Source: Dimorphilus gyrociliatus (lineage: Eukaryota > Animalia > Annelida). Taken from it: a stretch of 39,404 bases of DNA. The position numbers were made by a program, and so were the translations under genes. The stretch spans positions 93,385 through 132,788 of the forward strand of contig CAJFCJ010000061.1 of assembly GCA_904063045.1 (NCBI GenBank), written 5' to 3'. Positions within the stretch are counted from its first letter, which is position 1. Every line of letters begins with the position of its first letter. Below are positions 1 through 39,404 of this stretch, piece after piece. The notes beneath the pieces were generated by a model that worked only from the letters and a program-made list of their open reading frames with translations, was not told the DNA's origin and made no database searches.

Positions 1-3000
1 AATTTCATTGCAGACAAACTTATAAGTCATTAATACAATAAGACTATGCGATTGTTTTAATGATAGAACTATCTCTTCAAAATTATCATTTGATCTCTCA
101 TTATAGATTGATCTTTAGAAAAAAATGAATAAAATATAAAAATGGCATTATAATTTTCAAATCAAATATGCATATATACATACACAAGGATTTCTGATTC
201 TTCCAATTCTTCTTGTATCATTGTTGGAGTTACTTTATCAATGGTGTTTGTAGTTTCAAAATCATCTGAACAGTAAAGAATAGCCAGATTATTCCTAATG
301 GATGACTTCATTTTCTCAAGATCTCTTATTGAACTTTGGAGCTGAGAATCAAAGTCTTCACTATTTTCAGGCGGCAACATATCTGGAATGAAAGATATAT
401 AAATCATAATGATTCAATGATCAACTCATCATAATGATAGATTAATTGTTTTACTTTGAATTTGATTTAAGGATAATGTATGGAAATAATTGTAACACTG
501 CATGAATGGTACTTTAAAAGTTAAGGCCCTTTTGATTTTTGAAGACGGTAGCAGAGAGGGATTTGGTTGTCTAAGATAAACACATTCACTGCAAGGTAGG
601 TAGTAGTCATATTTTACCCCAACAAAAGATTCTGCAATTAAGTTTTCAAACACCTCATGAATAACAAATAACATATTTTCTGGTTGTGGTCCTCTGACTT
701 CAACTTGAACAGTTGAATTACTAAATTGAAAAATTATCAGTATTTTAGTGAAAGATTACAAAACTTTTTTGTTACAAACTCCTTTCTTCTAATAAATCCT
801 CTGTGTATATTCTTTTTTAAAAATGATCCATCCTTCCAAAATTTACCTTCATCACTGTATTGTTGGAGTCTCACCTGAGCTCTATTAAAGAGTCCAGATG
901 GAAGATAATAAAAAAAATAAGTCATTTTTGTTTGAAAATCTTGCTCAGTTAGAATATCTCCTTCCCAAATATTCTATTATTAATATTAACATTCAGAATT
1001 AGACAAATAAGAGTATTAAAAAAAATTGCTACTCACTTGAAAATCAATTGATGGAAGAAGACAGGGAATTAAATTTGCTGATTCTGATTTTAGAGGAAAT
1101 GATAGGTCAAATTCCTCAGTTAGTCTTAATAGCCAATTATGTAAATTTGAAGGATAAATGTGCTCTGGCCATACTTTATTGATATTATGATGTAATAATT
1201 TACCATTCTTGAATATGGAAAATTATTTCAGAGTTCAATCAAAGGCTATTAGTTTCACTCAAAAAAATCAGTCAAACTTACTTTTACTGAATTCTCATGA
1301 ACAGAAATCACACAGGACAAAACATCTACAATCCATTGAGGATTAATAATTACTTTATTCTTCAAATATTCATTTTCAAAATATTGTATTGTTCCCAAAT
1401 CATGAAACAAATGAATTACTTGAAGCACCTAAAAAAAAATAAGCAAGTGAAGCTAAAAGAAATAGATGATGGAGAGAGTATCACCTCATCTTTGTTACTA
1501 AGTCCAAACAGTCCTCCTAAATCTATTACTTCTTTTAATGAAAGAAGATTTGTAAAAGTTCTATATCTGTTGTAAAAACAAAACAAAAAACAAATGATAG
1601 AATTAGGTTAAAATTTAAAATTACGAAAAAATAATAAAGTGTGTTTTGATTTACTCAATAATTTTATTTTCAAAGTTCAACCATGTTTTAGGGATCTTTT
1701 CATTCATATATTGTTGTTGTAGAGTAACTTTGACCATGTTATCAACCAAATCATTGATACCCTTTGGTGAGGATATAGAATATGATAGTAAATAATGATA
1801 AATGATGAAATAATTATCCTTACTTGACCTGTCTTTGAAGAAATGTTATGAAAGCCTTTAATTTGAGGATATCTTCTTTGATAATGACGAATAGTTAACT
1901 CAGCTTTGTTAACCTAGAAAAGATGTCGTTGAATCAATTTTAATGGTAAAATGTAAGACTATACAATACTTGATCTATATGAGATCCAACAACAAATATT
2001 GGTGCTTTTGGAGCATGACATTCAATAGAACTCAGCCAAAATTCAAGACCAGCATGTTCATGACCCAATCGTACATTCCATAAGAGAAAATATACTGCTC
2101 TATTTGATAGGAAAAATTGATGAGTATTATAGTAAACAGTTTGACCAGCAAAATCCCAAATTGAATATTCGACTGATTGAACAGACCAGTTTTTTATTGT
2201 AATTCCATCAGTAACTATTGTTTTAATTGAATCTTGATTTTCATCCTCATTTTTCATTGTCATCATCTTTTTTATAAGACTGGTTTTTCCAGCTCCTCCT
2301 AATCCTACTAACATCAATTTACTTCTTCTACATTGAGTTGAACCTTGTGATAATCTTTTCATATATCCCATTGTATCATTTAGACCTTTTTTCACAATTT
2401 CTCTTGGAGGTGTTTTAAGTGCAGGGCAATCATTAATTTTTAGGTTTTTTAAAGGCAAATGACATATTTCAGCACTGATCTCTTCAAGTAAAAGATTAAA
2501 TGATAAATCTAAAGTTTGTAACTTAATTAAATATTTAATGCTATTATCAATAATTTTGAAACTTTGATATTTTAATTCTAAAACAGTTAAGTTTTCACAA
2601 ATTTCATTGTTTGGGCAAAGATTAAAATCTATAGCTGATATTCTGGGTAATTTAAAATATAATCCAGAAGAGAAGTGTTGAAATTCCTCTAATGTCCAAG
2701 CAGAACTATTTTGCAGTGCAGTTTCTTTTATTAAATTTTCTAATATATTTTTATCTAAACCAAAATTTTCCAGGTGTTCCCATTGTTTGTCAGCTTGATG
2801 CCTTACATCATCCGTTAGTATGGATGTATTGATTTTCTTTGGTGTATATCCAAAGGCATTGAATTTAAGTATAATAAGATGGGACAGTTGAAAGATGACT
2901 GAAGGAAATTCTTTAAAAACATTTTGAGATATGATCAACTCTTCTAAATTTATTAATTCACCAAATTCATCAGGAAGGGAATCAATTGGTAGAGAAGATA

Positions 3001-4340
3001 AATTTAAACATTGCAATTGTTTAAAGTCACAAAACATCTGTGGAAATGATTTTAGATCACATTCCGTAATTTGCAAATTGGCAATTGTGGGCGATAATAA
3101 GCTAAATTCTTGGGGAATATTTTCCAAATTAATACCCTGCAACTCTAACTTTACTATTGAGCTGTTAACAAATATTTCTATCTCTTCTTTTCCAACATTT
3201 TCAAACTTTTCATTCAAATGATTATGAAAGTTACAAATTGTAATTCCATTATCTTTGTTCTTGATAAATTTTTCACTTTTTAAGAAATCAATAAAGCATG
3301 TTTTCCATTTTGCAATTAAAGGTTTTGACAATTTGGTTTCATTCATATTATTATTTTCATATTTTAGTCGTAAATATGAAGAATATAATAACAATTGAGC
3401 ATTTTCGCAAGTACAGTATTCCTATTGTGGAGATAAAAGGTTAGCTTTTTCATTAAATTAAACTTTTTTTTATAAAATGAACTCTTACTGCTATTTTATC
3501 AAAGTTTATCCAACTGCAAAGCATTAAAGCTGATATACATTCCAGTTCTGGAATAAATTTTTGTGGTTCATTTGAAGTTTTTATAATGTGAGTAGAATTT
3601 AAATTTCTACAGAAAGCATAGGGTATGAAAGTTTTATTTTCAATTATTTCTGAGAGAAATGTCACAGATGTGTCTCTCAGTGGACACTTCATCAGGAAAC
3701 CAACTTTAACTGGAAAATCTTTCAATGGTTGGTGAAAATATCTTAGAAAATTGGCTTCCAGTTTCCTAAAAAAGTCTGAAGGAAAAAATAAAGGAAACAG
3801 GAAGGTTAACTACAATAATTATCAATTTTTATTATGTGTATACCTCCGTAATAATTTTCATTTCCTTTATGATGTTGAGTAACCAATTCAGAAAATTCTA
3901 TTTTATCCATATTTGGTTTGTGCAACTTCTTAACAACCTCTTGAGGGATTTGTTCAGTATCTAAATATTCCATTAACTCTTCCCAATTAAATTCTCTATT
4001 GTTTGTTTCTTTTGAAAATGAACGGAATAGTTATAATAGAACAAAAAGAAGAAGAAGAAGTGGAAGAGGAGGAAGAGGAGGAAAAAAGAAAAAATTGCAT
4101 CTTACCTATCCTGATATTTTCATAATTCTTTTTTAATAATAGTAAAGTCAATGATTGTAAGTTTATCCATTTATATTTCTGTTTAAGCCAACAGTGACTG
4201 ATTTTCAACATTTCTAATCTATGAGAAATGTCACAAATTGTAGCAATAGTTGGCTTCATACTTTTATCATCTGTTTCTGCCATAATTTGAAATTTTTGTC
4301 CAATTTTAATTTTATCACGTGATAATTTATAATTGTCTTT
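1..4340 (-). CDS. ROCO-family protein, LRR-Roc-COR-TIR-like part (multi-exon, 3' end beyond window edge)
   Basis: Large exon 1970-3420 has LRRs and Roc GTPase motifs: G1 GLGGAGKTS, G2 TDGI, G3 WDFAGQ, G4 GSHID. Downstream exons splice in frame at GT-AG sites: 1913-1824 (YPQIKGFHNISSKTG), 1761-1655 (YMNEKIPKTWL), COR motifs FHDLGTIQYF..KNKVIINPQWIVDV, LTEEFDLSF..LIPCLLP and YLPSGLFNRAQVRL, a CxxC segment, then a TIR-like segment at <1-390. Upstream exons 4340-4106, about 4011-3845 and about 3775-3490 also join in frame. Confidence 0.9.
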
Positions 4341-4503
4341 CTAAAACAGCAAAGAACTTTATGTTAGTTTTTTGAAAAGAATTTTAAGAGAGGAAATTAC
4401 AGTTACTGTAATGAAACTTTGAAAATATGAGTAAAACCTATCAAATTAACACTCCCTCCCCCACTTCTCCAATACCCAAAATAGGATAAAAAAACATACT
4501 TAC

Positions 4504-7390
4504 AGGAGCAAAAGTGAAATCAATATCACTATCCTGAGCCAAATCCTCTCTAGTTTGTATAACAAGTTGATAATTATCTTTTGGAACATTTATACAATCA
4601 GTAACAATGTTGTCAAGATATATTTTCATTTCAATTTCATCATTTTTAAAATGAAGCTGTTTTTTTCCATGATATTTAAATAATAATTGAATTTTTAAAA
4701 TTGATAAATCAGCAAAATACATTTTCCTTTGTATACTTTTGTTTTCATATTTCCAAATTATTTCATATTTATGATTTATAGTATCAAAAAGAAATTGTAA
4801 TTGATTCCTAAACAAAGAAGACAATAAATAATTTTCATGATTTATGACAAAAAGGAAATAGAAATAATAAGGATAAAATCTTACTTTTCAGATCTGAAAA
4901 ATAAAAAAAATATTGATTAGGATAAGAATTTTTTTTAAAAATGAAAAATTCTATAAATTCATTACATTAGTTGAATACTATTTGTTACATTACTTGGCTT
5001 TATCTTCAATGTATAGAAATGTATAGGATCCATTAATGTTTTACAAATGTATGTCTTTACTTGTGGATCTTCATCAAGATCATTACTTAATGTGCTTAAT
5101 GTTAGCATTTCTTCTGGTTTATGCTCTTCAGTAAAGTAAATCTCGTCAGCAGTTGTTGGATTATATTGCTTATGCATTATCCAAATTAAATGGGACCTCA
5201 ATGCATTTTTCTCAGTTAAAGCATCAATGGGTGTGTAAAAGATGTTAAAGTTATCAACTTGAAAGAAGGAAGGAAAGTAAGGATGAAGGGAAGATAGAAA
5301 TTTAAAAATTTATGATAACTAATTGAAAAATACAATAATATACAAACAGAATAATAGATTACTATCATCTTCAAAGTTTGCTTCATTACCCCAAGGTGTT
5401 TCTAGTTGTCTCTTTATAAAAAAATTAAATAGACAAAAGTTCAGATAAAGGAGAATTTTTTCAATGTAATTTTTGTCTGACCTCGTAAAATATTGATGAT
5501 TCATGGAGAGCAAATTCAATAATTACTGCAATTTCAATTAAAAATCCAGCTATTAATGCTGGAGCTTGTTTACATGCAAGTGTAGATGAGATAACTTTTA
5601 TAGTTTTAGAACTGCCCTCTTCCTTCTCTTCCTCCTCTTCATCATCAAATAGAATGCAAGTTTCTACAGGACCTCCTTGAAGAACAACTCTTCCCCTTCT
5701 CAGTTCAATTATAGAACCAAATGGATCTCCTATCTTGTACACCGAAGTAATTAAGTATAATACTAATCTGTGTAATTGATTCATGTATATTGGACTCTCT
5801 GGGTGGTACATCAGAACAGCTGAGACAGCTTCTTTTAAATTCTATAATTTGGAGAGAGAAGTGAGTTTTTTATGTTCACTGTTCTTCAAACTATTGAAAA
5901 CATACCAAAGAACTTTTGTAAGGAGTTTCTGGCTTGGGTAAACTTTGAGGGAAGACACAAGAATTTGGTGTTAAATCTAATACAATTCCCATTTGGCAGA
6001 ATATCATCTTATGAAAGTTAACATCTATTTTTGTCTAATAAAAGAAAAAAGGAGATGAAAATACAGAGTTTCTTCTAATAGGAAATGGTACCAAATGACT
6101 AGGTAATGTGGTCATAAATGCCTTTTCCATATTTCTACAGACTGGAGTGTCCTTAGTCAAGAAGTAGTATTGACCTTTAAGAGAACCTTGACACTGTTCA
6201 GAGGATGTTTGAAGTTGATGGAAAATGCTCATCAACCACTGTCCATTGACAATATAGTATTCCTTGTAGAAAATTGTCTTAATGAGTATAAATGTGCCCT
6301 GTTGATGGTAAATTATGAAAGCTAGATGGTTTAATGCAATTAGTTGTTTATAATTTACAATCTTTTCAATAAAATCCAGAGCTTTAAAGTAAGGAAACCT
6401 ATACATATTTAAAGAAACATCTTCAATGTCGCCATCATCTATTGAAATTTTTTTATATTCATATGTAAAGTTAAGTATTTCTTCACGAATTGATCTTGTA
6501 CCAAGAATTTCGTTGTTTTCTAAATGTTGAAATTATATAATTGATTGTATAAAACAAAACTGGTAGAATTAGATTATAATTACTTTTCAGGAATGAATCG
6601 ACTGGACAATGCTCAATAATTTGTTTAAGTGTTGTAAATCCTTTTCCTATTTTCTCTTCTTGCAACAGTGTTTTGATTTTCTGTTTTAACTTAAAAACTT
6701 CCGCACTTGTGGCCTATTTTGACAAAAGGAATTGCTGTTAATTAATAATGAAGAACGAAAATAGCAACACTATCAATCACCTTTTGGTAGGGAAAACTGG
6801 TAACCAAGACATTATTAGATCCACGAACGTAATCAGACAGTTTCTATTTTTTTTAATACAATGTATTTTATAATTGAAATCTCTTTAAAGAGGATTAATA
6901 TACACCTTTTGTCTATGATCATAGAAATTTAGTTTTGCAGATGTCTTGACTTCAATTAAGGATAAGTTCTCTTGCAGGGCTATATAATTATGCAAATTAA
7001 GTTGATCTTTGAAATTTAATTTTCTCAAATTATTCATTCTATAAACAAAGAAAATTAAAGAAATTAAAAAAAATTGAGTTAGAAGGTCAAGGTTAAGATT
7101 GGATGATGGTTTTGGAGATTTTGAAGTCTTTTTCCCTTTTGGTGGTTTTACCAGCCTATCATAAAACCTTAACCCTAACCTTATATATCGATTACTAGCT
7201 TGGTCAACTCAAACATCCTTTCCTTGTCTTGTGCTAGTGTTTCTTTTACCATTGTTAACACTTGCTCAGGTAGGGAAAGTTCTTTATTCGCATTGTCAGC
7301 AGTGGAACAATGAATTTTATAAGAGCCCTCACTTTCCCCATCTCCAATATAACAGAAATGAATAGAAGGGAAAATCTTAGGATGCAGGAA
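4504..7390 (-). CDS. Degenerate COR-like (possibly pseudo-Roc-COR) coding region, probably the 5' half of the same ROCO gene
   Basis: From about 7006 down, exons chain in frame through short GT-AG introns. YHQQGTFILIK..KEYYIVNGQWLMSIF parallels FHDLGTIQYF..KNKVIINPQWIVDVL, and MIFCQMGIVLDL..CVFPQSLP parallels LTEEFDLSF..LIPCLLP. A phase-0 donor at 4503 (CCT|gtaagt) can join a phase-0 acceptor at 4341 (ttttag|AAAGAC). The link between the 7390-7195 exon and the 7006 exon was not resolved. Confidence 0.65.
4885..4893 (-). other. Candidate 9-nt microexon ATCTGAAAA
   Basis: Flanked on the minus strand by ttttttatttttcag and gtaagat; phase 2 in and phase 2 out, between exons ending at 4966 and starting at 4807. 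Confidence 0.55.
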
Positions 7391-7893
7391 CTTGAAAATT
7401 AAAAAAGTTTACAAATATAAATGGGTATAAATACAATAATGGAAGAACAAAAAAAACAATATTATCCTTATTCTTTGTAATGACCTTTTGACCTTTTAGT
7501 TTCAAAACATAGAATAAAGACAGCTTATTTTGTGTAAAAATAAATCTGTAATACTTTTGTTATACAAAATTGAATAATTTTTTGAAAAATCACCAACTCT
7601 TCATCCATTTTAAAATCTTTATTAAATGGTACAATTACTGAACACCTGTTGAGAGTTATCAATGGTAGAAACTCCTATATTGTTGAAAAATGGATATCAT
7701 AATGAAAAACAGACAAAAATGAAAATTTTTACCTCAACACATTCATAAAAGTGAATACCATTCTCAAAATAATAACGAAAATGATGAGAAGAATTGAATT
7801 CCGTTTTTTTACTTTTAGCATAGTGGATAAAATCAAATCTAGGCCAGTTGTTATCATGAAATACTCCTTTATACATTGATTTAAAGTGGATGA

Positions 7894-8504
7894 NNNNNNN
7901 NNNNNNNNNNNNNNNNNNNNNNNNNNNNNNNNNNNNNNNNNNNNNNNNNNNNNNNNNNNNNNNNNNNNNNNNNNNNNNNNNNNNNNNNNNNNNNNNNNNN
8001 NNNNNNNNNNNNNNNNNNNNNNNNNNNNNNNNNNNNNNNNNNNNNNNNNNNNNNNNNNNNNNNNNNNNNNNNNNNNNNNNNNNNNNNNNNNNNNNNNNNN
8101 NNNNNNNNNNNNNNNNNNNNNNNNNNNNNNNNNNNNNNNNNNNNNNNNNNNNNNNNNNNNNNNNNNNNNNNNNNNNNNNNNNNNNNNNNNNNNNNNNNNN
8201 NNNNNNNNNNNNNNNNNNNNNNNNNNNNNNNNNNNNNNNNNNNNNNNNNNNNNNNNNNNNNNNNNNNNNNNNNNNNNNNNNNNNNNNNNNNNNNNNNNNN
8301 NNNNNNNNNNNNNNNNNNNNNNNNNNNNNNNNNNNNNNNNNNNNNNNNNNNNNNNNNNNNNNNNNNNNNNNNNNNNNNNNNNNNNNNNNNNNNNNNNNNN
8401 NNNNNNNNNNNNNNNNNNNNNNNNNNNNNNNNNNNNNNNNNNNNNNNNNNNNNNNNNNNNNNNNNNNNNNNNNNNNNNNNNNNNNNNNNNNNNNNNNNNN
8501 NNNN
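7894..8504. other. Assembly gap (run of N)
   Basis: 611 consecutive N characters. Confidence 1.
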
Positions 8505-9432
8505 TCGACCCAAATATCTCAATTTCGCATATAGTTATACCATTACCAGGATGTGGAATAGATTCTGTCTTGAATAGAGCTAGGTATCTACCAATTGTAT
8601 ATTTAGGACAACGTCTAGTCATGTAATAAGTAGCATCATTTATTGTATTACATAATATTTCCGGTTGCCAGGGAGGATTTGTAAATTGATTGTTTGATAT
8701 TATTATCTTTACACGACTTAGACGGACAACAGGATCTATTCTATTCACCAATGAAACAGCATATATTTCACTCTTTATTTCCAAGTCTATAGCCCACCAA
8801 CTTGGAACAATTGAACCTGTCCATGAACAGTGTGGAGCCTCCCATTTAGAGAAACTTTGCCCATCATTGGCACTATATTTAGTTTCGCCTGGTGATAATA
8901 TATTGAATTTATTCCTGTCAATATCTCGCATTGTCCATATTTCAATCTCGCATATAATTAATTTCTTATTGATTAATTCAAGTTTAACGGCTGCCAATTT
9001 TGAATATTGCGGTCCATTCAAACAATCAACAGTTAGTGATTGCATTGACCCAACTGAACCTCGATTGCACAGAGTAAAAGAGTTGATATTATTAGGGTCA
9101 GTATCATTGATACTAGTGAAAAATAAAACATTTGACATTGAATGACCTCTGGTATTTAAAATTCTGATTGTCCTTATAAAATAGCTGTTTGAAAATACAA
9201 CCATCCACCATTCATTTTCCATAGGGTTAATAGTAGAGCTAAAGCATACTGCTTGATTAAAACTTCCATCCAGTGCCAATTGTTTCCTTTTCAGGTTGCC
9301 ATCTTCACTAGATGAATAACAAACTTGATTTAAAGCGATGTTAACAGTTTGATGTGTATCAGTTGACAAAGTAGAACCAATGTTGATTTTTAGCAGGAAA
9401 AGGATAAAGATTAAATTTGACTTTAGAATCAT
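8505..9432 (-). CDS. Secreted protein with two tandem F-type lectin (FTP/F5-8C-like) domains; 3' end lost in the gap
   Basis: Signal peptide MILKSNLIFILFLLKINIG. Domain 1: NIALNQ..YSSS, ALDG, EWWMVVF, ICEIEIW. Domain 2: ANDG, HCSWT, SWWAIDL, NRIDPVVRL, GRYLAL, ICEIEIFG. No intron seen. Confidence 0.85.
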
Positions 9433-9796
9433 TCTAACCGAGATAAAATTTGTGAGTGTTGTTTGTCAAACTAGTGAATTTTTAAGATAATTCAGCTTTT
9501 TTTGTAATTTACATTAAAATAACAATATATCTTTCATTTATAGTTCATTTCTTTCCTATACAAAAAACATAACTAAATTACTAAGAAATGTCTTTCTATT
9601 GAATTCTCTATATAATTCAATTGCATTGTTTAATTGTTAATTTTCTAACAATTCCCTCTTTTTTCATGTAAAGATTAACCTTTTGAAATAAAAATTAATA
9701 ATTCATTAATGTTCTATGCTTAATAATATTTTGGTAGGTAAAATTGTCTATTTTTAGAATCAAAACTGGTAATTTTTTATTAACACACATGAGAAA

Positions 9797-10048
9797 ATGC
9801 CAGGAGGGTTCATTTCTCAGGTGGATAATACACCCTGAAATATGACAAATAAGACTAAAATATCATTATTTTACAATGACCACCATATTCTCTTGATCTG
9901 TCACCCATAGAAAATATGTGGCATTTGCCTTATCATGAATTATGGCAGAGAATTGAGAAAAATTGTTTTACAATTCAATAGAAAGAGAAAGGATAAGATG
10001 AAAAAGCTACATGAGTCTCTCGCTGACAAAGTAGGGTTACAATACTGA
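9797..10048 (+). mobile_element. Tc1/mariner transposase relic (C-terminal catalytic region)
   Basis: Translates to FISQVDNTP* and *PPYSLDLSPIENMWHL, matching Tc1 FQQDNAPxH and WPxxSPDLNPIENLW, with stops and frameshifts. Confidence 0.8.
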
Positions 10049-10198
10049 GAAAAAACCAGCTATAAATTAAATAAATAATAGGCTTGTTATTAATATTATT
10101 GTTCACAACAAACATGGTCAAGGGTTATCATATTATACAACAGTGATTTAAACAACAACTTTGCGTATGTAAACTCTCAAGGATATCATATTTGATAT

Positions 10199-11192
10199 CA
10201 TCGTTATCTCCAAAAATGTGATATTGTCTGATTAGATATTCTTAACAAAAATGAAGTATAAAACTGAAGCGTCCTCATACTTTCACAGATGTTCAAATTT
10301 TATATTGCAATGGCAGCCAGAGCTTTGTGAGATCTTTTTGTTTATCTGCTTAAGTGATTTTAATTTCATATTTCATCTTTTTTTTTATAGAAATACAAAT
10401 AAATTAGAAAATTTTTCAACAAAAACTGAATTGGAAACTTTTAATAAACTAAAAACTTTTTTGCAATGCAAAATTTGTTATCATAAACTTGCTAATACAA
10501 TAACACTGCCATGCAGTCATGTACTTTGCTGCAAAGAGTGTTTATTAGCCCTTCCAAGGCCTGAATGCCCTTCTTGTAGGGCTTTTATTAGAGGTTATTC
10601 ACTAATCAAGTCAGATTTGGATAATTTAAAATTGGATTTTGAAAATGATGAATTATGATAGAGAGAATTTGATAATTTTGGCAAACTGGAATGAAAGAAA
10701 AGCCTTTTAGTACTGTACAGCTTTGGATATATTTAACATGCTTGAACTCTATTATTTTATGCAACTTATACATTTACCTCTTAAAACCTATGAAAGAAAA
10801 TGCTATAACATTGACCAAACACATGTCTGATTGGACAGCTTGAAGGTTCATCCTTAATTACCAGTTAAGGTTTGGCCAAGTTATAATTGAATTAACCTTC
10901 CTAAATGTTGAACTTTGTAACATCCTGTTACTGAACATAAATATGGTACAACATTGGCCAACACAGGTTTTGGGAGAACATTTTTCAGCTAAATCCTTTA
11001 GAGCCTTAAAAATTTAACATAATCACATATCAGTAAATATATTTATGAAATATAACCTTTGCAGGTTGCTTTTAGCATCATTATCTCCAAGTGTGATATT
11101 ATCTGATTAAATATTCTTAAAAAAATGAAGTATAAAACTTCCTAAATAGACTTTACAATTTCATAGATGTTCAAATGTTATATTTCAATGGT
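10199..11192 (+). repeat. Direct repeat pair, about 10199-10312 and about 11078-11192
   Basis: Both copies share ttatctccaa..tgtgatatt.tctgatta.atattcttaa.aaaaatgaagtataaaact and ttca.agatgttcaaat.ttatatt.caatgg; the second copy duplicates the RING gene 5' region and first coding exon. Confidence 0.85.
10289..10658 (+). CDS. Small C3HC4 RING-finger protein (IAP/MDM2-like RING spacing)
   Basis: Exon 10289-10326 (MFKFYIAMAARA, donor gtgaga) splices in phase 2 to 10391-10658, which encodes CKICYHKLANTITLPCSHVLCCKECLLALPRPECPSCR. Further 5' exons are not excluded. Confidence 0.75.
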
Positions 11193-12871
11193 GAAAAATT
11201 TTTTTAAACGTACCTGGAGTTTTAGACTTTGCACTGAATTGCAATTAGTTTCCTAAAAAATTTTGATATTGTATTGTGTTCATTTTAATTATGGAGAAAA
11301 CATTCACTGGAGAAAATGTACGCTGATTGGAGAAAACGTCCACTGGTTGGAAAAAATGTCCACTATGTGAAAAAAATATTTAAAAACACTTTTTAAAATT
11401 TATATTTTTATTGATTTTGAGACGTATCCAATACATTTCCATAATGCAATCACTTTTGGCAGCCATTTTTAAATCCAGACAGGAAACAGTTCTAGGATCT
11501 TATATGTTTTTCATGGAAAGTGAATATTGTGCACTTTTCATCTACAATCTTTCAGAATTTTTGGCAGTTTGAAATATATATGGTCGACAAAAAAACCCGG
11601 ACACCATAAATTTTGATAGGTCAAACACTATAAATCTTTTCCACTAGCAAAAAAGATTTTTTTTTTATTTTTCAGGTATAAAATATTATTTAAAGTTGAA
11701 TATACACATGAGTTTCTTTTAAATATCATTTATATGAGTTTTTACATAAGTGCTTTTGTTTTCTTATTATTCATTTTTTGATGATTTTTTTCTTATTTGG
11801 CCATGAGACATTATTACTCGGACAATGGTTTTCTCCTACAGTTCATCTCCAGATTGAAATTGTGCCCCATCGTACACTAAATTTTTTGGCAGGTGCCACA
11901 TATTTTCTATAGGGCTAAGGTCAGGGCTCTTTGCTGGCCAATCAATTGAATTTATACCATTCATTCTAAAGGCCCTCCTTGTTGATGAACTGAGAATGAG
12001 GTTAAATTGATTGCAGTTTATGAGAAATTATTGTCAGAGAAAAGGGTTTACAAACATCAAAAGAAAAGGTATATTGACATACACAAAAACATCCATTGAT
12101 TTATTAATGCAGACATCTCATATCTACTCTCCAGAATAAATATCATTTATTAACCAGTCTTGTTCTTTAGTATAATATTTAGTGCTTGTTTTTCTTTTCA
12201 AATACATATCTTTCAGTTCATATTCAACTTCATATTATACTGCTCTTGCTGGCAAAATCTATGCGTTTGCAAGTGATAACAATACTGGTTCTACTCGAAC
12301 CTTTAAACAAATGTTTAAATTAAAACGGTTTATTCGCAATAATAATACTTAAGCAAGTAACAATATGAGAGTTCAATAGCAGAGTAGATAGTTCGTAAAA
12401 GCAGGTTGCCAAATTACCAAACTGTCTTCCAATGTTGAGGAGTAGATGGATGGTTCCAGTGGAGGTTGTTTCCAGATGATTTTCCCAGGTCCTTGGGTCC
12501 AGATGGAAGCTGCAGGCCAAATGAGAATAGTGAGGATTTATATACTTTGAGGTTTGCCTCTGACATCCAATCATCACTTTACAGTTGCCAAAATGTGTAG
12601 TTCATATTTATGTTTAGTAAGAGGATGTTACAAGGTTGAACATTTAGGAAGGTTAATTGAATTATAACTTGGCCACACCCTAGGCAAGTTAATTAAATTA
12701 TAACTTGGCCAAACCTTTATTGATAATTAAAGATGAGCCTTCAAGCTGACTAATCAGACTTATGTTTGGCCAATGTTATAGCATTTTCTTGTGTAGGTTT
12801 TAAGATGTACATGTATAAGTTGCATCAAATAATAGAGTTCAAGCATGTAAAATATAACCAAAGTTGTACAA
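10713..12871 (-). mobile_element. Degenerate Tc1-like DNA transposon with about 250-bp terminal inverted repeats
   Basis: 10713-10962 is the reverse complement of about 12583-12871. Both ends abut TA (TA|CTGTACAGCTTTGG versus TA|TTGTACAACTTTGG; alternative ends 10718/12866). Internal minus-strand relic reads GINSIDWPAKSPDLSPIENMWHL (about 11890-11960) and CKRIDFASK (about 12250-12275). Confidence 0.75.
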
Positions 12872-12961
12872 TATCTAGAGTATCTAACCAAAATATAACA
12901 TATATATACCTTTGTAACCAAACCATTTTAGGAAAAATCCATAAATATACTAAAGAAGAAA

Positions 12962-13062
12962 AGGGTGCCAATGTACCCGCTTTGGGTACATTTGCACTCT
13001 GGTACATTTGCACCCAGGTACATTCGCACCCAGGTACATTCGCACCTAACCCTGTTTTCTTG
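12962..13062. repeat. Short inverted-plus-tandem repeat (about 16-bp unit ggtacattcgcaccca), MITE-like
   Basis: gggtgccaatgtaccc is followed by four inverted-orientation copies of ggtacatt(t/c)gcac(c/t)c; no TSD found. Confidence 0.6.
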
Positions 13063-13185
13063 ACTGTTGGACTTGTCATATTGAAATTGTTACATCTTAT
13101 GCAACTCTCCAACCTGAGAAATTCAACTATTATTTAGAAGAAAAAAACAATAAAAAACATAACCATATTTACAACTGTGTCTTAA

Positions 13186-13533
13186 AATGTTACTTTTGTT
13201 TTTGTGAACATTGAAATTTGTGAACTATCAACCCTTTCAAGAGTATATAAACACCACAAAATTAACAGTTGACAGTTCAGTTTTCTAACCATCAGCTGGT
13301 TGTTTACACTAGCTTGTTTAGAACTAGAAACTCATTTTATTCAATACATATTCTTTGGCCGATATTGGTGTTTTGTTGATTAATTTTGATAGAAATTACA
13401 TTTGTTAGATTATTTGTGGACGATTTTGAAAGGTTCTGTTTGTGTGAGTACTATGGCAAATCGGTAAATGATTGGAAAGGACAATTACAGCTATGACAAA
13501 CCAGAAATTCCTACAATTACAATACAACAAAGT
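13186..13533 (+). repeat. Dispersed repeat family X, copy 1 (others at about 27797-28052 and 39152-39226)
   Basis: Copies 1 and 2 share aaatgttacttt..tgtgaact..agtatataaac..ttttctaacc; all three share gaaattcct....t..a.t.caaca.agt. Confidence 0.7.
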
Positions 13534-16074
13534 GGGGGTGACAGAAAACGTCCACAATTGGCAGAAACATCCACAGATGGACAGAAAACATCCACAAATG
13601 AAGAGTAAATGTGCACATAGTATTAAAAAAATAATTAAATAAGAAAAGAGACGATGAAATGAATTAATATATTTTTCTTAATTGATTAAATACTAATGAT
13701 CTGAGAAAATGAAAACTATGAAATTGCAAGTAAAAAAGTTTATTTAAGAACATAATTTTTCAAATGACTTGAACATTTTTCATATTTTTAATACTGTTGA
13801 ATTAATACTATATTTAATAATATAAAGCAGAACACATCTCAACAAGTTAACTTGCTGTGATGTCACCAACTTTAAAGTTTTCCCAAATGGAAAACAGTTC
13901 CTTTTGAATTTCTGTGTAGACTTTTTTTGCATTCTCAATATCTTCTTCTCACTTAATAATTTTTCATATACAGAAATTAACTCAGCCTCTCTCTTTAGTT
14001 CATCAATAATTGTGTAAAATGATGAGTTTATTCCCATGTTTTTATTGAGTCTATTATGGAATCCTTCCAAGTCATTATTTGTGTGGATTGATTGGTTAAA
14101 CACAGACCAAGTTTCTGGAGGCCAAAAGCTATTTTTTATCCAATTATCCTCCACATATTCTAATAAATCTCCAAGCTTATTTCTTTCAGCCAGCTCACTT
14201 TTTATTTTGTAGAATTGGTTTGCAATCAAAGAATGAGGGAGGTAGGGCAAAGCCATAATCATTTTCATTGATTGCCATTCTCCTACTCTCTTTTTAAATT
14301 CTGGGCTGTAACCCAGATCCTAAAAGTAGTATAATAGACTTAGATTAAATTTTTACATTTATTAGTATTATTTCTAACCTGAATTTTTCTAAAAATGCCT
14401 TGTGACCAATGAAAAGAACAACCAACCATTGTAACATCTGGCCATGTATCTCTGATACTTTTCCAAATGGCCTTCTCATAGTCCAAAACAATTTTTGAAC
14501 AGAGATGTCACCAGTTAATTCATTTACAGCCTAAATACACAAACTATCATTGATTTAAGTATTTAAAAATATCACTTACCTTGAAAAGTAATTTATAAGC
14601 TTTTTTCTTTTTTGAAGTTAAGAATGAAAAAAGCAATGGCACCTGCTTCAACTCTTCATTTTTCCTTAAGAATCCATGGAATGAGAACATTTGGAGAAAT
14701 GGATCCTTGGCAATTTTAAAAGTACCATCCACATACCATATTTTAGCCCTACACAAAAGATTTAACTGATGGTCAGTTGCAAATACTAGTATTCTTTGAT
14801 TGTTTAAATAAATATTTTTCTTTAGAAATCCCAATTGTATAAAAGTCAAATCAAGTTGAAAGTTGACATCATCAGGCTCAGCTGGTTTATTTTTGGCTAC
14901 TTCTTTGCAGTTGTGTAAATTCCCATATGGATATTTTAAAAGAGTTTTCTTCTGCAATCCTTTTTCCAGATGATTTATTATCACTAAGGCACTTCTCTCT
15001 GATATCTTTTCTAATTATAATCTGCTTTTCTACATTTTTCAAAGGTGAATGATTGTGTTTCATTTTACCAATTACAAAATCACTTCCTTTTTGGTTAATA
15101 CTTGCAGAACACTTTCTATTTTTGTTACAAACTGAGCAAGTCCAAATTGTAGCTGTTTTTCTTTTCATTTTTATGTTAAAAGTATATCCTTTGTGGATGA
15201 GAAGATCTTTTCCTTTTTGATTGCCATTTGGTAAAATTTTGAAATGTAAATCATCAGTGCAATAATCTCTTTGACTAGTATGACTTTCAAATGAATTCTC
15301 TTGAAAATCTTGAACTTCTGTAGTTGATGTATCCATTGTGGTTACTTCAATTTCATTGTTGTGTGTAATTTCATTGTCATTAATCACATTTCCAGTTTCC
15401 AATGGACAGTCAACAAAACTCTCTGAACTACTAAAAGAGAAAGACAACCTCAGCTCTTCTGTAGGTTCACTGAATTTCTTTTCTTTTCTTATTATGAATT
15501 CTTGTTAGCAACACAATACAGTTTCTGTTTGATATTTGATAACACATCAAACATAATGGCGAAGTGCTGGTTGCATCAGAAAAAAAAAATTAATAACTGA
15601 CAAAATCAAACTTTGGATATTTCATACCTTGAAAACACTTAATATGACAGTTTTTAAATCAAAGACAACATATGCCTTTGATTTGGTTTTCAATGAATTC
15701 ATCTTGACAAATATAACATGTATTATCCATGTTTTTAAACTTGGGATAGTTTTCTAGAAAACTTGGAAAATAATTTATATTAACAAAATACCAGAAATTA
15801 GCAATTATCTATAGTATATACATTATTCAATAAGAGAAATCAAACAGTCACTTTTGTAAATATTTTGTTTTTTTGTGTGCATTTTCTGTCCCTTTATGGA
15901 CATTTTCTGTCTTTTAAGTTTAACTATCAAAGTCACCTTTTTTTGAAAATATAACTAATTATGCATATAAAATTAACACTTTTCTATAAAGTTTTCTAAA
16001 GAAAAAGGTTTTTTTTTTGTTTTTTCACCTATTTTTTCATTGTTTTAATTTTGTGGACGTTTTCTGTCTGAACC
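13534..16074 (-). mobile_element. Complete Mutator-like element (MULE) with TIRs and 9-bp TSD
   Basis: Left end gggggtgacagaaaacgtccacaa; right end ttgtggacgttttctgtctgaacc; subterminal cagaaaac(a/g)tccac repeats at both ends; flanking direct repeat CAACAAAGT at 13525-13533 and 16075-16083. Confidence 0.92.
13780..15447 (-). pseudogene. MULE transposase with FLYWCH-type zinc finger, two introns and frameshifts
   Basis: FLYWCH-like HKGYTF..IWTC..KC..HNH; catalytic YVDGTFK; VLDYE..GCSFHWSQ (exon about 14530-14378); WSVFNQSIHTNNDLEGFHNRL. Frameshifts near 14960, 14493 and the C-terminus; introns near 14580-14531 and 14377-14340. Confidence 0.88.
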
Positions 16075-16290
16075 CAACAAAGTACATAGATATTTGTGCA
16101 AATGCAGTATGATTACATCAGCTTTTGAGAATTCATACATAAGAAAAAAAACTTGAAATGTTATGCCTTTTATCAGAAGTATATTATGATAAAACCATTG
16201 AATTACAAAAAAATTGTTCCCAGAAGCTAAAATCATTTATTATCAACTCTCAACAGTGATATCAGTAAGGTTTTTATTATTATTTGAAGT

Positions 16291-16308
16291 TATTCTGGCG
16301 CCAGAATA
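16291..16308. promoter_or_regulatory. Perfect 18-bp palindrome TATTCTGGCGCCAGAATA
   Basis: Self-complementary and centred on GGCGCC in AT-rich DNA; a regulatory role is inferred only. Confidence 0.3.
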
Positions 16309-16759
16309 GCGATTAGTTTAGTATAATTATCACCTAAACAATAGAGATTGACCAGCAGTGTCTTTTGAACATTTTCTGCAAAATACATTTTTAGAGATTA
16401 AAAAACAAAGTATAAAAATATTGACTACCAAAGAGGAACTGCAATATTTACAAGTCAACATCATAGGTCAAATAAACCAAAAGAATCATATCTATTTTTT
16501 AAATGTGTAACAAAGTGCATCAATTCTTTACTAAGACCTTAAAAAACACTGTAATTATTGATAAAATATTTTGCCAAAATTATAAACAGTCAATCAAAGA
16601 CTAGTCCAATTTCACACTCCCTAAAAACCCATAAGCCAGAAAAGAGTATGTGTTTTGTGTATTGTGTTTAAAAAAAATAATGTCAGATTTTAGAGGAAAT
16701 TTTTTTGCAATTGTGAAATGAGAATGACATAAGAATGATTTTAAAATTTTTGCACTTAC

Positions 16760-18602
16760 TTGTTTCTTCATAAATATCAATTTCAGTTATACATTGACTG
16801 CCCAAAGATTCAATACTTATAGATTTAATGTTATCTTGCTGTATTTCTTTACAGATTGTTTGTTCAAAGAGAAAATTTCCATGAATTTGAACAGATTTTA
16901 TAGTATCATGCACATCTTTAAGGTTTAGAATATAACCTCCAGTTTGTTGAGAAAGGTGAAGAGCTTTTTAAAATGGAAATATTTCAATTTTTTCTTAATT
17001 CAAAAAAAGAAAAAAAACTTTACATGTTAAACAAAAAGTATGCAAATTAATTTGACTTTCAAATATTATTTCACAAAAATCATTAGATCCTTGAACTATT
17101 TTTTGATTTGAATCTTCTGTATAGTAGACGCTATCAGTTAAAAAATTTTTCATATCTATCCCATTATGTATTATTGATGATATATCATTTAATTTAATTC
17201 TACCAGTTTTCCCCATAGTTGGAATCTTTGTACCATAAATAAACAATTCAGATATTTCAAAGTAGTACATAGCCCTATTGTTACTTTCATCAATAATGTT
17301 TATTAATAAATACTGTCCAGTTAAGTTAGGTGGACATTTGAATATATGAGCTTTTCCAGTATGGAATGTAGATTGCAGTTTGTTATAGTCAGTAACACAA
17401 TATTTATTTAAACTTGAATTTATTGTTTGGGGAAAGTCATTGACTGATATAAATATATTCGCAAATTGAGATGAATAATCTGTTTATAAGAGAAAATAGT
17501 TTTTTATATATATATATAAATTGACCTTGACCTTTAATAACCTGTTTTTGTTCCAACAACAATTAGAAAATTAATTGAGTAGGTATCTTTTAAATCTAAA
17601 CGCAAAAATGGATTCTTGATTAAATCCTCTTTGGATCTTGATTGAAAATTTGTATAAAAAGCATTGTCTATTAAATGAGAAATGAGAAAATTAGTTTGCC
17701 TTGGTTTCCCACCAAAATATTCAAAATTGGTAAAATTAATAAGCTGGTAATCTGTATGAAATATTAAAATATTTAATAATTTCTAAATTGATTAATTGAT
17801 TTTTAACATTTTGTCAGAAATATTAATCAAATAATTTAAATCTTTAGGATAAAGAAAAAATTCAATGCTTAGATTTGAAATATATATTTCTAACAATTTG
17901 TCAAAAAATCTTTAATTTTTTTTTTTTTTTACTTCTCTCTCTAATAAAATCTCCATAGATTAAAATATGACAAATTTGTAAATACTTTTTATTTATTAGT
18001 CTTCTTATTGTAACAAATGATCCAATAGAATTAGGATTACAAGGAAATTCATCGTAACTCGACAAATTTGTCGATGTAGCAAGTTTTACTATACCACTTA
18101 CAAAATAGCACAATGTACTATTTATGCTATTTGGCATATCGCCAACAAATATATCCAACTTTTTTTGCATATTGCCTAAAATAATTTATAAATATGCAAA
18201 TGAAGCAAGATTTTAAAAAAAACCTAAAAATACCATAAGAATCTCCTCTATTTAGAATCGATACCGTCGTTACTAGATAAATTTTTTCAATATCAATAGA
18301 AATCCATGGTTCAACTTCGTATGCCGCATTCGATGAACATTGAAAAGGAGTTGATAGGTGAAGGAACTCAATTATATCATCAATTGCTTTACTTGCATAT
18401 AAATTAGTATCAACACCATTATTCAAGTTATAAATATGCAAAGAACTCTGATAAGCATGTTTATTTCTTGCTAAATTGAAATTTGATTCCGACTCTGATA
18501 GTTTTCCATTTAGAAAAACTTAAAATAAGGGGAGAAAATGATACTTTTGATAGAAAATGAGATTATCTTACCTAGAAGAGTTATAAATGTTAATGTCTTC
18601 AT
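16760..18602 (-). CDS. Secreted or membrane protein with two to three F-type-lectin/discoidin-like domains (3' end unresolved)
   Basis: Exon 18602-18572 (MKTLTFITLL) splices to NFNLARNKHAYQSS..ASKAID..QCSS..EPWISIDI..ILNRGDSY, then CPNSIGSFVTI-like and LQICHILIYG. Second domain: HLIDN..NPFLRLDL..CPPNLTGQYLLI..FEISELFIYG. A third, more divergent repeat follows. All junctions are GT-AG. Confidence 0.8.
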
Positions 18603-19284
18603 TACAATTTCAAATCTGTCTAGTAAATGCTTCACTCCTCACCAATTATAAATATTTTCCTAAGTCAATAGGTATTTATTGACTCTATTGATAGAGAAAA
18701 ATAATATTTTTTAACAAATTTGTAATCACGTGATTGAAAACAAATACTTGGATTTTTATTGCCCAAAAATTGTATTAAAAAAAAAACAACAAAGTTTGGG
18801 CTTAGAATAAAAACTTTCCACTCTTTTTTGAAAGTTTAAAACATCAATTAACAAATAATTTATGATCAGACAAAGCAATTCAACATAAAAATATTTCTAT
18901 ATTAATGATTACAAGTATAGAGCAATTGTTTACAATCTTTTTAAGCACTTGATTGTAAATCTTAAGATTATTGAAAAACTATAATATTGATTTCTCTCTC
19001 TTTCTCACTCATGCCCTCTTTCTAGGAAAGTAAATTTCCTTTAAAATCACATAAATTTCATTGTCTGCATATATTAAGCCAGAGAATTTCCAGGAAATAT
19101 TTACATGTCATGCATTTCTACTCAGCAGAAAATCATTTCTTTTTTCAATACAGTAATCTCAAACAGGTCAGTTGTTTAAAAATATTCATATAGATGTTAT
19201 ATTAACATTTTTCCTTTCTATAAGAGTTGGAAGGGAAGAAATTTTTGAGAAGACTTCTATAATGTTTAAGTATTTATGTTAGGC

Positions 19285-19304
19285 TACAGATGGCGCCATC
19301 TGTA
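19285..19304. promoter_or_regulatory. Perfect 20-bp palindrome TACAGATGGCGCCATCTGTA (CTCF-core-like AGATGGCGC on both strands)
   Basis: Sequence is self-complementary; resemblance to the CTCF core comes from the known motif, binding not shown. Confidence 0.35.
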
Positions 19305-19518
19305 TATGATTTAATTTTTTTCATAATCATGCCATAGTTAATAATAAGCTGTTTAGCTGTAGAGCTACAGCGAAATTGGTGTGTTTGAAAGAGACTATTC
19401 AAGTGTTAAATATTTTTAATCAATAATAAATTAATCCAATCCGAGGTAAGATACACAGCAAAACTGTCATGCTAGAGTATTTTACTTTTTAATGGGAAGT
19501 TGTGTTGGAAAACACAAA

Positions 19519-20799
19519 TTAAGAATTCCCAATCAATATTCTATTCAGAGGGAAGAAATTTGCCATTTCAGAATTATTATCCCACAAGTTTAGTTTAAGA
19601 ATTCCACGAAAGTTGAGAGGGGAACATTCCAGTTGGAATGAAAGAGGACAACACAAATCTTTTCTTAATATACTTTCAAAACTGCAAAAGTTCTTACCAA
19701 TATTTGTATTGCAGTCAACTTCTAAAGAAGCTTGAATTCCATTATCTCTCTTCCATTCTTTATCATTTTTTATATAAACTTTGACAGAATTTTTTGTACA
19801 TTCTATCTTCTCCTTAGATCTATTCAACTAAGTGTTGAAACAATGAAAAAAGATAAGAGAATTAGATGAATAACTAAAAATGAAAAAAAAAACCTTTTCT
19901 TTAAAGGAATCTTCAGAAAGGAAAAGAAATATTTTCAAACAGCAATTTTCATTATTTTTCTGTGTTAAAGTACAAAAGTAATAGAGAATGAACTTTTCTT
20001 TAAAACAGAGAAAATGATTGGAAATAACTGTCTCCATAATCGTTAAGTCTTGATTTTTAAATGAAACTGAAATGCTGTTGGCTTCTATTAACTCACTTCT
20101 TTGAAGAGAAAAAATAAAACCTCTTTGAATGAAAGGTAGATAAATATTTCCAACCAGTTCTGATTTAATAGTCAAATTGACATTTTCAATTTTTTCTTCT
20201 GGTATAGCATAATTCTTGGTGAAAATTTTGTGTTTTAAATTCTCCACCTTATCCTTAAAACAAGTGACTACTAGTTGACAATTTACACCTTTATTATTTA
20301 CCAGTTTTGCAGTTGCGCAAATGAATAAGACAGAGAGTGGAGATAACGGTTTGTGTGTTATCTGTAATTTTTGATTTTCTCCAACTTTTAAAAACAAGTA
20401 ATCATTTTCAATATCAGAGTAACATTCCTGATTAATTTCACACTGTTTAAATGGTAATTTGATCCAGCCAATTGGAGATATAGCTCTGTCATTAAAACTT
20501 GAAATTTCTAACCAATCATCATTAATAGATATATTTATTCTGTATTTATCTTCTTCAATAGAATCTAAAAGCATAATTTCCAATCCACAATCAGTGAAAT
20601 ATTCCAAAACTCCTTGATGTAGAGTAACATCCATAGAAATTGATTTTTCATCCCAATAACATTTCGTATCTGGTTTAATCAGTGAAAAACTTCTCAATTT
20701 CTTTGTAGATTCCAATTCTATTACATTGTCATGAGAAAAAATTCTATATTTGTTGTTAGTCAAAAAAACTCTATACTTACCAGTGACAGTGAAAGACAT
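19519..20799 (-). CDS. ZU5-UPA-like protein (UNC5C-like/PIDD-like module, no death domain seen)
   Basis: Two exons, about 20799-19894 and 19827-19519, joined in phase 0. QGVLEYFTDCGLEIML and RAISPIGWI resemble ZU5 GGxL..GVxLxIP and LSPVV; KNFCSFESILRKDLCCPLSFQLE..GILKLNL resembles the UNC5 UPA EIPFxxIW..CxFxLE segment. The 5' exon structure is uncertain. Confidence 0.55.
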
Positions 20800-21338
20800 A
20801 GTCTTTCATATGATAACTATTGTAATGGTGGTGACTTTCAAATCTTTTGTAATCAGTCATATGTATTTATGGCCAGAGTTGATAGCTTATCTGTAAAAAT
20901 TGAAAATTGTTATTGATATTTATTATATATTAGTTTTATTGAATGAATTTCAATATGGAAAGTAGAAACCTGGGTTAGACAATCCTTAGTTTACTTTCCT
21001 TCTCTCTCTTTCTCTACCTCTATCTCATACACACACAGGCTTTCCCCAAAACTCAAGATAAAAATTTTATTATCTTATCTCAATTATTTGATTGTAAAAT
21101 GTTATTTTTTATTTCTTTTGTAATTGACAACAACTGAAAATAACAATTAGTGTCCTCAATAACTAAATATTGACATAACACTAACACAGATTAAGGGCAA
21201 AAATAAACTGACAATTTGAGATTATTTTCCTAAAAGTTTAAAGGGAAATAAGGACAGAGATTTTAAAAAAATTCTAAATATTATAAATGAGAATATAGGG
21301 CTAATTAGTCCTAATCTTATCTCCTTAATTTTACAGAG

Positions 21339-23023
21339 AACGAATTTGTTTTCTGTTGGTGAGCCGTAGGAGAATGTTACAAAATTTAAAATATCTTTCA
21401 AATACGGATGTTTTCTTATTTATTTCGTGCCGGAATGAGTTGATAGAAGAGAAGAACATTTTATCAATTTACCTAAATCAAGCCTATTCATTTAAAGAAA
21501 ATGTTCAGTAGATTTTATTGATTTCATATTTTTTTGAATAATCATTTAAAAAAAAACCTACAGGAAAATTACGCTTCGTCTGACGATAAATTTGAATTTA
21601 AATTCAGAATGAAAGAAGAATATTTTCAATTGGATCAACAACACGGAATAAGAATATCACTGACAGGAAAAGATGTTAAAGAAATCAAATCTTTTGCCAC
21701 TTTTGAAGAGATATTTAAGACTAATCCAGGTAAGATTTTGCCAATTTTTTGTTTTACAAGAGTAGTAATCAACATTGTTTTATCATAAGAAACAAATATG
21801 ATTGATCCTTTTAAATTTGAAATTGGCAACAAATATCCTCCTCTTCATATGACTATTTCAATTGGTAAATTTTCTGAAGATTGTATTTTCGATACATTAC
21901 TCAAGTATAGAGATTCGGATTCTATTAAATCTTCTAGAAGAAGACAGGAAGATAAAGCTACAATTAAAGAAGCTTTCTATTATTTTTGGAGAAGATGTAC
22001 TAGTTTTTACTTTTAATTTGATTATATAGAAGGATTAGTTGAAACTTTCTTATTTTCTATCCATAGCACTCACAGGACACATATGTATGCCATTTCGACA
22101 AACTGCTACAACAGTAAACTTTGATGATGATAGGCCTGTAAGATCAGTTGAAAACATTTTTTTTATAATTTACAATAATTCATTATAATTTTCTTTTTAA
22201 GGGAAAGAAGAAACAAGTTTTTGATACAACTCAATCAAATGTTTCAATCATTTTAAACAGCACTAAAAACAGAAACTACCATGAAATTGATATTGAAAAT
22301 TTGAAAAGATTAATGAAAATGCTCAATTATAGATATGAAATATGGGAGAATTTGTCTTTGGAAGAGTTCAATACAAAAATAGATTCCCTACAAATAGATT
22401 CATTAAAGTCACTCACATTCTATGTAATGAGCCACGGCAACTATCAAGGTTTTGTTTTAAAGGACATGAATAGCTATATAAAATATACAGATTTTCTTTT
22501 TACTATTACAAAAAAAAAGAAATTGAAAAATTTAGATATTCCAATGATATTCTTTTTTCAAACTTGCCGTTCAGCAACAGGTAACAAACACACTTTTTGA
22601 AAAGAGACAAACAATACTTTTAAATACATTTTCACATTAAAAAATAGATGATGCTTCAAAAGTAAGACCTTTGCAGGAGTTTAGTCACAGTTTACATCCA
22701 TTTACGACTAATAATAAAACTGACGAAGAGAACATTTTTGAAGGATATGCATCAGTTAAATGTAAACAGAATCTCTTTCAAATTGTTGTTTTTATATTAT
22801 ATCATCTATTTTTGTAGATTTTCCATCATTTCGGACACCGTATGGAACATATTATATACGTGCAATAATCATCTGTATTATTCTGTTCCGGCATAAAGAC
22901 AATCTGGAAGAGATAATGGAAAAGGTTAAAAAATGCATGTTTGGAGTATGTAACTATCAATTGCCAGAATATTTTAGCACCTTGAAGAAAGATGTTTATC
23001 TTTATGTTTGTAATAATAGCTGA
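21339..23023 (+). CDS. Caspase-family (peptidase C14) protein with an N-terminal UPA-like domain
   Basis: Exons about 21339-21502, 21564-21729, 21790-about 22000, about 22068-22136, 22202-22580, 22629-about 22760 and 22818-23023. p20: IILN..NRNYHEIDIENL, MSHG (His) and FQTCR (Cys). p10: IFEGYASV, FPSFRTPYGTYYI, QLPEYFSTLKKDVYL, then TGA at 23021-23023. Start codon uncertain. Confidence 0.85.
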
Positions 23024-23052
23024 GAGAGAGAGTGTGTGTGTGTGTGTGTGTG
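23024..23052. repeat. (GA)n(GT)n microsatellite
   Basis: gagagagagtgtgtgtgtgtgtgtgtgtg directly after the caspase stop codon. Confidence 0.9.
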
Positions 23053-23094
23053 TTTTTACTATGTTGTATTGTAAATGTAGGAATTTCTGCTTCT

Positions 23095-23285
23095 TCAAAA
23101 CAGTAATTGTCCTTTTCAATCATTTACCAATTTGTTAAAGTACTCAAACCAATAAAACCCCAAAAAGTCTTATCTATATTATCAATAAATGTAATTTCTT
23201 TAGAAATTAATCAACAAATTATGAGTATTCTGACAAAGAGTATGTATTGAGTAAAATGAGTTTCTAGCTCTAAACAAGCAAGGTC
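23095..23285 (+). repeat. Diverged dispersed repeat (second copy at about 38095-38292)
   Basis: Shared caatcattta.caa.tt.t.aaagtactc ... aaatgtaattt ... gtattgagtaaa(a)tgagtttctag.tctaaacaag.aag. Confidence 0.75.
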
Positions 23286-23436
23286 TACACACTCCCATAA
23301 AATATTTATCAGGCTGAACCACGTCCCTTCCAAATCGGAAAAGAACTTGAACTTTTTAAGTCTATTGGATTCGATCACTCAAGCAGAAAAAGAAGGCAAA
23401 CTTTATGTTATGCTCCTCATATGCCTATAGAACAAG

Positions 23437-23977
23437 ATGGTGAGGAAGACAAGAGGAGGAAGAGAGCTACAGATTGAAGACAAAGTCTTAACATCAGACA
23501 AGCTAAAAGCAAGACAAAAATGGGTAACTGGAGTCCTAGCCAAGATCTTAATCAGTCATGACGGAGTTAAAAAGAAATTCAGGATCGAGACCAAAATGGG
23601 GCCATTCATAAGAGCTGTGGGTGAACTACTACTTGTGGGAGAATGAATAGAAGAAAGCTTGTTTGTTATGTTATATGTCTGTATGAGTCAGTGTGAATGT
23701 GTGAAGGAATGAGTGTTTGGCATGGGTCAAGGATGGCTGACTCGATCTCATATCGTTATCGGACAGTATAATTTGATATCACATCATAAGTTAAATATAA
23801 AACCCAAGACATGATGGAAATGTGGCACCACAGATGAGTAGTGTCAAACGCTCAGCTAGGCGACTCAAGTAATGTATAAAACTATAAAAGGAAGTGAATG
23901 TAACCTGATTCTGTTCCAATAAACTGAGTGCCTGCTATATTCTTGAATGTTGGTATCCAATATCTTTCTTTATCTCA
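23437..23977 (+). mobile_element. BEL/Pao LTR-retrotransposon relic: integrase C-terminus plus putative LTR
   Basis: ELQIEDKVL..RQKWVTG..HDGVK..IETKMGPFIRAVGELL matches the BEL/Pao pol C-terminal pattern. Purine tract gggagaa at the stop; TG at 23644; tataaa at about 23874; aataaa at 23918; CA at 23976-23977. Confidence 0.7.
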
Positions 23978-24029
23978 TGGTGGAGCAGATAAGCTAATTT
24001 GGTAATTTTCAGTTTTGGTTTCCAGAAAG

Positions 24030-24700
24030 GTGATTGTTGATATTTAGCTACAGTAACTTTGCAGATACTGTGTGAAATCTGCATCCTCTTTCAGAATAAA
24101 TACATATATGTTTTATCATTAATAGTTTGGGTTCTAACAGGATTTAGCAGGCTGTGAGTTGTTTTATAAAGCAACTTGTTTAATCTACATTCATTGTACA
24201 GCTTTTGTAATACAGTATTTCATACTTGGTTCAACCCTTACATTAAGATCTGAATTTCATGAAAACAACTCTGTTATCACAGATACTAAATCGAAATATA
24301 TTTTCAAAATCATATATAAAGTATCAAATTATTCTCTCTTTTTATTTACAATTGAGAATCCCAAGGAATATTTGTGCAGAAAAGTTGAAAATTAAAGAAA
24401 TTGCATGTTCAGATTGTTGGTCTGTATTAGGTCTTGCTATCAGGATAAACAATGATGTTGAAGGATGGAACAGGAGAATAAATGAAAAGACACCTGGCAA
24501 AAGGGTCATGTTATTTGCTGATAGACATTTTGAACAGTTGTAGAACAACTTCTATCTTAAAAGAAGCTAAAGAAATATCAGAAGAAAAGTGAGCTTTAGT
24601 AGCAATATAGATAGCTCAATGTAGCAGTGTGCCAGATTATCAAACAATGTTGTAGAGTGGAAAGCTTGTTTCAGTTCAGGCTGTCTTTAGATAATCTTTT
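24030..24700 (+). mobile_element. Highly degraded MULE transposase relic
   Basis: CWSVLGLAIRINNDVEGWNRRINEK matches the RTNNxxEGWH motif and the 13.8-kb copy (WSVFNQSIHTNNDLEGFHNRLN); upstream QAVS..IKQL remnant; many stops. Confidence 0.7.
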
Positions 24701-24858
24701 CAGTTGATGAGTTGAGATGCTACAATGATTAGAGCCAATCAATGTAGAAGTAAATATTTCTATTTTAGACTTTTTGCAATTTTCCTTTCCCAAACTGGAT
24801 TAAAAGTGGCCTTTTGACATCTAGAAGCTTGGTCCGTTCTTAACCAATCAAAATTTCT

Positions 24859-27336
24859 TCATCTACTAATTGTTAGACAATGAAATTGCTGTAACAAACC
24901 TTCTAAATATCTATTTTTTGGATTATCTCTACTTAATGTAGAAGTATAGCTCAATATGTTTAGAGTATATGAAGAATTTAAAAGTGCTTCATATATATTC
25001 TCCAAATAAACAATATCTATGGATGAATTCTTATCAATATGTACTGTTTGTAATTGAGAAAACTCTTTTAGATAATATCCAAGTTTTTTGTATACTTCTT
25101 CAGTCAGGCCACAGTTTGTAAAATGAATATCCTTCAAACTTTCATTTGATGAATGAATAAGTCCTTGTAGAATATGAATAATTCCATCTTTTATCTTATC
25201 GTTCCCCTCCAAATTGATTATTTCTATTTTAGAACAAGTCCTTAGTAAATTGCCTAATGTTACGCAATTTTCGTTGTTTAGGTTGCATCGTTGAAGGTAT
25301 ATACTCTTTAAATTTGTTGAAGATAGGATGTGAAAAATTTCATTTAAACCATCAGTTATAAATGTATTTTTACTTAGATTGATTGTTTCAATTCTAGTAC
25401 AGATTTTCAGCAATTTCTTTATGCTCTTACATTCTACTTCGCATAGATCACAATCTTTAAAATTGAGAAACTTTAAAGTGTTTGCTGATTGGGCAAGTCC
25501 ATCACAAATATAACATAATCCAATGCTCATAGATCTATTTGATTCTAAATTGATTGACTCTAAATTAGAACAATCTTTAAAAAGATCTCCTAAATTCTTA
25601 CAATCCTCTGGATTCAAATCATAAGATTTGAAGTTTAAATTCTTCAGGCTACTTGTTAAATGATTGAGCTGTTTATAGATGTTGATTAATTTAGTTTTTG
25701 TTGTGTTGTGCCCCACCTCTATGTCAATGGTTTCTAGTTTAGAACAACCTTGAAAAAAGCTCTTAATCAATTGACATTTATTTTCATGGATACAACCCAA
25801 AGACATTTGGATATTTTTTAAAGTATTTGAAGATTGGACCAGATTTTCAATGTTAGAAATTTCAGTAAAATATTTCCTGAGAGATCCATTCCAATACTTT
25901 AGACTGTACAAATGGACTGTTTCTAATTTAGAACAAGTTTTCAATAAAATTCCAATTGCTTTAAATTCTGTTTCTCTACCAGGCCTTATATCGAAATGAA
26001 TGTTCTTTAAACTGTTAGATTGAAGCATGAGTTCATTACAAACATTTTCAATATCTTGATATACTGCTTCTAGATGAATGCTTTCTATTTTTGTGCAGTT
26101 TTTCAGAAAATTTGGCAAACATTTCCATTTTGTATCATTTCTTACTTGAGGTACAGTACAAGTTATCTGTTTTAAACTGTTTTTTGAAGAAATGAGTGCT
26201 TTACAAAAGTTCATATCAAATGCATGACAATTTATATTTATTGCCTCTATGTTGGAGCAATTTTCCAATAGATTTTCAATAATCTCAGACTCAAAGACAA
26301 CACACCGAGAAATATGTATATACCTAAGAGCTTTTGAGGAGCCAATAAGACGTTCAAAAATATTTTCAATGTAATGTTCTTCCAACTTATTATTTCCTTC
26401 AATATGAAAAGTGTGAATTTTTGAACAACATTTTAAAGCATTACCAATCTGTTGACAATTTTCTTCATTAAAATTGCAGTTCTTAATATACAATTTTATC
26501 ATTTTATGAGATGAATAAAATATTTCTTCCAAAATTTTCAAGTTTTGTTTGTTAATATTTTTAAATGACAGTTCAATTATTTGAAATGAGTGTTTCTTAT
26601 CTTTCTCATCAATTTCTATCCATCTTTTTAGGAGCATTTCATCCAAGTTTTTTGAATCATTGTTAATATCATTTTCAAAAGAATAATCAATTTGGATACT
26701 TTCCTTAATTTGCATATCAAGCCTTTTGATATTATTTGGATTAGCTATCATTTTAGTATTCTCTTTTAATTGAGAATTGAAATATTTTTCCCTTTTTTCA
26801 ACTAGTTCTTTAAATTTGCTTTTAACAATGTTAAACTCGTCCTTAACCTTTTTAATTGCTCTATTTTCATATTCCTCAATTTGTTTTAGTTTTTCAAGAT
26901 TGTGTCTCCTTTCTTCATTAAAGAAATTATCTATAATTTCTTTTGTCTTTTCATATTTAACCATTGAAATAACCTTGCAATTTTCATGTTTTTCTTCAAA
27001 GCACATAACACAGATATTTTCTTCTGAATGTGTTTGACAATAAAGTAATGTTTCCATTTCATGATCTTTACATAATTTCCTCTGCAATAAAGATTTTTCT
27101 AATAAATTTGTAGTTAAATATTTGGGTAGCATATCAATCTTCTCTATTGGCTGTCCGTCAGCTTGTTCACATTCTTGGCATTTAAGCTTGCCATTGTCAA
27201 TTGCAAATTGCCTCAAACATTCCAAACAGAATATATGTTTACAAGGAAGTATTCTTGGGTCATTTTCTAACCAAGATTTAGAACAAATACCACAAATTAG
27301 CTCCTTTTTGCTGATAAAATAGCCTTTGGTAGCCAT
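24859..27336 (-). CDS. Intronless RING-B-box-coiled-coil (TRIM-like) protein with C-terminal RI-type leucine-rich repeats, 825 aa
   Basis: RING CGIC..PRILPCKHIFCLEC..KCQEC; B-box CKDH..LYCQTH..ICVMC..KHENC; E/K-rich coiled coil; repeated CxxLGxLLKxCSxLExIxL / xICxxLxxSxxxLKxI units; uninterrupted ATG-to-stop ORF. Confidence 0.9.
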   Translation of the reverse strand: MATKGYFISKKELICGICSKSWLENDPRILPCKHIFCLECLRQFAIDNGKLKCQECEQADGQPIEKIDMLPKYLTTNLLEKSLLQRKLCKDHEMETLLYCQTHSEENICVMCFEEKHENCKVISMVKYEKTKEIIDNFFNEERRHNLEKLKQIEEYENRAIKKVKDEFNIVKSKFKELVEKREKYFNSQLKENTKMIANPNNIKRLDMQIKESIQIDYSFENDINNDSKNLDEMLLKRWIEIDEKDKKHSFQIIELSFKNINKQNLKILEEIFYSSHKMIKLYIKNCNFNEENCQQIGNALKCCSKIHTFHIEGNNKLEEHYIENIFERLIGSSKALRYIHISRCVVFESEIIENLLENCSNIEAININCHAFDMNFCKALISSKNSLKQITCTVPQVRNDTKWKCLPNFLKNCTKIESIHLEAVYQDIENVCNELMLQSNSLKNIHFDIRPGRETEFKAIGILLKTCSKLETVHLYSLKYWNGSLRKYFTEISNIENLVQSSNTLKNIQMSLGCIHENKCQLIKSFFQGCSKLETIDIEVGHNTTKTKLINIYKQLNHLTSSLKNLNFKSYDLNPEDCKNLGDLFKDCSNLESINLESNRSMSIGLCYICDGLAQSANTLKFLNFKDCDLCEVECKSIKKLLKICTRIETINLSKNTFITDGLNEIFHILSSTNLKSIYLQRCNLNNENCVTLGNLLRTCSKIEIINLEGNDKIKDGIIHILQGLIHSSNESLKDIHFTNCGLTEEVYKKLGYYLKEFSQLQTVHIDKNSSIDIVYLENIYEALLNSSYTLNILSYTSTLSRDNPKNRYLEGLLQQFHCLTISR

Positions 27337-27796
27337 ATTGAATCAATAAATTATTCACAAGACTACTATAGTAACTGTATTAAGAAAATGGTGGATTTGA
27401 ATCCATCAATTTTAAATAATTTTTGACCAGCCTTCATTTATAATTTGAATACAATTATCTTAAAATATAAAGGATTTAAAAAAATTTTAATACAAGGAGA
27501 ACCAAGTTTGGAGGGAAGTGTGCATGTTAAATATCCCATCTACACATGGGCAAATGGTCAATGGATTATTGATTCGGAGAAAATTATGCATTGTGCACTG
27601 CAGTTCAATGCTTTTTAGGAAACCATAGACTTAACTAAATACTATTTAATATGAATGCTTAACAATATATACAGTATATATATATGTATATATATATAGC
27701 AAAAAAGCTGATGGCCTAGATGTATCTGACCTAATTACTCAGGATGAATAGAACCAATTAGAGGCAGAACCATTTTTAGAATTTTTGATTGTGTCA

Positions 27797-28052
27797 AATG
27801 TTACTTTGCATTGTTGAAACTTTGAAAATGTGAACTGTTAAACTCTTATGAAAGTATATAAACCCTTAGAATTTAACAATTGTTGGCTTAATTTTCTAAC
27901 CGCTTGCCTAAATATCACTTATTAGCTAATACTTGCCGACAGACTTGATGTTGAATTTAGGCCAGCATTTTAGTTTGTTATTTTAATTGAGTGGTGCAGA
28001 TCACTATGTTTTGGACAAGAATGAAATTCCTATGATCGCAATACAACAGAGT
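27797..28052 (+). repeat. Dispersed repeat family X, copy 2
   Basis: Aligns by eye to 13186-13533, including tatataaac and gaaattcctatgatcgcaatacaacagagt. Confidence 0.7.
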
Positions 28053-29048
28053 AGAACTCCCTATGATCTTAATGAGAATTAAAAGGAGGTGAAAGTCAAC
28101 CATTGTGTTAAACTACTCCAAAGGTACATGGTAGAAAAAAAGAAGCATTTTTGGAAAAAAATGTTACTACAATATCGCGATCGCACCTAATATAAAACAA
28201 ATAAATGCAGAGAGAATGTGTGGGAGAAACAAAGAAGGTTATAAATAAAATTGAAATGAAATTGCTTAGCAATTTCGGAATACAAGGGCAAATATTCTAA
28301 GGCTCAGATTTGAGTAAAGGATTTATCTTGTAAAACTATATCATAATCAATGAATGTTTTATTAACTATGTAAAAAAAAAAAGAATAGAATCTATAAATT
28401 AAACATCGAAGATCACGAGACAATACCTTGGGTATTATCTGTAATTAAAAGTAATTGCGTTAGTGTTGAGCTTTGCTAATTTTCAATAAACTAGAATTCT
28501 TTACCTTTTGTATGATAGAACTAATAATACAATGCAAACAATAACTTAAAAAAATAGAGTATTGTTGTATTTTATATGTTCAAAAATTTATACCTACAGC
28601 TTAAAAAGGGTAATTTACTGAATATTTTATGAGAATAGAATTCCATTCAATCATCTGGTGTATTATCATAAAGATTTTTGCTAATGCTCATAATTAAAAA
28701 TGTCTTTTTTAAAAAATGTCAAGACCAATTGATTTCCTATAATGTAACAAAAGATGAGAAAGATAATGTTGATCATTCTTATTGGTGTTTAATTAGAGGG
28801 AGAGAGGTGGGAGAGTTATATCTATATTTCTATAGGAAGAAATTAAACTTTTCATAACATTTGAGATGACTGACATTTTATGTTATGCATTATTAATACT
28901 ATTCTAAAAATATGCATATTTTCAACTTTGCTTCTGTTATGTTTGTATGTGGTAAATACAAAAATTAATATTAATCAGCCTTAGTTCTAAAAGCTGTGGT
29001 AACTTTTTCAACTGCCAGTTAGTTTAAATCTTTTCAATTAACTACAAA

Positions 29049-30062
29049 ATGCTAACAATCCGCTATATTTCAATTTTTATTTCTTTAAAATTATGCTACA
29101 ATCTAGTTTCAACTTCCAGTAAATAAAAAAAAAAAATTTAGAAAAAATAAATACAAATAAATACTCAAGAAAAATTTAAATTTTTACAGATTGTTCATAT
29201 ACAATGATTGCTGATAAAGATTCTTCATTAAATGATTTCATAGGTATAAGAATGCTTAATACTGATCCACAGAAATGTAAAGATATATGTGATGTTGTTG
29301 TTGGATGCAAGTAAGTGTTTTTTTTTTTTTATTTACAATATCTCTTTATGTTTTTTTATAGAGCTTATGTTCATGTAATGGGTAGTAACCTTTGTTATCC
29401 AAAATCAAAAACAATGGCTGAGGCAAATAATGGTGTAACCCTAACCCAAACAACATATTATGAAAGAGAATCTTCTTGTGGTATGGATATTGCATCATTT
29501 TATAAATTATTTGTTATCTTTTTCTTATCTATTTCAGACAGAATTGAAACCGAACTTTTATATTTTGAGAAAGACAATCAAAAAAGTTCGAATATCAAAG
29601 TTAGAGATTTAATATCTATTGAAAAAATAGATATACCAGCATCTAAAGAGATATGTCAGAAAATCTGTAATGCTTATCCGAAGTGCATGTAAGTTTATCA
29701 TTTGATAAACTATGTTAATTTTACACAAAAAGTATATTTATATTTCTCATTTCTTCTTTATCTGCCTTTTTTAGTGGTATTGATTATAGCAAAGATGATT
29801 CAAAGTGTGATTTAAAAGAGAGAATACAGCCTGGTGATATTGTGTTTGCAACTGATACCTCAAAGAGTTTCCTATTGAAAAGTAAGTTCATCTGTTCTTT
29901 TAATTTATGATACAATAGGTCAATTCATTTTTATATACATTGAATCATTTTTGTTAGAAAATTTTTGCATAAATTATAAAGATTATATTATTGTTTTCAC
30001 CAAAACATTGAAAGGTGTACACTTAGATATAATGACATATCTATATTTAGACTTTTAGAATA
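29049..30062 (+). CDS. Small secreted protein with two PAN/apple-like domains
   Basis: Signal-peptide exon 29049-29118; then CSYT..KCKDICDVVVGC | AYVHVMGSNLCYPK and EICQKICNAYPKC | GIDYSKDDSKCDLK, each with CxxxC-x4-C plus CxLK and an intron at the same position; strong gtaagt donors. Last exon uncertain. Confidence 0.75.
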
Positions 30063-30309
30063 ACTTCCATTTTGTTGGAAGTAGAATGATAAAACTTTTG
30101 ATAATAGATGGAGCTACTATAGAATTGGTAAAAGAGCAAGAAACTTTAAAAAGAGATATGTGTCAAAGTTGTATTATCTTACCTAATACCAGATGTTAAG
30201 ATTATTGTTGGAACAATGAAACATTACTAGTCCTACCTTACAAAGTCAGATCCTATTAGCTATAGAACATGTACTGATCTATATCTTTCATAGGAGCATC
30301 ACCTTACGA

Positions 30310-31105
30310 GTAAACTGGTATATTGCTTTGAAATGAGTTTACTTCACTTATGCATGTTGAAGATAAGGGAAAAGCATTTTGTGAACCAGTTTTATTAATT
30401 GTAAGTTCCATTGGAATTGCTTGAATAATTTGTGATCCAAGTTGGGCAACTGAAGCTATAGAAGTGTCTGGTACAGCTGTACTGAAGTTGGGGAAATAAG
30501 ATATTTATCTAATAGTCAATGACTTGAAAACAATATAAACTAAATCATTATAAATACCTGCAAACTATTTTACTATCACCATCTTTACTTAAAGAGATTG
30601 TAGCTGGTGAATCTTGTTTTGACAATATGATTTTATTACCAATAATTGAAGATAGAGTAGAACTATCAAAATGTAATGAAACATCACAAATTATTCATAA
30701 ATATTCAGAAAATAGACTATGATATTTCATACTGTCATCTGAATGAACATAGGATTGCATTTGAAACTCAACTGAAGATCCTCCACTGTCACAGTTAAAA
30801 TTGTATGTCAATATATAATGCCCAGGTTTTCTAGTTACATCATAGCAAATAAGCTTATTAACTTTCATTGCAAAATCAAAGATCACCTGTGAAAAATGCG
30901 GATCTCAAAAGGCATTTGCAGGAATTTCAATTGATTTTTTACTGTTGAATATACCTTATTTGAAAATAATGTAAACTCAACTTCAAATGTAAATGTTCTG
31001 ACAGGACTTTTACTTCCATCCAGCAATACAATGTAATGTTCATCAACAAGTTTTTTTCAAATCTTTTTGATATTCAAATAATACAAACATGTTAATATTG
31101 TAATA
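30310..31105 (-). pseudogene. Multi-exon coding-like region of unknown family with an in-frame TGA and an apparent frameshift
   Basis: Exons join in phase (..TLFSNK | VIFDFAMK..EYL*IICDV..KIVC | STAVPDT..TCISE). The frame stays open for about 45 codons after TGA at 30695-30697; the frame breaks in an A7 run near 31055. Confidence 0.4.
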
Positions 31106-31392
31106 GAACTCTCAGGCATAACTTGTAAACTGGTATCTTCTGATGTTACTCTATTGACAACAATGAAGGAATAATAGAAAAAAATCATAAAAACAAAACC
31201 TAATTGTAATAACTATTGCTATAATATTTATTTAAAAATAAAAAGAAGTGTCCTGTCAGCCAATGTGGTGTATTTTTTGGATGCAAACACATTTGAACCT
31301 AAAATAAAAAAGAGAGATTAATGATTTTATCATTTGAAACATTGATTTAAAAAATATTACCAGTTTTAAATACTATTAATGAAATTTCTCAT

Positions 31393-31416
31393 TGGTGGAC
31401 GTTTTCTGTCGACCCC
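31393..31416 (-). mobile_element. Orphan MULE-family terminal inverted repeat
   Basis: tggtggacgttttctgtcgacccc is the reverse complement of the GGGGTCGACAGAAAACGTCCAC terminus at 33244; no partner end found. Confidence 0.75.
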
Positions 31417-31982
31417 ATGAAAACTTTTAATCTCTAATAAAAGAATTAAGAACAGAAGCTTAATTAGTAGAGATCTTTGAAAAGTTATTGTCTGAAAAAA
31501 GTTGAGAGAGATACAAAAGAAGTATCAAGATTTACAATTTAAAATATTGCAGTTGTTATGTAATAATACAACTATGTTAGTGTTACTTTAATTACCTATA
31601 CAAACTACTTTAGCTGCCTGCTTAACCACACTTGAATGAGGGCTACTGGAACTACAAGTGGGTCACATCTTAGAAATGCCTATTGAATTATAGTTTTGTC
31701 ATGAGAATGGAAGAAAACAACCTGAGAGAAAACTGTTAAGTTTACAGAATGTCAGAGAAATATTCCACAAGTAAGCTTCATATCATTTCAAGTCACAATA
31801 GTGATGTGTAGATAGAAAAAGATTCATCAGCTCTATTCTATAATAGAAAAGTAAAAGTGAACTAGTATTATTCAGTGCTGATAGCACTAATAGAGAATAT
31901 GCAGGCTGGACCTACTTTTGTGTTGGGCCGCATCTATACAATGCAAAACTTTTTGGAAAAAAAATGTTACTGATTTATATTT

Positions 31983-32242
31983 CTATATTTTGATATTACA
32001 TTTTATAGTTATACAACAATTTTTGCTTTCATACCAGTCACCATTCTGGAAACAATTATTTTCATAATCAACATATGGGTATGGCCGCTTTAAGCAACTT
32101 CTTTCGTAAGTTGTTGCTGTCCCCCTTGACCTACAATCGCCAAAATCACATTTGACAAGTACCTCACTACCAATGACTGAAATATGAAGATTTTTGTCTT
32201 TTGATAAAGGTCCTTGACAGTTAAAACAATATTTACTATATT
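31983..32242 (-). CDS. Ly6/uPAR (three-finger)-like cysteine-rich exon, absent from the ORF track
   Basis: After acceptor taatacag the exon reads EYSKYCFNCQG..KCDFGDCR..YERSCL..NNCF..NCCITIKCNIKI*, with the LU hallmarks YCxxC, RxC and CCxxxxCN. Signal-peptide exon not identified. Confidence 0.65.
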
Positions 32243-33243
32243 CTGTATTATGTTTTATGGGGGTAAGACTTTTATATTATGAACTGTTTAATAAAACTGC
32301 TTTTATACTTTTAACAAAATACTAGTCATTATTAAACAGTTTCATACAATTTGTTATAATATTAATATTAAAATGACTTTGACACTAAAGCTGGGAATCA
32401 CAGAATAGAAAATTGATGTTTTGATGTTTGTGAAGGGACTTTAACAGTCTTCAAATTAATTGAGGACCCATGGTTATTCTTTTAGTTATTTCATTATAGA
32501 ATAAATTCCATCATCTATCATTTCAAGAATTTTTTTCGAAAGGTTCCAGAAATTTTCAATTCAAAATGGACTTTCAAATTTGAACTACTAAATCTGTATA
32601 GTCATTAATAATCTATTTGAAAGGCTAAAAAACTGCCATAGTCATTGTGAATTGTCTGGAAGGTGGATTGCAATGATCCAATCCAAATCGTAATAAACAT
32701 TTTCTACATTCAGATGTTGGATATTTTATAGAGAAGGCTATAGAATATCTAAATATAACAGATGGAGCCACTATACAATTGGAAATGAAACAGAGAATGT
32801 TGAAAAGATGCATGTTAAATTTACTATATTTTTATCTTTGTAAACCTTTAAACCAAGTGAAACAAGACTTCAGTAAATGTATAAGAAAAGATACATTTGT
32901 AACATTTTGTAATGCAATTGTTAACAATAGGAAAATTGTTATATTACTGTGACGAATCACTTCTCATACTGCTCATTTTGGATTTATTATGAATATTTTA
33001 ATGATCTGTCCCTTCATTATTTTATGTTATAAATCTTGATTTATCACTTCCTGGGCTATCTTTGACTGAGTTTTGCTTTTTAAAACTTTTTGTTATAATT
33101 TTGCAAAATTTTTACCATTTTTCTAATGATTGATATCTAGCATCTGGAGGCAATTAAACATTGAATTAGTTCTGTAAGGTATTATTCAATGGACGGAAGT
33201 TATAGTTTCTGAGATTTTAATTTCTGTTGAATATAATTAAATT

Positions 33244-33450
33244 GGGGTCGACAGAAAACGTCCACAATTAAGAAATTTCAAGACTAGATTCTGGATTAAG
33301 AAATGGTTAGGAAGAAGAAAATAGCAACTGATTTGTACTTAGGAGGGTCTCCTCTAAGAATTAGGGTTAATGGAAAAAGTTAGATACAGCCAAGGGCTGG
33401 GTTAGGGTTAGGGTAAAAGCACTCATTTGTGGACGTTTTCTGTCGCATCC
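33244..33450. mobile_element. 207-bp MULE-derived MITE with 9-bp TSD
   Basis: TIRs ggggtcgacagaaaacgtccacaa and ttgtggacgttttctgtcgcatcc; TSD AATTAAATT at 33235-33243 and 33451-33459; TIR shared with the 13534-16074 element. Confidence 0.92.
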
Positions 33451-33835
33451 AATTAAATTATATTGTTATTAATATAATCAGCACAAATGAATCAAAAATG
33501 TTATAAAATCATAATGGTAAATAATATATGTATTTGTTCGTTTAACTTAAGAATAACTATTCAAAAGGTCAATATATGGGACTCATCTACTATTTTAAGT
33601 TTTCGAACACTTGAAAAAAAGAGGGAGGACAAAAGTACATTAATTGTTTTTTGAGGCATTATCAATGACCTAAATAAATAATGATAACTCACTATCTCTT
33701 TTACTTAGTAAGCTAAATAAAACAATTAAACAATTTTTTATAGATAGAATTCACTGAAAATTAAAGTATAAAAGAGACTAATATTTTAAAATATCTTAGT
33801 TATTGTCAAAAAAATTTTAACATGAAAAAAACAAA

Positions 33836-36743
33836 ATGAATGAAAGAAAAAGATTAAAATTTCTTTTACCAATATTTTTCTTAAAAGTTTTCCTTTTCAT
33901 TTACAATCTCCAATTAACAGCTTCTGCAGGATGCTTCAGTACTTTTGTTGAGTATAATGGTTATTGTTATAAAAGTACATACTCAAAAGGCGATTGGTAT
34001 TCCTCAGAAAGGATTTGTCATGTCTATGGTGCAGAAATGATTAGTATCCTAAGTGAAAAGGAAGAATATTTTGTTGAAAATCGTTTACTAGTTAGAAATT
34101 GTTGAAAATCAACTTTCAATAATTTATATAAATCATTTTTTCTTGTTTTTTTTCCAGTAGAATACTAACCGAGGAGACATATTCTATATAGGTTTAAACA
34201 AACTAAACAGAAGAGAATATCTGTCAGTATAGTTTATATAAAAATTTTAATTCAATTTTCTCAATTCTGTTTTAATTTAACAGATGGTCTGATGGTTCAC
34301 CTGTTAATTATACAGGTACACTTATCAACTCTAATGATTCTTTGTGCGTTGCTTATAGTCCAAGATGTAGGTAATTAATTTAAAAAAGAAAACAAAACTA
34401 AAACAAAATTGACTTTTTTTTTTTGCACAGCTACAACCAAATGGAAAAACATTAATTGTGGAATGGAAGAAAAACGCATTTGTAAAATGAAGAAAGGTGA
34501 TACGCGACCCACTGGTAGACCAACTCCAGCAACTTCTCATCCGCCGGGCCATTGTCCAAAAGGTTGGCTGGAATCATCCCGAAAATGTTTTTTGGTAGTT
34601 TTCTTGGATAAAGTCAATGGGCTAAGATATTATGAAGCAAGAAGAAGTTGTAGGTCATTAAACTTAATGTCAGATTTAGCTACAATTGAAAGTGCAGAAG
34701 AGACTTCATTAATTGTTTCACGCGCAGTAGCTGTTGGTGATACAGATGGATTATGGTTTGGTTTATTCAGAAGAAATTATTTGTCTGATTGGCTATGGTA
34801 TGATAATTCTCCAATTAATCTTGACAGATACAGTAACTGGAATAGAAAGCCAGAAAAACAGGCTTGTTTCATTAACTAGTTACTCAATTACAATACTTGA
34901 GAATATTTTTCTACAGACAAGGGCTTACATATCACTTTTTGATAATTATTTTGCGAGAGTAGGTCAATGGGTAGGACATTCATATGGCAGAATGGGCTAT
35001 GTATGTAGTATGAAAAAAAGTTGGTATTTATGATTTACAAAAGAAATCAGTAAAATATGTTTTTTTCTATTATTAGGTGACATTGAATTGATGTCAACAA
35101 CTCCCCAAAAGAAAACTGTTTGTCAAAGGGGAGAATTTCTTGGAGATGGTTGTTATACTATACAAAATGAAAAGAAAACTTGGAATGAAGCTTTAACATC
35201 TTGTAAAAATTATGTATAATTTTTAAATTCTGCATTTTCAAAAGTAAAAAGTCTTTACAACTTCTTTTCTTCCAAAGAATATGAATTTGGCTTCTATTCA
35301 TACTGTATCATTGACTGAAAGACTAAAAGTTTATATTAGAAACACAGAAAAATATTACTGGATTGGATTGAATAAGTTTAATTATACCGAGCCATTTTTA
35401 TGGAGTGATAATTCTGTATATATCTATAGAAATTGGCATCGAGTTTCTCGTGACAATAGATATAACAATTGTGTTGCAATTTCACCAAATGCCAAATGGA
35501 GAGCTTTTAATTGTAGCACACAGTTGGAAAGTATTTGCAAAAAATCATTTGGTGTTTTACCTACAGTTCCTCCTCAGATTGATGGAACATGCCCTGATCC
35601 AAATCAGCCTTATTGGCTCAAATATGGCAAATATTGCTATTTATTTCCCTATAATGAGGTAAGTTCTTATGAAGAAGCATTAGAGACGTGTAGTAGAATA
35701 AGCAGTGGATTAGCTGTTCCAGTCACCATTCATGATATGTCAGAACAATTTTTGATAACTAGACGAATCCAGCATTTAGAGAAAGTCTGGATAGGCTTGA
35801 CACGTGAATCTTCTAATCAACCATACCGTTGGGTTGATAACACTTCTGTAACATTTGAATTTTGGAGAAAGTATGATGTAGGTCGTGGGGATTGCGTTGC
35901 TCTCACTAATGATAAAAATGTAAGGATGCCGGGCCGATGGATAAAACAACCATGTTCACTGCCAGATAACAAAAAAATTGGCTTTGCATGTAAAACTTTG
36001 ACAATTCCATACCCAACCACTCCTATCCCAGGGAGAGGAAAATGTCCTCCAAAATTTTCAAATGAAGACAATTGGGAAATATTTGGTGAAAAATGCTTAC
36101 TTTTTGTAAAAAGTCATTTTGCAGATTACAAACTAGCTACAAGAATATGTAGAAGAGTTAATGGCACCTTGGCAGAGATAAAAACATATGATGAAAATTG
36201 CTTTATTGAACAACAAGCCAAAAAACATTTACCATTTTACATAAAAGGTTTATGGATTGGTCTAAGAAGAAGAAAAAATGGTCAATATTTGTGGGAAACT
36301 GGTGATAAATTCCATTTTGACTATTTTTACTATAAGGATGACAGAAAAGGAAATTGCACTGTATTGAATACTACTGTACATGGTTATTGGAAAAGTCACA
36401 GATGCTCTAAAAATCATTTTCCTTTTGTATGTCAAACAGATTTGTTAAAAGGTATATTACTTTTCAAATGTCACTTATTTTCTCTTTTTTTAATTAGTAT
36501 GTTATTTTTTTGGTAGATTCACCCAAATTGCCAACTACCACTAAGAAACCAACTAGTAGTAAAGTAGGGCTAATTATTGGCATAACAATTGGTATTTGTT
36601 CTCTAATTGCAATATTTGGTGGTTTAATTTACAAATGGAAAACTTCTGCAAGAGTTCAAACAAACACAAATCCAGGTGGAGATAACAATAGTTTTCCAAA
36701 GAAAATTCAAATGTCAAAATGTCAAAATGAAGAATCCTGTTGA
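33836..36743 (+). CDS. Type I membrane protein with five C-type-lectin-like domains (mannose-receptor-like architecture)
   Basis: Signal peptide; five CTLDs (YNGYCYK..FYIGLN..WSDG..WKNINC; CPKGW..LWFGL; YWIGLN..WRAFNC; VWIGL..WIKQPC; LWIGL..WKSHRC..FVCQ); Pro/Thr linkers; TM GLIIGITIGICSLIAIFGGLIY; short tail ending at TGA 36741-36743. Confidence 0.92.
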
Positions 36744-37449
36744 TCATTTCCAACAATTCTGATTTTAATAATTGATTTTCAATAATAAATAAGTTGATTA
36801 CATTTTATCAAAAAGAATGATACAAATTGTTGACATAGTATTTTAAATATTGTATTCACAATGCAATTATAGCCATTACTGTTGGCATAGGGCCAATTAA
36901 TGTATTTTCTGTTTTTTACAAGAGTAGGTAACTTTTTAATAAGAAATTTCGATATTTTTCCTTCTTCCTGAGACTAACTTCTCTGTTGAGAAACATTCAA
37001 AATATGATTTTGTTATTGGATGTTTAAGCAGTAAGGAAGATTCTTTCCATTTTGCAGATTCAAACCTTTAGTTCAACATTGCATTGCATGAAATAATAGA
37101 TTTGTTCAGCTCTAAAAAATTTCTGTTCCCAAAAAACCGCTTTCTTAGCCATCAAAGGACGAATATTGGTCAACACTTTTCCAAGTCAAAAAACCATATG
37201 ATGAAGAACTTTTTTTTGAAATGAATGTATTGTTTTTGAAGATCCAAACAATTGAGAAAAGTTTAACATTTTTTGCCTAAAAGTTATAAAAAAGAAAGAA
37301 GCAATGAATGTTTTACACTGAAAAATGTCAGAGTAGCCTATTATTGATTAGCCTATTAATCTATTAAATTATATACTAAACATTAAATTACAAATATGCA
37401 TTGAATGTATAGTCAAAACACAATTGCAAAACTCTTCAACTGATCACAA

Positions 37450-37775
37450 AAACACTCCAAATAAAAAGGGGAGGACAGTATTACAAGAATTGTTTTTGTA
37501 AGCTTTATCAATGACCTAATAAGAATAACAATTAGTTAAGCAGAATTATGTTAATTAAGTGAAAATTTAAATTATACAAATTCACTTGTCTACTCTAATG
37601 ATTCTTTATGTCTTTCAAGTGGAAAATATTGTTCGTATAAATATTAGTGTTTGTCTCTTTAAATTATCTACAAACTAAACTTTTTCAGTATGGTTCAATG
37701 TTAATTGCGCAACACCTCTAAGGTATAATTAAGAGAATTTCTTGGAAATGGTTGCTACACTATACAAAATTCAAT
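37450..37775 (+). pseudogene. Collapsed relic of a paralog of the five-CTLD gene
   Basis: 37450-37590 resembles the upstream region 33605-33775 (gggaggaca..aattgtttt..ttatcaatgacctaa). 37733-37770 matches exon sequence 35131-35168 at 35 of 38 nt. WFNVNC at about 37691 resembles CTLD1 WKNINC. Confidence 0.7.
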
Positions 37776-38920
37776 AACTCTTGTCTTATGAGGGGAGTAT
37801 GGGGAGTTAAATTTTCAGTGAAATCCAATACACAGTTCTTGAAAGGGCTAATGAATTCTCCAGTATAATTATTGGGGTAGATTTGCTATTTTCAAGACTG
37901 TTTTCTTGTGGTTAAACATTTAATAAGAGAAGCTGATTTTAAAAGTGTCCTTAGAGAGAGTAAAGGCACAGCAGCACTTTATGCCTGGAATTGTAACAGT
38001 CTTTTATACATTGATCATTGTAACTCCAATTATGAAGGTTCTTTTGCTTAGATGATAAAAGACTGTACTTTGTTGTATTGTAATTGTAGGAATTTCTTCT
38101 TCTTCAGAACAGTATTCGTTCCAATCATTTATCAACTTATCAAAGTACTCACGCGACATAGAACCTTTCAAGTTCCTACACAAATAGTCTTAACAAATGT
38201 AATTTTGGTAGAAATAATTCAACAAAACACCAGTATTTCGTTCAAAGAATACGTATTGAGTAAATGAGTTTCTAGTTCTAAACAAGTAAGTTTAAACAAC
38301 CAGTTAATGGTTAAAGAACTGAACTGACAAGCTGGGGAAATTCATTCCCTTCTATATGTTTCCACAGCTTGGGTTCAAGTGGTCAAAGGATTACAAAGTT
38401 GAAATCTGAAGGTCTCATAATTCTCATGTAACAAAAATATAAAAAAACTTTAAGTATTGATATATCATTATATCTAAGTGCACAAAGACAAACACATTTC
38501 TCTTTATTCATATAAGAATTAATTAAAAAACTCTATTAAAGTCTAATCTTCATTTATATTTTTTTAAGTTTATTAGATTTCTATTATTCCAGGTTTTACT
38601 TTCATTGTTTAAAAGAGATTTGCAAAGTAAATTAATTAAATATAACTTTTATTGCATTTTCACACTAGATGTACACTTAGAAGTAGTTATGCTATATTCA
38701 TCTTTTGCTTTGATCACTTGAGAGAAATCAATTGTACTTTGTTGCATTGGAATTAACAATAAAAATTATTATAAAACATATTAAAAGTGTTGTTAGATCA
38801 CCCAGCCTTGTGCTGTGAGTTCTTTGTGTTGGATCTAATACTGTTGGAAGCTGGGGTGCCAAACATGTAAGCAATGCCCAACATCTTATTTCTCATAATA
38901 AACTCCTTGCATAAAAGTTG

Positions 38921-39095
38921 AGGGGACCCGGAAAGAATGTCCCATGGAACGAATGTCACATGAAAAGACTTTTTAATGCAACTTTTCGGATTAAAAAATG
39001 GTTAGGAGGGGTTTCATCTAAGGATTAGAGTTAATCAAAAAGGTTAGGGTTAGGGTTAAACTATGGATTTGGGAACGTGTTCAACATGCGGACCT
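38921..39095. repeat. MITE-like repeat sharing its TTAGGG-containing core with the 33244 MITE
   Basis: 38991-39060 aligns with 33296-33417 (ttaa.aaatggttagga..tctaag.attag.gttaat..ggttagggt); termini differ (ggaa.gaatgtc.cat repeats); no TSD found. Confidence 0.55.
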
Positions 39096-39151
39096 AATAT
39101 CTCAAAATTATATTTTATATGTGTGATATAACAGTCCTTCATATTTTTCTT

Positions 39152-39226
39152 CATCAGCTGCTATTTTGGTGACTTGATAAATGATTGAAAAGGATGAAAT
39201 TCCTTCAATTACTATGCAACAAAGTG
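39152..39226 (+). repeat. Dispersed repeat family X, short copy 3
   Basis: catcagctg, taaatgattg.aaagga and gaaattccttcaattactatgcaacaaagt match copy 1. Confidence 0.6.
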
Positions 39227-39404
39227 ACATGTTGGCATAAGGCTTCTGTCTTTCCACACTAAATGGCTGATATAATTTCAACAAACACTTAAAATGATAT
39301 GAATAGAGTCACTACTGTTTAATTCTCAAACTCATAACTTATATAAGCAGAATCACTATATACTGCTGCATTGACTTTAAATATGCTGCAATCTATTGCA
39401 GAAT

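Follow-up and report, generated by a model that had tools for sequence, protein, structure and literature searches.

The window analysed here, a 39,404-nt stretch of the genome of Dimorphilus gyrociliatus, a small marine worm, carries a ROCO gene on the minus strand, whose GT-AG exons join in frame from an N gap at 7894 to the window edge. Judging from the sequence, positions 1–7891 and the DNA beyond on both sides very likely form one intact ROCO-TIR gene with an extra N-terminal COR, encoding a protein of more than 2000 residues. Both gene ends are masked by N: the 5′ end is hidden by the N run 7894–8504, and the 3′ end lies out of view, left of window position 1, where the genome reads N for ~4.6 kb. 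The predicted features are given below in the order of transcription (numbers after C denote paralogous loci, L038 is a contig from another organism, and numbers after P denote public models).

7733–7891 (minus): exon x1, coding, open frame to a GTAAAA donor, its 5′ side entering the N gap 7894–8504; P0003 and P0049 have homologous N-termini, and L033, L034 and L036 homologous exons
7558–7674 (minus): exon x2, coding, conserved in C13, C40, C57, C63 and L038; P0003 residues 24–47 match window 7674–7603 (tblastn)
7209–7390 (minus): exon a, coding, with a phase-2 donor at 7208, no other GT being compatible with the acceptor ahead of 7038; C138 (E 1e-11) and C40 conserve this exon, which aligns with the P0003/L033 exon of the 'NLxP...hhFhG' pattern
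6906–7038 (minus): exon b, donor 6905; all paralogs and L038 share its conserved 'F(K/N)DQ.NLHN' block
6781–6843 (minus): exon b2, probable, 63 nt, from P0001; AG/GT flanks, phase 0; resembles the matching P0049 stretch
6584–6713 (minus): exon c, the lead-in to the COR-A-like domain; AG at 6715–6714, donor 6583, phase-1 end; conserved in C40 and C138
6359–6519 (minus): exon d1, first part of the putative COR-A′ (helices), with an 'RFPYFKA' block in 8 loci; within the hhalign COR-A match
6299–6358 (minus): 60-nt GT-AG intron, in frame and stop-free here, holding most of the 'YHQQ' motif
6092–6298 (minus): exon d2, COR-A′ core, with the motif 'G..hL.K...hhV.P.W' (alignment A1 of 10 loci)
5906–6034 (minus): exon e, COR-A′ end, conserved in C13, C138, C40 and C5; placed by hhalign on the C-terminal 'hlPcLLP' segment of COR-A
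5482–5841 (minus): exon f, putative COR-B′ (C-terminal COR half) by predicted fold, with a variable acidic loop
5348–5411 (minus): exon f2, 64 nt, AG/GT flanks, mending the f-to-g phase; its 'TPWG' peptide block is kept in P0002, P0003 and L038
4966–5257 (minus): exon g, middle region, 45–91% amino-acid identity in four paralogs
4504–4807 (minus): exon h, final exon of the upstream half, 61–88% identity in paralogs and present in L038
4341–4503 (minus): 163-nt GT-AG intron, with the same junction in P0001 (residues 876/877)
4106–4340 (minus): exon i, containing the internal ATG 4283; the 19 codons ahead of it are conserved in C13, C138, C40 and L038
3844–3993 (minus): exon j, middle region; P0001 sets the acceptor further upstream, near 4010, with the frame kept either way
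3489–3775 (minus): exon k, middle region
1970–3421 (minus): exon l, LRR repeats and most of the live Roc (Pfam Roc 2.3e-22, LRR_14 1.8e-11, Ras 2.6e-11)
1485–1913 (minus): exons m (1913–1824), n (1761–1655) and o (1566–1485), Roc end and COR-A start, by exon-wise mapping of P0001
1037–1428 (minus): exons p (1428–1282) and q (1207–1037), canonical COR-A (Pfam COR-A 1.1e-9, 3e-10)
455–973 (minus): exons r (973–780) and s (720–455), canonical COR-B (Pfam COR-B 1.5e-6, 5.7e-12)
1–382 (minus): exons t (382–184) and u (112 to past the window edge), first, diverged TIR; the gene runs beyond position 1

The upstream and downstream halves are connected in frame by the 163-nt intron at 4503–4341, as an earlier note on this DNA had claimed; the join is phase 0 to phase 0. 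Exon h closes on a complete codon at 4504 followed by the donor GTAAGT, and exon i resumes with a complete codon at 4340 directly after the AG. The same note had begun its exon chain at about 7006; all further junctions from 7037 to the window edge are indeed GT-AG with fitting phase, but the start of the gene lies upstream of both 7006 and 7037, given that conserved coding exons are found farther out (7390–7209, 7674–7558 and 7891–7733). The ATG at 7037 is internal and not a start codon, its Met not being kept in C13. Two small exons were added to the chain, a conserved one of 64 nt (5411–5348) and a probable one of 63 nt (6843–6781).

The downstream half displays the order LRR, Roc, COR-A and COR-B via Pfam, followed by a diverged TIR, in agreement with the LRR-Roc-COR-TIR-like assignment made previously. 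The Roc match (PF08477, 2.3e-22) was obtained on the piece 1943–3421 of the minus strand, with the nucleotide-binding motifs intact, the P-loop GxxxxGKT, DFAGQ and SHID all being read in the translation. The COR follows directly after the Roc (PF16095 on 1258–1428 and 1019–1222; PF25497 on 740–973 and 432–755); in P0001, Pfam COR-A occupies residues 1643–1782, and COR-A and COR-B are contiguous over 1643–1940. For the TIR tail, Pfam profiles gave no match on window 165–413 (minus strand) or on the homologous C13 pieces. The homologue of this tail in P0049, P0002 and P0003 was aligned by hhalign to the canonical TIR of the family (Prob 97.6%, E 4.6e-12, 99 columns), with second-domain matches at 2.8e-7 and 3.8e-6 via hmmsearch. 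A canonical Pfam TIR_2 lies further downstream in C13, C57, C63 and L038, the paralogs adding this second TIR and another C-terminal region. Between the two halves lie ~420 conserved residues without a recognisable domain; ESM Atlas gave no match for this middle region, and exon g matched neither Pfam nor ESM Atlas.

Profile-profile comparison, language-model features and a predicted fold support the presence in the upstream half of a second COR, too diverged for Pfam, with COR-A′ at 6519–5906 and COR-B′ at 5841–5482 (minus strand). When the protein was compared with Roc and COR profiles, Roc, COR-A and COR-B were recovered downstream, but the upstream module had no match to the Pfam COR profiles at E ≤ 1 (window exon pieces) or E ≤ 10 (the COR-like exons of paralogs), and a second Pfam COR-A/COR-B stretch was found neither in P0001 at E ≤ 0.01 nor in P0003 at E ≤ 10. 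Using hhalign, the upstream region matched COR-A over 122 collinear columns (Prob 87.9%, E 3.2e-6), compared to a Prob of 0.1–0.3% for reversed controls and a best block-shuffled score of 32 against 49 for the real alignment. This match continues past COR-A as far as the first COR-B strand. At the level of single exons, d2 matched the canonical COR-A exon (hhalign E 1.9e-4) and COR-B′ against the canonical COR-B exon gave nothing, while a family-specific COR HMM returned weak collinear second matches in P0001 and P0002. The ESM Atlas neighbours of the upstream module are COR-A/COR-B clusters (score 0.95, 180 shared features). Among 1.84 billion proteins searched with a profile of exon f, relatives came from D. 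gyrociliatus itself and otherwise from no more than a few Logan contigs. The repeated COR motifs reported by the earlier note held up in part: the COR-A-like pattern stays without the intron, but 'YHQQGTF' spans the 60-nt in-frame intron 6358–6299, which contains stop codons in C13, C138, C5 and other copies and is spliced out in P0001.

The AlphaFold2 model of exon f (pLDDT 82, pTM 0.77) was compared to 48,161 chains with VIA-align, where ranks 1 and 2 were taken by 3dpt_B and 3dpu_B (Z 11.2 and 10.9; rmsd 1.8–1.9 Å over 92 residues). Both are the Roco protein of C. tepidum, and the matched part is the C-terminal COR half. Residues 1686–1809 of LRRK2 (COR-B) were matched at Z 7.6–8.4, and the best unrelated match, the C-terminal domain of phosphoglucomutase, scored Z 9.9, or 1.3 Z lower than the best Roco chain. 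The model of COR-A′, in which d1, the intron and d2 were read through, had a pLDDT of 49 and was unusable. Alpha/beta arrangements like that of COR-B′ are widespread.

Structure prediction, with 3dpt_B on top and unrelated folds ~1.3 Z below, gives exon f a C-terminal COR fold, an antiparallel sheet with helices on its flanks, and together with the hhalign match to COR-A and the COR clusters of ESM Atlas it bears out the second COR-like module noted earlier. The module is unlikely to be something other than a COR homologue, namely a winged-helix-like segment plus a TBP/KA1-like alpha/beta domain resembling a COR by chance or convergence, given that three independent methods give COR, in the order COR-A′ then COR-B′ and adjoining as in a real COR. 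Such an origin would agree with the absence of a Pfam COR match at any threshold, with the blank comparison of exon f to the canonical COR-B exon, with the many unrelated chains at Z 8–10, and with the Foldseek search of the exon f model against the PDB, in which no match reached E ≤ 1e-3 and the top rows were KA1, phosphoglucomutase and START domains. It sits poorly with the continuous hhalign match from COR-A into the first COR-B strand, with the Roco COR being both the best match and the one of lowest rmsd among the 48,161 chains, and with the host protein being itself a ROCO.

That both halves belong to a single gene, as the earlier note had predicted, is supported by comparative evidence and by automated annotation, the latter being wrong elsewhere in the same model. 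Searches turned up no transcript spliced across 4504/4340. Five public models cover both halves (P0001, P0002, P0003, P0049 and P0050), and public model CAD5126558.1 contains the 4504/4340 junction; annotation by itself proves little, however, because the public model here has a demonstrably chimeric 5′ end. The N-module is followed collinearly by LRR-Roc-COR at C13 (4 loci), C5, C57, C63, C138 and C40, and a search for the same architecture elsewhere found the two-part layout in contig L038; in all, the layout recurs in at least 8 other loci of the genome besides this contig, the ROCO-TIR family with the extra COR comprising at least 9 loci in D. gyrociliatus. The weakness of the chimeric model as proof and the presence of an ATG at 4283 would suit two adjoining genes, paired in every copy, of which one ends soon after 4504 and the other, LRR-Roc-COR-TIR, starts at this ATG. 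We consider such a pair quite improbable. The donor GTAAGT at 4503, unlike the read-through tail, is kept in three paralogs (C13, C138 and C40), and protein-level conservation extends over the 19 codons ahead of the ATG (exon i dN/dS 0.12–0.17). C138 and L038 have another residue in place of the Met, and a promoter together with the poly(A) site and 3′ UTR of the first gene would have little space in the 220 nt from 4504 to 4283.

The upstream COR appears in a single predicted gene that is under purifying selection in this part, with a dN/dS of 0.2–0.29 for exon f and 0.2–0.3 for the module. We regard it as very improbable that the upstream half is a decaying relic of an internal duplication, translated yet functionless, for although it has diverged much more strongly than the canonical half, has a dN/dS ~2 times that of the canonical COR and belongs to a family with one clear pseudogene (C40), its frames are intact, these dN/dS values were obtained at near-saturated dS, and the module is kept in at least 8 paralogs differing by up to 75% in sequence as well as in another organism.

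Ahead of the extra COR, exons 7891–7209 aligned collinearly with Roc positions ~17–160 via hhalign, at a non-significant E of 0.016–0.39, and the P-loop and DxxGQ are absent. This placement, although statistically unsupported, suggests that these exons could be the remains of a Roc without its P-loop, in which case the N-terminal unit would be a dead copy of Roc-COR, and exon x1 may represent the first half of the degenerate Roc-like region.

The Roc-COR tandem is common to the worm protein and LRRK2, LRRK1, MFHAS1 and DAPK1. These four carry a single Roc-COR with kinase or death-domain outputs and no TIR, and MFHAS1 has the LRR-Roc-COR order without a kinase, as in the worm protein. We know of no Roc-less or dead second COR in any of them, nor did the literature searched contain one; likewise, we found no paper on a ROCO protein with a second diverged COR ahead of the working one. 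The Roco RocCOR of Chlorobium tepidum (3DPT, 3DPU), whose C-terminal COR half (792–889) superposes on the exon f model at Z 11.2 and an rmsd of 1.8 Å with 10–12% sequence identity, is a homodimer-forming protein with a single Roc and a single COR, whereas in the worm protein the extra COR and a complete Roc-COR share one chain. Closest in plan are the lophotrochozoan LRR-Roc-COR-TIR proteins, including the 'TLR/MyD88-like proteins with ROCO domains' of Aplysia (PMC9334734) and the Roc-COR-TIR_2 proteins of Batillaria, Candidula and Capitella, which share the domain order LRR, Roc, COR-A, COR-B, TIR and are 37–56% identical to the worm protein over LRR-Roc. A second COR before the LRR was not reported for the Aplysia proteins (PMC9334734), and no such COR is seen in the Pfam strings of the matches.

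The encoded protein would act as a cytosolic sensor of the innate-immune type, in which the LRR senses, the Roc-COR serves as a GTP-controlled switch, and the TIR provides the output. Known Roco proteins couple GTP turnover to cycling between monomer and dimer. The C-terminal COR half forms their main dimer interface (PMC6337361). Because of these two properties, the extra COR would most likely serve as a built-in partner or decoy of the live COR, with autoinhibition or a pseudo-dimer within one molecule as the result, or alternatively as a second oligomerisation surface. A degenerate copy kept beside a live one as a built-in partner recalls the pseudokinase-kinase tandem of JAK, an analogy only, as the folds are unrelated. 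It is possible, though rather doubtful, that the N-terminal half in its entirety goes back to an ancient internal duplication of LRR-Roc-COR and has a pseudo-GTPase Roc, and that this dead Roc-COR pairs in cis with the live one. If so, cis pairing would stand in for the homodimer on which GTP turnover depends in other Roco proteins, and the protein would be a single-chain 'GTPase activated by dimerisation' gating TIR signalling.

The downstream half of the gene lies on the minus strand of an AT-rich window (about 28% G+C) with short GT-AG introns, and comprises the following domains:

3421-1970, minus strand: LRR repeats and Roc GTPase domain in a single 1452-nt exon (Pfam Roc, 2.3e-22)
1428-1282 and 1207-1037, minus strand: canonical COR-A in two exons (Pfam)
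973-780 and 720-455, minus strand: canonical COR-B in two exons (Pfam)

Given that the P-loop, DFAGQ, and SHID motifs are all kept in the Roc domain, this half appears to be an ordinary LRR-Roc-COR with an apparently active GTPase. The next two exons, t and u (382-1), gave no Pfam match; the homologous stretch in three public paralog proteins, when compared with the TIR of the family by hhalign, returned Prob 97.6% and E 4.6e-12, which bears out the description of this tail as TIR-like in the earlier note. In the paralogs, a Pfam TIR_2 domain comes next, followed by another region of ~190 residues that is conserved among them (L013:1802-2365, minus strand; L038:13742-14305) and has no Pfam match. 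The assembly reads N to the left of window position 1, hiding the 3′ end of the gene.

The earlier note had joined this half to an upstream one through a 163-nt intron (4503-4341), and the junction is indeed in frame, with exon h closing on a complete codon at 4504 followed by GTAAGT, and exon i starting at 4340 immediately behind an AG. The GTAAGT donor is kept in paralogs on three other contigs in the genome of the annelid Dimorphilus gyrociliatus (C13, C138, and C40), while the tail that would be read through behind it is not conserved. The 19 codons of exon i preceding an ATG at 4283 are conserved at the protein level in the same three contigs and in a foreign contig (L038, Logan run SRR23372228), the dN/dS of exon i is 0.12-0.17, and in both C138 and L038 a different codon stands in place of the ATG. 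Furthermore, the order of upstream module, ~2-3 kb, and LRR-Roc-COR-A-COR-B recurs at C13 (four loci), C5, C57, C63, and C138, with identity of the upstream module down to 25% among these loci, and is present in decayed form at C40. The upstream module also precedes LRR-Roc-COR in L038, which is only 55% identical to its best match in the D. gyrociliatus genome and is therefore from a different genome. Both halves are spanned by five public gene models, and the 4504/4340 junction itself is used by the public model at the locus, CAD5126558.1 (DgyrCDS14654, encoded on the same contig as the window). These models were produced with AUGUSTUS, PASA, and EvidenceModeler (PMC7854359), and we place little weight on the annotation alone because the public model is wrong elsewhere at this locus. 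Word searches with exon h, the LRR-Roc exon, and residues 690-1105 of CAD5126558.1 returned no transcript-derived ORF. Taken together, the conserved donor, the codons preceding 4283, the lost ATG, the recurring order, and the public models make a single gene most likely.

The upstream half had also been proposed to carry a second COR, a reading that holds by profile-profile comparison, language-model similarity, and predicted fold, but not by Pfam profiles. Exons were searched singly, and the contiguous sequences used were public proteins rather than a spliced protein of our own joining. No Pfam match to a second COR was found in 20 open pieces, in the COR-like exons of all paralogs, or in the public full-length proteins, and a second stretch of Pfam COR-A/COR-B was absent from the paralog protein P0003 even at E <= 10. 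A profile of exon f (5841-5482), the COR-B-like part of the module (COR-B'), had just 11 matches among 1.84 billion proteins, namely three D. gyrociliatus proteins and eight exon-sized ORFs from Logan runs, with no canonical COR-B among them. Direct comparison of the upstream and downstream COR pieces by BLASTP yielded only a "P.W" motif (E 5e-4), and exon-level hhalign of exon f against the canonical COR-B exon yielded nothing. When the two halves were compared by hhalign as three-sequence alignments, COR-A alone was recovered (E 0.005), and upstream counterparts of the LRR, Roc, and TIR were unsupported.

An alignment of the upstream module (COR', 6519-5482), built from slices of public proteins and paralog exon fragments, was compared with 14 aligned natural COR domains and gave Prob 87.9% and E 3.2e-6 over 122 collinear columns, running from COR-A position 42 to the first strand of COR-B. 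Reversed profiles as controls reached Prob 0.1-0.3%, and the highest score among 30 block-shuffled templates was 32 vs. 49. In the ESM Atlas, residues 387-690 of CAD5126558.1 fell with COR-A/COR-B clusters (0.95, 180 shared features); the middle region of the same protein (residues 695-1105) had no match, and the COR-cluster result is therefore specific to the queried part.

The AlphaFold2 model of exon f alone, from 17 aligned sequences, had a pLDDT of 82 and a pTM of 0.77, with a predicted order of strand, helix, four strands, and helix. An acidic, Glu/Asp-rich loop (5590-5640) is modeled with low confidence in this exon and ranges from 0 to ~14 residues across paralogs. Foldseek of the model against the PDB returned nothing at E <= 1e-3. 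When the model was structurally aligned with each of 48,161 PDB representatives, the COR of Chlorobium tepidum Roco took the first two ranks (3dpt_B, Z 11.2; 3dpu_B, Z 10.9; rmsd 1.8-1.9 Å over 92 residues), the matched region being chain residues 792-889 in the C-terminal COR half, and LRRK2 residues 1686-1809 scored Z 7.6-8.4. Given that the fold is common and the best unrelated chain scored Z 9.9, the structural match is supportive and not decisive alone. The model of the COR-A-like part (COR-A', 6519-5906), read through its in-frame intron, was of low confidence (pLDDT 49). We favor the COR reading because three methods agree and a COR-A-like segment lies directly before a COR-B-like one inside a ROCO protein. 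COR' is under purifying selection, with a dN/dS of 0.2-0.3 vs. 0.06-0.16 for the canonical COR.

Three exons upstream of COR' align with Roc by eye, starting at its first strand and reaching the G4 region, and lack the P-loop and DxxGQ motifs; by hhalign, they were collinear with Roc at non-significant values (E 0.016 to 0.39 in four attempts). More distant paralogs have RNI-type LRR-like repeats further upstream. A dead Roc before COR', or duplication of the whole unit, is a lead rather than a result. Between COR' and the LRR lie ~420 residues (exons g to k, window 3489-5257) that are conserved in paralogs and in L038 and have no match in Pfam or the ESM Atlas.

The exon chain required several corrections. 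The stretch YHQQGTF, taken in the earlier note for a COR motif, is largely a 60-nt, stop-free, in-frame intron (6358-6299), within which paralogs have stop codons and which CAD5126558.1 splices out. The same intron is also in frame and stop-free in C40, and its retention would add 20 residues to COR-A' with the frame unbroken. An ATG at 7037 was rejected as the start of the gene given the conserved exons further upstream. The exons added to the chain are as follows:

5411-5348, minus strand: extra 64-nt exon between f and g, required in the chain and conserved
6843-6781, minus strand: probable 63-nt exon
7390-7209, 7674-7558, and 7891-7733, minus strand: conserved exons upstream of 7037

The exon at 7891-7733 runs into an N gap (7894-8504), which breaks the ROCO gene in its 5′ part. 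CAD5126558.1 bridges this gap, fusing a signal-peptide F5/8 type C (discoidin) protein (ORF 9432-8536, minus strand) onto the ROCO protein. We rejected this lectin ORF as part of the ROCO gene; given that on C138 its homologue and the neighbouring ROCO gene lie on opposite strands, the 5′ end of CAD5126558.1 looks like an annotation chimera, and the lectin ORF is a separate gene.

Within the Roc-COR switch, COR is the element that dimerises and relays the signal. LRRK2 has this switch at its core, with disease mutations concentrated at the interfaces of Roc with COR and of COR with COR. The gene described here has the order COR'-X-LRR-Roc-COR-TIR(-TIR), possibly preceded by a Roc-like unit, in an intact frame, under purifying selection and in an expanded family. 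A natural protein with a second, Roc-less or dead-Roc COR in-chain would be a ready-made system for the question of cis COR-COR pairing and of how such pairing controls GTP turnover and output. In Roco proteins, the main dimer interface is the C-terminal COR half, and a monomer-dimer cycle is tied to GTP turnover (PMC6337361). The extra COR may offer the live COR a partner on the same chain, forming a pseudo-dimer or an autoinhibitory lock; alternatively, it may add an oligomerisation surface. By either route, it would tune the timing of TIR-domain signalling.

LRR-Roc-COR-TIR proteins are already known in molluscs (PMC9334734) and are visible in other spiralians too. The gene model itself is already public. 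Our literature search turned up no description of a second COR, or of a dead Roc-COR, in a ROCO protein. The expansion of the family in a very compact genome, together with its TIR ends, suggests that spiralians have a family of innate-immune sensors, the complete domain structure of which is missed by current annotation.

Elsewhere in the genome, C13:944086-1073999 holds at least five family members in ~130 kb, a tandem cluster of ROCO-TIR genes. L038 (14.9 kb) and L039-L042, genomic contigs of 29% G+C from another organism, also bear the gene with N-module and LRR-Roc-COR-TIR, its protein being 28-55% identical. A copy on C40 (55548-62546; L014, L018) is ~90% identical to the window gene and has stop codons and an internal deletion spanning the LRR-Roc exon and the greater part of COR-A, leaving exon k joined to o to s; it is a recent pseudogene copy, with a dN/dS of 0.4-0.8 in several exons. 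Finally, C205:57670-59360 (L016), adjoining an N stretch, is a rearranged fragment in which upstream exons f and g are joined directly to o through s (COR).

Follow-up and report, generated by a model that had tools for sequence, protein, structure and literature searches.

The window analysed here is a stretch of 39,404 nucleotides from the annelid Dimorphilus gyrociliatus (GCA_904063045.1, contig CAJFCJ010000061.1, positions 93,385 to 132,788), and all coordinates are counted from its first letter. It contains two divergently oriented genes, both defined by spliced transcript contigs (Table 1). The minus-strand gene encodes 383 amino acids (ATG 20799, stop 19519) and the plus-strand gene 423 amino acids (ATG 21374, stop 23023). 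The divergent layout of the original prediction holds, with stop codons at 19519-21 and 23021-23, and the 5' coding ends that it placed about 0.5 kb apart are separated by 575 bp when measured between the start codons (20799 versus 21374). Every intron of both genes is GT..AG and each is found as a joint in the contigs of two transcript runs, X2 and X3. These joints, together with a 323-codon open reading frame that is improbable by chance at 28% GC, are the grounds on which we take the gene models as real. Transcription of both genes, on which the prediction depended, is borne out by spliced contigs in X2 and in X3; both genes are real and expressed.

The minus transcript begins with a non-coding exon, followed by a 79-nt intron that reads CT..AC on the forward strand and hence GT..AG in the direction of the gene; an unspliced piece, X3 record 14, runs across this region (20872-21063). 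The last intron of this gene (19828-19893) is 66 nt long and in phase 0, and the contig continues unspliced below 19300, X2 record 9 and X3 record 12 being unbroken over 19300-19827. From the transcript contigs, no more than about 255-307 bp separate the RNA 5' ends of the two genes (minus 21011-21063, plus 21319), and X2 has no RNA depth across 21042-21309. The two form a head-to-head pair, divergent, both transcribed and with contig 5' ends less than 1 kb apart, and the gap between the transcripts is short enough to be a candidate shared promoter region. A RING-LRR gene adjoins the pair (24859-27336); its open reading frame, used as a query, retrieved only the RING-LRR proteins P0002 and P0003, and at locus L001, a tandem RING-LRR array, no caspase or sequence like the minus gene was found.

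Table 1 Features of the divergent gene pair (positions in the window)
Feature	Position	Strand	Description	Evidence
Minus gene, exon 1	20970..21063	-	5' UTR	Joint 20890->20970; RNA to at least 21011 (X2), 21063 (X3)
Minus gene, exon 2	20781..20890	-	ATG 20799; MSFTVT and split codon GAA	Joints 20890/20970 and 20717/20781; GT..AG
Minus gene, main coding exon	19894..20717	-	274 full codons; beta-rich, without recognisable family	Contigs; Pfam, PDB
Minus gene, last coding exon	19519..19827	-	102 aa and stop TAA	Joint 19827->19894
Candidate shared module, minus side	19663..20037	-	Last 48 aa of main exon, intron, first 55 aa of last exon	
Inter-transcript gap	21064..21318	.	Candidate shared (bidirectional) promoter region	Plus contig from 21319 (X3); minus RNA to 21011-21063
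Plus gene, exon 1	21319..21502	+	In-frame TAA 21326-28; ATG 21374; ends ...SFKEN	X3 record 15 (21319-21502)
Plus gene, exon 2	21564..21729	+	Block best aligned to last exon of minus gene	Joints; E 0.007, p 0.0012
Plus gene, exon 3	21790..21996	+	Prodomain, no family match	Contig joints; Pfam, PDB searches
Plus gene, exon 4	22067..22137	+	Linker, ...NFDDDRP	Joints 21996->22067, 22137->22202
Plus gene, exon 5	22202..22580	+	Caspase large-subunit region	Peptidase_C14 match; aligned to caspase-1 and ancestral caspase-3/6/7
Optional intron within exon 5	22449..22519	+	71 nt, GT..AG	X2 joint 22445->22517 (cut +3)
Plus gene, exon 6	22648..22761	+	Inter-subunit linker	Contig joints
Plus gene, exon 7	22818..23023	+	Small-subunit region (..SFRTPYGTYYIRAI..), stop TGA	Joint 22761->22818

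The assignment of the plus gene to the caspases is upheld. Its large-subunit exon (22202-22579) matches Peptidase_C14 (PF00656) in Pfam at 38.4 bits against a cut-off of 21.4 (E 1.5e-9) and retrieves 20 PDB caspase chains at E<=0.01. The catalytic His (SHG, codon 22433-35) and Cys (QTCRS, codon 22565-67) are 44 residues apart; in the PDB alignment SHG and QTC align with the THG/SHG and QAC of caspase-1 and ancestral caspase-3/6/7, and an Arg and a Gln of the plus protein are in register with caspase S1-pocket residues. The protein thus resembles the C14A caspases (caspase-1, caspases-3/6/7) in scoring above the C14 gathering threshold and in carrying the Arg, SHG and Gln-x-Cys in register. It differs from them in its pentapeptide, QTCRS rather than QACRG, and in a very divergent small subunit, for which exon 7 gives a weak C14 score (13 bits, E 0.085, profile positions 179-233) and no caspase match in the PDB. 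By eye, the motifs SFR and GTYYIRAI can be picked out in the small-subunit region. A third difference is the long prodomain of about 200 residues, which matched no death-fold family (CARD, DED or DD) or any other family when Pfam was searched exon by exon. It appears beta-rich by eye.

The remaining difference from known caspases is an optional intron between His and Cys. Removal of these 71 nt, as in the X2 contig, shifts the reading frame and leads to a stop at TGA 22649-51. The X3 contig retains the intron but carries one extra A behind 22509, at a run of nine A (22510-18) located inside the intron. Judged from the assembled contigs, an intact caspase frame is present in neither transcript assembly, X2 and X3 both shifting frame between His and Cys, so that there may be little active enzyme or none.

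On sequence grounds the minus gene encodes an orphan protein. AlphaFold2 predictions from the single sequence of its main exon and of the first 140 residues of that exon reached pLDDT values of 32 and 38, which makes them unusable. A Foldseek search of the PDB, the proposed check for the fold, was run with the minus-exon model alone; the unreliable 140-residue model (pLDDT 38) gave nothing at E<=0.001, with TM about 0.2. Internal repeats within the minus protein are not significant (p 0.17), and tblastn within the window found no paralogues and did not link the two genes to each other.

The original prediction saw the two genes as sharing aligned sequence, and this stands for one junction and the exon that follows it. 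As it had noted, a phase-0 intron lies at the same position in both, directly after SFKEK in the minus gene and after SFKEN in the plus gene (intron 1, 61 nt, 21503-21563, joint 21502->21564). The 18 nt upstream of the two donors are identical at 15 of 18 positions and were also found as inverted repeat I5. Over the full set of exon 18-mer pairs from the two genes, identity this high has a frequency of 8.7e-6, or about 1e-4 for the 12 donor pairs, a figure calculated post hoc. Across the intron, ..DNGIQASL..KNFCSFESILRK aligns with ..QHGIRISL..KSFATFEEIFKT (BLASTP E 0.007); an alignment anchored to the acceptor reaches p 0.0012 by shuffling and 0.006 by comparison with segments of other window proteins used as decoys. 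The other two blocks of the prediction are not significant. FILYYFC..CCLKIFLFLSED against VFLFISC..NILSIYLNQAY has a local p of 0.38 (anchored, 0.087 with shuffles and 0.02 with decoys), and SFQLE against PFKFE a p of 0.32. Plus exon 1 is best matched elsewhere in the minus gene, by a segment 45 residues further upstream (E 0.019) that breaks colinearity with the other blocks. The similarity of the two genes is in the twilight zone and was noticed post hoc. The case for a shared module that spans one conserved intron position is plausible, though of borderline strength.

How the pair arose can be read in several ways. We favour, at a probability of about one half, a divergent, lineage-restricted pair of caspase and orphan in which a module was copied by an old local inverted partial duplication. 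The two could also be unrelated neighbours, linked in function by nothing except proximity in a compact genome, with the SFKE junction and the weak alignment arising by chance in a proteome rich in K, N, I, F, L, S and E at 28% GC. We consider this somewhat unlikely. The BLASTP E values are only 0.007-0.019 and come from single comparisons, several of the predicted blocks fall short of significance, the tblastn search leaves the genes unconnected, and the similarity was chosen after a scan of the whole window. In a noise control, moreover, the profile of the best aligned block matched a GFP beta-hairpin at E 0.0025; this is about the level of the two-gene match, which means that noise reaches the score of the putative paralogues. 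Against chance stand the donor-anchored identity (p about 1e-4), an independent match, also anchored, in the exon directly after it (p 0.001-0.006), and the arrangement of the matches, which are colinear around introns of the same phase and similar size (66 versus 61 nt). It is this combination, a phase-0 intron placed alike after SFKE(K/N) in both genes and the colinear weak match beyond it, that argues for a common origin of the module.

The original prediction went further and called the two a ZU5-UPA-like gene and a UPA-caspase gene, which would make the shared module UPA (PF17217) and the N-terminal 230 residues of the minus protein ZU5. The corresponding reading is a split FIIND- or PIDD-type module, the minus protein being a ZU5(-ZU5)-UPA protein without effector and the plus protein a ready-made UPA-caspase, joined by UPA-UPA or ZU5-UPA contact with no death domain; the start of the plus protein would then roughly coincide with the autoproteolytic cleavage site expected in a ZU5-UPA-caspase fusion. 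We judge this reading improbable. No search supported the identification. Pfam searches of every exon and of slices, listed up to E 10 and effective to about E<0.25 owing to the HMMER filters, returned the caspase domain and no ZU5, UPA, FIIND or death-domain match, so that no exon of either gene contains a recognised death-fold domain (DD or CARD) to link a platform to the caspase. The 274-residue exon and its slices gave nothing at E<=10 against the ZU5 and FIIND profiles (PF00791, PF13553). Sequence and profile searches of the PDB found no UNC5, ankyrin, PIDD, NLRP1 or CARD8 chain; matches to gp120, a cGAS-like protein, McrC and GFP from regions beyond the large-subunit exon were set aside as chance. 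Among 1.84 billion representative proteins phmmer found no ZU5 protein and no true relative. Its sole match is P0001, an LPXTG surface protein of bacteria whose seven near-identical repeats contribute about 12 bits each; we rejected it as a chance match inflated by the repeats. A word-index search of 5.8 billion proteins with the minus-gene exon and the caspase exon found no relatives, the self match being absent too, and a feature search of the ESM Atlas gave no usable match and no UPA.

The autoproteolysis motif HFS/SFS expected at a ZU5-UPA border fared no better, the sole candidate being ..ISNHFLCF.. (residues 233-238 of the minus main exon), which reads HFL with Leu in place of Ser. The fold search gave nothing either, from a model too unreliable to be meaningful. 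In its favour, the plus Met falls three residues ahead of the minus 'NHF' in alignment A2, the low-confidence and unreliable AlphaFold2 models give nothing but beta strands for minus-protein residues 1-120, and the prodomain is free of death-fold family matches. The stretch IFLFLSEDSFKEKL / IYLNQAYSFKEN may resemble the UPA sequence of NLRP1, which we treat as a lead. UPA self-association is also known to lower the threshold of assembly, and UPA promotes the assembly of NLRP1-CT and CARD8-CT (PMC7794386). That the locus encodes a natural 'split' FIIND-type switch, with a stand-alone ZU5(-ZU5)-UPA protein and a pre-cut UPA-caspase expressed from one bidirectional promoter, seems to us distinctly improbable. 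The papers found in a literature search describe neither this pair nor any ZU5/UPA-caspase from an annelid.

For the duplicated pair of caspase and orphan, the following model can be proposed. In it the two expressed genes are lineage-restricted and cytosolic, and their transcription runs in opposite directions from either side of a gap of some 250-300 bp. The plus gene encodes a caspase zymogen of 423 amino acids with a prodomain of about 200 residues ahead of the catalytic domain. The last 100 or so residues of the orphan and the first 100 or so of the caspase prodomain probably derive from one ancestral module, which would have been copied through the old local inverted partial duplication. 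Through the common module the orphan protein may bind to the prodomain of the caspase, serving it as a platform or acting as a decoy. The optional intron between His and Cys, by shifting the frame, could provide a second off-switch at the level of splicing.

Such binding would resemble the control of caspase-1 by the prodomain-only paralogues that adjoin its gene. CASP1 neighbours CARD16 (COP), CARD17 (INCA) and CARD18 (ICEBERG), which are prodomain-only paralogues and regulate caspase-1. Alike in both cases would be a caspase adjoining a gene with a partial prodomain copy, derived from local duplication and able to modulate activation. The annelid pair differs in having a module other than a CARD, a partner extended N-terminally by about 230 residues, a head-to-head arrangement and homology that is only borderline. 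The comparison with NLRP1/CARD8 FIIND and the ZU5-ZU5-UPA-DD of PIDD1 is conceptual, in that a beta-rich module that could oligomerise precedes an effector, and the plus protein would start about at the FIIND cut point if the alignment is right. The pair departs from these proteins in lacking a ZU5, UPA or FIIND match, an HFS/SFS site and any CARD or death domain; the caspase itself is the effector, and the halves are separate genes.

On present evidence the locus holds a lineage-specific caspase with an uncharacterised prodomain, an adjoining orphan gene and, within the catalytic exon, an optional intron that shifts the frame; a sensor or adaptor coupled to its effector by UPA-UPA contact has the standing of a hypothesis. 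Provided that the shared module is genuine and serves for binding, the locus would offer a compact two-gene system in which to study how a caspase can be recruited or restrained without CARD, DED or DD adaptors. Should the module turn out to be UPA, nature would here have produced the NLRP1/CARD8-type switch in trans. Were the split FIIND switch itself true, UPA-driven assembly and ZU5 restraint of a caspase would be open to study without autoproteolysis or a death-fold adaptor.

The plus-strand gene (coding 21374-23023) encodes a caspase, as the original prediction had held. Its exon at 22202-22579 matches Pfam Peptidase_C14 (38.4 bits, E 1.5e-9) and 20 PDB caspase chains. In the PDB alignments with caspase-1 and an ancestral caspase-3/6/7, the Arg, the His of SHG and the Cys of QTC are in register, and the catalytic His and Cys are spaced 44 residues apart. 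The exon for the small subunit has a weak Pfam match (E 0.085) and no match in PDB; the exons of the prodomain (~200 aa), searched one by one, matched no Pfam family, death-fold families included. This protein adds a new, lineage-specific member to the caspase family; its prodomain is uncharacterised, and the minus-strand neighbour of the gene (coding 19519-20799) is an orphan gene.

The two genes are expressed and divergently oriented. At the exact positions of the predicted introns, and on either strand, contigs of runs X2 and X3 lack 56-79 nt bounded by GT..AG, and contigs of the DNA run X1 are unspliced over the same region; for this reason X2 and X3, which are not on record as RNA, were taken as transcript assemblies. 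The minus gene has introns of 79, 63 (in frame) and 66 nt and a product of 383 aa; the plus gene, with an in-frame TAA at 21326 ahead of its ATG, has a product of 423 aa. By eye, neither protein shows an obvious signal peptide. The visible 5' coding ends had been placed about 0.5 kb apart, which agrees with an ATG-to-ATG distance of 575 bp. Between the genes lies an RNA-free gap of ~255-307 bp, a plausible location for a shared promoter.

Exon structure of the orphan and caspase genes (window positions)
Gene	Feature	Position	Strand
Orphan	5' UTR exon	20970 up to at least 21011 (X2), 21063 (X3)	-
Orphan	exon with ATG 20799	20890..20781	-
Orphan	main exon	20717..19894	-
Orphan	last coding exon, stop TAA	19827..19519	-
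Caspase	exon 1, ATG 21374	start at or before 21319, end 21502	+
Caspase	remaining exons	21564-21729, 21790-21996, 22067-22137, 22202-22580, 22648-22761, 22818-23023	+

The catalytic exon contains an optional intron of 71 nt (GT..AG, 22449-22519), placed between the codons for the active-site His and Cys. The X2 contig lacks it, which shifts the frame and leads to a stop at TGA 22649-51. The X3 contig retains the 71 nt and has ten A in the run at 22510-18 (nine in the DNA contigs and the window), giving the same shift before the catalytic Cys. An intact reading frame for the whole caspase is thus absent from both transcript assemblies. The frame-shifted transcripts could reflect regulated unproductive splicing, could yield a truncated product of prodomain plus half of p20, or could be a contig artefact.

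Runs that carry the stretch with no differences are filed under two organism labels, probably an older and a newer name of one species. The window combines a GC content of 25-33% with short introns, and the pair is flanked by immune-type genes (ROCO-like LRR-Roc, discoidin-domain, RING-LRR and C-type lectin) and by FLYWCH/MULE transposase remnants. The immune-type genes are densely packed: 1940-3394 contains an LRR-Roc (ROCO-type) exon (Roc 2.2e-22), and 34409-36516 a pair of C-type lectin ORFs (1.4e-37 and 6.7e-11). An ORF of 567 aa (7729-9432) that encodes a discoidin (F5/8 type C) domain overlaps a stretch of 17% GC (8001-9000) which has long ORFs on both strands and is probably low-complexity repeat coding. 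Minus-strand ORFs at 14547-15447 match a FLYWCH zinc finger (1.1e-9) and MULE transposase (0.0028), probably a Mutator-like transposon remnant. The X2 contig of the orphan gene continues past its stop (over ~17250-19520), reaching some 2 kb beyond position 19300 and covering the minus-strand gene that follows, which starts near 18610 with the signal-peptide-like MKTLTFITLL and has a weak F5/8 type C match at 18127-18441. Read-through, or transcripts or UTRs that overlap in a compact genome, may account for this. The region 23024-23300, directly after the caspase stop, opens with a (GA)n(GT)n microsatellite; in the stretch behind it the contig depths of the DNA run sum to 46,000-48,000 versus ~89 in the flanks (about 500x), a sign of a high-copy repeat. 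An intronless RING-plus-LRR ORF of 825 aa (24859-27336, minus strand) lies convergent with the caspase gene. Its only database relatives are two RING-LRR proteins (P0002 and P0003, 24-25% identity) from one Logan contig (L001, 28% GC) carrying a tandem array of RING-LRR genes.

The pair had been read as a ZU5-UPA-like gene beside a UPA-caspase gene. Pfam searches with exons and slices (E up to 10) gave no ZU5/UPA match, PDB phmmer and profile searches gave no UNC5, ankyrin, PIDD, NLRP1 or CARD8 chain, and word-index protein searches and Atlas gave no match. HMMER against 1.84 billion representative proteins returned solely a bacterial LPXTG repeat protein, rejected as a relative since its score adds up from seven repeats of ~12 bits each. 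Single-sequence AlphaFold models reached pLDDT 32 and 38, and Foldseek of the second (TM about 0.2) gave no support for ZU5/UPA. The HFS motif was not found; the only HF motif reads HFL. These negatives are limited in power because HMMER filters suppress anything weaker than about E 0.25, homologues for a profile were lacking, and the searches and folds took exons one at a time while the putative UPA spans exon junctions. As leads only, the stretch around SFKE, the residues before the common intron, presumably resembles the NLRP1 UPA, and in one alignment the plus protein begins three residues ahead of the minus protein's NHF. A split ZU5-UPA/UPA-caspase pair is unlikely, and the PIDDosome-like label is not established.

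Sequence shared by the two genes had also been noted, and here the outcome is divided. A phase-0 intron lies right behind SFKEK (minus) and SFKEN (plus), and the 18 nt ahead of the two donors are identical at 15 positions, a level with a frequency of 8.7e-6 among all exon 18-mer pairs and thus a chance of about 1e-4 for the 12 donor pairs. The following exons match at BLASTP E 0.007 (acceptor-anchored, p 0.0012 relative to shuffled sequences, 0.006 relative to decoys). However, the block ahead of the junction is not significant (p 0.38 locally; 0.087 and 0.02 when anchored), its best match (E 0.019) being non-colinear, upstream in the minus protein by a further 45 residues, and the SFQLE/PFKFE block aligns no better than chance. 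A profile built from the best common block (19663-19827 minus, 21564-21728 plus) matched GFP beta-strands at E 0.0025, a beta-hairpin resemblance due to chance that indicates the noise level of the comparison. The similarity was moreover selected post hoc. That the genes are unrelated neighbours is doubtful given the intron position and following exon, and true homology of a ~100-aa module is somewhat probable.

Directly observed are two expressed, divergent genes, one for a caspase that keeps its catalytic residues and one orphan, and a single conserved intron position flanked by weak similarity. To account for these we favour (at roughly 50%) a duplicated module with a shared promoter. The module would have arisen by local inverted partial duplication and would bring the two proteins into contact, in the role of platform or decoy. 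CARD-only genes adjoin CASP1, an arrangement comparable to such a role. If both proteins proved to carry a UPA module, the pair would be of greater biological interest.

Follow-up and report, generated by a model that had tools for sequence, protein, structure and literature searches.

The window analysed here is a stretch of 39,404 nucleotides from the annelid Dimorphilus gyrociliatus (contig CAJFCJ010000061.1); it is AT-rich, with a G+C content of ~28%, and carries on its forward strand the caspase gene DgyrCDS14655. The public protein of this gene (CAD5126559.1, hereafter P0001) was recovered in a full-library protein search as 100% identical to the 127-residue translation of positions 22202-22582. 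One public RNA run covers the locus, and it was used in the form of assembled contigs, which drop minor variants. The run can be taken as RNA because its contigs skip GT..AG introns in the caspase gene and in its neighbour, leaving the introns and the intergenic stretch uncovered. A contig of 1184 nt follows the caspase gene with 0 mismatches through the exon chain 21420 (where the contig cuts the exon) to 21502, 21564-21729, 21790-21996, 22067-22137, 22202-22448, 22520-22580, 22648-22761, and 22818 to at least 23052; the introns of the locus are 53-79 nt long. The features of the gene and of its immediate 3' side are the following:

21374..21502, + strand: exon 1 of the caspase gene; the contig covers 21420-21502 and the joint 21502/21564, and the start is putative
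21564..21729, + strand: exon 2 of the caspase gene; joints 21502/21564 and 21727/21788 (cut +2, GT..AG); it holds the ATG of P0001 at 21610
21790..21996, + strand: exon 3, N-terminal region; contig joints, no Pfam match
22067..22137, + strand: exon 4, end of the N-terminal region; joints 21996/22067 and 22137/22202
22202..22580, + strand: p20 (large-subunit) exon as the genome reads; PF00656 and alignment to the structures of caspase-1, -3 and -4
22449..22519, + strand: exitron of 71 nt, GT..AG, between the His and the Cys; contig joint 22445/22517 (cut +3)
22648..22761, + strand: exon 6, inter-subunit linker with the Asp sites ATDD and NKTD; joints 22578/22646 (cut +2) and 22761/22818
22649..22651, + strand: premature TGA of the exitron-spliced mRNA, from translation of the contig exon chain
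22818..23023, + strand: exon 7, p10 (small subunit), with the Arg at 22832-22834 and the stop codon at 23021-23023; C-terminal part of PF00656, E 0.076
23437..23646, + strand: retroelement-type open reading frame (DUF5641) that is spliced onto P0001 as its C-terminus; PF18701, E 5e-5, 23.9 bits

Exon 1 offers a candidate ATG at 21374, in a frame that is open upstream to 21335 and continuous into exon 2, and an AG at 21337-21338 is an alternative candidate acceptor ahead of this exon. The 5' end of the caspase mRNA lies beyond the cover of the contig, which starts at 21420, and more coding sequence upstream is possible. The initial annotation had connected the exons between 21339 and 22136 to the one starting at 22202, and the contig bears this out with the joints 21502/21564, 21729/21790, 21996/22067 and 22137/22202. 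Expression of the caspase gene is strong, the word depth of its contig being 181 versus 136 for the neighbouring gene. At the 3' side the transcript continues to at least 23052, and a GA/GT microsatellite occupies 23024-23060, immediately 3' of the caspase stop codon.

The neighbouring gene is placed head-to-head with the caspase gene, at 19519-21011 on the minus strand; it is expressed and has four introns, including 19828-19893, 20718-20780 and 20891-20969. On the other side, an intronless open reading frame of 825 residues (24859-27336, minus strand) converges on the caspase gene and encodes a RING finger followed by RI-type leucine-rich repeats (LRRs); several RING models of Pfam match the finger with E between 1e-4 and 1e-2, none of them reaching its cut-off. 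Elsewhere in the window, a run of N that marks an assembly gap at 7890-8520 falls within a minus-strand open reading frame of 567 residues, and the open reading frames at 34409-36516 on the plus strand show, by eye, repeated motifs resembling C-type lectins (WIGL and the Cys spacing).

Comparison of the contig with P0001 reveals errors at both ends of the public gene model. P0001 starts at the ATG at 21610, and the contig adds an exon upstream of it. At the other end, the contig passes the annotated donor of P0001 at 22945/22946 unspliced and reaches the stop codon at 23021-23023; the tail of the last exon supported in this way matches the canonical C-terminal strand of caspases, which is absent from P0001. 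The open reading frame at 23437-23646 is outside the caspase gene, whose true end is 23023, and the 3' end of P0001 is chimaeric, being joined to part of a retroelement. A separate, unspliced RNA contig of 2951 nt covers 23065-24300. The public model of DgyrCDS14409 (P0007), a paralogue treated below, likewise closes with a stretch that is not related to caspases and has no match in Pfam. As it stands, the P0001 model also conceals that, in the assembled mRNA, the catalytic Cys is out of frame, as is described below.

The identity of the caspase domain is well established. Peptidase_C14 (PF00656, cut-off 21.4 bits) matches the exon 22202-22582 alone with E 1.2e-9 (38.6 bits) and the whole P0001 with E 6.4e-14 (52.6 bits), and a PDB sequence search aligns residues 151-337 of P0001 with caspase-1, -3 and -4. 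In this alignment the Arg of KNRNY (22271-22273), the His of SHG (22433-22435), the Cys of QTCRS (22565-22567) and the Arg of SFRT (22832-22834) are located, and the pocket residues Arg179, Gln283 and Arg341 (caspase-1 numbering) are matched by KNRNY, QTCRS and SFRT, respectively. Aligned to eight other caspases, DgyrCDS14655 keeps every invariant position, namely the Arg in KNRNY, an Asp, the His and Gly in SHG, a Pro, the Cys in QTCRS, the Arg in SFRT and a Gly; it also has the Gln of the pentapeptide. The Pfam match and the alignment to solved caspases thus confirm a caspase domain with the catalytic His and Cys and both Arg residues of the S1 pocket, as had been read from the sequence at the outset. 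With an intact His/Cys pair and an Arg/Gln/Arg pocket, the enzyme as read from the genome would be expected to cut after Asp. Exon 6 aligns with the linker region of other caspases. The canonical pentapeptide QACxG is not matched, since QTCRS has Thr in the place of Ala and Ser in the place of Gly; nevertheless, this is not a special feature of the gene, because its closest relatives show a wide choice of pentapeptides (QPCRK, QSCRE, QCCRT, NCCRG, QACRE and others), and this variation is a trait of the family.

These relatives were found in D. gyrociliatus itself, i.e., the paralogue DgyrCDS14409 (P0007, 859 residues), and as exon-sized open reading frames on Logan contigs from two studies (SRR233722xx and ERR142247xx), which make up the loci L001-L017 and have a G+C content of 22-29% and short introns. 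Their caspase domains are the nearest to that of DgyrCDS14655, with 30-40% identity and E between 1e-12 and 1e-9, whereas ordinary caspases give ~1e-4. P0007 fits a family profile that was built without it (E 3.7e-32), and the caspase exon plan is common to DgyrCDS14655 and the relatives: a p20 exon that ends just past the Cys, a linker exon and a p10 exon. On each Logan contig that is long enough, long open reading frames on the same strand precede the caspase exons, and these encode NACHT (L012, E 1.8e-9), RI-type LRRs (L003, LRR_6, E 5.8e-9) or FHA (L016, E 1.8e-5). The layout of the relatives is therefore NACHT, LRR or FHA, followed by an unnamed module, a ZU5 domain, a linker of 150-200 residues and the caspase. 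The unnamed module is recognised by the motif GW[LI]x[IV]P and sits before ZU5. The ZU5 domain is matched by PF00791 with E 5.1e-6 and 27.1 bits (cut-off 21) on L013, and in 5 of the 11 family members at E up to 1; the top PDB match of the family ZU5 profile is the ZU5 domain of ZO-1 (E 0.0046). In the relatives this domain ends in an invariant Phe that is followed by Ser in 8 of 11 cases and by Cys in 3 of 11, one sequence reading HFS; PIDD1, NLRP1 and CARD8 have their self-cleavage site at this position, which is a putative cleavage site here. The linker of 150-200 residues occupies the position of UPA, a domain that Pfam leaves undetected even in these ZU5-linked relatives. Between the ZU5 region and the caspase exon, L014 (1197-1601) and L015 (2237-2614) show by eye an extra caspase-like domain that lacks the His and Cys motifs.

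A phylogeny with other caspases, which the initial annotation had proposed, nests DgyrCDS14655 within this group: in a maximum-likelihood tree of the p20 region (~120 columns) it falls inside the ZU5-linked clade with support of 93/88, and its sister is P0012 of locus L016 (support 96/86), a locus that carries FHA, ZU5-like and caspase parts. Judged from its sequence, the caspase domain descends from the ZU5-linked clade.

In the transcript, 71 nt (22449-22519) are removed within what had been annotated as one continuous exon, 22202-22581. The word depth in the bin 22340-22536 is exactly the contribution of the spliced contig itself; since the depth is fully explained in this way, no assembled contig retains the 71 nt. 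The joint is not an assembly artefact driven by repeats, because only three bases are common across it, and the splice sites of the exitron are at least as strong as the others used at the locus. Because 71 is not a multiple of three, the frame shifts after SHGNYQ and meets the TGA at 22649-22651. Translated, the exitron-spliced mRNA gives the N-terminal region and the first half of p20, followed by a tail of 21 out-of-frame residues, and no catalytic Cys; in the genomic or retained reading, the His-Gly and the Cys are present in one polypeptide, whereas in the only assembled mRNA the Cys is out of frame. Splicing of the exitron is real and abolishes the catalytic reading frame of the mRNA assembled from this one run, where it could be specific to the sample. 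The initial annotation had concluded that the gene encodes an unusual initiator-type caspase; the long prodomain and the non-canonical QTCRS stand, the latter as a family trait, but the notion of an active initiator caspase as the main product is weakened because the only RNA evidence is an mRNA unable to make the catalytic Cys.

All the relatives read through the exitron stretch and align there, so the 71 nt are ancestral coding sequence; they are open in the caspase frame, and when they are kept the spacing between His and Cys is the canonical 44 residues. On the 3' side of the exitron, the caspase frame is open for 126 codons up to its proper end, against 7 and 15 stops in the two alternative frames; given the stop frequency of the window, a frame of 126 open codons has a chance of ~1.4e-4. 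This maintained downstream frame argues therefore that the retained isoform is under selection, or was until recently. The same observations bear on the idea that DgyrCDS14655 is a decaying gene, i.e., a young pseudogene that lost its sensor and ZU5, gained a cryptic intron and now yields nothing but a nonsense transcript. Such a history would agree with the frameshifted form being the sole assembled transcript, with no contig over the 71 nt, as well as with an N-terminal region diverged beyond recognition (see below), a pentapeptide drifted to QTCRS and the retroelement fragment that adjoins the gene. It is difficult to reconcile with the integrity of all the catalytic and pocket residues, with 71 nt that are open in frame, with a downstream frame that reaches the canonical caspase C-terminus after 126 codons, and with a transcript that is deeper than that of the neighbour; we consider it unlikely.

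Ahead of the caspase domain lies an N-terminal region of ~190 residues, for which the initial annotation had described a beta-rich, UPA-like prodomain without CARD, DED or death domain. The second part of this description holds: Pfam finds no CARD, DED or death domain in the known upstream exons or in P0001, the 5' end of the mRNA lying beyond the cover of the contig. The first part gained no support from Pfam, from the PDB sequence search, from the profiles of the relatives or from shuffle tests, and the structure models are poor. For these searches and for structure prediction P0001 was used as a stand-in for the transcript-supported model, the joined exons being translated only to follow the frame. 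UPA (PF17217), FIIND (PF13553) and ZU5 gave no Pfam match in the upstream exons or in P0001:1-135 at E up to 1-5, and the prodomain has no PDB sequence match. Protein searches by shared words, run with P0001:1-135, P0007:1-510 and the family alignment, returned the queries and one paralogue only, AT-rich low-complexity words having saturated their candidate lists. When the window was split into 1,626 six-frame pieces, the family profile of ZU5 scored exon 1 at E 22 and left exon 2 unmatched, and three profiles of the exons that follow ZU5 in the relatives missed the exons of the target, their best match being exon 3 at a non-significant E of 0.15. In building these alignments, short post-ZU5 exon pieces were misplaced by MAFFT and were left out as rows. 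A combined profile of the unnamed module and ZU5 misses P0001, and both domains are absent from the exons of the target and from 21012-21373 on the same chain. Compared pairwise with the neighbour, with P0007 and with the sister locus, the N-terminal region scores no higher than shuffled sequences, and tblastn of P0001 on all the loci of the relatives matches residues 135-264 only, i.e., the p20 part.

Structure prediction was of little help in this respect. The AlphaFold model of P0001:1-135 has a pLDDT of 37.8 with mixed helix and strand, which is too poor to judge the fold; the ESM Atlas model of the prodomain (pLDDT 0.50) resembles unrelated folds only, at a TM score of at most 0.35, with no beta-sandwich match; and the AlphaFold model of P0007:236-515, made from a seven-row alignment, has a pLDDT of 41.8 and returned noise from Foldseek. 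Two resemblances were considered and rejected. One was an alignment by eye of exon 1 to the first strands of ZU5, together with QQHGIRISL to the F-S-x-H-G-I-I of the relatives, which gave an HMM E of 22 and shuffle p values of 0.09-0.5, the best of 12 further tests being 0.008; the other was a domain shared by the neighbour and the prodomain, with shuffle p values of 0.09 and 0.025 before correction. On these searches, the N-terminal region is without a detectable relative and without a death-fold, ZU5 or UPA signature, and it could be a UPA-type fold so diverged that it escapes sequence methods.

If it were such a fold, DgyrCDS14655 might be a working initiator caspase whose prodomain, a UPA-type beta-sandwich, oligomerises as in the filaments of NLRP1 and CARD8 or in PIDD1 and thereby activates the caspase directly. 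The N-terminal region does sit where the closest relatives have the post-ZU5 linker, at the UPA position, its exon 3 is the best match in the window to the post-ZU5 profile, the catalytic residues are intact and the downstream frame is maintained. Nevertheless, this proposal has to face the lack of any Pfam match to UPA, ZU5 or FIIND even at permissive E values and of any PDB sequence match, profiles of the relatives that miss the region, pairwise scores within the range of shuffles, tblastn matches confined to p20, models that show mixed helix and strand or no match to a beta-sandwich, and an assembled mRNA without the frame of the Cys. It is, in our opinion, quite improbable.

The neighbouring gene was examined in the same framework. 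A profile search places in its product, possibly in two copies, the unnamed module with the motif GW[LI]x[IV]P that the relatives have before ZU5 (E 5.4e-9); at this locus the module is seen in the neighbour alone, on the strand opposite to the caspase gene, and neither a ZU5 profile match nor a Pfam domain was found in the neighbour. This match, together with the similar depth of both genes and the known transcript ends at 21011 and 21420, could suggest that the two genes are the halves of a former single-chain sensor-caspase, driven by a shared promoter of at most ~400 nt and yielding a non-covalent pair, but the neighbour has no ZU5 match, the two proteins have no significant similarity (the p values of 0.09 and 0.025 given above) and the pairing of their products is a conjecture, so that we regard this arrangement as very improbable. 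An extension of it, in which an inversion split a sensor-ZU5-caspase so that the neighbour kept the module of the sensor side and the caspase gene kept an unrecognisable ZU5/UPA remnant and the protease, the products acting as non-covalent fragments in the manner of NLRP1 and CARD8 and the exitron being a safety switch that holds the protease off until needed, is equally far from likely.

Taken together, DgyrCDS14655 is a strongly diverged but ordinary member of the caspase family with an odd splicing twist, and it is probably a lineage-specific, fast-evolving paralogue in which the sensor and ZU5 were lost and an exitron breaks the catalytic frame. According to this explanation, this copy would have lost both the sensor and ZU5, and its main product in the sampled RNA would be a truncated protein without the Cys, or an mRNA marked for decay. 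An active enzyme would require that the 71 nt be retained, and splicing of the exitron might act as an on/off or dampening switch, like the truncated isoforms of caspase-2, -8 and -9; the spliced form would then be a decoy or a decay substrate, and splicing would set the amount of active enzyme that is possible. The retained form is predicted from its residues to be an Asp-specific protease; it may be activated by forced dimerisation through the N-terminal region, and would cleave itself at the linker Asp sites ATDD and NKTD.

It is useful to place this gene in the context of other caspases and of the systems that use ZU5 and UPA domains. A survey of apoptosis genes in lophotrochozoans that included D. 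gyrociliatus described species-specific annelid caspases with pro-domains other than CARD and DED; those that it lists are Z-binding, kinase, PARP, TIR, ROC and subtilase, ZU5 and UPA not being in that list, and no PIDD was found in lophotrochozoans (bioRxiv 10.1101/2023.12.11.571055). DgyrCDS14655 resembles those caspases in having an N-terminal region that is neither CARD nor DED, and the gene is not discussed in the portion of that report consulted (bioRxiv 10.1101/2023.12.11.571055). Considered alone, it adds a further divergent caspase to an annelid in which diversification of this family is already known. A search of the literature found no description of ZU5-linked caspases, the clade to which it belongs. 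Like P0007 and the members of L001-L017, it has a caspase domain that is 30-40% identical to theirs, the same exon plan and a relaxed pentapeptide; the relatives differ in having NACHT, LRR or FHA, the unnamed module, ZU5 and the linker, none of which is detected in the target. Therefore, it looks like a stripped-down offshoot of a ZU5-linked sensor-caspase system.

In this system, caspases are fused behind NACHT, LRR or FHA sensors by means of a true ZU5 domain, i.e., a layout similar to that of NLRP1 or PIDD with the protease built in. NLRP1 and CARD8 have a FIIND (ZU5-UPA) followed by a CARD, and PIDD1 has the order LRR-ZU5-ZU5-UPA-DD. The relatives are alike in having a sensor, a ZU5 domain with an F/S-type site, a domain at the UPA position and a death effector, the caspase replacing the CARD or DD. 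In contrast, no ZU5 or UPA is detected in the target, which would be at most the equivalent of the released C-terminal fragment.

Another comparison concerns the truncated splice isoforms caspase-2S, caspase-8L and caspase-9b/9S, in which splicing in or before the large subunit keeps the prodomain and eliminates the catalytic Cys, the products being inhibitors or degraded. The exitron of 71 nt has the same Cys-less outcome in DgyrCDS14655; the difference is that here the intron interrupts a coding exon that would otherwise be continuous and that the truncated form is the sole one assembled. If the exitron were regulated, this gene would be a simple natural example of a caspase switched by splicing.
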